Shown here in pieces: positions 1 to 64,000 of a stretch of DNA of 64,000 nucleotides. The translations under genes were made by a program, and so were the position numbers. Below the pieces are notes generated by a model, which saw only the letters and a list, made by a program, of their open reading frames with translations, ran no database searches and had not been told where the DNA came from. How positions within the stretch are numbered: position 1 is the first letter of the stretch; every line of letters begins with the position of its first letter. Where the stretch lies: NCBI RefSeq assembly GCF_964204645.1, contig NC_134033.1, positions 8,936,655-9,000,654 on the forward strand. The letters run 5' to 3'. The DNA is from Tubulanus polymorphus (taxonomy: Eukaryota > Animalia > Nemertea).

Positions 1-75
1 GAATGCTGTGTTTACCGCCGTAAAAACTACCCGAAATTTTATTCCATTTAAAATATATGTTCTTTTTGTTTTTAG

Positions 76-285
76 GCAATATATAACGCCGGCGGTATGG
101 TAATGGTGCCACACGCGAAGTTTGGATTTCTACTGTTTCTCATTTTGCTTATGACGATCGCAATATTCGGCTGCGCGCGGTTCCGTCTGAACAAATTCAT
201 CGGAATATCATTCGTTTGCTTGTATGTTGTGTTCATCGCCTATGCATTACTACAAGACCTTCACTGCAAACAGTACCTGTGTTAG
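76..285 (+). CDS. Terminal coding exon of a probable K-dependent Na/Ca exchanger (SLC24/NCKX family, C-terminal TM helices)
   Basis: Polypyrimidine tract plus AG acceptor (tctttttgtttttag, ends at 75), then the phase-0 frame AIYNAGGMVMV...LLFLILLMTIAIFGCARFRLNKFIGISFVCLYVVFIAYALLQD...C*. Two hydrophobic helices flank an [W/F]RL.K..G.....LY..F motif typical of NCKX C-termini. Confidence 0.65.
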   Translation, partial: AIYNAGGMVMVPHAKFGFLLFLILLMTIAIFGCARFRLNKFIGISFVCLYVVFIAYALLQDLHCKQYLC

Positions 286-3200
286 GCAGAGAATACCAGT
301 TAAGCTGTGAGTGAAATTAATGAAAAGAATTATCGTCATATGGGGTGAACGTTTTACTACACATGTAGTTGAAATTAGCGAATTTCATTTCAACGAGTTA
401 ACATCACAGAGCAGCGAGCAGCGCCTGATTGAACACTAATCCCATGGTGGCCACATTCACCCCATATATGCGACGGTACGGAAACTTTTTGTGCCAAATG
501 TATAGGCATTGTATATAAATATACACGCAAACTCTATTGCGATCAGTTCCTCCACAATTCTCAATTCTGTTTTTTTAGTTCTTGAGCTCAAAAAGAACTG
601 TGGACGGAACCGGTCCTGATGATCATCCTCTCAACGCAAGTTCGTCTCAGATAACTCATACCTCATGTTCTGTACAGACAGAATCTATAATTTATCCTAA
701 CCTTCAACGGCACGGCTATTCCTCGATCTAAAACAATAATCCACTTAACTGTTGTCCATCGCATAATTGTCAATTGTGAAGAAGTGCATATGAACATTGC
801 CAATTTACATAACGTCGATTGTCACCTGTCTGCTGGAGTGTCACTGGCTGCTTCTAATTCTGCAATGTGATCGCTGGGAGCGCAAGTATAATGCGATGAC
901 AAAGAGTTGATCATCGAACTAAGTAAAATAGTATAACAGCTATAGGTTGGAAGGAATAACGGGTGAAATCAAGTTGCACACAATTTTGTCGTTCATGGAG
1001 ATCGATGAGTGGGCAACGCTTAACCCGGTACCGGTACCTCGACAGTTGTGAATTAGACGTAACTCGTTACGTTGTTTTTCCATAGATTGGTTTAGATTTT
1101 AATACCCAGCATTAGAGTTACGATAGACTCCACAGCATCGGATCTTTTGTGGACCATGATTTATATATGTAAAAACATATTACCGACGTATTATCGTGTG
1201 AAATAGTTTGCTTTTTCTCTCGAGATTTGCCGATATATCAGAAATTCGACTCCAGAAAAAGCGACACCAATCGATAATGATCAAGGATACAATGAAATTG
1301 ACTCGTGTCTTTCATATGATAATATGATTAACCACAAAAAGTTTTTCTGTGATGTTTCTGTTCTTTTAGTCTAGGGTCAAATTATTTATATTTGTGCAGA
1401 AGCTGGTTTCTGTTGACCTCGATGTTTTTTTCAACCTAAAAAAACCTCGCAAGTCATTGTTACATTATTCATTTTCAAGATGTTTTCCAAATTCATGTAC
1501 GGCCTACATATTTAAATAATATTTCCCTTTTCTTGAGAAACATTTTTTTCGTATTTTCGTCTGGTATTCATTAGGCAGCCATCAATGTAAGTCATATAAC
1601 TGATTGTACATCCAAGGCAGACGGTGAAATCCCATTCTTTATGAAGGGTAGTCAAACATTTCTTCCGAAGTTTATCTTTTATACAATGTTTTAAGTGATT
1701 ACAGTTTGAAAGTTACATGTACATGTATATTGTAAAACAATGTTGAGGAATATTGATGTCCACGAGGATTGGGGTACCGGCACGGTGAATATACCGGTAT
1801 GCATAGTTAAATATATCCGCACGGGAAGGTTATCGTTATAAATCTGTAAATATAATGCCCCTTTGTACCGTTGTATAAATATACGAATTGAATATTTTAA
1901 AATCCATATTTGAAAATTTACTTTCGGTGGTTGTCTTTTAGTCGAGAAAGGATAGTGCGATTGATATGCATCTTTAATGGAGATACCTGGAGACGAGGCA
2001 GACCTCAAAAGTAGACATGCAGTGATATCTTGATACAATGGTTGACCGTTGACCAAGGAGCAATGAAGTTACATAAAACCAAGATCAACCGGAGGTCGCA
2101 TGACCACACATTCTGAGGTCCAAAATATACCCAGGCCACGCATTTTTGTCAATTTTTTATAGCTTTCGGGGGGGGGGGGGGCAGGAATGTACATGTGAAC
2201 GAACAAACCTGTTAGGGCACCTATATCGTACAACACTGATCTCAAATTTATTACACGACTCAAAATATACAATATAATGCCTTGTCGGGCATGAAGGAGG
2301 CTTACAGAATAAAGGCCAATTCCCCATATAATACTTTATACCCCATTAACCAAACATAATTCAGGACACTCTCGGGCCCAAAGGTCAATTTATGATAAAC
2401 GACGATAAATCACGTCTATTTCATATCATATCCCTAATTTTCTCATAAGCAACTACCGCGGTTTTCCTTAACGTCTTAGAACGTAATGGCGTATTGACCT
2501 CGCGATTTCAAAATTTCCGCCACGCACATCATGAACCCTGTGACAGTCAACTTCTAACAGGAAAAGTTTACTTATCGGTCTTCTATTCGTTACTCCAGAA
2601 GTATGAACGAACCAAATTATCGGAAATGCGAATAACATCGGTAATCACACGATACTTCCAAGATGTGGTAAGTCATCGTGTTTAAGAACGACTGCACCCA
2701 CGCGAATATGTTCAGAGTTATTCTTACTTAAGCGTATATATCCATTCGCATAACCTGGTAAAATGTACGGCGTCTAAATGAAAATAATAATCCCGAACGA
2801 TATTCTTATTCTTTTATCGATATCAGAACTCTGGGTCGTCAAGTTCTGACTCTTTTACACGGATCTGCGGTAACGAAGTAAGTTTACGACCAGGGTTAGG
2901 GTCAGGTCTACAAATGTATCCACGTGATGCCCAAGGAAGCTCTATGGCCGAAAGAAGTTTGGCTATTTCAGTATATCTGACAAAAGTTGAAGCATTGTCG
3001 GAATTAAGTTCTTTAGGTAGCGATCGACGGCTAACGAATCCGCGGAAAGCTTAATGAATAAAACTGTCCTTGCTTAAGTCTCTTTACGGGTGCCTGGTTG
3101 CGGCACCCGTAAAAGACAGACGTAAGTCTTTTGTTTCCCGGCTAACAACGGTCCAAGGTAATATATTCTGTTGAAGAAAAGCGATGGCGCATCTGCGACA

Positions 3201-3630
3201 CTGCTCTGTGGTAAAGGCAGCGAATTTGGTATGAGTATAGCGAGCCTGCTATTTTGCGACACGGCATACATTTAAGTAGTATGCGTTTCACAAACGGATG
3301 AATTAGACGGGCGGCAGAATCGAAAAAGTAGCTTTTTTAACGAGTTTCTGAGAGACAACCAAAATGTTTATCGTTTATATGATAGTCTATTTGTTGCCAA
3401 TGATTTTAGCAACAATGCTTCCTTGATTTGTGGTATCAGTCACCATGGAAACTGCGTCTGAACATAGCTACTGTTGGAATAACTAATATCAATACAATAT
3501 TTCTAATGCGTTTGTTTTCCATAAGCATGTATGACGAAAGAAATAGCAAACAAAATATCGATTCCAAATGATATTGAGCCGCTCTTTTCGATGGAGGTAA
3601 AATCATTCAGCTATATTAACTGGAAGTTAT

Positions 3631-4300
3631 CCAGGAAGAAATACACTAAATATTTGGATGGATATATAAAAGCTGTGGGTACTGGAGTTTGTAATGGGTA
3701 GTGTAGTGTGATCTGTGTGCATTAATGAGGCCAGCACACAGATCACATTGTTCAATGGGGTTTGGTCCAGGACTCGCGAGATTTTCAACAACACGGAAGT
3801 AACGTGTAATAAATGATGACTTGAATTGCATGACTACCTACCACCCCTCATTATTGTTGGAAAACTAAACGTTCGGCACTGACTAAAAATTGGTAATAAC
3901 ATTTTAGAAATGGCCAGAATTTTAACTTAGGTTCTATCTAATTTTTATTTTATAATTGCGATTGGTATAATCTTTTTTTAAACGGCCGTTAAGGCTTCAT
4001 GTTTCGTCTGCAATTCACTGCAAATAGTTACGCAACTACGCACATTTCAGTGTTTTTGGCAGCTGTACACTAAATCGGCACCGTTCGTGACTAGCTTCAC
4101 TGCGGAATTATGATTAATTAACATCGCCATATCACATCATCAACTTATATTGTGCCTTAAAACCCTAACAGCCGAAATAATTGAAATGCACACACGATTT
4201 CTATCATTGAAAATTGAGAGAGTGGCCATGTTTGTGATTGCTGCTTCGCGTAAATCCTGCACGGTGGCGGAACCGCGCGGAGTGGGGCCGATACGTCCAG
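3631..4300. mobile_element. Unclassified interspersed element bounded by CCAG...CCAG (copy 1)
   Basis: Near-identical to 56644-57177, with the same two ends (ccaggaagaaa... and ...ggggccgatacgtcYag). No TIRs or poly-A. Confidence 0.75.
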
Positions 4301-4515
4301 TATCGCTCACGAACTATGCTATAGGATTGGTTGTCCCCAGATGAAAACACGCTCTATGCGATTCCTTGACGATGAGAGCGGCGAACTCACATTTAGGAAT
4401 CAATACTGGGTATTTCGCTTCGGTATCCAACGGCGAATTATGAATACGACAGCCACACTTCTGATGACCTCTTATTCATTAATATACAGTCTCAAATGGG
4501 AAACAGTTTGATTCT

Positions 4516-4704
4516 AGTAATAGGGGTTTAGATGTTCTAGGCCAAAGGTCGAAGGGTCGAGCTCGTAAAAAAATGAAAATAATAATAATTTACAGTTGAA
4601 TTAGTCGCGCACACTCCTAATTCAACTGTAAATTATTATTATTTTCATTTTTTACTCACTCGCCCCTTCAACCTTTAACCTAGAACAACTAAACCTCTAT
4701 TACT
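4516..4704. repeat. Left terminal hairpin (189-nt imperfect palindrome, 12-nt loop at 4605-4616)
   Basis: agtaatagggg...acagttgaattag-tcgcgcacactc-ctaattcaactgt...cctctattact. Confidence 0.95.
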
Positions 4705-4913
4705 CTTAAAATATTCATATATATATAAACATAATTTACATGAATAACATTTAAATTGACAGATTATTCAATATAAAAGTGTTAGCTCTTATAGAATAGA
4801 GATATAGATATATTTTAAACATTATTTCAATATTCATATTTGTATGAGTTAGATTTTTAAACATTAAAAGTGTTAGTAAAGTGTGATTGAAATAATACAT
4901 AATATAAATCATT

Positions 4914-5070
4914 GAATATTTATATTTATATGCGTTAAATTCTTATTTTCAATATAAAAAGTAACTAGTAATTAACGAGTGAAATAATTCATATTTAAAA
5001 CAGTGAATATTTATATTTATATGCGTTAAATTCTTATTTTATGTTTAAAAGTAACGAGTAATTAACGAGT
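4914..5070. repeat. Two ~90-bp-period direct repeats upstream of the ORF, mirrored in the right arm
   Basis: gaatatttatatttatatgcgttaaattcttatttt...aaaagtaacNagtaattaacgagt at 4914-4980 and 5005-5070. Confidence 0.85.
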
Positions 5071-5789
5071 TGATGAAAATATCAATTTTAATAACAAAAT
5101 TACTTATAAATATGAATGAACAGATACTACATTTCAAAGATATCGATTTAAATGAATTAGAAAAATATTTTACAATTAAAAATTTCATTCCTATTAAAGA
5201 TTTGATTAAAACTGCGCGTCTTCGTTTTCAAGTGAAAAATATTACTGAATTAGTGTTTAAAAATCACTATCTGATAATAGAGTTATCGAATGATAAAGAT
5301 AAATTCTTATTCAATACAATAATTCCAAAATTCACAACATTTGATGGAATAGATAAACATTTAATAATTACAGATGAAATGCAATCACTTTTTAATAATG
5401 AAAATTCACATAAAACATTATTTTTACACTTACGTTATTGCCCATTCAGAGAATGCTATGTTATTTTTTACAGTCGAACAATTTATCATTTCAACTGTCA
5501 AACAATTTATCATTTCAACTGTCAAACAATTTATCATTTCAACTGTCAAACAATTTATCATTTCAACAGTCGAACAATTTATCATTTCAACTGTCAAACA
5601 ATTTATCATTTCAACTGTCGAACAATTCTTTTATTTCAACTGTCGAACAATTTATCATTTCAACTGTCGAACAATTTATCATTTCAACTGTCAAACAATT
5701 TATCATTTCAACTGTTAAACAATTTATCATTTCATGCTAAACAATTCATGATCTTTAGGATAGTTACTGAAATCAAAATGATGTTTTAA
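5070..5789 (+). pseudogene. Truncated duplicate of the 5828-6430 ORF, fused to the 24-bp array
   Basis: Translation is identical to the minus-strand ORF up to ...CPFRECYV, then reads (TIYHFNCQ)n and (NNLSFQLS)n. Confidence 0.7.
5477..5739. repeat. Tandem array of 11 x 24 bp (AACAATTTATCATTTCAACTGTCR)
   Basis: Head-to-tail copies without spacers. Unit 7 is 25 bp and the last unit is degenerate. Confidence 0.95.
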
Positions 5790-5827
5790 TGTTTTTAAAT
5801 CATCAGTTATGTTATTAGTTTTTATCT

Positions 5828-6430
5828 TTAATATGTGTTATGATATTTTGATTTAAGATGGTGTGATTTATTGTTTCGAGTATAATATTTTCCACAATTA
5901 CATAAAACGCTTTCATTAGGATTATATTTGGGCGCAACAATTTCATTATCTAAATTACATTGAATTCCAACATCTTTATATGATTTTTCATTTGGAATGT
6001 CAGGGATAAATCTCTTTTCTTGTAATCTGAAAAACATAACATAGCATTCTCTGAATGGGCAATAACGTAAGTGTAAAAATAATGTTTTATGTGAATTTTC
6101 ATTATTAAAAAGTGATTGCATTTCATCTGTAATTATTAAATGTTTATCTATTCCATCAAATGTTGTGAATTTTGGAATTATTGTATTGAATAAGAATTTA
6201 TCTTTATCATTCGATAACTCTATTATCAGATAGTGATTTTTAAACACTAATTCAGTAATATTTTTCACTTGAAAACGAAGACGCGCAGTTTTAATCAAAT
6301 CTTTAATAGGAATGAAATTTTTAATTGTAAAATATTTTTCTAATTCATTTAAATCGATATCTTTGAAATGTAGTATCTGTTCATTCATATTTATAAGTAA
6401 TTTTGTTATTAAAATTGATATTTTCATCAA
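5828..6430 (-). CDS. 200-aa hypothetical protein with a C-terminal CxC-x10-H-x5-H zinc-finger-like motif
   Basis: Uninterrupted 600-nt ORF in very AT-rich DNA. It ends in VLCNCGKYYTRNNKSHHLKSKYH, resembling the CxCG...H..S..H modules of large dsDNA virus and Polinton-like proteins. The true start may be the second codon (ATG) or MNEQ. Confidence 0.7.
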   Translation of the reverse strand: MMKISILITKLLINMNEQILHFKDIDLNELEKYFTIKNFIPIKDLIKTARLRFQVKNITELVFKNHYLIIELSNDKDKFLFNTIIPKFTTFDGIDKHLIITDEMQSLFNNENSHKTLFLHLRYCPFRECYVMFFRLQEKRFIPDIPNEKSYKDVGIQCNLDNEIVAPKYNPNESVLCNCGKYYTRNNKSHHLKSKYHNTY

Positions 6431-6789
6431 CTCGTTAATTACTCGTTACTTTTGAACATAAAATAAGAATTTAACGCATATAAATATTCACTGTTTTAAA
6501 TATGAATTATTTCACTCGTTAATTACTAGTTACTTTTTATATTGAAAATAAGAATTTAACGCATATAAATATAAATATTCAATGATTTATATTATGTATT
6601 ATTTCAATCACACTTTACTAACACTTTTAATGTTTAAAAATCTAACTCATACAAATATGAATATTGAAATAATGTTTAAAATATATCTATATCTCTATTC
6701 TATAAGAGCTCACACTTTTATATTGAATAATCTGTCAATTTAAATGTTATTCATGTAAATTATGTTTATATATATATGAATATTTTAAG

Positions 6790-6975
6790 AGTAATAGGGG
6801 TTTAGTTGTTCTAGGTTAAAGGTTGAAGGGGCGAGTGAGTAAAAAATGAAAATAATAATAATTTACAGTTGAATTAGGAGTGTGCGCGACTAATTCAACT
6901 GTAAATTATTATTTTCATTTTTTTACGAGCTCGACCCTTCGACCTTTGGCCTAGAACAACTAAACCCCTATTACT
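6790..6975. repeat. Right terminal hairpin (186 nt)
   Basis: agtaatagggg...gaattag-gagtgtgcgcga-ctaattc...cccctattact. Confidence 0.95.
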
Positions 6976-7589
6976 GATTCTTCTTGTCGGTTCGAATATT
7001 CAATATAAGTTCATTGTAATGCCGTCTCGGAACCGACTTAATCCAATATAATTCCGCAGTCTTAAACTCACATGAATCAAGATCATCCAATTTTCGACTT
7101 TTGGCGTTGACTCTGCAATTGTAGACAAATCTTAATACTATAACACGCGTTAGCCATTCCCGCTACAAATCTGTGCTGCCCAAAACCAAGTTGATTAAGA
7201 CACTCCCATCAAGAAAATAGTGACCAAAACCTTGGTTCATCCAAATCTTAATGACATAGTTAGACACCAATTACCCGATGAGAGCCAAACTAGTTGAGAG
7301 GGCCGGTGAGTTGAGAGTTGTTTATATAGCTATTACATCACTTATTCAAAAATAGTGCCAGTTTGCTGGACATACGAAATACTCAATAAACAAGACAACC
7401 TACTTGGGCTGCCAAAACTGTATCCGGGTAAAAGTGACAAAGACTAAGTTTAGGTCCATTAATGGACATAGGAAAAATCTACAGATATGTTTTCTTAGCT
7501 ACAAATGACCCGGCAAAACATTGATTACAATATTGAAACATAAAACCACAATCCACTGTCACAGATATAAATACTCCTTGCTTAACTCA

Positions 7590-7665
7590 ATCAAAAAATT
7601 CAAATGAAATTTACCAACCAAATAAATAACAGGGTCAATCCCTATTTTAAGATGAAAAAAAAAAC
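7590..7665 (+). repeat. LINE-like 3' end shared with 51655-51722
   Basis: gaaatttaccaaccaaataaataacagggWcaatccctattttaagat plus an A-run at both sites. Confidence 0.6.
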
Positions 7666-7983
7666 ACATCCGGTTAATGATATTCAACTTCAAGTAGTTC
7701 TGCTGTTGAAGTGCTGACTAAACACGTTTCGCTCAAATTCGCGATTTTGTTATTCATTTCATTTCACCGCGTGTTAGTTTGTTCTCGCTAATCGATCAAA
7801 ATTTTTAAAACTTACACAGAAAATAATTGTTGGAGTCTAACGAATAGAAATTTGCTCCACAGAGGTCAATTTTTAGCGATACTAAGTGCGTAAAAAATCA
7901 TGTTTATTCCAATATCCACATTATCCAACGCAGCCTTTGAACGAGAATCGGTTGATTTAGATTTCGATCTTATTTTCCATTTC

Positions 7984-8792
7984 AACTAGAGGACCAAAGG
8001 TCCTGAGGCTCGAAAAATATCAGAAATTCAAAGGTGTCCCCCTTTCGAGTTTAGAACATTTATATTCCGTGGTATTATACTGGTACCTTCTGAAACATGG
8101 CCATGGCCGCGACTGCACATCAATACCTGGCGTTGGGTTTTTCGGTGTTACACTTATATATACATGTACAACTAAAGTAAACGGAGATTGGGAAAACACA
8201 AACAATGAACGCTTTTACGGTTCTCTTCACATTTCCACTGCTCTCTGGAATGATGAGATGAAGAATAAAAATCGACATCAGTAGCACCAAAGCTAACCGT
8301 ACCATTTTTTCTCACTACTTGAAATAACCTTTGCGCAAAGCCAGAGAAAAATTCGCGATTTTGGAGAGAGATAAATATAATGCAACACTCATCATCGATT
8401 CGACACAGCAGTTTTACTTGAATACTTGTAGTAAAGCGCGGTCGATTGATGCGCGCGGGCAGTATCTTATCTTCAAGCACATAACTATCGAATTGTTTCC
8501 AATAAATTTGTTTACACTCTTCGGGTAAAAGTAACGCGACACATCTGAATTTCTTCCGGACAGCAAAGTAAAATTAGGTGACAATTGGAACTATTTAATT
8601 TCGCGCATTGAAAGATGCATACGCTTTAAGCGGCGTGATCAGTACGCACAATAGGGAGCATTTATTGATTGCTAGAAAAGCGATAAAGCGACTCAACTTG
8701 TCGAACTGAACGGTTGATTGTGCGAATAATACTAGTCGCTCCCTACTCTACGGCACATACGATCTGTTAATGCTCTTTTCGAGCCTAAAAAA
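7984..8792 (-). mobile_element. Helentron-type non-autonomous element (HINE family C)
   Basis: subTIR AGGCTCGAAAA (~8006) / TTTTCGAGCCT (~8776), terminal hairpin AGGACC-AAA-GGTCCT next to CTAG/TT, and a T-run at the other end. Confidence 0.6.
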
Positions 8793-9404
8793 GCACGCAT
8801 GTGCGAGAAAGCTTAACGACTATTTCCTCCAGAAGTTTATGAGTTGAAATATGAATGAAAGGGCGGTGGCAAGATATCAATTTCAAATTTTTTATTGTGT
8901 AAAATCGTAATAAAGGTGCGGCCCGGGTTGGCGGATATAATTTAACGCGGTTTTATTTGTAGGTTATGTATATAGCCGCGAACGCTGATACAGCGAGTGT
9001 AGTCCACACACGTTTGGATTGTGTTTACAAACAGCATGGGGAGCATGCGCACTGCAAACAAGGCGGAAACTCTCTCGTGAAAAAAATCGGGGCTTATACA
9101 ACGTTACTGTCACACCATAAACGAACTTTTAGATCAGGAATTCTTAATTCAGCTAGTACCACGTGACGACTGAGATGACCAGCAACAAGTGTCGCCAACA
9201 ATTCTAGCTGTGGAATTGGAAGTGTTTCGCTACAGGTGCCACGCGAGGTTTTGCTTTCGCAAACACTGAACTATTTTCATTGACCAAATACGCCACTGCC
9301 CCATAGCATAGAAGTAGAATAGAGACATTCATTGAAATTTTGCACATTTTCTCCCAGGACTTCAAACAGTTTAGAGCTGATGGACAAAAATTGTATCAAT
9401 ACCA

Positions 9405-10251
9405 ACAGCTTTTGAGTTTGACTTAGTCATTTTGACGGTTTCGTCAATTCGTCGATCGTCAATCAGAGTGACGAAGTGACGATCGAAATGACGAATCGAC
9501 CAAAAGTGACGAACGACTAATTTTGACAAATCTATCATATGGTAAGATGCAGATAACTTTATCACAGCTTATTTCGAGCAAAAAAGTTAAAGTTTACCAG
9601 GTCATATCACCCTAGGACCGGGCCGAGCAGGAAACACATTTTGGACTGCCAGACCGCGGGAGATGATATTTCAATAAAGAGGATTGATGTTTGTCCTTTA
9701 TCTAGTCTACAGACGTTTTTTTGGTCATATCACATGGAGGACCGGGCCCATGACTGGCTATGATCGAGGCAAGAAACCTGGTACCGGACTCGATAATTGT
9801 ACCGCGGTTATCATTAGTGCGATGTAGATATTACTTTTGAGTTTGACTTAGTCATTTTGTCGGTTTCGTCAATTCGTCGATCGTCAATCAGATTTATGAA
9901 GTGACGAATCGCCCCAGGACCGGGCCAGGTAGTAAACACATTTTGGACTGCCGGACCGCGGGAGATAATATTTCTTCAAAAGTGGATCTTTGGGTCATAT
10001 CACATCGAGGACCGGGCCCATGACTGGCTATGACCGATACAAGTCACCTGGTACCGGACTCGATAATTTTACCGCGGTTATCATTAGTGCGATGTGGTTA
10101 TTGCTTTTGAGTTTGACTTTTTGTCATTTTGTCATTTTCGTCATTTTGACGGTTTCGTCGATCGTCAATTCGTCAAACTAATTTCACGGCTAATACGATC
10201 GAACGTTCGTCGATCGTCAATTCGTCGATCGTCAAACTAACTTTACACACC
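9405..10251. repeat. Modular repeat block, probably the subterminal or TIR region of a foldback/MULE-like transposon
   Basis: Repeated TCGTCAATTCGTCGATCGTCAA / TGACGAA motifs. Duplicated modules 9613-9680~9914-9975 and 9720-9845~9990-10120. Ends in ...ACACACC. Confidence 0.55.
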
Positions 10252-10611
10252 TTTTTCCCTCGTAACGACAAAACATCATTTGTGTATATCCATTGGTTAC
10301 CCGTAATTCAAAATATGTCTCGCGGTCGTTCGGTGAGTGAAGCGTAGCGAACGCGAGTTCGTTAACGGTCTCTGTGGTCCTTTTTAGGTTCACACGATCG
10401 AACGAATGGCGTTATTATGTTGCGATATTTGCGTTATATCTCAATACCGGTACCGGTGCTACGAGTGTTTTTGTGTTTGATACTCGTTTAAAAGTGAAAT
10501 TTCACAACGTGGAATTCATTCATTCGATTACATTATCATCTAATGTTTTCCATTGTTTGGACGGGTGTACGCCGGGAATTCCCCCTCCCCATCACGTCGT
10601 TTTTCGCTTCA

Positions 10612-10775
10612 TTTTTTGACGCCTCATAAAACTTAACCATTATGGAACCTAAACGATGTTAATCATTCTGCGTCATTTTACAAATCACAACCGTAAATCG
10701 ATGTGCTAAACGTCACAGGTCTATGTGTACACATACAAGCTGTTGGAAAAATATTATTGACAAAGATGTAGAATG
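10612..10775 (+). repeat. ~165-bp interspersed repeat with a HINE-like 5' end, copy 1
   Basis: TTTTTTGACGCC...GCGTCA...GATGTAGAATG. It is the reverse complement of 11141-11304 and 49739-49903. Confidence 0.8.
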
Positions 10776-11140
10776 TCTTCCAGTGATTATATAGTAACTA
10801 GCATTTTCAGTGCACTCGGGTACCAGCTCGTCAAAATAAATCCAAAGTCATCAATGTTCCATCTTGATAAAATATCTTTTATTCAAATGCTTGATCGGCT
10901 TCCGAGCGAAACAACTTCTCAGTACTAAATCTCGTGTGTGTGTCGCGTGTCTTATTCTATCTCAAATGTATCTTACGATCTTACTTCCCGCATAGTAACA
11001 AAAACTAAGGTTTGAAAAACAAAGGTTATAGGTAGTGAGTAGACAATTTGAGCAACAACATGCCATAAATGAAGACAGTGTGGACGTATGACTAATTACT
11101 TCACAAACAAGACTGACAAATACATTTCTACACAAAGCAA

Positions 11141-11304
11141 CATTCTACATCTTTGTCAATAATATTTTGCCAAATAGCTTGTATGTGTACACATAGACCT
11201 GTGACGTTTTGCGCATCGATTTACGGTTGTCGTTTGTAAAATGACGCCGAATGGTTAACATTGTTTAGGTTTCATAATAGTAACGTTTTATAAGGCGTCA
11301 AAAA
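11141..11304 (-). repeat. ~165-bp interspersed repeat, copy 2
   Basis: Inverted relative to copy 1, with the same boundaries. Confidence 0.8.
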
Positions 11305-11621
11305 TGGCCGATTTTGCGTACAGAGAGGGAGGGGGGTTGAAAAATTCAAATTTTATTGAACAGAACGGTTGAAGATACTACTGATTTACTTTGGAATTAC
11401 CACACATAAAAAGCTTCATGTATTTGAACTAAATGAATTTACAAAAAATAGAACAACCAAAATGCACATGGCATTTCAAAAACTATTTAACACATTAAAT
11501 TAACATTTTTAACATTCCTGACCCGATCTCCTTTGCTTTTTTAAAGCTGACGCCCAAGCAAGAGATATCATAGTTGCCCCAGTTGAACTATCAAACAGTG
11601 AACTAGAGAAATCAGCCTTAA

Positions 11622-13073
11622 AGGGTAAATTACACTTTTTAAAAGATTTTCTACTTTTTACACTAAACGATGGATAATAGTATACAATAAGGCTAGGTGA
11701 TTTCATAATTGGAAAATTCTATTCAATCTAGTCAGAATTGATGATTTAGATGTTCGCGCACCTGTTCAGTGTAAACATTGTTTCTGCTGAACGCGTGGTA
11801 CGGGTCTATTAATAGAACTACTTCACTAAAGGGACGACTCGGAAATGATGTCTATAGAAATGAAAAGGAAATAAGCTACAAAAGCAATTTAACTAAATTT
11901 CATACCTATTTGGCAATCGAATTCAGACAAAACGCTTCTTGATTTTGAAAGTCTAGATATCAATGATTATAATTAGCTGTTGAACAGACCACATCCGCTC
12001 AACATCCAGTTAAACTAAGCGCAAAAATAGAATTTGAATAGCAATCCATGGCATTTTCTAGAAGACAGCAAGGAACACGGATGTATTAATCATCATTTTG
12101 GATTATCATTTAGTGATAGTAAGTAAGATCATGGTTAGATCTAATACCGAGGATATTTTGAACTTATGAACTGATGAATCTTAAGACAGAATAAGCCGCA
12201 GGAATGATTAAAATTCTTTGCTTGAAATACACCTCGCATTGGTAGCAGCTTTGGTCACGAAAAAATATTTCCTCATCCATCCTATTCTGAATTTTAAAAA
12301 TAATGTTTGCGTAAGATTTGTGATGTAATCTCTCAAAACTATTCTGCAGTATGAAACTTGAATCGAAAAACATTTTTCCTTAGAATATTTGTTGTAAAGG
12401 CTGTAGAAATTTATTGACCGTTTTTGTAACGTTAGAATTTTGAAGTTAGTTTTCAAACTACTTAAATGACAATGAAAAATAGTAAATAGTAAACGAATAT
12501 CAATTTATTTATTCTTTAGTGAGATCGAAATCTGTGAATGCTTATAAGACACTGTACAGTATGCTTGTGGTGATGAACTATAGGTGAACTAAGGAACTGC
12601 AGTAAATGGTGAGAGCTTAGCATAGTGTACTTTAATAGCTTCATAGCAGCGGATTGAAATCAGCAACTTCAATTTGATCGATTTAGCGTGTTAAAATTAC
12701 TCATCGATTCTTTGAAATAGGTTTATGCAATAGACAATAGATCCTTCCACCTCCCTGGTCAGTTTCAAAGCTGTAAAACCATCTGGCATCTTGAGATATA
12801 ACAGAAAATACACGCAGTTTCCTCAAAATTCAACACATTTCTATAGACACTATTTTTCAGCTGTCCCTTAAATGACGTTGCAGCGCGCACCTGCTGATTT
12901 AGCCGATGCTAAATGCCGCAGTAAGCGATGTAAACGAAATGCGGTCAGAAATCGTGTAACAAAATCACAAATTGCGCGTAAACTAAACAGTTTTGAACAG
13001 AACGGTTGAAGATAAGTGTACAGATCAATAGAATACATCAGTTTTTGAAATTTAAAAAAGTGTCAGTTACCCT
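11622..13073. mobile_element. Kolobok-type non-autonomous DNA transposon
   Basis: TTAA TSD (11618-21, 13074-77). TIRs AGGGTAAATTACACTTTTT / AAAAAGTGTCAGTTACCCT. Confidence 0.65.
11830..12868. mobile_element. Nested second Kolobok-like MITE
   Basis: TIRs AGGGAC...TGTCTATAGAAATG / CATTTCTATAGACA...GTCCCT. TTAA-like flanks are degenerate. Confidence 0.55.
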
Positions 13074-14342
13074 TTAAGGTGAGATTTTTTATAGTGGCAT
13101 TAAGTGCTGGCGTAAATCATCTCATAGTTGCAAAAATGGCAGATATCTAATTGAGGTACTGGTTCTGAAAGTTGAAATAAGTGAAGTTTTAGCGTTTTCA
13201 CTATGGAAGGAGATAATTTTTGCGAATGGATAAAACCAGTAGGCCAATTAACGGCAACGTATCATCAATAGGCCTATTGCCCTTTGAATTGACCTCTCAA
13301 CTTCGATCGATAGTACTGGTGGCTAGTTTTCTTTGACATGCATTTCCTTGATATACACATTCTTTTCCCTCACCCGATCTGCAAAGGATCTGCAACGAAT
13401 CTGATTAATTAACACAACCAAATTTCGATTTAACGCGCCATCTAGCTGTCTCAACGTACAACTTTCTCTGACTTTTCCCCTAATTTCTAGCTTTTTTTTT
13501 TACAAAATTTCCTGACTTCCAGGTAAAATTTTACCGTGTAGTTGCTTTGTTAATTCTCAACCGATTAACTTCAAATCAACATTAATACAAACTGCAAGAG
13601 ACTACTGTAGAGGAACTGTGCTGGCCTGGTGTAGAATAAGTTTCATATGATACAGCGATATGGGACTTCATGGCATTAGAGACACTATGAGTGTTGTTCG
13701 GTCAACGGCAGGATTACTTGCTACGATGCCTATATGGTCTCCGACGATAAAAATATGCTTGTGTTTAGATTGTTTGAGTTTTAGATTTTACACGCATTCA
13801 ATAAATGAATGATCCACAGTTAACTAAGGTTCAGAATGGTACATGACAGCTTCTGGGACTATGATATTACATAGTTGTAAATTACATAATACACTAGTAG
13901 CGAAAGCTTGCGCATCAAATAAACTAGTTAATTCTTTAAGTACTATTCATCTTGTATGTATTCTACACCAGGTTGACATGGGTCCTCTACCAATCTTCTG
14001 ATAGTGAATACCGTAATACGTAACAAATACTTATTTGTAATACTATAATACTGTAATACTTTAACGTCCATGAACACAGTCTTTCGTAGTCTACCAGTGA
14101 AGGCGTTTACTATAGTAGCAATTTGTTAAAAAAAGGTGGATGAATGAAGCCACCAACCCTGGACCTATCAGAATAAAGATCAATACGGACAGGTGGAAGT
14201 TTTAACTACATAAGGTCCGCAGATGAAGCAACTATTTTTCATTTTTTAATTCAAGTTCCTTTTCCGATTGATTTGAAGAAACATTCATCTCTTTGACTTT
14301 CTTCATCAGCGACCTAGGTAAAAAGGAGAAATAGTTTAGATT

Positions 14343-16008
14343 AATAAATTGCCCATGGGCAAAGTGTGGTTTACCTTGAAAAAGCTAGAGGTTGTTTGGA
14401 GCAAGGGCATTATTTATGGAAAATCTTTTTAATTCGTGACTTGAAAGTTCTATAAGTTTATATTGTATTTTATCTTTCTCAAAGAATTATTTTGTAGTTA
14501 AATCAGACCAAAGGTATACATTGTTTACGGTCAACGTACAACATTTCGTAGGGTACATATAAGCATGGCAGGGAAACTATTTTATATTTTGAAAAAATAT
14601 TTTTCACAATATGAAAAAATATTAGAAAAAAATTCATGTCACCAATCAGAGGGTGGCTGATTATCGAGTCTTGGAAATCTCTTTCAATGTATGGCTGCGG
14701 AAGCTAAAATACCAGGTCTAGGTCTGGATATAATATTCAGACCTAGACCTACTTTACTGCTTAGTATTTTTCAGGTCACAAGAAATTACTATTTATTACA
14801 AATTCTATCACACAGGAAACACAGCGCTCATCTTCTGCTATAAAAGGTTAAATGATTATTCATAAGGCCATCCCAAAATAATGGTCTGTTTGCCGACTCG
14901 AACGACCCGACTGCAAAGGTGCACAGTGAAAACTTTTTTCTGGGACTCATTGAAATAGATTTTTGTATAAAACAGCGGACCCACTGCCGATGTATGAGCT
15001 ACGTATGTTTGAAGTATGAAAACATGCCTTGCCGTGTGGCCTAGTTTAAGTTTTTCAGGAAACTGGCAGTGTTCCAATAAGCTGAGACTCATTCTTAGTG
15101 ACTACATTTAAGCTGGTAACGTAAAAGCGCGTATAAATTCAATGTACTATTTCATTTTGAACACAGAGATGACGCTCTGGATGAAGTTATGATTTTAGAA
15201 GTATTCTTGAAATCTAGGCTAAATACAAATCTCCCGTGCACAACGCAGATTTTTTCCAAGTAAGAAAAGGTGATAAATTTGTTTTTTACCAGAAATTTTG
15301 CAAAAAAATTTCTACCTACCTACCGACTCATCCTGAAAACTTGAGTCGGTGTTACGGCAAACAGACAATTATTTGGGATGGCCTAAAGTGTATTTTCATG
15401 TCAAACGTGCACGTGGCCAGCAAGCAGCGTCGCATTATCACTAGCTATATAGTAGAGTATACTGTACAAGTGTTGGTTTAACAATCTAATGCACTTCGTG
15501 CGCACGTGGAGGCCTTACCTAAAGTGAATGTTCTCTTACACTTCACTGACAATCAAAACAATCACCGGGGATTAAAATGAAACAATAACTATGGCGGATA
15601 TGTGAAATAATTATATTTTCACCAGCAATGAGCATTTGGAATTCGCAAGTTTACGGCACCTAGTCCAATCAAATGTTCGCCATTTATAGCTTTCCCGTGG
15701 TTATTTTAGTAGCGCCGGAATTCCCCGTATATCCCAGAAACAGCCAATCACATTCGCTCATAGAGACATCGCCCCCCCCCAATCGAGGTCATTGCAATTT
15801 TATATGCAAGAGCTAAGAATTTTCCCGCCAAAAACAGTTTTTCGTAGAGATGTCATCGATGGAGGTTCGCCATGTCTTCAATCGCATCGATTATACGTCG
15901 TTTAGGCTGAGAACCAATACAACATATGCTCACATAAAAAACGTACCGCGATTTTACATGCATTGGTTCAATGCCAACTTCATATCGCTGACAAAGGTAA
16001 ACCAAAAA
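14343..16008 (-). mobile_element. HINE family B, copy 1
   Basis: Hairpin TTGCCCATGGGCAA plus subTIR GGTTTACCTT at the left and AAGGTAAACCAAAAA at the right. Homologous to the copies at 23201, 45166 and 55761. Confidence 0.8.
14866..15383. mobile_element. PIF/Harbinger-type MITE nested in HINE B
   Basis: TAA TSD. TIRs GGCCATCCCAAAATAATGGTCTGTTTGCCG / CGGCAAACAGACAATTATTTGGGATGGCC. Confidence 0.75.
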
Positions 16009-16899
16009 CCGAGGGATCAACTACCATTTCTGCCATAGTTTTAAACCAATTAAAAAATTGAGTAGGAGGGTCAAGGTAAATCGTCTTAGGAGTTACGGTA
16101 GTTCTAATGAGACTGAGTGCAAAGGCGGATTTAGGGAGTGGATTAGTCCTACCCTTCAGAATTTGAATGTGCACACCAAAAAGTCTGGAAAATATTTTTT
16201 GCATAGATTTTTGAAGGAGAAAAATGAATCCAAATGTTGAGGGCCATAAAATACAGAATCTGCCCGTTTCATATTGGGCGTCCATTTCAATTTGCAGGTC
16301 CCACCATTCAAAGAATCCTAGATGTGCCCATGGAATAATCATAAGTTGAGGTAAGGCAACCATGAAATGTAAATTGCCCATGGGCAAAATGGTTTACCTT
16401 AAAAACAGGGGCACATGTTTTCCAAAACAAAACATGTTTTCCAAGGGCATTGCCTCTTTCAGAGTTTTTAACATTCAAAGTGCATGTTTATATTACATTT
16501 TATCTTTTCCACAAATCATTCCATAGACAAAAAGGCCAAAAATACACGCATCACACCACAATCATAGAACATCTCATGAGTTACAAATTTGGGATCAATT
16601 GTGGTAAAAAAATAAGTACTAATATGCTATGGAAATACCAAGTTATTGTACTACTCATTGCTTCCTGGTAACCTTATCAATGAACAAATGACCTTGAAAC
16701 TCAATGATCATAGAACATGTCAAGAGCTACAACTTTGTAATTGAATGTCGTCACAAAATATGCATAGGTACCATTTGGTGCCATCATAAACCACGTTATG
16801 AGCTATATGTGCTAACATTGTGCTTTTTTTGTTCTCTGGTTTTTAAAAACTACTGAACCAATGGCTGTTAACGAACCTAACTGGCCCGAAACATCTCGT

Positions 16900-18060
16900 A
16901 AATAAATGGATAAGAACATGGAAGGAGCCCCAAAAAGTTCCTTTGCAGATCTAATCAAAAGAAGCGCCTTTGAAGGCAGATCAAGATGAAGCCAGTGATT
17001 TGACCAGATGTGAAAACTGCTTCCTTGGACTCTGGAGCTCCTTCCCTATTCAGAGCCTCTTTAATCAAGGTCACAATCCACCTTGCCACGGTATCCCTAG
17101 AGATATCATCCTCTGAATTCTACTTCTGAGATAAAAACAACCTTTCTCTACCCTTCCTAAAAGGTCATGTGTGAGCTAAATAAGCTTTGAGAGCCCTGAC
17201 TGGGCAGAGAGCGCCATCTGGTAATCATCCAAAACCCCGTAATTTGAAACCGGTATCGTCCATGACCTTCCTGCGAAAGTGGATTTTTGGTTCTTGGCCA
17301 ACAACTGAAGCCCAGGCCTCAAGGTGAGCGAACGACCATGTGGACCAAAAACTACATGGCAGCCTCACTGACAAGGCATCGATCTCAGACCTCTGAGCTA
17401 CCAAAGCCAAGCATAAAAAAATTACCGCAGCGCGGTCTTCCTTGTCAGTCTTGCCAATGAAAGACTGTCCAAAGGCCCCGAAGGGTGCTCCATCAAGTAT
17501 TTCAGAACCGCAAATCTCACGGGGAACCTCCCTCAATGCATGGCCCCTGAATCGAAAAACCCACAACTAACTGAGCTATTCTAGGACCATGTGACTGATG
17601 GGTGACACCGGGCACATAGCCGACACCGGACACCTGGCATTGAACCTGGTCGCAAATAGTTCCACAACAGGATGACCCATCAGAGCCTTAGCCCTGTCTG
17701 CCACGGATTGGTGAAGTACCCATTCCGCCAGGAAAGCCTTGTCCCGAATAAAGAGGACGTCTGCTACAATGTTCTGCGGCCGGCCAGGTGAGACACCGAC
17801 AATAGAATGATGTGGGCGTGAGACCACAACAAGACTGTCGTCGTCAGAGATGTCAGCAGGGACGACCGGGTGCCTCCCTGATTTTTCAGATAGTCTCTGA
17901 CTGTTGTGTTGTCTGTTACTACCCAAACATGATGGCCGTCAAACCTTTGCAAAATATTTCAGGGCCTTCATAACTGCCAGAAGTTCGAGGTAGTTTACAT
18001 GACATGTTGTCTCTTTCTGGTCGAGCAGGCCCCCCGCCTTTCATGACTCCTCGACGTTAG
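16900..18060 (-). mobile_element. Degenerate DIRS retrotransposon (RNase H, MT-like and tyrosine recombinase fragments)
   Basis: TDNTTVRDYLKNQGGTRS...LLW...SHLAG (RNase H); ELFATRFNARCP (MT); LALVAQRSEIDALS and DISRDTVARWI (YR). Confidence 0.8.
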
Positions 18061-18109
18061 CCACCAGCCATAATGGCTTGCTCGGCCCTGTATACAGGTA
18101 AACTTGCGC

Positions 18110-18453
18110 CCCGAGCTGGGCACAGTAATGATATCACAAGCCAGAGGAAAAATGGGCTCTATAGCTCCATAGCCAATGAAGTCAATGCAGTTGATGGGAA
18201 TAACCGAACCATCGACCAGCTAAAAGAGAAATGGCACGGTTTGAAGAAATGTGTAAAAAAAGCATGCATCCTACGAAGCTGCCGTGTGCTGAGAACAGGG
18301 CAAGACCAGCGCCAATTGTATTACGTTCAGAAATCCTACTACGAGGAGAAATTGGAACTTCACAGGATACAAATACACCAACAACCGGTATCGCAGTCCA
18401 AGACAGATATCCACAATGACATAAATAATGGAAATACGTATAAACAACTGTGA
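18110..18453 (+). pseudogene. Myb/SANT-like DNA-binding protein relic (Harbinger accessory ORF)
   Basis: ITSQRKNGLYSSIANEVNAVDGNNRTIDQLKEKWHGLKK, convergent with the Harbinger transposase relic. Confidence 0.7.
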
Positions 18454-18717
18454 AGACTGAATAAATCTCGTGATATGAGTCGTATTATTTCGTCCTTTAT
18501 TTTCACAAAGTGTTTCAATGAATATAATCGTTTTATACAATTATACATCAATTCATTGTGTTCAGCTTATGACTCATATGATTTTTGCAAAAGACTAATT
18601 TCCAAGTGTGTGAAGGATACATATAAGGTTTTAAAAGGCTGACCGTAAATGTATCAAACACAAAATCTGGGTTTTTTTTCAAAAGCTACCGTAAAACTTA
18701 AATACCAACTATATGCA

Positions 18718-19750
18718 TTAATCACGTTGCATAAATAGTCGGCGAACGATATTGTCTCTGGCTGGAAAAGCATGACCTGGTTCACAGTGTATGTCCTCAT
18801 CATTTACGGCAGGCTCAAAGTTTAGGCCCTCCCAATGCCCATCGGCTAATGTAAAGTTATGCAGTGTGGCACATGCTGCTATCACCTTTGATGCACGATC
18901 CGGTTGAAACATTATCTTCTTCATTAGGCAACGCTATCGCATTTTCGATATGCTGTTGCATCTCTCAACATTTGATCTTATATGCATATGCGTATTATCA
19001 TAAGCTATTTGTGGCATGAAAACCTTTCCGATTCACATATGCAAACTCATTTGCTGGAGGAGCTGGTGATAAAACCAGTATTTGCGTACCATTAATTAAT
19101 CCCACAATTCTCGGGGAATCATACTTTTAATGAAACTTTTGAATTGATAGTCGCATTCCTTGTTCATCAGGCGAAATTACTAAGTCATCAATCCTGTTGG
19201 CCAATGCACCCTACACTGAGTGTACTGCGTTACTAGCAGAATGCTCGGACACTCCGTGCATGTCACCGATCATTGACATATATCCACCTTGAGGTAAATA
19301 ACGCAATGCCACACACAGTTGTAGGTCTGCGTCTAAAGCTTAGTTTCTGAAAAAAAGAGAAATTTTAGAAAGAATGAATTTGAACTCTCTTGAATCTTTT
19401 TTATTAGTGGTAAATCTTTTCCGAGTCTACATAGGTATAATATTTCACCAACACTAACGTCGTTTAATCCTCAGAAATGGGGAGTTCAAACATTAGGAAA
19501 GCGTCGATTTCAAAATGATAACTTATTCTTTTTGAGGCTGAGGAACTCGGAATTTTGAATTTTTTGAATGGTTGGTGTGACAGACAATAGTTAACAATAT
19601 TTAGGATTTTAAACACTCACCCGTGTGTAGCACATTCTATATCGGGCGTTATGATGTCTAGTAAATCGTAGAATTTACATTTTCCCATCCGGTATCTATC
19701 AAACAAGAGACCTCCATGACGCAGTAGAAGAATGATCCAGTATTCAAAGT
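18718..19750 (-). pseudogene. Harbinger (HARBI1-like) DDE transposase relic with a putative intron at 19347-19620
   Basis: DRYRMGK..FYDLLDIITPDI; LQLCVALRYL..G....IGDMHGVS; YD.TH..IRSNVERC; PDRASKVIAACATLHNF. GTGAGT donor and ttttcag acceptor. Contains stops and frameshifts. Confidence 0.75.
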
Positions 19751-19901
19751 TTTATAGAAAGATTTACATTGTTACAATTTAACAAGTTTCAAAATAGTTC
19801 AGATGGTACAGACTGTGTGGCGATAATGTTCTTTTACTGTTAATATATCGTAATACGAAAAGACAAGCCCATTTTAGCTGCCCCAAAGATTACACTACAT
19901 G

Positions 19902-21169
19902 AAACTAGGGGTCCAGGGACACCATGCCCACTTGGGAAGTGGTTCCAAATGCTCAACAATCTAACAATTTCAATATTTGACGCCCCCTGATGACCATATA
20001 CGAAAACCAATGACCTTGAAACTCACAACAATCATAGATAATGTCAGCAGCTACAAATTTGTAATTGATTGTGATAACAAAATATGCCTCGTTACCAATT
20101 TAATATGGAAATACTAAGTTATTCTACTACTAGGTGACCATATTTGAAAAACCCAATAACCTTGTTACCCACCACAATCATAGAACATGTCATGAACTAC
20201 AACTTTGCAATTGATCATGGTAACAAAATATGCCTAGGTACCAATATAATAAGGAAATACTAAGTTATTCTACTATTCAACGCCCCTGGTGACCATATAG
20301 AATAGCTAATTTCCTTAAAACTCACCACAATCATAGACAATGTCATGAGCTACAACTTTGCAATCGATTGTGGTAACAAAATATGTGTTGGTACAAATAT
20401 AATATAGAAATACTATGAGATATTGTATCATTCAACGCCCCCTGGTGGCCATATACAAAAACCAATGAACTTGAAAATCACCACAATCATAGAACACGTT
20501 ATAAGCTACAACTTTCTAATTCATTGTTGTAACAAAATATTCTTAGGTATCAATATAATGTGGAAAAACTTTTCCCACCTACGAATGAGTACTGATGACA
20601 CCAAGATGGCCGTCAATTGCGCCATTATTGGCTGATCAAAAATACCTGTCTCAGGTATGAAACATGCCTTTCCAAAGAATACCCATCAGCAATTGCAATG
20701 AGAAATGGCAAACCAGTAGGAAGCTACAGGACTCGGGCCAATATTAACATTTTTGGGCACTTAAAAGGTCATAGGACGACCATCTTGAGTCCGATCGACC
20801 CAATTTTTCTAATGCTGATGGGCCCTGGAGGGGTTCAAATATATACAAAAGATCAAGGTAGTTGAACAAGGCATCTTCAAAATTTCCCTAAAAAAGTTCA
20901 AAAACGAGTATAAAGTGCTGATTTTGGCGAACAACAATGGCTGCCAGTCGGCCATCTTGATTCTGACAGGGCCAGTTTTTTGGCTGAAGATGTGTCTAGG
21001 GTAGATACATGCATAAACCAAATATAAAGACATTACCTTGAAGCGTCTTCAAAACTTCCCAAAATAACTGGATTCCGTCTGCGGATGGACGGACGGACGG
21101 ACGGACGGACGATGGACGAAAAGTGAACGCAATAGCCCGCAGGGACTTAAGTCCCAAGTGGGCTAAAAA
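19902..21169 (-). mobile_element. HINE family A, copy 1 (complete)
   Basis: On the minus strand it reads TTTTTAGCCCACTTG + hairpin + (GTCC)n microsatellite, a central ~156-bp tandem array, then 3' subTIR CAAGTGGGC + hairpin + CTAGTTT. Confidence 0.85.
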
Positions 21170-22769
21170 TGCATTAAGAATTCGTGTAGGCATCGTGCTG
21201 AAAAGAAATCCAAGATGGATAGCACCCCTGGCGGCCATACTTGAATTCAATTTTCAATAAGGGGTAGACATTTCGCCTACCAAAATTCTTACACCTAGTA
21301 TCATGAAAATGCATCAATAATTGAAGGCCGTTTCGTGCGTGAAATTCAAGATGGCTGACCTGGCGCCCATTTCAGAAAGCTGGTGATCCCCATATATAAT
21401 AGGCATGGACAGCTTACCTACCCTGATCCTCACAACAAATTGTGCGGAAAACCATCAAGAATTGCGGGCTGCATCGTGCAAACAAGAAATTCAAGATGGC
21501 CACCCCAATGGCAGCCATATTTGATCACCAATGACCTTTTTTACAATAGGGGTGGACATCTCGCCAGACCCAATCTTCAAGCTAATTTCAGAAAGATTAG
21601 GCTAACAGGTCTTACAAGTGGGCTTTAAAGGTGCGGTTGACTTCTAATTCATTGCAAAAATCAATTCATATCTTCTAGGGTCCTGTCCTTCTGGTGCTAT
21701 GACCTATTTCATCGAACCAATTCATTGAAAATTGCGAGTGAACACAACATGCCGCTGGTCCCTAGGGTGCTAAAAATTAGGCACTTACTTTTCGTGGTGA
21801 ATGGATAAATGATAGACCGATCCCACCAACAAAGACGTCAGGAGACCAGCTGGACTCGCTTTTCTAAAAAGTATAATACATGAAAGTGTTAACGATAGAT
21901 TGATCACGAATCAATTAAATGTTGTTGAGAATCCCCTTATGATTCAAACACTATAGGACCAAAGGTCCTGTCCTCTTGAGTTTCTATTTTCATAATCTTA
22001 ATGTAAATACGTATATCACTTCTCTTTTAATGATACAGATTTGTTTATTTTTACAAGTGCCCTGGAGCACTTCAGCCAGTCTGTAGTATCATCTATTGTT
22101 TTCATAAAATAGCAATATCTTCTAAAACTGTGTAATTGTTTTTTTCAACACAGAAAATGCTTGGCAGGAACAAATACTTCCTACAGATTTGTTTTCTCCG
22201 ACAAATTATGCTGATTTTTTGGCTGAATAAAATTCAACTAAATTGGGTACCCAGCCGCTTCATATTTTGATTTGATTTAATCACTATGACTATCAAATCC
22301 TCATATGAAATTTGAAACTCATACTGCACCAATCAGAGCGTGTTACTCCACTACGCCTGAGATATCAGAGTAAAATATGGTTAGAAAGATCGACAGCTAT
22401 GAGGATTGCAAGGTGCTGTTCACACTGTGTAATGTAGTCATCTGCATATTTATTGACTAGGTAAAATGAATTAATCTGAACAAATTCTTGATAACTTATT
22501 ACAGTATTTGAAAATCCTTAACAAGCTGGCCCTAGGCGACAACAGTTCTCGAGCTCAGGCTCATACCAAAGTTCAAAATCACCCTGTGTAAGTTCCCATA
22601 GCATTTTGGATATGTTGTAACCTGGTACAGATGTAACCTGGTACTAAATTTTTTCAAGACGTTTGAATTTCGACCCCATTCCTCAGTTATGAGGTCATAT
22701 TGTACTGGACCCATTTTTGCACTGCAGAACTAGACCCCGTACTAACATATTACCAAGATTATCAAAATT

Positions 22770-23200
22770 GACATCTTCAGTTTTCGGAATATTTTTTGAA
22801 TCATCACTTTATGTATATGTTAATGGACATATTTCCAAAAAGAGCTATCATATACATGAATTCAATACTGTGAGTGTTGAATTCCAAACAAACTTGGCAA
22901 AACAATTTTTTTGGCAAAAGTACATGGGAAAGTTGTCCAGACAATTTTAAACATGATTCTGTTGTAGGCATACTAAAAAGTGATGTACAAATAGCAAATG
23001 CTTTTAATAATTATTTTGTTTCCATAGGGCCGAATTTAGCAAAAAATACAGCGAAAACTTCAGCAGTCAATTTTGATAATCTTTTAATTGACTCGAATGA
23101 TAAAAATATATTCTTCAACCCTACCTCAGCGATTGAAATTTGCTAAGGCAAGGAAACTTAAAAATACTACTAGTTCAGATGGTATTAGCCAGAAAATATT
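22770..23200 (+). pseudogene. Old CR1/L2-type LINE ORF2 fragment (pre-RT region)
   Basis: IANAFNNYFVSIGPNLA...IFFNPTS..EI. Continues at ~25340. Confidence 0.7.
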
Positions 23201-24870
23201 AAATAAATTGCATATGGGCAAAGTGTGGCTTACCTTGAAAGCTAGAGGTTGTTTGGAGCAAGGGCATTGCTTATAAAAAATCTTTTTAAGTCGTGACTTC
23301 AAAGTTCTTTAAGTTTATATTGTATTCTATCTTTCTCAGAGGATTATTTTGTAGTCAAATAAGACCAAAAATATACTTTTGTTTACGGTCAACCAGTGTT
23401 TTCATTAATAGCCGGGTGTCGGGTCCCTGACCCGTCTGTCAATCTTTAAAGACCCTGCTGATTTTTCAAAGCGACATCGTTCCCAAACGGCCATATCATA
23501 AGTATTTGTGAATATATGCTTCACACACGTATCACTCAGACTACTGCCGCGTGGTTTGACTCTACTGACTATTGCTAGTTATGAGAAAAAAGGCGCCTCG
23601 ATACGTGTGGCCCAGTTTAAGTTTTCCAAGAAATTGGCAATGTTCCAATCAGCTGTCGAAGCTGGAAGTGCCGCGCATGTTGCCTGTTGCTACGGGATTT
23701 TGTTCGTAGCAGGCCTTGCAATCATTGAATTATTAAAAGGGAAATTCAAGGTCTTAAATTCAACAATGGTTTTCAAAATCGATTTAGGGCCTTAAATTTA
23801 AAAAATGTTGCAAATCTATAGATCTATGATTGTTTTTGTAATGATGGAAATCGTGGAAACAGTGTGACGATGTTTAATACAGATATATAAATTGTATTGA
23901 TTTCTTTTTCAATGTTGTACGGAAGGTGTCTATTTTGAGTTATTGGGGAAAACTTACTACCACAAATATCCATGATAAATCATCATGCAGTTGTGTGTGA
24001 TTTCAGGGAGATCTTGTCCTTTGACGGATTTTCATACAAATTTCTTGGTTCAAGGGGACACATGTTAGGCTTTAATCACTGGAGCCCGGATCCCCTTTGA
24101 ATTCATCATATCTAACTTTAAAACCAACTTTTCCCTGATAATTCCGTCTTGATTTATGATCTAATCATTTGAAAAAAGTAAGATTTCTCATCATTTGAAT
24201 TCAATGCAATCCAGTTTTCATTCTTTATTTTTCTGCAGTCCTTCCAAGATTTTACACAGAAAATACTCAAAGAAGGAAGCTATGATCCCTTACACTTTGA
24301 TAGATCTGTAATCTTAAAAAATAACATTTTATATGAGATTGTAAATCAGTACAATCAGTCATAAATCAGTGATACTGTGCGTGTGTGCGTGCGTAAGTGA
24401 ATGTTCGCTTACACTTCAATTTCAATCAAAACAATCACCGGGTATTAAAATGAAACAATACCTATGGCGGATATGTGAAATAATTATATTCTCACCAGCA
24501 ATGAGCATTTGGAATTTGCAAGTTTGTGGCATCAAGTCCAATCAAACGTTTCCTTTTATGGCTTTCCCATAATTATTTTAGTAGCACCGGAATTCCCTGT
24601 ACATCCCAAAAACAGCCAATCACATTTGCTCGTAAAGACGACACCCCAAAATGTGGTCATCGCAATTTTATACCCAAGAGCTTAGAATTTTCCCGCCAAA
24701 AACAGTTTTTCGGTGAATCATAACAAAGTTGACCATGTCATCGAGAAAGGTTTGCTGTGTCTGCAATCGCAACGATTATACAGCGTTTAGGCCAAGAACC
24801 AATGAAACATATGCTTAAAAAAAAACGTACCGCGATTTTACATAATTGGCTCAACGTATATTTCAAGATG
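23201..24870 (-). mobile_element. HINE family B, copy 2 (internally replaced and degenerate)
   Basis: 23201-23392 and 24390-24870 align with the other family B copies. Confidence 0.7.
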
Positions 24871-25339
24871 ACTGATGACGCTGGTCGTCAGACACCCGAC
24901 GCATATCGTCTTAGAAAGTGATCATGGAGAGAATTTTATGATGTGCCGTACTACATGTATTTCATAATGTACATCTACTACCCATGTTATATAGTGGAAA
25001 CTCGATGACAGGTGATATTTTTTATCATTGTTCATCGAAGCATGAACCCTTTACGGCTGGCTGGTTACCGATTTGATTCCTTATTTTTGTCACCAAGGCT
25101 ACGCGATTTACTGTGAATTATCGTGGATTATCGAGAATATTCTAACCACTGGTGTATAATATCTAATAAGGAGGAAGAGGAGATGACTGATAACCTGTCC
25201 AATCTCTCAAAGTCCCAGAGAAAACGATGTCGGAGAATGACAGGGACTAGTGAGGACGAAAGCCAAGTTGATTCAAAACAGAGATAATAGATCTCACCAA
25301 CGAGGAACTATCTAAACAGTGGTCAGAAATTACGAAACT

Positions 25340-25938
25340 ATTAAAGAGCAAATATTCTTTGTGGTCTTTTCTTCGTTCTATTACAGTAATACTTAATTAT
25401 TATTATTATCATTATTATTATTGTTATTATTATTATCATTATTAATTGTAGTTTGTATTCTGGAATTGTACCTAATCTATTCAAAGATGCACTTATTACT
25501 CCTTTGTACAAAAATGGTGACAGTAATTCAAATTATCTACCAATTTCGTATTATCTCGAAAAAATTGTTTTTAATCGTGTTATCAAGTTTTTGGAAAAAA
25601 TATCATGTAATTACAGATTCACAGGATTTTCTACAGAAATGGCTCTTGCCTTAATCACTAATGAAATTTTAAGAAATTCATTAGAAAATGGTGATACCAA
25701 AATTGGCACATACTTTGATCTATCCAAAGCATTTGATATGTTGGATCATCAAATATTCAACAAAAAAACATTTTCAGTATGGTATACATGGAGTTTCTCT
25801 TTTATGGTTTAAAGATTTTTTTACAAAATTGCTTGCAAACCATTAAATTCAAATCTCCTCGCTCATCACCTAGCAAATGAGTATGCGCTGTACCGCAGGG
25901 TTCGATTCTTGCCCCGTTATTATCTATTATACATGTAG
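25340..25938 (+). pseudogene. Old CR1/L2-type RT fragment containing an (ATT)n microsatellite
   Basis: SGIVPNLFKDALITPLYKNGD, YFDLSKAFD and PQGSILAPLL. Confidence 0.75.
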
Positions 25939-27688
25939 AAAAAAAAAAACATGGCCGACGTAGCCAGTTCACGTTCTAACGAGCTCTGGGAATAATATAG
26001 CTTTCTACCTTCATGGCTGCGTAAAATCTTGGATATACGCTATACTGATCATCAAAATTTCAGTTCGTCGGCTTGATAGATCACCGTGATCAATTAGGGT
26101 ATGTCGAATTAACTGATTAAGTTGAAGTAGACAGCACAGTGATTATAAATGGATGAGTAATCAGCAGTTACAAAGTTGTCTTTTTTGCTGAAATTGAGTT
26201 TCTCTTAGTAACTCCGGATATTGAAATGCTATAAGAGAAATAAAGAAAAATCTGGGATGAGATTAAGAGGAATCGTATCGAATTTCTGCCTGCAATTCCA
26301 AGGTCACTATAATGTTTCTATGCGTAAACGGTGGTGTCAAATCTATCTGAATAAAACTGTACTCACGCGTGTCACTCTACAATCTCTACAGCGTAATCAG
26401 ACAATAATCTGTGATCTTAACAACCATGGCTGATCAAAGTACAACAGAGCAAGATAAACCACAGGGTAGTGACCTTGCAAATAAATCAACTGAAAGCGAG
26501 GATTTTATGAATTCTGGAAATATTGATGCTACGGACAAAACTTATGAACCTGCCCCTTCTGCTTCCCTATCTGCTGATAAATCTGATAAACGCCCGCAAA
26601 AGAAAAAAACGCAAACAGGTCCTGTATCATCCTCTGATGGCGATACCTCAATTAACAATACGAATGTCGATGCTATTGTAAACACGGATAATGAACACCG
26701 ATTATCCAAATAGTGCCTCTTCCTCTGCTATTTGTGAAACTCTAGTTATGATTCAAAAGTCCATGGTAACACACGAAAGTCTTGAAAAGTTTAAGCTCTC
26801 TCTGGAGGATACTATGGACCGAAAATTAGAATCGCATTACCAACGCGTAGAAAAAAACACTAGAATATGAATGCCGCCTTTACGATCTCGAACGAGAAAA
26901 TGATAATCTAAAGAAAGAACTAAAAGATCTTAATTTCAAAGATGACGAGCAAAAACTTGAGTTAAAATGTCTGAAACAGGACCTAATATCTATCAAAAAG
27001 GGTTGAAAATGAACAATATTCCCGCTGTAATAATATTCGTGTTTTTGGAATAAAGTAACAGGCCGGAGAAGACTGTGGGCTTACGCTGAAGGATATCGAT
27101 GTTTGTCACAGGAAAAAGCCAAAAATACCCAGCGTTGACGAGGATGGAGAGTACCTCCCGAATCCAATAATTGTTCGCTTCAAAGACCACCATGTTCATA
27201 ACAGGATATTTTTCAATAAAAAACACTTGAAAGGGAAAAAAATATTCGTGAAAGAAGATTTGTCGCCTGAAATTGTCACTTTTATGGCTACTGTTAGAAA
27301 AAATAGGGATTTCCTCAAAATGTGGGCGATCAATGGCAAAATTCATGCTCTTAACAAAGACGGTAAAAAACTGCCAATTAAACTTTATGAATTCAAATAT
27401 AAAAACAATTAAGTAATTTTCAAATTTACTGTACTGTGCTTATTTCTGCTTTTGTTTACTTATTAATGTGAAGTCATGTCTGTAATTCTATAATTCTCTC
27501 TGCTCCAGTGACGATGACTATCATTGCGCGCGGATTACAGAATTTATTATAGGTTTCCCTCAGCATGCTCACTTTTCTTCTTACTTTCATATATACTTGT
27601 CACACGTCGCGGACTTTGTCAATATTTATACACTGTGTTCATGTAACGTTATATCAATGGGACATTATAATTCCTTCTGCTTGCTAAT

Positions 27689-30600
27689 ATGATGGAATTT
27701 AACAGCATACAGCGTGACTGTTTGTATTATAACAGTAACGACTTAGTAAAGGAATTCTCTGACTCCAGTTTTGGCCTTATTCATGTAAATGTCAGGAGTC
27801 TGGACAAGAATTTTGATAATCTCCTTTTAACTTTAGATTCTACTGCATGTAAATTTGACGTCATAGGCGTCACAGAGACTTGGGCGAGAACAAGCATGGA
27901 TAATAGATCTTTATATCCAATTCCAGGATATAATTCAATTTTCAAATGCAGAGATCACTCTAGAGGTGGTGGAATAGCCTTTTATGTAAAAAATTCTATA
28001 AATTACAAAATTAGGACTGACCTCGATATACTCATTATTAATTCAGTTGAATATATGTTCATTGGAATTAATCTTAGGAGCTTTCCGGAAAAAATTCTTA
28101 CTGGTCTATTTTACAGACCTCCTCAACTCAAGGTCAGTGACGTTATTAGTGATTTCTCGAAAATATTTGATAAGATATCTTGTAATTCTAGAGTTTTTCT
28201 TATGGGAGATTTCAATATCAACATACTTAATGAGGATCGCGACCTTCACACGGCAAATTTTGTTGATACCTTGAGTTGCAATTCCTTTGCCCCTTTCATT
28301 AACAAACCTACACGCATTATTGATAAATCGGAATCTCTTCTAGATATAATTTTCACAAATTGTAATGAAGAGTATTACATCAAATCAGGCATAGTAATGA
28401 CTGATATCTCGGATCATCTACCTTTTCATCTACCTTCAATTCTAAATAGGGGTCTAATCTAAAACTAGGGGTCCAGGGACACCATGCCCACTTGGGAAGT
28501 GGTTTCAAATGCTCAATAATCTAACAATTTCCATATTCAACGCCCCATATAGAAAAACCAATGACCTTGAAACCCACCACAATCATAGAAAATGACATGA
28601 ATAACAACTTTGCAATTTATCATGGTAACAAAATATGCCTAGGTACCAATCTAATAAGGAAATGCTAAGTTATCCAACTATTCAACGCCCCCTGGTGACC
28701 ATATAGAAAAACTTATGTCCTTAAAACTCACCACAATCATAGATGATGTCATGAGCTACAACTTTGCAATCGATTGTGGTTAGAAAAATATACATAGGTA
28801 CAAATATAATATAGAAATACTAAGTTATTGTATTATTCAACGCCCCCAATGACCTGGAAACTCACCAAAATCATAGAACACGTTATGGGCTACAACTTTC
28901 CAACTGATTGTAGTAACACAATATGCTTAGGTATAAATATAATGTGGAAAAACTTTTTCCCACCTACGAATGAGTACTGATGACACCAAGATGGCCGCCA
29001 ATTGCGTTATAATCGGCTGATCAAGAATACCTGTCTCAGGTATAAAACAACCCTTTCCAAAGAATACCCATCACAAATTGCAATGAGAAATGGCAAACCA
29101 GTACGAAGCTTCAGGACCCAGAATTTCGGCCAAAATTGACGGCCATCTTGAGCCCGATTGACCCAATTTTTCTTAAGCTGATGGCTTCCTTGGGGGTTCA
29201 AATATATACAAAAGATCAAGGTAATTGATCACAGCGTCTTCAAAATTTCCGTCAAAAACTTCAAAAATGTCTAAAAAGTGCTGATTTTGGCGAACAACAA
29301 TGGCTGCCAGTCGGCCATCTTGATTCTGACAGGGCCAGTTTTTAGGCTGAAGATGTGTCTAGGGTAGATACATGTGTAACCCAAATATCAAGACATTACA
29401 TTGGAGCGTCTTCAAAATAACTGGATTCCGTCTATGGACGGACGAGAACGCAATAGCCCGCTGGGACTAAAGTCCCAAGTGGGCTAAAAACTGCACATCA
29501 TGTAAATTATAGACAAGTTAATGAACGCAACATGCGGATTTTCAAAAGGTATCTAATTGCCGAAAAATGGAATGATGTATATAATAGCACCAATGCCGAA
29601 CTGGCGTACAATACATTTATTACCTTATTTACTAAATACTATGACAACTCATTCCCAATTACCAAAAGGAAATGGAATCGATTAGAAGATAAGCTAAACC
29701 CTTGGATGACAAGAGGTCTATTAATTTCACTGAAACATAAGGAGAAGCTCTATACAGAATATCTTAAGAAGAGATCAGCTGAATCAAAATCAGTGTTTAG
29801 TAAATACAGAAACTGTTTTCACAAATGTATACGTGTGGCTAAAAAAGATTTTTAAATGCAAAAGTTTGAAACTATAGGGACTGATTCCAAGCAGACCTAG
29901 GGATTATCAATACTACATTACATAAAAGAAAGGCGTCTGATTTTCCTGAAAAGTTCAGTCATAATGATCAATTCATTACCGACCCCCTCGATATAGCTAA
30001 TAATTTCAAAGACTTTTTTATAAATATCGGTCCAAAACTAGCTGATAAAATTCCAGATACAAACAAAGATTTCAAGAGTTATCTAAAAAACAGAGTTGAA
30101 GACACAATTTTTCTTGCTCCAGTGACTAAATTAGAAATAGAAAATATTGTTAAACTTTTTAAATCAATGAATAGTTCTGGAGTCGATAATGTTAGTCAGA
30201 AAATATCAAAGGAGGTCATCCATCTTACCTCTGATCCCTTAGTATACATCTTCAATCTTAGTTTGGTATCTGGCGTTTTTCCTAGTACTCTCAAAATTGC
30301 TCAGGTTTGTCCAATTTATAAAACCGGGGATAAGGCAAGTTTAAAAAATTATCGCCCCATCTCAAACCTACCATGCCTCTCTAAAATTTTAGAAAAAATT
30401 ATGTATTCCTGTGTCGTTGAGTTTTTTGAATCTCATAATGTAATTTCAGACTCCCAGTTTGGGTTTAGGAAAAAACATTCCACGTCCTATGCCCAAACGA
30501 AAATAATCGATAACTTAATTGATAAATTGGATTGTGGAGAGACTATTTTAGGTATTTTTTTAGATTTATCTTAAGCTTTTGATACCATAGATCATGCAAT

Positions 30601-31622
30601 ACTATTTAGCAAACTTGAACACTATGGTAAAAATTATCTTTGTAACCGACTTCAGTGTGTAAAATATGGAGATAAAACATCCAATAGAATGAAAATAATA
30701 CGTGGAGTCCCACAAGGATCGATCTTGGGTCCTCTACTCTTTATATTGTACATTAATGACTGCCCCAATGCGTCAGCCATTTTTCAGACTATAATGTTCG
30801 CGGATGATACTAATATCTTTGCTTCCCATAAAGAGTACAGAATTTTGGAGAGAACTGTCAATTTTGAACTTGCAAATTTGGATGTCTGGTTTAAGTAAAA
30901 AAAACTTTCATTAAATCTGGACGAAACACATTTCATGGTATTTAGTAGAGCTAAGAAAAAAAAAAGACTTCCGTATATATCGGAGATTTACCTTTACAAA
31001 AAGTAAGAAACACTAAATTTGTAGGAGTCCAAATTGATGATGATTTAAATTGGAAAGCCCATAAACAATATATTGCGAAGAAAGCGGCACAAGGTATTGG
31101 TATCATCCGACTATTATCATATTTTGTTCCACGATCTGTTCTTCTAAAATGTACTATTCTCTTATTCATCCATACATTCATTATTGTAACATGACTTGGG
31201 CAAATAATACCACTACTAATCTTAACAGTCTTGTGGTATTACAAAAGAAAGCGATTAGAGCGATTACTGGAAGCGGCTCCTTAGCGCACATGTCACCTTT
31301 ATTCAAAAAGTACAAACTATTGAAATTGGAGGATATCAACAAACTACAAATTTGCCAGTTCATGTACTTATATAATAAAAATGATGTCCCTAAAGCCTTC
31401 GATGATTTCTTTTTACATAATTCACAAATTCACAACCACAACACTAGAAATAGTACTGGTATCAATTTTGTAATCCCATATTCAAGAACCAACCTTCGTT
31501 ACAATTCATTAAGATCGAAAGGTCCAAGACTTTGGAACACTTTGGATCCTAAGTTAAAACTATCTAAAAATCTCAGTTCTTTCAAAAGAAATTTAAAGAA
31601 GTCCATCATGGACAATTACTAA
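27689..31622 (+). pseudogene. LINE ORF2: apurinic endonuclease plus reverse transcriptase
   Basis: APE motifs NVRSL, GVTETW, GGGIAFY, YRPP, GDFNI and SDHLP. RT motifs YRPIS, QFGFR, FLDLS*AFD, GVPQGSILGP and FADD. Several stops and frameshifts. Confidence 0.9.
28462..29490 (-). mobile_element. HINE family A, copy 2, inserted in LINE ORF2 at an A/T run
   Basis: Same termini as 19902-21169. Confidence 0.85.
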
Positions 31623-32940
31623 CTCATGTGAACATTGTTTAAAATCTAGTATTGCGCCCGTCTGAAAGTATGTATGTGTGTGTATGCATGAACCATGTGT
31701 GAATATGCGTGTTTTTTTTTCTCTTTTCCTTATTTTATTTTCCCTTTTTGCAAAACAACTCTCTTAAAGTACTTTTGTAATTGTAAGTCTCATATATCTT
31801 TAATACATTGATGTAAATTATTCAGAAAATAAATATGATATGATATAGAAATGTTTGCTTGTAATACAAGTAAACGCTTTGTGTGCAAGAAATACTTACA
31901 GTAAGGCCAAAGAAATGAAGTTCAAAGTTGCACCAACATAAATAGGATGTGATAGAATGAAGAATGGAGAATCTTGACTAAAACTTGGAGTACAGACATC
32001 AAAACATTCACCTAAAAACATAAACAATACAAAATTTCAAAGATTTCAAAACTAGCTCAATATTACCAAATTCTTACTAATTATGAAAAAAAAAAATCCA
32101 ATGTCTCTATTTAGTATGGTAGTTCTAAATTTAGCTCTCCTATTTAACGTTGGACTCTGTGTGGTTTTATTTTATCACTGGATCTATTTCTACAGTTATG
32201 GATTTACATGTTCCACAGTTATAATAAATTAAACCCATAGATGGCGACTGATTTGGAAGATGGTATTCAGGCAGATAACATACCGCAGTAAAGTCGCTTC
32301 AGACCTTGACATGTAGATCCAACAAGTACAAGAATCAAACCGAACAGCAACAATAGATACGCCGCACACAATAGATAATTATTATGGAAACAGTGCCAAT
32401 GGGGTTGACTCGACAATAAAAGCCAATATCTAAAAGACAAAAAAATATAGTTACAAAATAGCAGGGATAATGGGTTTTCTGCATCGTGCCAATGAGGTGT
32501 CAGAGGACCGAGTGAGACATAATTCAAATTTGAATTGAATTCGACTCTTAGAAATAATCAATAGTTTCAAACAATTGTTGCATATCTCTCAGTAACATTT
32601 CAAATGTTTCAATTAAAATCAAATCCAAATAGGTCAACAACTACACAAATGAACTCTCTGATACTCATTGCAAACCTATTCCAGTGTTATGTCAGTCATG
32701 TTGAATCAAATCGTGTGAATCGAAAGAATCATATATCGGGATACCAGCAACGGATACCAAAAATCCGGAAATGGATATGTATTATCGTTAATAATTACAA
32801 TAGTCTACAATCCATGTAAGCTGCCGGCATAGCTGGCAGTAGTTGCAAGCACCAAGGGTGCATACCTTTTGTGAAGGGTTTGAAAATTTATTTTTAAAGC
32901 GTTTTTAAAACATCTGGGATGGTCTGATGGAACAAAGAGT

Positions 32941-33140
32941 AACAAGAAAATTAATTCTAATAAATCATTTGACGCCTGAAAAAAATGTAGAATTTTTGGG
33001 ATAAGGTAATGTGGGATTGCAGATTTGAAATCGAAGTTTTAATAAATTTGGGGAATTATAAAATTTGGTGATTGGGTAGGTGATAGAGGTCTTTGACTGT
33101 AAATAGTGGTTTGATTTTTTCATTGAAAATTGTCAATAAT
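32941..33140. repeat. Interspersed repeat shared with 48722-48922
   Basis: aacaagaaaattaatt...gaaatcgaagttt...ttgaaaatt at both sites. Confidence 0.7.
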
Positions 33141-33829
33141 GATAAATTTACCAAGCATATTTCAACACAGTATGGTTGCGCCATCTGCAAAATGAAAACC
33201 TACCTGACGGAATCAATTCTCTCAGCGGTCTCTATTCATATTCACGTGATTTATTCTTTTTTTTCCCTTTTCCACACTATTTTCATCGTAAGTACATAGG
33301 CATTTTTACCTTACCGCTGTTTCCGATACAATCCGGTAAATTTCATTGCGCTCACCTCGATCTACAGAACACTTCGTGCAAATTTTGATGAATCAACGTT
33401 ACAAAAGCACTGTCGGGCAGTAAACATAAAAAAATGAGCCCCATTCAATGAGGTGACATGTTTTTCTGAGTCGTCATCCCAAAATCCATCACAGGCTCGT
33501 CACTTCAATTATCAATTCAAGTATAAATAAACAAATTTATAGCCGCAAGACCTAACATTCAGGCGCGGTCTTCAAACAGCAATTTTAACAATTACCCATT
33601 TTCTTGTTCAGTACACTTAACCGATCCACAGGATATTTACTGCTCTAAATATTATAAACACTGTTGAGCTGTAATCGATGAATCGATGTGTGTCTTTACA
33701 TCGTCGTTCTGTGGATCTGTTGCAAGTTCTCCTCGCAATGAGAATCAAATAAAGTAAAAATACATTCATTATTCCCAGTGATTTGGCCGCGGACTTCAAT
33801 CAGTTAGTTAAACAAAATTTACCGGATAT

Positions 33830-35112
33830 TTAGTACGTTTAGATCAAGATTGGAGTCCGGGAGTTTTCTTCTTAAGAAATTGAGAGTTGGTTCCAATGGT
33901 ATATTAGTGAACAAGGAAACAGCGTCGAAAGATATAAATTTTTGTCCATTAGGTTTGAGATTTTTGAGTTTGTCTAAAAGATCCATATTGTGCCGAATGT
34001 GAGAATCAGAAAAAGTACCCAAAGCCGGGGATAGTACTTTAGCCAGATATTTGGAGAGCCGATATGATGGAGAATTGATATTAGAAATGATCGGTCTTAA
34101 CGGTGAATTGGGTTTATGAATTTTTGGAAGACCATAAGCATAAGGAAGATTTGGAAGCCGAGAGTTAAATTTGGAGAGGAAGTCCGAATTGTCAGGAAAT
34201 TTCTTAGAGATGTTTTTTAAACCTAAATTAAAAGCTGATTGCATCTTTTTCAAAGGGTTGTTTTTGATGGATTTGTAGAAATTGGAATCACCGAGAATAG
34301 CAAACATTTTAGAATTGTAATTGATCAAATCTTGAATAACAATTTTGCCGCCTTTATCAGCCTTGGAGATGCAGATGGTTTTGATGGATTTAAGTTCCTG
34401 GAGAGCAATCGAAAATCTCCGAGGAAAGAGCTGATTAGATTGACCTTGAAGGGTATTCCAAATGGTGTCCAAATTCATGAATATAAAATTGTATTGAAAA
34501 CTAGCCGGAGGAGATCTTTCCATACGTTCAACGAAATCCAAAATGTGTTGTTTTCTATGCGGGAGAGAGAAATTTAATCCTAAACCGAGAACTTGAATTT
34601 GTGTTTTGGTTAATTTAGCCGAAGATAGATTGACAACATTATCAGTAGCGCAAAATTTGGTCCAAGGGCTGTTGTCGATTAATTTATTCAGAATGGAAGA
34701 GAAATGCGAATTTTTCTTTTTTTTTATTTAGACGATGTACCGCGCAAAGATTCTTGATGCCCGAATGAAGAGAGTGCCAAAGGAAAGCATCAGGTATATG
34801 GTGTCTGAGAAAACGTTCTGCTTGTCGCATTTTATAGAAATTAGAGTTGGTAGTTTCTTTTGCTTCCAAAATGCAATGTCTTAGATGAGATGCTGCTTCA
34901 TTGGAAAATGGTTGATCTGATTTGAATTTATTCAACCAATTCAGAGATTTAGGAATAACCTGTTCTTGGAGACTTTTTTGAAGAAATATGACGTTTTCTT
35001 TGGATTTGTGAGCTTTATAAGCAGCAGATTCATATTTTCGAAAAGCAAAGATCAAATGAGGAAAGGTTATGAATAAGAATTTCAAAGCCAAATTAAAATC
35101 CGTGGGTAACAT
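33830..35112 (-). pseudogene. PLE ORF, N-terminal half (one frameshift in the A-tract near 34720)
   Basis: ORFs 34684..35112 and 33819..34541 join across a poly-A slip. Confidence 0.85.
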
Positions 35113-35231
35113 AATAGAACGATGACCACACTCAAACGTGGTGAACGGATAATAAGATAAGATCCCACTATTTACAGATTAAAAGAATTTAAAAACCAGA
35201 ATTTATTTATTAAATCTAAAATATTTAAAAG

Positions 35232-35273
35232 ACACGACGTTTCGATCTCACCCTAGAGATCATCGTCAGGTGT
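35232..35273 (-). ncRNA. Minimal type I hammerhead ribozyme (5' pLTR)
   Basis: ACAC-CUGACGA-U-GAUCUC-UAGGGU-GAGAUC-GAAA-C-GUC-GUGU. Confidence 0.8.
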
Positions 35274-35533
35274 GAGAAATAGACTAAAAACAGGGGTATA
35301 TATACAGAGGAGGACAGGTTAATTGAGTAAATTGGTGAGTGAGTAAATAATTAGTGTTTGGCAAGGCATGAAGTAATATACTTAGAAAGAAGGGAATTAT
35401 GCGGAGAAAAGCCATTATTTAAATTGGTACTAATATCTGAGTGACGAGTAATTAGGGCAGACTCAACTATGTGGCGTTTAGTGTAATTGCTGGAAGTATA
35501 AATAATTTCGGCTTTATCAAAATTAAAACGATG

Positions 35534-36516
35534 TCCTTGAACACTTTGAATCCGAAATTCTTCCTAAGTACGCTGGCTCTAAACCTAACTTTTGGATTAG
35601 ATATGTTGATGATATTCTGAGCTTAGTTTCTGATAATTTTGATCTTACCTCTTTTATCGACTTCATCAACTCCCAATATCCATCTTTGAAATTCACTTTT
35701 GAATGGGAACAAAATGACCAAATTCCGTTTTTAGATGTTCTAATTCACAATAAATTTTCTCATTTGATTTTCTCAGTCTACCGTAAACCTATCAACGCTG
35801 AGGCATACCTTCACTTCTTTTCGTTTACTGCCAAATCAATCAAAATCGGTCTCGCTCAAGGCCTCTTTCTCCGTGCACTGCTGATCTGCGATGAAACCTT
35901 CCTTTCGGCTGAATTTGACCATATATCCAACTCTCTTAGAAAATTGGCTTACCCTGATCACATTTTGAAAATCGCTATTTCTAAGGCTAAACGTACTTTC
36001 TTCAATTCTAAACCTCCAGAAAATAAAAAACACATTTCAGAGTTCATTGTAGTTCCGTATGTACCTGTTTTGGAAAAGTTTCGTCACTCTCTCCCTTTAT
36101 TGGATAAACAAATCATTTTCACGTATGAAAACAAAATTAGTAAGACTTTGGTTAAAAACAATCAATCTAAACCTTTGGACTGCGGAGTTTACAAAATTCC
36201 TTGTCTTGGCTGTGATAAAATTTACTTTGGAGAAACTGGTCGTGATTTAAAAACTCGAATTTCGGAACACAAAGAGGATATAATAAGTCAAAAACCGGCT
36301 AGTGGCGTAGCCAATCACGTTTGGAACACTGGTCATCGTTTTAATTTTGATAAAGCCGAAATTATTTATACTTCCAGCAATTACACTAAACGCCACATAG
36401 TTGAGTCTGCCCTAATTACTCGTCACTCAGATATTAGTACCAATTTAAATAATGGCTTTTCTCCGCATAATTCCCTTCTTTCTAAGTATATTACTTCATG
36501 CCTTGCCAAACACTAA
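35534..36516 (+). pseudogene. PLE ORF, C-terminal half (RT YVDD motif, thumb, GIY-YIG endonuclease)
   Basis: Open frame from LEHFESEIL through RYVDD to the stop at 36516. Confidence 0.9.
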
Positions 36517-36593
36517 TTATTTACTCACTCACCAATTTACTCAATTAACCTGTCCTCCTCTGTATATATACCCATGTTTTTAGTCTATTTCTC

Positions 36594-36635
36594 ACACCTG
36601 ACGATGATCTCTAGGGTGAGGTCGAAACGTCGTGT
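36594..36635 (+). ncRNA. Minimal type I hammerhead ribozyme (3' pLTR)
   Basis: ACAC-CUGACGA-U-GAUCUC-UAGGGU-GAGGUC-GAAA-C-GUC-GUGU. Confidence 0.8.
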
Positions 36636-37029
36636 CTTTTAAATATTTTAGATTGAATAAATAAATTCTGGTTTTTAAATTCTTTTAATCTGTAAATAGT
36701 GGGATTTTATCTTATCATCCGTTCACCACGTTTGAGTGTGGTCATCGTTCTACCAAGCATATTGATCCATCGAAGCGTTTTTCATTCCAAAGAAAAAGAT
36801 TTTAGTGGTACTATATAGTCTTTTCTTCACGGTATAATGAGTAATCTTCATTCAAACAAAATGTTCTTCACACCCGAACACAATAGGTAATACATGAACC
36901 AGGGTTTTCTTAGTATCCAATATTCATATTATGCCTTTTCAGGTTAAAGCTTATGATACATATTTCTGACCATGTACGGGACACAACTTGATTAGGTCGT
37001 TTTGGAAATTTACTCGGTCCTGCACATTT

Positions 37030-37320
37030 GGGATTACTCTGTCTCTCTTAGGATACTACCTTGCGTGACTCCACTAGTTAGATCTACTTATTTCCAAGAT
37101 GAGACAGTTCCATTGATTTCGGCCACCTGTTTTCGATTGGAGAAAACTGCTGAGCCATTTAAGCAACCCATGATTGATACCGTTTCCTAATAGCTTGTTT
37201 AGTAATTGCTGATGTAGTATCTTATCAAATGCTCTGTCGAAATCCATAAAGACTATAAGGCCTAACAGTCGATTTTCCAGAGTCAAATAACTATCTGGTC
37301 CAGTTACCCGTGGTTTCAAG
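37030..37320 (-). pseudogene. Degenerate LINE RT fragment
   Basis: FMDFDRAFDKILHQQLLNKL and TSGVTQGSIL. Confidence 0.65.
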
Positions 37321-37602
37321 TAAGCCTAATTGACTGTTTGTAGACCTTTGTTTTATCAAACCGTGTTGACTGTTGAACAGGATTCTATTAAATTCCCTTA
37401 ATTTTCAACAGCATGGTGATCAAGAATACTAACAGGACTATGCAGAAAACCCGTTATTGCTGCTTTGCAGCTATATTTTCACTTATTAAACAAAGAAATG
37501 TCAAACATACAAACGGATTTGAATTAGCTGATCGTCATTTTGACAAAAAACAATATGAACAACACAACGACACTAAAACATGTACTTGTACACTAAAATT
37601 AC

Positions 37603-39535
37603 AATTTTTGGCACTAAAATTTGTATTTCCGAGTAGTACTTACCCTTTCCTATGGTTTTTGCCAATATTTTCTAAATTTGGATTGATCGCCAATGGTTTT
37701 TCTATACGACCCGGCCCAGCGGTATTGCATTTAGCCACCGGCGAAATCCGCCATCTTTTTACGTCATAGCAGACCCAAAAAATGCAGCTATGCGGGGCAG
37801 GTGGGCGGGATTCCCACCATAGGAAAGGGTAAGTACTACTCGGGAAATACAAATTTTAGTTCCAAAAATAATATTTCCGTCGAGTACTGTACCCTTTCCT
37901 ATGGTTTTTGCTAGACTAGCCTAGCACAAGGATGGTGAGAAAGGTAGATAGAAAAACCACCGCTCAAACGCAAGGTAAGAGGGAAAAAGAGAGCACTTAC
38001 CCAAGCACGGAATGGAGCACTGTAGCACAGGGAAGACCGGTTGGCCACAGTGAGTCCGTCCAGCTCAGGGGCCCCCCCCCCGGAATTTTGCGAAATTAAT
38101 ACTTGCAGATATGAGCCCAAACTATGTACAAGGATACACCTCCTGTGATCCTGATGATGCAACATAAATATTCTACACTAAAGGGTCCGATCGGAAAGAA
38201 CGGACACCTTGAGCCATGACAACAGGACCAAGTGAAGTTAATGAGCCTTACTGGCCTGAAACATCCCGTAAATAAAATGACGTGAATGTCGATGGAGAAT
38301 TCCAAAAGGCGGCCCGACAGACTTCCTCCAACGGAGCACCCGAAAAGGCTACGCAGGAAGTAGCCATAGACCTCACTTGATGAGAAACCACTCCCTCCGA
38401 GGAAAGATTCTCCTTCAATAAAATGTCCTTGATCAGTGAAAAGACCCATCGGGCCACTGTGTCCTGTGAAATATCACCCTTTAGGTGATCCAGCAGCGGA
38501 ATAAATAAACGCTCCCGTGAACCCCTCCGTGGAGCAGAGCGATCTAAATAGAAACACAACGCCCGCACAGGACATAAAGTCCTGTCCAGAGTCCTGTCGC
38601 TCGTTGGTTCTTTGCCAAAAATTCCAAAGCAGGCCGCAGCGAAACAAATTCTTTCGCTGGCCCAAAGACAATATGACCTTGTCGGACTAAAAGCGCATGA
38701 ATCTCAGAGCGACGGGCCGAGCAAGCCAAGAACAGCAAAAATACAGTCTTCTTCGACAAATTTGCAAATGACGCTGCCGAAAGAGGTTCAAATGGAGCCT
38801 CCATTAACTTCTTCAAAATTACAGACAGATCCCATGGTGGAACTGTCCTTGGTACCCGAGGCCAGGAAATAGAAAACCCTGCAACAAGCTGGGATATCCG
38901 ATGATCCCCTGCTACATTTGGCCATCCAGAAGCACGCAATGTATGAGAAATCGTGGAGCGGTAACCTTTAATAGTTATGACCTGCAACCCTTTTACTACA
39001 AATAGGTGCAGTAAAAAATCTGCCAATTGAGCTACAGAGGGTGAGCATGGATCAATTTCCCCTGCAGCACACCAATCCGCAAAATGACTCCATTTGGCAT
39101 CGGAAATGGATCCTGCGATAGAGGAGGCAGCCTGTTCTGAAAAGCCTGAAGCTGACAAGGATCGCTGGACAATGGCCAGGCGAGCAAATTTAACCACTGG
39201 CTGTTTGGATGATGCCGAAAGTTCCCCGGAGACAGAAGCGATGGGAAATTCGGAAGAATCCTGGGGTTGTCGCACAGTAGGTTGAGAAGTGGTAGGAGCC
39301 ATTTCTGAGCCGGCCAACATGGTGCTACCAGAACTATGTTGCAATTGACTGATCTCTCCAGTAAGCGCGGCAGGACTGGTGTGGGCGGGAACGCATACGC
39401 ATGCATCCCCGACCAGTCCAGAGAGAAGGCATAGACCCCCCACGCTTCCGCGTCTGGAAACGGGGACACAAACAGAGGACACTTCCGATTGAACCGGGTG
39501 GCAAACAGATCCAGCAGCGGATTAGGGGACTGGGG
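37603..39535 (-). mobile_element. 5'-truncated DIRS retrotransposon (MT-like domain, tyrosine recombinase, ICR and right terminus)
   Basis: DLFATRFN...AFSLDWS...YAFPP...LVAPCWP (MT). PPWDL...FEPL...ACSARRSEIHAL and HQVRSMATS...AAFWNS.STFTSFY (YR). Inverted-repeat module at 37605-37910. Confidence 0.9.
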
Positions 39536-40047
39536 ATCGGAATGGTTTTATTGTAGACGTGGACCAAGTTAGTGCAAGCTTTTGGGTAGTTGTTATTTGA
39601 ATATTGTAGTGGTTTAACGGAATCTATCATCATGTTGATAATTGCTAGATTACTTATCGGATTGTGTTGAAATGATTTTGCATAGAGACATTTACAATTG
39701 AAAGAAAAAACGTGACTAACTCGAGTGACTTCAGGTGAAGAGAAGCAAACACGGAAATAGATAGGAGCCATGATTTTTCTTTTTAAAATAATAAAAACGT
39801 TAAGCAAGAATAAGTTGCATTTCCTTCAAATGACAATCCACTACGATCATCCGATAAAGTTTATTGCCACCATAGACTACCACCCCCTGGCTGTTTGGAG
39901 ACAGGGAACCAGTCTTCAATTCAATTCAGAATTTATTTTAAAGAAAAGCGGTTTTTAAGTTTTAGATATTCAAACTGAAAAATATAAATGTTCGTACAGA
40001 GATTTTACAAATGGCAGCTAACGCAAGCACCTAATGAAAGTAAAAGA

Positions 40048-40982
40048 AGGTACCAATATAATAAGGCAATACTAGGTTATTCTACTATTCAAACGCCCCT
40101 TGGTGACCATATAGAATAACTGATTTCCTTAAAACTCACCACAATCATAGACGATGTCATGAGCTACAACTTTGCAATTGATTGTGGTAACAAAATATGT
40201 ATTGGTACAAATATATTATAGAAATACTAAGATATTGTATTATCAAACGCCCCTTGGTGGCCATATACAGAAACCAATGAACTTGAAACTCACCACAATC
40301 ATAGAACACGTTATAAGCTACAACTTTCGTATTCATTGTTGTAACAAAGTATGCTTAGGTATCAATATGATGTGGAAAAACTTTTTCCCACCTACGAATG
40401 AGTACTAATGACACCAAGATGGCCGCCAATTGCGTCATAATTGGTTGATCCAAAAAAATCTGTCTCAGGTATAAAACATCCTTGTCCAAAGAATACCCAT
40501 CACAAATTGCAATGAGAAATGGCAAACCAGTAGAAAGCTACAGGACTCAGAATTCGGGCCAAAATTAACATTTTTGGGCACTTAAAAGGTCATGGGATGA
40601 CCATCTTGAGTCCGATCGACCCAATTTTTGTTATGCTGATGGGCCCTGAAGGGGTTCAAATATATACAAAAGATCAAGGTAATTGATCAAGGTGTCTTCA
40701 AAATTTCCCTCAAAAAGTTCAAAAACGTGTCCAAAGTGCTGATTTTGGCGAACAACAATGGCTGCCAGTCGGCCATCTCGATTCTGACAGGGCCAGTTTT
40801 TGGGCTGAAGATGTGTCTAGGGTAGATACATGTATAAACCAAATATCAAGACATTACCTTGAAGCGTCTTCAAAACTTCCCAAAATAACTGGATTCTGTC
40901 TACGGACGGACGAACGGAAGGACGACGGACGAAAAGTGAACGCAATAGCCCGCTGGGACTTAAGTCCCAAGTGGGCTAAAAA
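40048..40982 (-). mobile_element. HINE family A, copy 3 (truncated)
   Basis: Aligns to 20237-21169. Confidence 0.85.
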
Positions 40983-41597
40983 CCAATGAACTTGAAACTC
41001 AACACAATCATAGAACACGTTATATAATATAAGCTACAACTATCCAATTCATTGTCGTGACAAAATATGCTTAGGTATCAAAATAATGTGGAAAAACTTT
41101 TTCCCATCTACGAATGAGTACTGATGACACCAAGATGGCTGCCAATTGCACCATAATTGGCTGATCAAAAATACCTCAGGTTTTAAAACATCCTTTTCCA
41201 AAGAATACCCATCACAAATTGCAATGAGAAATGGCAAACCAGTAGGAAGCTACAGGACTCTGCATTCAGGCCAAAATTTAGATTTTTGGGCACTTAAAAG
41301 GTCATAGGACAGCCACCTTTAGTCCGATCGACCCAATTTTTTCTTATGCTGATGAGCCCTTGGGGAATTCAAATATATAGGAAAGATCAAGGTAATTGAC
41401 TCAAAAAGTTCAAAAATGTGTAAAAAGTGCTGATTTTGGCGAACAACTGATATTAGGCTGACGATGTGTCTAGGGTAGAAACATGTGTAACCCAAATATA
41501 AATACATTACATTGAAGCGTCTTCAAAACTTCCAAAATAACTGGATTCCGTCTACGGACAATAGCCCGCTGGACTAAAGTCCCAAGTGGGCTTAAAA
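40983..41597 (-). mobile_element. HINE family A, copy 4 (truncated, directly abutting copy 3)
   Basis: Aligns to 20460-21169 with internal deletions. Confidence 0.8.
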
Positions 41598-42622
41598 GGC
41601 CTAATGAATGGCGACTCTTCGTAGTCACGTATGTCAAACTGACCGCCTGTGTGCGTGTGAAGCGGACCATTGCCATAATTTCTAATGCTGTGAACGTCCC
41701 TAGATTCTCAGAGGGCCTCTCTCCTCTGCACTCACATGGAATTAAGTTAATTCACCATATGTTGACACTCACCTTTAGACTGCGTACAGTCTTCTTAAGT
41801 TAACATCTATGATACAACGATTTTAAGAATGGCGCTTCTGTCAATCACTATACCCTATGTCATAGGCAACATGTGATGTGTGGTGTCACGTAACCGGTAT
41901 GAAGAGCATTTTTTCAGGAGGGCACAGCAAAAACTACCCAACTATTCTTAACCAACTTGAATCCCAACTTAAAGGGACCATTTCTGATGCGGAATTTGAG
42001 GACATTTCTAACTTACTGGCTTTAAAATGACCTTAAACGTCTTTAAACCAAATCGGAAGTGTGTCATCAACCGGCAAAACCATCACATAAGGACGTTCGT
42101 CTAATGAACGTCCTAAAAAATCTAGAGGTCCAGCGACACCATGCCCACTAGGTGAAATGCTTGACAAAATGACTATTTTCAATACATCAGTGTACAGAGT
42201 CGAAACTTTTAGCAAACTTTAACATGAAACACATCATCTTGTAATGGAACAAAACTCAAATGAAGGAAAAAATACCTACATTTTTATAGCAGTTCAAACA
42301 TAGGATAATAATAAAATGCTTAAGTTTAATCATAATGTTAATGCAGTTCACAATTTTCGCTTCCTGCAACAACCTTGGACAAATTTCTAGTATCTTTCTT
42401 TTCTTACTTTTGAATCTTGATCCCAGTTAAACAACTGCTCACAACGATGAAGAAACCGAATGCCCTCAAATTTGAATCAAATACACTTCTCAACAGATGG
42501 TACTTGACCTCCAGACATAACACCTGTAACAAGATAAGATAATCATTAATTTAGGACCTTGTACATCACAGCAATCCTGTGACACATTTTCCCAAAGCTT
42601 TATTCACATGATTTAGATACTA

Positions 42623-43252
42623 CAGTAAACTCCGCCTAAGTCGGATCAATTTGTACGAGATAATTTCGTCCGACAAAGCCGGAATCCGACTTGAAAGACC
42701 GATCTTTTTAAATATTTTGGAACTCATCTATGGTTACTAATATAAGGTTGATTCGCTGCAAAAGCTTGTTATATGCAGAAAAAAACGTAAATAAATAATC
42801 AAATGTGTACTATTTGAATAAGTTACCTCAGCTTTTGGCACAGGGGCTCGTATTTGAAGTTTGGGGGTGATCTTTTTATATATTCAGTACCTTGGACCGC
42901 TGGTTATTGGATGTTTGCGGCTTGTATCATCTGTCTGACATTAGATCAATTGGCCCAATCTAAATCTGTGGCTGGGGAATCCCCTCGTCAGCATTCACAT
43001 GCCGGGTGCGACCTCACATGCTAGCAGTCGTTCATATGCTGCTGTCAGCTTTATTTATCATTCACTCGCAGAATTCATTTACTGTTTGTATTATATGCCT
43101 TTCGCGAGATAGGTGATTATCCGACTTGACCGGCTACGGCTTAGGGGAATACGAAAGCATTACTTTATGTAGGAAACTGGAATTTTATCTATATTGCACA
43201 GAGTTGAGCGGTTATACGACTCGGCCGGATCCGACTCAGGCAGAGTTTACTG
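42623..43252. mobile_element. Tc1/mariner (pogo-like) MITE
   Basis: TA TSD. TIRs CAGTAAACTCCGCCTAAGTCGGATC / GATCCGACTCAGGCAGAGTTTACTG. Confidence 0.8.
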
Positions 43253-43449
43253 TATTACTCTACCGTTAAAGCTACTATTTAAAGACGCTCTTACTGTACG
43301 GACGTACTTTTGGCGTGCTCTTCAATTGACTCAGTACGGCTCTATACCAGGCGAAGACATTCAAATACAACAACACAATTGCTAAGGACTTCGGAAACTT
43401 TTTACTGATCCCTAAAGTTAGGGCCAAGGAAGATTAAATCAAAAATTAA

Positions 43450-44851
43450 CTATCATTTCAGTAACTACCACAAAATTTAATGCATCGATCTTTTGACATG
43501 TCGCTTTTTGAGATTATTAGACCAATTCCTGAATTAGTTGAGGTAAATTTACATTGATCATATCTCACTTTGATGTTCTCAGACACTGCACCAGTTTGCT
43601 ATATAAATTACCACACAATTTCAATGCATTTATCTTTGATGATTTAGTGTATGCCCTAATAGCTTACTTTGATGTTTTGAAATATTAATCTAGTTAATCA
43701 TTTACCACTATTAAAATTATCCATTGACCACTTGCATGTCACTTCTTGAGAAAATCATACCCTAATCGCTTACTTTGATGTTTTGAAAAATTAGGTACCA
43801 CTAAGTTTATTAATTACCACTTGCATGTCACTTCTTGAGATAGTTAGGACTTAGCTAAACAGTATATATATCTGGAATTCTAGTGTAAGGTACACTTGAA
43901 ATTTATCCACGATGGAAGTAATACAAACCAATAAAAGAGGGTGAAAACTGATTTATGAAGGATTCATGTATACCAAACATTCTGAAACTGCGTCATCTGT
44001 ACACTGGAGATGCACAAAAAGGAGCAGTCAGGCCCAGTCAGGCCTGTACCGCTCGACTACGAACACCAATTAACTTAGAGAAGAATTAGTTTTGGTGACA
44101 GATCACAACCATGCTCCAAGTATTGGTGAAATCAAAGTTTCTAAAGCCAAACAGTCAATGAAAGCAAGAGCAACTACTACTGCTGCTAAACCAAGTACTG
44201 TATATGCAGAAGAAGTTTTACACGATGATCATGAACGATTACGAAATCTGTGCACTGACTATGATGCTGGCAATCGTAATATGGATGATTTCCTCCGCGG
44301 TGTTGCACACAACATTCACTTTTGAACTTGAGTTATCAATAATATGTATTTTAAATAATGAATATTAAATCTGAACTCTGAACTATTGTAATTGTTTAAA
44401 CTGTGTTTCAAAAAAGTAAGTGTTTAAACTGTGCCTCAAAAAAGTAAGTAATTTTAATCGTTTAAACTGTGCCTCATTAAAAGTAAGTAATGTCATGAAA
44501 TTGTCTGAACTCATTATATGTATTTAAATGTTTAAATTCTATAGCATGCTTCATGAAAAATAAGTAAAAAAATTAGTAAAAAATGAATGAAAAGTAAACT
44601 TGAATGAAATGTATGTCATCAGATATCTGAACTCATTATATGTATTTTAATTGTTTAAAGCCTCATGAAAATAAATGATGTCATTAAAATTGAAAGCTTA
44701 ATGTTTTTATTAACATTGTCAGTAGTTAGTTTCATCTCTAATTCTCATAAATTCATCTCTAATTCTCATAAATCTTCCTTGGCCTTTTTTTCCGTGGCCA
44801 TTTTTCCTAGGCAAATACCTTGGCCATTTTTTCCTGGCCATTTTTTCCTTG
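43450..44851 (+). mobile_element. Internally deleted MULE (FLYWCH-type) with a modular right TIR
   Basis: KLIYEGFMY...HWRC...C.ARL...HNH (FLYWCH, 43912-44115) is fused to the C-terminus ERLRNL...FLRGVAHNI. (GGCCATTTTTTCCT)n ends in CGTTCACC. The left end is not resolved. Confidence 0.7.
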
Positions 44852-45165
44852 GCCATTTTATCCGTTCACCCCTTACGGAATCCTATCGCCCGACGATAGG
44901 AAAAACAACATTTCAGAACGGTGAGAAACGTGTACTGGAGGTAGCTATTACATGACCTATCCCACGGAATATAACTCTAGATTCAAAACGTTATGGCTTA
45001 CTTCTTGTAAGGGTCTGTTATAACGGTCAGCCTGAACATTGTGTGATATGTGGACAATTTAATCACACCTGGGTTGAGTGCAACGTTGTATGTACTCATC
45101 CAACCCATACACCCGATCGATGCCGTCAAATCCATTTCTGACAGACTGTTTCTTTAACGTTGATG

Positions 45166-46310
45166 AAATAAATTGCCCATGGGCAAAGTGTGGTTTACCT
45201 TGAAAGCTAGAGGTTGTTTGGGGTAAGGGCATTGCTTGAAAAATCTTTTTAATTGATGACTTAAAAGTTCTACAAGTTTAAATATTGTATTTTATCTTTC
45301 TTAAAGGATTATTTTGTAGTCAAATAAGACTAAAGATACACATTTGTTTAGGTCCACATCCAAAATTTCATAGGGTACAGGTAGGCGCGGCATGGAAACT
45401 ATCTTATATTTTTGAAGAAATATTTTTCATAATATGAAAAAAATATTCAAATAAAATTCATTTGATGTCACATATCAGAGGGTGGCTGAATGTATGGCCA
45501 CGGAAGCTAAAATACCGGTGCAGTAAGAAATCAGCGTATTAGATCGTTTTAAATCCTGGAATTTACCACTACAATATTCAGACCTCGACCTATACCTATA
45601 GTTTGCTGCTTAGTATTTTCAGGTAACAAGAAATTACAATTTAGTACAAATTCTATCAATCAGAAAACACGGCGCTCTTCTGCTGATGAAATGCCAAACG
45701 CTCCAGCAAGCAGCGTTACAGTATCACTATAGTAGTGTATACTGTACGAGCGTGTGTTTGTGTGTGCAACATTCTATAGCACTCTGCGCGCACATGGAGG
45801 CGTCATGTAGTGAACGTTCGCTTACACTTCAATGTCAATCAAAACAATCACCGGGTATTAAAATGAAACAATACCTATGGCGGATAATAATAACATTCTC
45901 ACCAGCAATGAGCATTTGAAATTCGCACGTATACGGCACCTAGTCCAATGAAACATTCGCCATTCTATGGCTTTCCCATAATTATTTTAGTACGGTAGCG
46001 CCGGAATTCCCTGTATATCCCAAAAACAGCCAATCACATTCGCTCGTAGAGACAACGCCTCCCAATCGAGGTCATTGCAATTTTATACGCGAGAGCTAAG
46101 AATTTTCCAGCCAAAAACAGTTTTTGATAGAATTGTAACTCAGTTGACCATGTCATCGACGGAGGTTCGCCATGTCTTCAATCGCATTGATTATACGTCG
46201 TTTAAGCCAAGAACCAATGAAACAAATGCTCACATAAAAAAACGTATCGTGATTTTACATGAATTGGCTCAATGCTAACTTCATATAGCTGACAAAGGTA
46301 AACCAAAAAA
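45166..46310 (-). mobile_element. HINE family B, copy 3 (uninterrupted)
   Basis: Both termini are present. Confidence 0.85.
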
Positions 46311-47062
46311 GAAACCCAACACCGGCTGAAGCATTTGAGCACAAAGATGAGGTGTCGACAGAAATGGCCGTTGTCACTGATGAGTCGAGGAAGAGGCCAT
46401 CATTTCTAACTGAATTTGCTCAAACATCGAAGAAGCGAAGAAGTCGCATAAATCAAAGATGCCTTCGGAGGATGGGAAGTCCGCGATAATCGACCAAGAG
46501 AAGCCAGCCCAAACGAAAGACGAAGAATCTGACACGGTCGATGCGAGAGAAACTGCTGCACAGCCAACAAATTCAAGCACTGCACCACCCGCACCAGTCC
46601 GACCACAGAAAACAAGTCAACCAAAAAGTCAACCAAAACCAAAGACTAAAAGATCAAATTGAGGTGCTGTAGTATTTTCACTAATATCTTATGTAGGTAA
46701 ATAACACATACAATGGCAGATGTGTTAGAATGTATTAGATTACCATCATTAAATTGCAACGGCTTAGTTTACTCGAATGCTCAAATTTTTGGCATTTTTG
46801 AAAGACTTGAAAACTATGATATAATTTTACTTCAAGAAACCCACATATCGAATGATTATGAAATTCAAAAGATATTTAAGCCCTTGAGGAATGATTTTGA
46901 GATTATATCTAATATTACAAACAAAAGGAAATGTGAGGTAACCATAGGTATTCGAAAATCTTTAGAATATACAATTTTAGATGAGGAAGATTGATATCCT
47001 TGAAAATATCCTTGTTCAACCAAATTTACAATATCGTTAACGTATATGCCCCAAATGAATGT

Positions 47063-47866
47063 AGGTAAAAATCCCCCCGGTAAATATCCCCCCGGTAAAT
47101 ATCCCCCTGGTAAAAATCCCCCCAGGTAAAAATCCCCCCCGGTAAAAATCCCCCTAGGTAAAAATCCCCCCTGGTAAAAATCCCCCCCATATCCACTTTT
47201 CTATAAAACTAGAGTAGAAAAAATTAACTTTTTACAACATTATTTAGGAATACATAAGTACATTAGATATTTTATTTTTACTTTTAAACCATAGTTTTTA
47301 TAGAAAATTTCAAAATAAGTATTTTGTAATTACAGTACAGTACAGTACAGTAATTATTCTTAAATTATCTTAGGGGTAATCACTCCAGTGCCCAAAAAAT
47401 CAAAGAAGTTAATAAATGTAAATCAAATGGGTTGGCTCCGTGACTAAATAACTGTTAAGTAATAATTATTCATTTTCAACAGTGGCCAATCTTTAATCAG
47501 CAAGTAGGCTAATTTAAATGACTGAATTCAATCAACTGACTCGTACCCCTAGAATAAGTATTTTGTCTCTACACATTTTATTCTTTATTAAACTTTGGTA
47601 ACCGTATTTAATGGATGGAATTACTATACTAGAGTTAAATAAAGCAATAAAGTGCAATAAAATTTCGAATCTATATTTTTTTAAACATAATAGCTGTTGA
47701 AAATTTTAGTGAAATCGATTATGGGGGGATTTTTACCAGGGGGGATTTTTACCTAGGGGGGATTTTTACCGGGGGGGATTATTACCTAGGGGGGATATTT
47801 ACCGGGGGGATTTTTACCGGGGGGATATTAAACGGGGGTATTTTTACTGGGGGGAATTTTTACCTG
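47063..47866. mobile_element. Foldback-type MITE with modular TIRs
   Basis: (GGTAAAAATCCCCCC)n at 47063-47190 and its reverse complement at 47722-47866. Confidence 0.8.
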
Positions 47867-49738
47867 TTACTCGTATTCGTATATTGCGATCATCATCCGT
47901 TTTATTGCCATGCTTTGAACCGTGTTTAAACGGCACTTAGAGTTTCAGCATGATAGAATAAAATCGAATTCGCAAAAATGTATAAACCTGACAGAGGATC
48001 GAATTGGTCAAATGAAGAATGTCTTGCTCTACTTGGAATCTGGAAGCAAGACTTCATCCAGGCGCAATTAATTATTTAGCAGATGGCGACATCTAGTGGG
48101 CCCGGTGACAAGCGATTTTATAACCGCGTGTCAAAACGCCGTGTGAACGCTCACCAAAATTTGGTCCGGTTTAAATTTGGACCGGACCAGGTATGGACCC
48201 ATTTAGACCGGACCAACTAGTTGTCGTGTGAACGCGGCTTTAGACTTAAATTGGAAGAAATCCATGAAAATTTATTGGATTCATTTCGGAATGAGAATAG
48301 TGATGATTTAAACTGGAATCCGAAAAAAAATAAAATTCAAAATATCATAAATCTTTGGCGCCAAACTAAATTATCTTTACATGGCAAAATGGTCGTCATA
48401 AACTCTTTCATATTACCTATGTTAAGGTACACTTCCGAAATTTTTCCAATCCCAGATAAATATATCAAAATCTTTGAACCAAAAATCATCAATTTCCTAT
48501 GGGACAATGGGAAACGCCTTGTCGTTAAGTCATAATACACAAAAAAATCGAACACCGAGGTCTCGACTTACGCAGCATCAAATACAGACAACAAACACAG
48601 GCAAGACGATAATTAACCACGCGTTAAAACCTACACACTGGAAACCACTTATCAACTACAATCTGCAAAAATACCTAGGCCCAGGCTGGAATATTTCAAA
48701 CATCATTCACAATGAAATATAAACAAGAAAATTAATTTTAGTAAATTATTTGATGCCTGCGAAAAAAATGTAGAATTTCTGGGCTAAGCTAATGTGGAAT
48801 TGCAAATTTGAAATCGAAGTTTTAAGAAATTTGGGGAATGATGAGATTTGGCGATTGGGTAGATGATACAGGTCTTCGACTCTAGTAGTGGTTTAAATTT
48901 TTTTATTGAAAATTCTCAATAATTGATCGCGAACTTGCGACCGACTTTATTTACTTATGCCTCTAAGCTGGTCTGCAACTTCATTGCCTCCATGGTTGAA
49001 GAAAGAGCTCTTCTGATGTCTGCTTCATCATGACTTCGAGCATATCGTGTGGCCTAGCCAGCCGGCCCGGTCCCCGGGCCACGGGTTTGGCTGTCACTCG
49101 ATATCCTAGAGTCTTGAGTCTGGGTGGGTTGAAGTAGACATTGTCATTTAAAATAACATGCTTACGTTGTTCTGTATGAATTACCCGTGTGTCATGTATG
49201 TTGTATTAATTTATTTTAAAATTTGTATTTTTGGGAAATTTATCCCGGAATTTCAATGTAATAAGGATCAATAAAGAATTGAATTGAATTGTCACCTAAT
49301 ACACATGCCATCAGAGGACGCGGAGCCGTATATGACAGCTATGCTATTATAAATTGCTAATCTCACGAAACCTGCATACTCCTAATATCAAACATATTTT
49401 CTAAAACGTTTGAATATTGAAATTATATGTTTACACATTTTTATATAGACCGCTTGTAGCCGCCGATGAAATTCACGCCGGCCCTACTCAGACCGTAGAT
49501 AGCTTCGTCATTCCACTAGCATCGCCATGACAGGGTCTGACTTTTATATCAGACTTCCAAATCGTGTATACATCTGCCATTTAACCGAATAATCTGATTT
49601 ACTTATCATTTCTATTTATGCCTGCCGCTCCTGATATAATCATACATCCTTTACTATTACAATACGTCTTCTCATGATATTCAATGCAATATAACATTCC
49701 GACGTTCAAATAGAGGTCATTATATAATCACAGGGAGC

Positions 49739-49903
49739 CATTCTACATCTTTATCAATAATATTTTGCCAAACAGCTTGTATGTGTACACATAAACCTGT
49801 GACGTTTTGCACATCGATTTACGGTTGTCGTTTGTAAAATGACGCTGAATGGTTAGCATTGTTTAGGTTTCATAATGGTAACGTTTTATAAGGCGTCAAA
49901 AAA
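49739..49903 (-). repeat. ~165-bp interspersed repeat, copy 3
   Basis: Same boundaries as 11141-11304. Confidence 0.8.
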
Positions 49904-52879
49904 TCTCCATCAAATCACACTGATTGGGCAAACCAAAATTACTGAAATTTTAAATACTGATCTGAATTGGCTGGAAATTTGGAATGAAGTTTATAATAAA
50001 CATATTGATGGATGATTTAGTGATATTCATTGGAAATTACTACATAATACTCTTGCTACAGCTTCAAAATTAGTACTTTGGAAAATTAAACTGATCCAAA
50101 TTGTAAAGTTTGTGGACGCGCGGCTACAAATGACCACGTAGTATATTCATGGACAGTAGCACAGCAATTATATTCACGTATACAGCCAATCTTTCAACGC
50201 ATACTAAATGCACCTATAAATATCACTCAAGACATCGTCTAACAGGAATTACTAACACAATAGAAAAATATTTTTTCAAACGCACACTCCCAAACTATCA
50301 TTTATTTCTCACACAATCCATTTTGTACTAAAATCATTACAATCTAGAACAAGGCTCTGGACATATCAACACTATAATTTATTTCAAAAACTCACTAATA
50401 GATCGGCCTAAACCAAGAAATCATGCTTCAACAAAACCTTCATATTTGGAGTCTTAACAATGTACTTACACATCTGGATGCAAGCGGACTGAGTGCAGTA
50501 AACAGAACCACAATCGATACCATTAGCGTAGTCTATTAATTAATCCCAACGCCATCTTCTTTTATTAGTTACACCTACATACCCTGACTTTGACACTTGA
50601 GGTATGTTCTGATTTCTATCGAATCAGAATGACGGTCTATCAATACGCATAGAACTGTCAGACCACTTTTGTTTTATATCACCACATACGCATTAGTTTA
50701 CTGTTTCTGATGTTTTGAATGTAAACTCAGTCTCATTGCCGCGATAGCTGGAAAGCTGCCTCCGTTTTTGGCTTCAGGATAGCAAGCTCAGTCTATCTGC
50801 GCGCAATGGTGAGTGGAAAGTTGCCTCTTAACATCAGTCTCATTAAAAACTACCAAAAACCTAATCGTGACATTGTAAATAAAACTCGATGAAGACTGTA
50901 TATACGTTAGTGTACAAATATGCATTCAATATTCACGTGCCTGTGCCACTTTCGTACTGACGGTCTATCAATGCACAAAAAACTGTCCGTTTGATTGCGA
51001 CGCATCCACGGACCTAACTATGCACTGCATATTAGAAACACAAAACTGCTCCCCATGTAAAAACCTTTACTTAGGCAAACTCAGCACCAGATGTGAAGTA
51101 CCGATTGCGCACCCCTTGACGGAGAAACCCATCCTCATCGGAGCTGCACCGTCGATGTCATAAGCTACACTTCGGATACCACGGACCATACTCTCATCTG
51201 GAAAATTTGTGTTTCGAAATGTGCTTCCTTTCTATCTAGTCAACACGCGGGACAATCAACTTAGAGGACTTTCTACATCAACATCTACCCGAGAAAAAAA
51301 CTACAATAAACTATCGGACTATTTACACGTGGAAAACGACCAAAAAATATAAAATGGACCGAATGATCTTCAACCTTCAACCTGTAATATAGCTATTTCC
51401 AAAATTTCGATGTTTTAAATAAGCCAGCCAGAAAAATTCACCCCAATCAGTTGCTTGCAAGTTCAGACCATGGTTGGAAGATTTTTTGAATGAACCGGAA
51501 CCGAATTTCCCAATTATGTGCTTCGATTTAAACAAAAAAAATGGAAACTCGACCGCCCATCACACAACTATATCTCTACGATTTCCGATTTCAAAATCAA
51601 ACCCCCTATTTCGCTCCCGGCAGGTGTGGTGGGTCTGTAAGGGACACTTAATAAAAAAATCAAACGAAATTTACCAACCAAATAAATAACAGGGACAATC
51701 CCTATTTTAAGATTTTAAAAAAGCTACAGTCAAACCAGCATAACCCTTTTGGTGTATGATGAGATGGGCTCGTCATATAACTGACATCTGATGTGCATAC
51801 GATAAGCTCAACTTGTCGACCGACTAATCGTCACCAGCGATAAGATCGCTCAGTATCTAGAATGCTAGATATTCGGCGAAAACATCGCCGATAATCGGCA
51901 GCAAATTGTCTAGTGGGCGGCTACTAGCGACGCATTGCTTCGAATCCAATTAAAAACAGTCAATCCAATTAAAAACAGCAAATCAGCGCCAAAAAAGAAA
52001 TCATGTACATTCACGGCCTATCCTAGCTTGCCAGGGTTAGATTGCCACCCGTCGGGGCGCTCACGTCAACACAAACCCGGGCCACAACTCTTCATAACAA
52101 TATTACATAGCCCAAGATTTCTTGGGCAGACAGGTTAACGCTCAATGCCCACCAGTCTATATATCTAGCCAAACAGATGCATTGTTTTTTCCGGCAGGTT
52201 TGTTCTATATGAGTACCACGCATCTGATTGGTCGACTGAAATATAGACTCTGGTAGATGCTGTCCGGCCAAGAAATTGGCAATGTAACAGACCATATGGA
52301 GGGTTTGCAGCCAGGGTTTGTGTTTGCATGATTACGCGATTACAATTTGTGCCACCAAGAGCTAACAGGTAGTTACTCTCAGGATCATTCTATAAGGATC
52401 AACACAGTTGACTCTAAAATGCAGAAGCTTTTGCGGAAAAATTTATGTTAAAGATCGAATGCAGCCTAAATCAATGTCAGATGTTAGTTTTCATAGATTG
52501 TTTCGCTAATACTTATGCTAACTTGTTTGCACCGAAAAATTTGGCATAGCATTTTTAGACTCAATTGAAAGTTATTACTTTCTCTGAGCGCAGCAAGCTT
52601 TATCCTATGAGAGTAGCTTGTACTCAACATAGGTAGATGGCATTGCACTGATATCATTGGGAGGGCTACTTTTGGTGGATGGAAAATTAACCATCACCGC
52701 ATTTACTTGCGCATATTAATTTTTATCCCCTGGAAGCTTCATCTCAATGCAGTAAATTTTCTATAAAGCAACATCATTCATTGCTTGGAAATTGCACAAA
52801 AAAGCAGTAGATTTTCAAAATGTTCTTGGGGATTTTCTGTCATGAAATATGCCCATTTTTATAAGTTGTACTACCCTAA

Positions 52880-53442
52880 ACAGGGGTCCCTGTCCCCACT
52901 TATGGTCCACATTGCAAGAAATTGGTCTGTAAAACAGACAAATTAGCAAAATTTCCTGAGCCCCTTATTTTTGCTTCACGCCCGCGGCGATCGTAATGTC
53001 TGGCCCACCACTAACACCCCCTGAAAAATCCTGTGTCCGGGCCTTCTACTTGTGCACCAAGTTTGAAAAAAATTTCTCGAGTAATTAAGAGCTATCGCAC
53101 CAACGCTCTTTTCCAATGCGGCCCCCTGATGGCCAAAATTTAAACTTAAGCAACCTGAATTTAAAAAGGAATGTACATTGACCTCGGACCATTTCCTACC
53201 TGTGTACCAAGTTTGAGAAAAAATATCTCAAGAAATAAAAGGTCTATTGCGCTAACATCATTTTCAAATGCGGCCTCCTGTTCAAACTTCAGCAACCTTA
53301 TTTCATGTTCAACAAAATTTGGCAAATTTTGAAAGTAGGTGAATGACTTCAGTAGTTATAGATGTTTATAATCATGTGGCAGCGGCAGACGGACATGTCA
53401 AAATCTATATGCCCAGACTAACATCCAGTGGGGGCATAAAAA
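52880..53442 (-). mobile_element. Degenerate HINE-like element (family D)
   Basis: Ends in ...GGGGGCATAAAAA with a GACG-type remnant and ~160-bp internal repeats. The left boundary is approximate. Confidence 0.45.
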
Positions 53443-54684
53443 TCAATGGAAAGTATGCCACAGTCAACTGCAGATTTCTCAATTGCCTACGCATTTCAAA
53501 TTTGATTTGGAGATTTGTTTTTACACAAGGATTCACTTAAACATATCAACATAATTAGAAAAGACCGAACGCTTCCTTGATAAACACAGCACTTTTCCCC
53601 TTAACAAAGATTACAGCTAAAATCGATATCAAAGTATCATTAGTCATTGGATGATTTGAAAATCAACCTAGACAATTTGAGAACAAAGCCTAAAAGTTCT
53701 CAATCACACAAACAAATTTTTCCTTTCGTTCTTCCAGTGAAAATTACAGCAGTATTTACAGGGCACTTAGTAAATACATTTAAGAACCTAATCATTATTC
53801 CATGAGACGAAGAAACCATAAATTTCACATGCACATAATAATGAAAAAGTTCCATAAGCCGATGTCGGAGATTGTGGGTTTTATTACAAAGTATGTCATC
53901 AATGAAATAATGAAGGCTGTCAAAAAAAGAACAGCACAAAACTATTTACCTAAATACCGAACAAGCCTTTGTCAGTGTGAATTGAAATTTATATACCACC
54001 ACTGAAACATTCAAACAAGTTTTTGTTTACGATACAGCACCCGGCGTTACCCATGAATTGAATAAAAAAGCTTTCTACTCAGAACCCAGTAAAAAGTCTC
54101 TTACCGAAAAAATCCCTGTGAGCAGTATTCAGAAACACCAGTCTAGTTGAAAACTGAAGAGTTTAGTTGTACATAAGTTGTAAGTAGAAGATTTGTTAAG
54201 AATTTTCACATGCAGGTTTAATCTTAATGTGGGAAAATGTGTGTTCATAAATTTACAGAGATTGGGTTCAGTAGTACAAATAGTAGTACAAAGTAGTACA
54301 AACCAGGCTAAATCCATTTTGGTGTTTTAACTGATTCAACGAAATTAAGACTAGCCTTAAACATAGGTAACGATCGATAACGCAGGCGTCCTAACGAATA
54401 AAAGGATGAACAAATTTGTTGGGCAGGGTTCGAATTTCACGATAGCAATTGACAGCTTTTGGAAAAGATGAATTAGTTGTATAATATGATAACAATTTAA
54501 TTACAATAGCTGTTGATTTGTTTGTACAGACGGCTACCAAATACTGTCCATTAAATTTCATTGACATTGACAATTTCAATCACCGACACCAGATTTTTTC
54601 GGATCAAAATTCTGTAACTAAAAGTTCGTCACTAAATAGAAAGTTCCAGTGGCTGATGCTAGCACAAAACTCTATTTCCTATGG

Positions 54685-54854
54685 AACGCGATAAATGAAA
54701 AAAATATGAGCGCTGCAGAGACTTATGTTTTTTGCAACGTTATAGCGTCCCGACATAAGAATCTATATTTCGACAGTGACGTAATACTTATATGCATAGG
54801 CGACGATGTAAGTTTTTGCATAAGCAGCGCTCATATTTTTTCATTTATCGCGTT
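54685..54854. repeat. Inverted repeat (MITE-like core)
   Basis: AACGCGATAAATGAAAAAAATATGAGCGCTGC / GCAGCGCTCATATTTTTTCATTTATCGCGTT. Confidence 0.75.
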
Positions 54855-55760
54855 TCACAATTTCTGTACAGTGCTGCCACCTAACAAAGAGAACTTTATC
54901 TGCTATGAACCTGAAATTTGATCTGAATTATAAAACTTCCAATACATGAAGGCCCTATATTCATTCCTTAAGTAGTTTCTAACTTAATTGTTACACGTAT
55001 TCATCAATTGAATTAATTTCAATCACATGTGATTATGAATTATGACCCAACTCTAATAATTCGATTTTTAATGTTTAACTTTGACAAATTTTATTGACAA
55101 TATTATGATTGATATGAAGTCATGTAACCAAATAACATTGAATCTCATATATGATTAGTTTTCAATGTTCATAGAACACATCACCAGGTATTGTTTTCAA
55201 AATGGGCACTTTTGACTAGACTTGCTGTGGATCACTTCCGCCATCCATAACAAGTCTAAAAGTAACTTATAAGGTTTTGGGATATAGGCACTTTGGAAGC
55301 AATGTTTTATTGCTGCGGCCAAAAGCCGATTTTGGACAGATTCTTAATATTGTAATGGCGAATTGACTTAATTTCTTCAAAAACGTGGTATTCAAAGAAA
55401 AAAAAAACGTCATTCAGTACATTATTGCCGCGGCTTTACTAAATAGTATAAATTAGTCCTAAAAAGTAGTAGTGAATAAGGTATAAAAATGGTTCAAGTT
55501 AAGTGTCTGTAAGCAGCCACATTATCTAACATCTTCCAACATTAAATTGCAGAGTATGATTCATTAAAGTTGATTTAAAAGCCTTATTATATCATGTGTT
55601 GTACAGGACAAGTGTTGTACAGGACAAAATTATTTAGCAGTTAGCGGATACCCCATGGTAACCATGATGATTTTGACTATCAGAATTGTAAGATATACTC
55701 ATATACTAAGAAGAAATTAGATTCATTAAGCAAATGGGTCACTTTTATCTCTGGAAATTT

Positions 55761-57533
55761 AAATAAATTGCCCATGGGCAAAGTGTGGTTTACCATGAAA
55801 GCTAGAGGTTGTTTGGAGTAAGGGGCATTGCTTGAAAAATCTTTTTAATTCGAGACTTCAAAGTTCTAGAAGTTTATAGTGTATCTTATCTTTCTTAAAG
55901 AATTATTTTGTAGTCAAATAAGACCAAAGATAAACATTTGTTTATGATCTACGTCCAAAATTTCGTAGGGTAAAGGTAGGAGCGGCATTGGAAACTATTT
56001 TATATTTTCAAAAAAACATTTTTCACAATATGAAAAAATATTCAAATAAAATTCATATGTCACATATCAGAGGGTGGCTGAATATTGAGTCTTGGAAACG
56101 AAACCTCTTCCAATGTGTGGCCGCGGAACACCGGGGCTTAGTATTAGATCGTTTTAAATCCTGGAATTTACCACTAAAACACCGGGGCGTAGCATTAGAT
56201 CGTTTTAAATCCTGGAATTTACCACTACAATCAGACCTCGACCTATACCTATAGGTTGCTGCTTAGTATTTTCAGGTCACAAGAAATTACAATTTATTAC
56301 AAATTCTATCAAACAAAACACAGCGCTCATCTGCTACGACGATTATTCAGCCTGTTATCATACCAAAAGTGCACGCGCCAAGCAGTGTTACAGCATCACC
56401 ATATAGTAGTCTGTATGAGTGTGTGTTTGCGTGTGCTACGAGCAATAATGCTTGTAGGTGTGTGCATCAGTCTAATGTTAGCGCTCCCGGGCACGTGGAG
56501 GCTTTGTGTAGTGAACGTTCGCTTCACTTCAATCTCAATCAACACAATCACCGGGTATTAAAATGAAACAATACCTATGGCGATATGTGAAATAATCATA
56601 TTCTCACCAGCAATGAGCATTTAAATTCTCACATACATGGCACCCAGGAAGAAAGACACTCAATATTTGGATGGATATATAAAAGCTGTGGGTACTGGAG
56701 TGTGTAATGGGTAGTGTAGTGTGATCTGTGTGCATTTGTGGCCAGCACACAGATCACATTGTTCAATGGGGTTTGGTCCAGGACTCGCGAGATTTTCAAC
56801 AACACGGAAGTAACGTGTAATAAATGAAATTGCATGACTACCTACCACCCCTCGTTATATTTGGAAAACTAAACGTTGGCACTGACTAAAAATTAGTAAT
56901 TACATTTTAGAAATGGCCAGAATTTTAACTTAGGTTCTATCTCATTTTTATTTTACAATTGCGATTCGTATAATTTTTCTATAAACGGCCGTTAAGGCTT
57001 CATGTTTCGTCTGCAATTCACTGCAAATAGTTACGCAACTATGCACATTTCAGTGTTTTTGGCAGCTGAACACTCAATCGCACTCGAAAATTGAGAGAGT
57101 GGCCATGTTTGTGCTTGCCGCTTCGCGTAAATCCCGCGCGGTGGCGCAACCGCGCGGAGTGGGGCCGATACGTCTAGTCCATTATGAAACGTTCGCCATT
57201 AATGGCTTTCCCATAATTATTTTAGTAGCCCAGGAATTCCCCGTATATCCCAAAAACAGCCAATCACATTTGCTCGTAGAGACGCCCCCAATTGAGGTCA
57301 TTGCATTTTATACGCAAGAGCTTAGAATTTTCCCGCCAAAAACAGTTTTTCGTCGAATCTAAACAAAGTTGACCATGTCATCGATGGAGGTTCGTCATGT
57401 CTTCAATCGCATTGATTATAAATTGTTTAACCCGAGAACCAATGAAAAAAATGCTCACATAAAAAACGTACCGCGATTTTACATGAATTGGCTCGATGCC
57501 AACCTCATACTGCTGAGAAAGGTAAACCAAAAA
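55761..57533 (-). mobile_element. HINE family B, copy 4, carrying a nested insertion
   Basis: Both termini are present. Insertion at 56644-57177. Confidence 0.85.
56644..57177. mobile_element. CCAG...CTAG-bounded element (copy 2, with a ~130-bp internal deletion)
   Basis: Homologous to 3631-4300. The empty site GGCACCTAGTCC is seen in HINE B copies near 15655 and 45935. Confidence 0.8.
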
Positions 57534-59594
57534 GGTAGTTCTTGATATATTTAGTCATTAGACACATATAGATATTATATAAAATAACATTGAAACTTCA
57601 TTCAATTCCAATCATAAAGGCCCTAACCCTATAGTGCCCAGTGACGCATTTCACAAGTATTTTTCAGGATATGACTTTGGTAGGAGAAATTTCACATTTC
57701 TGATTGCATAGAGAACTTAACATGTTTAGAATCCTGACATATAGGGCATTTGTTAATATTTGACACCTTAATTGGCTGTCTATAGCAAATTTAATTTTTC
57801 ACAAATCTAGGGTACTTTCAGGAGAATCGCCCCTGTCAGCTTTTCATAAAATGGCAAATGATGCATTCTGTGGGTTGAATTTTTCCAAATACACTCCCAG
57901 CTCGATAGACTAGTCAATCCCAGGCTAATAATTTACAGAATTCAATCATGCTTTCATAAGTAGCACAGACAGCGACTGGAGCTGGCAGGAACAAATACCT
58001 CAGATAAATCTTTTCCCTTGGTCTTATTGATTTGAATGCGGAATAGAATTGAATTTTCTGAAATTTGCTCAATAAAACAAAATTGAATTGGATTTGCTGT
58101 TTAACCTTGTTCAATAAAGTAAAATTGAATTGGATTTGGTTTTTTTTTCAGAATAAAATTTGATTGAATTTGCAGTTTGAGCACATGGCTAATTAGCATA
58201 TAAAGGTCATCCATCCAATTGAGAAAAAGCTATTTTTCCGGACTTTGCACAATTGCCAATGATATTTTCTGTAGTGCAAATAAAAATATTCCTCTCAAAA
58301 ACCAAATCAACTAAAGATTTCACAGAAATTGATATTGAAATACCATTTTAGATCTTAAAATAAAACCCGGAAGTAAAACAGTAGACGATGCCGCGAGTTC
58401 ACGTGAACACCTGCTGATCTCTGCGGCTAAGCCAATCATAGAGGAGTCTTTGCTTTCCGATTGGCTTTTTAAAACAGATATTTTTCCGATCAGATTTTCG
58501 CGAAACAAAGCTCATATAAATTTTAACGAGGCCCCTCTTCAAAATTCCGCTTCATAGGGGTTGGAGAATGGATAATGCTCTAATGAATGATTTGTATGAA
58601 TATATGCTCAGTTGCACAGTCAAAGAGCCTTTACTCTGGAAACCATGTCATTTAAATTCGCTCCATTTGTATAGTAATAGGCTCAGCCTACAGCTCGCCT
58701 AAAAATTCTCTCTGAAAATGTGAGTCACCAGTGATCTTGTACCATGTAGCGAAGCTGTGGTATGAAAGTCACTGGTGACTGTGTACCATGTAACGAAAGG
58801 GTTTATGTAAAACGATTATTGTTTTATCCTATCTAAAATCATTCTTTTGAGCGTGCTGATCACACAGAGTACATCTGTTTTAATTGATTTGAAAATTCTT
58901 AGAATTTAAAATAGATTTCTGTGTCCAGACTATGATAAACTAGTGATCAAAAATTACCTTAACAAATAACAGGGATTCTTAGTATAAATTTCCGAGTAAA
59001 ATACTCAAAGCTACATCTTAGAGGCCAAGTGATAACTATCCGTTTCAAACAGGTGTGTGAATGAGCACTGACTTTATCCGCTCTAAATTTGGCTTGTTTC
59101 AGGTACAGACCGATTTATAAGTCTAACTAGCAGTACTACGAACGTGGCTAGTATCAGCATACATAACCAAAACAGGCTTACTGAGCACCAAATCATGTGT
59201 GAACCCAACTAGATCTGTAAACGCTATATTAAACGCAAACAGTAAATGTACTTCCCAAGCCCAGAATCTCATTTGAATGCTTATGTCTCTATGGTGTATT
59301 CATGTCTGATGCTTTCAAGCATCTATTTTGTTGACCAAGATGTTTAAGTGAGGATAAGAATATCTTCTTATCTTTACAGATGGCTGGAAGGTTGAATTTG
59401 ACTAAATTGGCAACAAAGGTCAGCTTTGCGAGTAAGTTTCATTATAAGGTTTAAGTAGAGATAGGACTTTGATGTTGTGGCTTAGAGGCTAGCCAGCTGT
59501 GACACGATGGATACTGACAAAACTAAGCAGAAATGCGATCATAGCCCAGTACGGAAGCGTCCTGGGGACATATCTAAGTTAAATAAGAGTTAAA

Positions 59595-59795
59595 TATGAT
59601 TTTTGGAGGTTTATTCCGAGTTACAAACTCGTTTTCTCAGTTGAATGTGATTTTTGAGGTTAATTCCGAGATTGTAACTCGGAATAAACTAGATTTCTCT
59701 GATGCGATTTTTGGAGGTTTATTCCGAGTTTGTTACTCATTGGAATAAACCTCCAAAAATCGCATTTAATTGAGAAAACAAGTTTATTCCGAGTA
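59595..59795. repeat. Cluster of direct and inverted TTATTCCGAG-containing modules
   Basis: gatttttggaggtttattccgag occurs three times and ggaataaacctccaaaaatc occurs inverted. Confidence 0.7.
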
Positions 59796-59819
59796 AAAAA
59801 CTATGTTTAGAGAGAAACT

Positions 59820-60605
59820 TTACAATAGATTGTGGTAACAAAATATGCATACGTAGGTACCGATATAAATAGATAAATTATATATTATTCAATATTTAAC
59901 TCCCCCTGGTGGCAAGAACTAAGAATTAGGTGATTCCAATTCCAAGTGAGATGTATCTTACCACAGTGCTCATGACCATCAAATATCATGACTATAAGTT
60001 AAAACCTCATGATATTTTCCTCAAAAAACTTTTTTTCCACCTAGGAATGAATACTGATGACACTAAGATGGCCGCCAATTGCGTGGTAATAAGCTGATCA
60101 AAAAATTGTTTGCATGTTTTAAAATGCCCTTTCCACAGAATACCCATCACAAATTTCAATGACAAAAATCAGTAGGAAGCTACAGGAGTCCGAAGTCAGG
60201 CCAAAATTGACATTTTTTGGTGCAAAAAAGGACACAGGGCGGCCATCTGGAGTCCGATCACCCCAATTTTTCTCATGCCCATGAGCCCATGGGGCATACT
60301 AATATATACGAAAGATCAAGATAATTGATCAAAGTGTCTTGAAAATTTCTCTCGAAAACTTGAAAAATCTGTAAAAAGTGCTGATTTTGGCAAACAACAA
60401 TGGCTGCCCATTGGCCATCTTGATTCTGACTGGACAAGTTTTTGGGCTGAAAATGTGTCTAGGGTAGATACATGTGTAAACCAAATACGAAGGCATTACA
60501 TTCAAGCCTCTTTAAAACTTCCCAAAATAACTGGATTGCGTCTACGCATGGACGAAAAGTGAACGCAATAGGCTGCTGGGACTTAAGTCCCAAGTGGGCT
60601 AAAAA
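59820..60605 (-). mobile_element. HINE family A, copy 5 (older, truncated)
   Basis: Ends in ...gggacttaagtcccaagtgggctaaaaa. Confidence 0.8.
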
Positions 60606-61184
60606 TTAAGGCTGCTGGTCCATTTATTCAGTGCGCAGCAGTGTTTAGCTCATGCGCAATTGATTTTTTCAACTGCTGGGAAATCCCTTGATATCTATAC
60701 TATTGGGGCGTGCACCGTAAACTGTTTATAAATAATAATTATTCTATTAAGGTATCAGTACTCTAGTTTGAGTGACATGAAGTTTAGTCTGACTGACTGT
60801 TTATGTAATTATTGATATGCGGTTAATCAATTGTTCATAGGGGTGCTTGACTTTTACAAGGGCACTTTTCTTTTCTAGGGGCGACCGGCCCCTCAAAAAC
60901 CCCACATGGAGAACATTGCTACTTTGGGGATACTTAGGGTAACCAAGTATGTCTATCATGGACCTGGAAAGTATTTTCTGATTAAGATACTTACTGTATA
61001 TCTGATGATAGGGGTAAATATGATCCACAGCAATGCATACCACAAATTGACATCGGACCATTCAACATAAATATATGGAATCCAAACCTGTAACAAGAAC
61101 CAAAATTCTTAACAAAAACATGGATTTCCCTAAATTAACATGATGGTGGATGTTTAATCCAGTAGGCCTATCAAAATTAAACAT

Positions 61185-61298
61185 CAGGACCCAGTTCCAC
61201 AGTCGTGAGTTAGGGTTAACCCTGAGTTAAAGTTAGTTCATTTTCAATGAGTTAACCCAGAGTCAAATCTTAACTCAGAATTGTGGAACTGGGCCCTG
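61185..61298. mobile_element. ~114-bp hairpin MITE (Harbinger-like)
   Basis: CAGGACCCAGTTCCACA / TGTGGAACTGGGCCCTG with internal GAGTTAA repeats. No exact TSD. Confidence 0.6.
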
Positions 61299-62462
61299 TA
61301 CATGTACACTAGAGTTTAAGCATTTAAAATTCATAAAGATTTCATTATAGGCCTACTCCTTATTCTTAAGATTTAGAATATGCGCGCTTGTCATTAATGT
61401 TTACCACGGCGGTGAGCAGTTGCCATATAGAATCATTTGCAGTTTCCTGGAAAACAGCAGGCCCTAGGCCTATCGATCAGAGTCATTCTTAAAGTTTGTC
61501 TAAGACTCATTTGAAATCAAGTAAGGTAGACTATGAATTGTCACAGAGTGAAAATCACCACGGCACTGTACTACTTTGCTTAATCTAAAATTTTGATCAT
61601 ATTTCCTATATGTCGCATCCCAGGGACCTGCCACATACTGGTACTTGCCAATGAGGCCAAGACAACGTAGGGGCGGGGATAGTTCAATTGATTTGAGTGA
61701 ATTCTGAATGGCAGAGTGAACAGCATTTTTAGGAGCATAAATACCATTGAAAAATTTGATTATATATGGCAGATAATAGGTGTAGCAGCACATAATGTGA
61801 AATCTATTTCCAACAAACCGGGTTAAGACAATAGATTTATTGGAGTCCTGTTCAAGAACAAGAAAATTAAATATTTCGTTACAAAATTGTCAAGTTAAGA
61901 CCTAGCCAGTTACAATACTAGGTTTTTGCTAAACTTATTTACCCAGTAGCCAGTTATTGAAACAATATGATTTTGTAGTTGAAACTTTTTTTCTGAGGAT
62001 TGACTTTCCATCATACATGGTACATACCTACATGTACATGTACACACATGGCTTGGGCTTTTTCAGTATGATTTCCTGATGTTTGCTTTCCGAGTGATGC
62101 TAGTTCATAGCCTATTTGAGGCTCTTAGGTTCTTTGTCTTTTTTTCAAATAGATTAGATGGCCAACTTGCTCATAGATGAAAGGCAAAGGGTGTTTGATG
62201 ACGTTGATGTAGTGCCTTGAGTAGTTGTACTCGTAGTGCATATACGATGCCTCATACGCCATCTATACATTAAAGGTCATATATTTAACTTATAGTTATA
62301 ACTCGGATTTCACAGTAATAATCAACCTATAGTATAGGCTATGCATTATTGAGTGAGGACGTTTTGACTGACGAAAGTGAGGACGTTTTGATCCGACACC
62401 GTAAAAACGCCTCAAGCCTATCGCCAAACCCCGGCCTGTGTGTGGTTTACAGCACCCAGACG

Positions 62463-62658
62463 GGTAAAAGTGCAGATCCGCACCTCTCCGCGTAAACGGT
62501 TCAATCAATTACGTTAAAATCATTGTTTGAGATTCAAAATGTCGTCAGCAATTCAGTACATTTCCATTGGTTAATTTTGTTCAGTAGAAAGATTTTAGCC
62601 TGGATTCTGTCACTCTGCAGATTATCAATCACGAGAGGTGCGGATCTGCACTTTCGCC
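62463..62658. mobile_element. 196-bp MITE with an 8-bp TSD and GG...CC ends (Merlin- or MULE-type)
   Basis: TSD CCCAGACG (62455-62462, 62659-62666). 26-bp TIR GG..AAAGTGCAGATCCGCACCTCTC. Confidence 0.8.
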
Positions 62659-63800
62659 CCCAGACGACCATCATTGCATGGCTTACCTTGCTAAAGTCCA
62701 TTCTTTCATAAACCTCGCAGCAGCCTTTTTTTGGGCTGTCCATTCAATGGGTCTAATTTGAATTTTTGTAGCATGAAAATGAAGAGGACAGATACAGATA
62801 TAGTAGGCTAGTACCTAGCCGTCGTTCTATCTACTAACAAACGGTTGTAGGGAACCGGTAACAACGACTGGTATTGAGACTACAGATATAGATTTTCCAG
62901 ATCAATGGACTGACATGGACCGCCGTGTACGCGTGGTTTGGCGCCATGCATGTTGTTTACCAATGTTGCGTCAGTTTTCAATCCCTTACACTCATTTTCG
63001 ATTAACGTTCTTATTTATAGCCTTGTACCTTAACACTATGATTCCTAATTTATTTCTATACTTATAATGCTACCATTTCATAAGTAAAGATGTCTAAACT
63101 GGACATTTAGCGGCAGTGTGGAAGGCCCATTTCGATAGTACATATATTCGTTGCCAAGAAACAACATGGCGCCCGCGTCGCTAAATCAGTGAATATTCGA
63201 ATCGAAACATCAAAATAAAAGAAAATCTAAGGCCGAGATTTGAAATTGAAAATTCCTGAAGACTTGTAGAGAAATTGATGCAAAATCTCACCCATCATAC
63301 CGATTTAGATAGATAGGTCTAGAGAGATTCGTTCGTAACAATGAGTAGCAAATTGACCGTGAAACAGTCGAAAAAAGATCGACCAAAATCTTCAGGTAGG
63401 CCACGTACCCACAGCACACACGCACACAACATAGGGGCTTGTAAACTGGCTTGGATTTTATTTCCGTGTTGTTGATTATTTCGCAAGAATGCTGCTAAAT
63501 TTGAACTGCAAATGAATTCAAAATACCTTGGCGTTGACATTGTTTTTTAGGTCCTAACATCTACTAAAAATAAATAAAGTTCTGGTAAAAAATTGGACCT
63601 TAAACTTAAAGGTCTTCAGGCAGTCGCAACGCCTTACTATATGAAAATAGCAAGGTATGAAACAGCTTTGCTTTTGCCAATGACCGTATTGATGCAGTGA
63701 AACCGGTGTGCATGAGCAGCAATTTTCCGAGCCATGAGCTGTCAACCAAAGAACATAGGGGGCGGATCTAGAGAGTGAATTGGGTGGCTAACCACCCGTC

Positions 63801-63980
63801 TAGTCTGAATACCGGTTGTTGTTACCGGTTCCCTACAACGTCTGACGCTAAAGTATCATATAGAGGTTAACTCTATTCAGATGATTTTAAAGTTTTCCGC
63901 CCCGCTATTAGTCTGAATACCAGTCGTTGTTACGGTTCCGTACAACGTCTGACGCTAAAGTATCATATAGAGGTTAACTC
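63801..63980. repeat. Two tandem copies (108-bp period) of a TAGTCT-terminated transposon end; an inverted copy lies at 62844-62882
   Basis: TAGTCTGAATACC.GT.GTTGTTACCGGTTCCCTACAAC matches the reverse complement of GTTGTAGGGAACCGGTAACAACGACTGGTATTGAGACTA. Confidence 0.65.
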
Positions 63981-64000
63981 CTGTTAATTGCAATGCAACA

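Follow-up and report, generated by a model that had tools for sequence, protein, structure and literature searches.

What kind of mobile element ends on both sides in a long palindrome, carries extended inverted arms and holds a single intact reading frame, and how might such an element be copied? The question is raised by positions 4516-6975 of a 64-kb window (the whole stretch of DNA analysed here), which a sequence-only reading had taken for a non-autonomous or defective virus-like element, inserted in the manner of a Polinton and replicated through parvovirus-like hairpins. The window is eukaryotic and rich in repeats, and LINE and Penelope-like fragments are present in it. The element measures 2460 bp and has a GC content of 0.24, compared with 0.40 and 0.36 in its flanks; its features are as follows (L002 and L005 are related loci, described below).

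4510..4515, plus strand: left copy of the target-site duplication (TSD) GATTCT, 6 bp, perfect
4516..5473, plus strand: left arm, 958 bp, inverted copy of the right arm (alignment)
4516..4704, plus strand: left terminal palindrome, 189 nt, pairing up to the terminal base (folding)
4547..4560, plus strand: end motif GGTCGA-N2-GGTCGA, 31 nt inside the terminus, at an identical offset in L002 and L005
4568-4604/4617-4653, plus strand: inner stem of the left palindrome, 37 bp, perfect, with a 12-nt loop
4711..5070, plus strand: degenerate subterminal repeats of ~91 bp, mirrored at 6430-6783 and present in both arms
5073..5473, plus strand: truncated mirror copy of the 5' two-thirds of the ORF, in the left arm
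5473..5734, no strand: 24-bp tandem array, 10.9 copies, between the left arm and the polymerase remnant
5736..5837, minus strand: remnant of a Polinton-type family-B DNA polymerase, 34 codons, 102 bp, the stretch directly after motif C (YFDTDS)
5828..6427, minus strand: intact ORF of 199 aa if begun at the first ATG and of 186 aa at the second (6388)
6027..6975, minus strand: right arm, 949 bp (alignment)
6790..6975, minus strand: right terminal palindrome, 186 nt, with the same polarity as the left one (folding)
6878-6889: loop of the right palindrome
6976..6981, plus strand: right copy of the TSD GATTCT, 6 bp, perfect

The proposed boundaries are borne out by the sequence. The termini read AGTA...TACT (extended end, AGTAAT) and are flanked by the GATTCT duplication, for which the probability of any 6-mer match by chance is about 4e-4; the TSD evidence consists of one pair from one copy, L002 and L005 contributing one end each. 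The inverted arms, previously put at ~945 bp, are 958 and 949 bp long; over 958 columns they share 98.4% identity, and 949 columns contain 4 substitutions and 2 indels. That each arm starts with a palindrome of ~190 nt was likewise upheld, the 189- and 186-nt structures having stability z-scores of -20.3 (left) and -18.9 (right), with 0 of 200 shuffles equally stable, and the internal 24-bp array and the one intact ORF of ~200 aa had also been read correctly. The outer and inner arms of the palindrome differ at seven or eight positions, and these mismatches are identical at both element ends, so that they are either older than the insertion or were copied between the ends. The terminal 16-mer occurs four times in the 64-kb window, always inside the element (0.58 expected); its 45 matches in prokaryote genomes look like chance. 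In the left arm, the frame of the mirror ORF continues through the 24-bp array to a stop at 5787-5789.

The affiliation of the element is indicated by its centre, where six-frame reading gave an open stretch of 35 residues (5733-5837, minus strand). When the remnant was compared with longer proteins from a set of 5.8 billion clusters, four of six candidates matched (E 2e-11 to 2e-7), P0001 (1319 aa) being identical at 30 of 34 positions over its residues 1166-1199 (E 2e-11). Amino acid identity is 88% to P0001, 82% to L005, 76% to L002 and 71% to L003, L004 and L007, and at the DNA level the remnant is 85% identical to L005 over 115 columns. With seven proteins of the relatives L002, L004, L009 and L011 as tblastn queries, the remnant was the sole match in the window, and none was found there for RVE integrase, packaging ATPase or capsid genes. 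The earlier statement that integrase, polymerase and transposase are all lacking stands in that the element has no intact gene for a protein-primed family-B polymerase (pPolB), and has to be amended for the 34 codons that are left of one. P0001 and its relatives contain YIDANNLYG, KLMNN.FYGK and YFDTDS, together with exonuclease motifs, which by short sequence patterns we take to be those of family-B polymerases; Pfam returned no PolB family for the relatives' polymerases, giving zinc-finger and Endonuclease VII hints only.

A polymerase alignment search provided 81 loci, namely the best 80 of 115 metagenome loci and one viral locus. The viral locus is a distant one and came from alignment A2; viral contigs gave no match for the remnant or for P0001, nor for the end motif or the integrase of L004. 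In a FastTree polymerase tree built from 61 sequences, 22 of the 81 loci having been left out as short or broken, P0001, L002, L003/L004 and L005 form one clade among the loci listed (support 0.998); L003, L004 and L007 are a single element (99.6-99.8% identity). The family-B polymerase is intact in L002 (1363 aa), L003 and L005, L004 runs on into an integrase (Pfam rve, E 7e-9), a Pox_A32 ATPase and a double jelly-roll (DJR) capsid are encoded by L009, a sister locus in the surrounding clade, and L063 has rve-chromo and ATPase. A set of rve integrase, ATPase and capsid is Polinton gene content according to the available text of PMC6431247 and PMC12747079, and on this gene content the loci closest to the element, among the matches listed, are Polinton-type. 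Together, the remnant and the relatives L002-L005 and L009 support the suggestion of a virus-like element with integration of Polinton type. In L002, an ORF of 121 aa is located between the end and the polymerase, and L002, L003 and the right half of the element all have end, small ORF and polymerase in that order, on one strand.

The intact ORF of the element had no homologue in Pfam, PHROGs, PDB sequences or viral contigs, none of 53 candidates from the 5.8-billion-cluster search was upheld, and its best Atlas score (0.87) is a lead only. Comparison with representatives gave eight unnamed proteins, all of which match its last 40-50 residues. The C-terminus contains a Cys/His zinc-finger-like module (C.CG..YT..NKS.H), and the N-terminal part had no homologue in the databases searched. 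A single-sequence fold reached a pLDDT of 37, too low for use. By hhalign, the ORF matches the small ORF of L002/L003 weakly (14.6%, 36 columns), and a model of the L002 small ORF (pLDDT 65) gave OB-fold/SSB matches with E of at least 0.017 in the PDB and at least 0.006 in BFVD (Z at most 5.2); given such weak model matches and the 14.6% link, we do not claim the ORF as an SSB. Its position corresponds to that of the small ORF in L002/L003, and an accessory Polinton ORF is the most fitting description.

The ends of the relatives allow the palindromes to be placed in the history of the group. The L002 contig opens with a 189-nt flank of higher GC (0.36), followed by a 257-nt palindrome (190-446; z -13.9) that starts with AGTAATGG at 190, stops with CCATTACT at 446 and is predicted to pair to its last base. 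L003 starts within a hairpin, the inner arm of which finishes with CTATTACT at 120, and the part present has a z-score of -2.4 (2 of 200 shuffles equally stable). In L005, AGTAAG is found at 157 after a higher-GC flank, with no palindrome (z -0.2), so that a terminal palindrome is present in two of the three relatives with end information. Among loci with an end, L005, the one without a palindrome, is the closest to the remnant (82%). The motif GG[TG]CGA-N2-GG[TG]CGA begins 31 nt inside AGTAA at both ends of the element and in L002 and L005; with T allowed for C, 2 of the 81 loci listed contain it, and its other occurrences are all in the four arms of the element. The perfect inner stems (37 bp in the window, 28 bp in L002, 16 bp in L003) are unrelated in sequence. 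Hairpin polarity is the same in all four hairpin ends of the three elements, and so is the asymmetry, since the inner copy always has at least one GGTTGA and the outer copies have none. A scan upstream of the polymerase in 26 of the 81 loci, most of whose contigs probably stop short of an element end, gave long hairpins only in L002, L003 (partial) and L079. As they are common to relatives with an intact polymerase gene, palindromic ends are likely a trait inherited in this Polinton lineage.

It could be argued that the structure is instead a foldback or composite cut-and-paste element, i.e. two 189-bp MITEs with a captured Polinton fragment, given that each palindrome resembles a small element with its own terminal inverted repeats (TIRs) and that the hairpin has the deepest read coverage in the element (run X6, below). 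However, the arms extend 770 bp beyond the palindrome, the inner palindrome end is without a flanking duplication, and both the end motif (L002, L005) and the palindrome (L002, L003) terminate polymerase-bearing elements, which makes such a composite very improbable.

Reads with the same species label give a view of the family to which the element belongs. Run X6 comprises raw reads, of which about 12 in 100 were read, and 12283 of them fell on 5740-8200. When depth was summed, the palindrome reached 1015-1264, the remnant 535 and the ORF 113-198, compared with ~2 beside the element's right end and 0.3-14 in those flank bins that are least repetitive; the reads are mostly 90-95% alike, and divergent subfamilies blur such depth comparisons. 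The family has tens to hundreds of copies in this species. Towards the right end the depth rises in steps, from 231-248 at 6404-6569 through 429-621 at 6570-6818 to 1015-1264 at 6819-6984. Two groups of ~400 and ~600 reads part from the window sequence near 6950 and finish in alternative forms of the terminus, with CCCTATTACT; shorter hairpin tips, their symmetry kept, are revealed by joints at 6852-6919, and those at 6431-6712 are consistent with a number of 91-bp repeats that varies among family members. Mean depth is 159 for the part of the ORF inside the arms and 194 for its unique part; as the arm part is not deeper, where twofold depth would be expected had most copies with the ORF carried it in both arms, a duplicated ORF is probably not the family norm. 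A run labelled as marine metagenome (X5) yielded a 265-nt contig over the ORF with 2 differences.

The same reads bear on whether a chimeric read that folded back on itself might have produced the structure as an assembly artefact. Neither a read nor a contig spanning the element was seen. Against an artefact stand the perfect 6-bp TSD, the six places at which the arms differ, independent X6 reads in every bin of the right half and the recurrence of the end architecture in independent contigs, and we give this explanation very little credence.

We consider it probable that the element is a non-autonomous Polinton/Maverick derivative, likely with a mirror-copied polymerase end, and likely both copied (by protein priming) and inserted by a helper. 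It has its end motif in common with L002 and L005, retains a polymerase remnant and is devoid of core genes, and the 34 codons, the missing core genes and the Polinton relatives support the view of the earlier reading that this is a non-autonomous or defective form of a virus-like element. The 6-bp TSD and the AG...CT ends, with TIRs in the known length range, are those of a Polinton, although AGTAAT does not exactly match the (AGT)2 or (AG)3 motif given for Mavericks in the available text of PMC8097293. As a first step, a large deletion may have fused the ORF next to the end with the interior of the polymerase gene. Synthesis would next have switched template at the 24-bp array or close by and run back along the end already copied, leaving the element with two equal ends. 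Each would retain the signals needed by terminal-protein priming and by the RVE integrase, and the RVE integrase of a full-length helper would have made the 6-bp duplication. Most probably the palindrome lets a displaced single strand rebuild a duplex end locally, or it is a tolerated copy-back product, and the inner copy of the end motif, being altered, would not be used as an end.

A plain internal deletion of a Polinton that already had TIRs of ~950 bp, including the start of the ORF, would differ only in dispensing with the mirror-copy step. TIRs of up to 1447 bp are known from the available text of PMC8097293, so that 958 bp is within range, and the arms differ at six places and are hence no fresh copy. 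In the X6 reads, however, depth is without doubling over the ORF part in the arms (159, not twice the 194 of the unique part) and rises nearer the ends, which is why we favour the mirror-copy step and regard the simpler deletion as unlikely, if still worth keeping in mind.

How the ends are used during replication is a separate matter. Criteria for the positions of the terminal protein, with a Ser or Tyr close to Gly, and of the OTU protease Cys/His residues that follow it at the polymerase N-terminus are provided in the available text of PMC11161782, and among four polymerases the EGSG loop pattern is found in three, D.KCF.W in four and HY[MV][WY]I in three (all short motifs). As the EGSG loop and the OTU Cys/His patterns are at the places assigned there, protein priming may be taken as the default for the helper polymerases. 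The competing model is that of a hairpin-primed satellite, in which the 3' end folds onto the inner copy and primes the helper polymerase, nicking resolves the product and the integrase inserts it. At both ends in the window, and in L002, base pairing of the palindrome reaches the outermost nucleotide, which makes a 3'-OH primer structurally possible, although the predicted fold speaks for self-priming capacity only; that symmetry is maintained or restored can be seen from the unrelated perfect inner stems of 37, 28 and 16 bp and, among other members of the family, from reads with shorter but symmetric tips. Hairpin priming has moreover been proposed for protist virophages as well as Polinton-like viruses (PLVs) in the available text of a preprint (bioRxiv 10.64898/2026.07.28.741278), which on the other hand ties palindromes to non-pPolB elements. 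Neither the element nor the scanned ORFs of the partial loci L002, L004 and L005 gave an HUH Rep/NS1 nickase or SF3 helicase, the relatives' polymerases retain the EGSG-loop and OTU Cys/His motifs (at motif level), and L005 has the end motif without a hairpin. Free flip/flop would give one polarity in four of four ends about once in 8 to 16 cases, an argument that is weak since integration could select one isomer.

On balance, a hairpin-primed satellite appears improbable, and the parvovirus-like replication suggested by the sequence-only reading is unsupported, as no Rep or SF3 was found, terminal-protein- and OTU-like motifs are kept and L005 is without a palindrome. It is quite probable that the palindrome serves to rebuild duplex ends on the displaced strand or is a tolerated copy-back product, the two taken together, and rather doubtful that it primes replication, because no nickase was found, L005 does without a palindrome and one polarity recurs in all four ends. 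A bolder proposal, which we regard as doubtful, is that of an animal-type Polinton clade that uses long terminal palindromes as working ends, with 3' fold-back priming as a second mode beside the terminal protein, and in which mirror-image minis would be copy-back satellites spreading on the hairpin mode.

Several known systems invite comparison. Parvoviruses, including AAV, have imperfect terminal palindromes that pair to the last base, adopt a T or Y shape and are processed by Rep/NS1 with flip/flop. The element resembles them in having an imperfect terminal palindrome of similar length that pairs to the last base, but differs in its simple stem-loop and integrase-type TSD, in that no Rep/NS1 or SF3 was found, and in the lack of flip/flop among the four ends compared. 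Palindromic deletion derivatives of protein-primed linear plasmids are known as the pGKL hairpin plasmids, and kalilo is reportedly the source of a similar hairpin or palindromic deletion derivative. Like the element, these would be deletion products of a protein-primed replicon, folded back and dependent on their parent; we know of no integration with a TSD and no nested terminal palindrome among them. Non-autonomous Polintons that keep their ends, have no core genes and are mobilised in trans are said to have been described by Kapitonov and Jurka in 2006 and to be held in Repbase; they share with the element Polinton ends without core genes, and we know of no terminal palindromes or mirror-copied single end in them.

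For animal Mavericks, the available text of PMC8097293 gives 6-bp TSDs, AGT/ACT ends and TIRs of 46-1447 bp. The element agrees with animal Polintons/Mavericks, as far as described in the available portions of PMC8097293, PMC11161782 and PMC6431247, in its 6-bp TSD, AGT...ACT ends and TIR length, and also in the clade of its remnant, where RVE integrase, A32 ATPase and DJR capsid occur in neighbouring loci. It differs in being 2.5 kb long, as against 13-25 kb, with no intact core gene, and in ending in palindromes of 186-189 nt, which those portions leave unmentioned; the words hairpin and palindrom(e) do not occur in the available text of PMC8097293 or 10.1101/2023.08.22.554363. In the anole, no non-autonomous Polinton copies were noted in the available text of PMC3014272. 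Judged from its genes and ends, the element is a non-autonomous derivative and not an autonomous Polinton.

A further counterpart is found in a protist. According to the available text of bioRxiv 10.64898/2026.07.28.741278, virophage subtypes 1, 2, 5 and 6 and PLV subtype 4 of Halocafeteria seosinensis have a TIR palindrome adjoining the TSD; these elements carry an RVE integrase, are mostly without pPolB, and hairpin priming is proposed for them as a model only. A palindrome in the TIR beside the TSD is present in both systems, whereas theirs is found in a protist host, measures 52 nt (subtype 5) and is accompanied by non-pPolB genes, and here the genome is of animal type and the palindromes span 186-257 nt. 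The association with non-pPolB replication genes does not extend to the present group, as the hairpin relatives L002 and L003 have an intact family-B polymerase. The combination, which the sequence-only reading did not recognise from described families, has a precedent, TSD-adjacent palindromes and a hairpin-priming model being already on record in that preprint (in its available text) for protist elements mostly without pPolB, and non-autonomous Polintons, like terminal palindromes in protist elements, are already known. In the full-text literature searched, no report of long terminal palindromes in animal pPolB Polintons was found, though an earlier description may exist.

To our knowledge, there has been no demonstration of how Polinton replication begins, nor of how linear DNA with protein caps becomes an integrated copy. 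Removal of the terminal protein from Polinton DNA is called unclear in the available text of PMC11161782. The polymerase remnant connects a gene-poor, palindromic mini-element directly with its parent, and long terminal palindromes lie beside intact pPolB-type genes in divergent relatives, together with an end motif that has a fixed asymmetry between inner and outer copies. One relative without a palindrome offers a natural contrast for the role of the palindrome in a multi-copy family.

The end motif GG[TG]CGA-N2-GG[TG]CGA, which starts 31 nt inside the AGTAA terminus at both ends of the 2460-bp Polinton derivative in the window and in the metagenome loci L002 and L005, also has a copy in a third such locus, L003; all three loci carry related polymerases:

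window element, 4547-4560 and 4660-4673: end motif copies
L002, 221-234: end motif copy
L003, 75-88: end motif copy
L005, 188-201: end motif copy
L002, 571-933: small ORF after the hairpin and before the polymerase
L003, 338-721: small ORF in the corresponding place

The small ORF of L002 and L003 bears a weak resemblance to OB-fold/SSB proteins, and TAAATG forms the start of several ORFs in the clade that these loci make up with L005 and protein P0001. L005 has the end motif at the same offset, yet the palindrome is absent (157-360) and its polymerase has no small ORF before it; either natural loss or assembly collapse would explain both gaps. At a further locus, L079, a 239-nt palindrome (135-373, 91%) stands upstream of a broken Polinton-type polymerase; it is devoid of the AGTAA end and may be a host repeat.

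Inside the window element, the polymerase remnant's final eight codons and the unit of the 24-bp array are in the same register and about 70% alike (5473-5752). The breakpoint may be the origin from which the array expanded, but chance likeness between AT-rich sequences could also produce this resemblance.

The window also holds other repeats. A Penelope-like retroelement (33819-36752; RT fragment on the minus strand, GIY-YIG on the plus strand) is accompanied by 422-bp inverted repeats (35115-35536/36331-36752), and a broken LINE with endonuclease and RT occupies 27671-31622. ORF fragments at 38248-39825 resemble a DIRS-type tyrosine-recombinase retroelement; a Pfam scan of one ORF from this interval gave no hits. 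Tandem units of 146-156 bp belong to a dispersed repeat family (19991-21173, 28545-29495, 40048-41597, 60024-60605). An 800-bp element (47064-47864), in which each end carries an array of 15-16-bp GGTAAAAATCCCCCC units and the two arrays are inverted relative to each other, is foldback/MITE-like, and a 134-bp imperfect palindrome (78%, 59669-59802) is unrelated to the 4516-6975 element.

In raw reads (X6, of the same species label, and a second run, X1), the hairpin tips of other family members, at 6852-6919, are shorter yet symmetric, with a related loop. At least two subfamilies that differ in subterminal sequence terminate in CCCTATTACT (~400 and ~600 reads).

Across the window element, L002, L003 and L005, every outer copy of the end motif has CG in both hexamers, and inner copies, in the palindrome arm facing the interior, contain at least one GGTTGA hexamer. 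GGTTGA could mark an inactive inner end.

Follow-up and report, generated by a model that had tools for sequence, protein, structure and literature searches.

The right tip of a 2,460-bp element (4516-6975, beginning with AGT and ending with ACT) in a 64,000-nt window of Tubulanus polymorphus DNA, the window being the whole stretch that was analysed, is a palindrome that folds flush, and in public short reads of a related sample (X6), aligned to the element, its two arms change together across the family while a mismatch patch in the middle stays unequal. Since both arms co-vary in these reads, the hairpin is a maintained feature of the family, and its tip was found in a single orientation relative to the host DNA. 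The features of the element are listed in Table 1.

Table 1. Features of the element and of its terminal palindromes (window positions)
Feature	Positions	Strand	Remarks
Whole element, non-autonomous	4516..6975	.	AGT…ACT ends; 440 reads exit at 6975 into unlike flanks
Target-site duplication, 6 bp, left copy	4510..4515	+	Identical six bases on both sides; chance of a match ~3e-4
Target-site duplication, 6 bp, right copy	6976..6981	+	Same six bases as left copy 4510..4515
Left terminal inverted repeat, ~950 bp	4516..5473	+	
Left terminal palindrome, 189 nt	4516..4704	-	Same orientation as right; 2 private mismatches
Subterminal repeat, ~91 bp, 2.2 copies	4874..5070	+	Mirrored in right repeat
Truncated inverted copy of the 205-codon frame	5055..5789	+	Extends into tandem array
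Tandem array of 24 bp, 10.9 copies	5473..5734	+	
Open frame of 205 codons, ending in CxCG…H…H motif	5828..6445	-	Motif common to virophage/PLV-type contigs
Right terminal inverted repeat	6027..6975	-	
Right terminal palindrome, 186 nt	6790..6975	+	3'-terminal strand here; last base pairs with first
Inner-arm half of perfect 26-bp outer stem	6790..6815	+	Partner 6950-6975, with which it varies jointly between families
Inner-arm half of mismatch patch	6816..6838	+	Partner 6927-6949; distinguishes the arms by 4 G·T and 3 G·A
AT-rich inner stem	6839..6926	+	12-nt loop at 6878-6889; shorter in sister families
Outer arm: mismatch-patch half and terminal 26 nt	6927..6975	+	Arm adjoining host DNA

Of 939 aligned bases, 935 are identical between the left and right inverted repeats, the alignment having gaps of 3 and 6 nt. 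The element (4516-6975) was found to carry no gene for a polymerase, integrase or capsid and has only the orphan frame and its truncated copy; the CxCG…H…H motif of this frame is presumably zinc-finger-like. The truncated inverted gene copy is likely a copy-back product, and the long inverted repeat of this element copy is itself probably another, because read depth over the duplicated stretch of the gene (141-180) does not exceed that over the unique part (172-232). At 6431-6712, reads either skip 194-258 nt or step back 269-278 nt, indicating that the number of subterminal repeat units is variable within the read family.

Maverick/Polinton elements are reportedly the subject of Kapitonov and Jurka (2006). 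As far as the available text of two sources goes, they have AG…CT ends, a 6-bp duplication and TIRs of 100-1500 bp (PMC8097293; 10.1101/2023.08.22.554363), and those of vertebrates carry the terminal motif (AGT)2, (AG)3 or (AC)3A (PMC8097293). The element described here has AGT…ACT ends, a 6-bp target-site duplication and a TIR of ~950 bp, which lies within that range; these ends, duplication and repeat length fit Mavericks, and the element is therefore likely, judged by its sequence, to be a non-autonomous Maverick/Polinton-like-virus derivative. It differs from Maverick/Polinton elements in that the genes of autonomous members (pPolB, RVE integrase, ATPase, protease, capsid) are absent from it, and in its six-base end AGTAAT, which is one base off (AGT)2, the reference motifs being those of vertebrate elements. 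Neither an HUH nickase gene nor a nick site was found in the element.

The end motifs had 0 matches in the viral contigs and metagenome contigs searched, and no helper, polymerase or nicking enzyme was found in searches of viral/metagenome contigs and proteins. The single match of a gapped end pattern (L001) was rejected, as it falls by chance within a phage-like contig and has no stem. The orphan 205-codon protein belonged to no Pfam or PHROG family; word searches and viral contigs gave no homologue, and the Atlas returned unnamed clusters only. HMMER matched 7 metagenome proteins over the last ~40 residues only, with no Pfam family and no names. Each of the 3 viral loci returned had the C-terminal motif; an A32-type ATPase occurs in two of them and a virophage V20 capsid in one, and the likeness spans only ~27-40 residues. 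In the AT-rich viral contigs L002, L003 and L004, which are of virophage/PLV type, this small motif is found in a gene close to one contig end, and no terminal palindrome was found in the stretches of them that were examined, outside which some ends may lie.

Other mobile sequences were observed in the window. Reverse-transcriptase-like frames at 33819-36752, with a GIY-YIG match that is weak and fails the family cut-off (E 8e-4), and a 422-bp inverted repeat of 99% identity (35115-35536 / 36331-36752), are taken by us to be a Penelope-like element. A fragmented LINE with Pfam matches to endonuclease and reverse transcriptase lies at 27671-31622, and overlapping minus-strand frames at 38248-39547, with no Pfam match, presumably resemble a DIRS-type retroelement (by eye). 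The LINE-like and Penelope-like neighbours point to an animal as the probable host. In addition, there were a foldback-like element whose arms are inverted arrays of 15-16-bp C-rich units (47064-47864), a dispersed repeat family of at least 5 copies with internal 146-156-bp tandem units (16561-16773, 19991-21063, 28537-29426, 40037-41537, 59816-60526), a possible MITE with a 39-bp inverted repeat 918 nt apart (62844-63839), and a frame with a Myb/SANT-like domain (18061-18453, E 1e-9), possibly a transposon remnant. Another high-copy repeat (7580-7644), 600 bp from the element, reached an X6 depth of ~3,450.

The initial annotation had described the right tip as a flush hairpin whose last base pairs with its first, and this was confirmed: 6790-6815 and 6950-6975, the outer 26 bp, pair throughout by Watson-Crick rules. 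The mismatch patch of 23 bp lies directly inside this perfect stem, and the AT-rich stem contains a 3-nt bulge and an uneven A/T run. That both arms start alike, as also annotated, is true but follows from any terminal palindrome, as does the flush pairing. When DNA folding energies of 6790-6975 were computed for both strands, the 3'-terminal strand was the more stable, in the direction predicted (-75.7 kcal/mol, z -21, against -67.5 kcal/mol, z -19, for the complement strand), and for neither strand was any of 200 shuffles as stable; two DNA parameter sets gave identical energies and were counted as one. The strand difference sits mostly in the outer arms, which alone gave -54.3 kcal/mol on the 3'-terminal strand and -47.1 kcal/mol on the complement, a difference of 7.2. 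Terminal pairing was equally probable on both strands (0.87-0.99). A scan of the whole window for local palindromes (at least 32/40 pairs) returned only the two tips of the element, and an Rfam search of 4400-7100 for structured RNA families gave 0 matches.

Position by position, the seven non-Watson-Crick sites in the GC-rich part were verified to be four T·G (6816/6949, 6817/6948, 6824/6941, 6836/6929) and three G·A or A·G (6831/6934, 6837/6928, 6838/6927) on the 3'-terminal strand. The claim that all mismatches favour this strand holds for 7/7, with a two-sided p of 0.016 if the sites are independent, but by adjacency they form only 4 clusters, for which p is 0.125, and both strands fold flush; the polarity bias is weak to modest. 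The pattern had also been said to be kept at the left end. The left tip does repeat the seven mismatches, because the two inverted repeats are near-identical (935/939), and it was rejected as independent support for polarity; its private A·C and T·T on the 3'-terminal strand are off the pattern. Single-strand deamination in adenovirus-type strand displacement was set aside as a source of the pattern: it should presumably leave G·T on the 5'-terminal strand, contrary to the observation.

Conservation of the mismatches between copies was found in part. Five of the seven sites were unchanged among the best-supported 40 of 80 difference rows of the X6 reads, but the sites at 6817 and 6831 become Watson-Crick in 36% and 28% of reads (553/1518 and 534/1882). 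Among the unpartnered family variants, two fit the polarity (6926, giving G·T on the 3' strand, and 6937, giving G·G or A·G), one is neutral (6924, A·A), and up to two oppose it (6828 and 6848, which give A·C unless linked to another change).

The X6 sample may differ in strain or species from the window, most of its reads being <95% alike. Depth was ~1,200 on the hairpin and 3-9 in the flank 6995-7124, which suggests, as a rough estimate, hundreds of ends in the sample. Of 5,123 X6 reads aligned on 6730-6990, 440 exit exactly at 6975 into flanks agreeing only 0.38, which identifies 6975 as a genuine end of an element inserted at many sites. From the marine metagenome run X1 only 4 records could be aligned, which is no evidence of habitat.

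Covariation between copies, which the annotation had proposed looking for, was observed. Among the best 40 of the 80 difference rows, the stem accounts for 32, the inner flank for 7 and the loop for 1. Sixteen of the stem rows combine into 8 pairs of complementary changes, one on each arm, at shares of 0.20-0.60 (6811/6954, 6812/6953, 6814/6951, 6815/6950, 6865/6902, 6866/6901, 6868/6899 and 6859/6908), matched by variant frequency rather than by linkage within single reads. A seventeenth stem row, 6856, pairs with 6908 in the register of the 551/1051 reads that are without the bulge of this copy, and a one-base deletion is present on both arms (6812, 577 reads; 6953, 100 reads). Eight rows at 6800-6808 had no partner among the 40 listed. 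The loose-end sequences of 402 and 637 reads at the outer arm are, by eye, the reverse complement of the inner arm with the 6800-6815 variants, and six of the eight rows, together with the listed insertion/deletion, are mirrored there; the remaining two may be alternative placements of the insertion. The five other stem rows without a partner are those weighed above against the polarity. Sister families have a different outer stem and a shorter inner stem, and those with the shorter stem still close one (by eye). Selection and arm-to-arm copying are not separable in this co-variation, as copying alone would give it without function.

The initial annotation had inferred flip/flop terminal resolution. 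If a tip were inverted, its host-flanked reads would fall on the inner arm and depth would climb abruptly at 6790; the step there was ~57, compared with 831 at the outer tip (bin means), and inverted or standalone tips make up at most ~6% of host-flanked ends, an estimate that depends on read placement and is more secure in the close family than in the sister ones. Inversion should also bring inner-flank sequence to lie behind 6975, where a different sequence was seen by eye. The loop had a single orientation relative to the arms in the best 7 of 59 X6 rows (88/88 reads), and of three loop-containing X2 rows two had the same orientation and one a self-complementary loop. Strand-changing joints within the palindrome were found in 59/5123 reads in the five such rows listed, and these reads may be library fold-backs or an effect of the 3-nt bulge of this copy. 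No 6789/6975 strand-change joint occurred among 15 of 31 joints listed, loose ends at 6975 showed no inner-flank majority, and head-to-head junctions were not evident in these short reads. Both ends of this element copy have the same hairpin orientation. The occurrence of only one orientation across copies had been named beforehand as one of three outcomes that would refute the annotation's inference, and a nearly exclusive single orientation is what was seen.

The reading that we favour, tentatively and by analogy, is that the tip is a self-primer whose resolution is asymmetric and yields one orientation, as happens at the left end of minute virus of mice (MVM). A helper element would supply the integrase and replication proteins, and on a single-stranded intermediate the 3' tip would fold locally before the two long repeats meet, after which a polymerase would extend the flush 3'-OH through the element. 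Copying through the hairpin would then give a head-to-head junction with arms unequal at the mismatch patch, of which only the outer-type arm would be cut or bound as an end, as at the MVM left end, so that all progeny would integrate in one orientation and the inner arm would go unused as an end. The patch would thus mark the outer arm as the sole usable end, leaving the inner arm almost never beside host DNA, and G·T and G·A would be the cheapest means by which the arms could differ while the 3' fold is retained. Self-priming is plausible, and all enzymatic steps of priming and resolution are inferred. One orientation would be compatible with hairpin priming, because the MVM left end primes and then resolves on one arm. 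The panhandle duplex of both tips was computed at -218.8 kcal/mol and the two hairpins at -142.2 kcal/mol; the panhandle being ~77 kcal/mol more stable, priming would need kinetic control.

Ordinary protein-primed Maverick replication, with the hairpin as a selected structure that does not prime (a cruciform, end protection, or an integrase or packaging signal) and the patch as a protein-binding feature as in poxvirus telomeres, is somewhat unlikely. In its favour, Mavericks are laid out with AG…CT ends, a 6-bp duplication and long inverted repeats, this reading accounts just as well for the co-variation and the single orientation, and the panhandle is thermodynamically preferred; in vaccinia, according to the available text of PMC8956199, hairpin mismatches serve packaging and not DNA synthesis. 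This reading leaves unexplained, however, why in several families the inner arm extends precisely to the complement of the last base and no further, as well as the mild 3'-strand bias, and here the repeat that typically ends vertebrate Mavericks is imperfect.

It is unlikely that the palindrome is a by-product of end fold-back copying, re-homogenised patchwise by template switching or repair and without a role, its G-rich polarity arising by chance or mutational bias. The truncated inverted gene copy is another likely copy-back within the element, one contig has a self-complementary loop, the polarity p of the 4 clusters is only 0.125, and the Halocafeteria authors, in the part of their preprint available, raise accidental annealing as an alternative (10.64898/2026.07.28.741278). 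Homogenisation, however, should erase the middle patch, yet the patch persists between two co-varying stems, and does so in families set apart by numerous substitutions, by indels and by the length of the stem; moreover, the inner arm almost never serves as an end.

AAV-type resolution, in which a nick inside the hairpin and extension would invert it each round to give flip and flop ends, is permitted by the anatomy, both arms starting alike, and could produce the few strand-changing joints, but it is very improbable, and since host-flanked ends show almost only one arm type and the loop, in the rows listed, one orientation it is largely refuted for integrated copies; the two ends of this copy also agree, whereas AAV ends are independent in the available text of PMC11575299, and the joint expected at 6789/6975 is missing among those listed.

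Terminal palindromes together with hairpin priming have already been proposed for protist virophages and PLVs, and what is new here is the fixed polarity with co-varying arms. In Halocafeteria seosinensis, palindromes at TIR tips occur in endogenous virophages (subtypes 1, 2, 5, 6) as well as in PLV subtype 4, where they go preferentially with non-pPolB replication genes, hairpin priming being proposed, according to the parts of the preprint available (bioRxiv 10.64898/2026.07.28.741278). Like the present palindrome, they lie within the TIR and adjoin the target duplication, while the present element differs in its animal host, its length (~187 nt against 52 nt in subtype 5), its non-autonomous nature and arms that co-vary in reads. 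A fixed asymmetric mismatch patch with one orientation, as found here, is not described in the palindrome section of that preprint, whose supplements may hold such data. For Mavericks, neither "hairpin" nor "palindrom" occurs in the main text of PMC8097293 or 10.1101/2023.08.22.554363, and no terminal hairpins of animal Mavericks were found in the literature searched, which lay mostly outside subscription journals and Repbase.

At the MVM left end, in the text of PMC1185569 as available, priming is followed by copying into a junction that resolves on one arm, a mismatch making the arms unequal. The left-end hairpin of MVM/LuIII shares with this element an imperfect terminal palindrome, a fixed mismatch (2/7 mismatches being polymorphic here) and one orientation (PMC1185569); in contrast, this element has no NS1/HUH gene, integrates with a target duplication, has two identical ends and is known from sequence alone. 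The AAV inverted terminal repeats, which occur in two orientations independently (PMC11575299, available part), resemble the element in a flush 3' hairpin, a possible primer, at two identical ends, whereas AAV has flip and flop forms and a T shape and this family one orientation and a single stem. Poxvirus flip-and-flop telomeres, as covered in the available text, are likewise hairpins with conserved mismatches, but they are covalently closed, have two isoforms and are not integrated (PMC8956199).

How Mavericks/Polintons and their relatives start replication is modelled rather than shown, and the 2026 preprint, in the parts available, puts hairpin priming forward for relatives in protists but offers no evidence on selection or orientation. 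The present family sets two measurable constraints, co-varying arms and a fixed orientation, and rules out, for integrated copies, flipping of the simple AAV type. Should the hairpin be no more than a by-product, this would be an ordinary non-autonomous transposon with palindromic tips; the self-priming model predicts head-to-head junctions cut on one arm. It is a rather doubtful possibility that, in a lineage of integrating, Maverick-like animal viruses, a hairpin replaced protein priming, with the fixed G·T/G·A patch as a polarity mark and only the outer arm cut and integrated; if true, the logic of a parvovirus left end would be joined to a retroviral-type integrase, and would be readable in many genomic copies.
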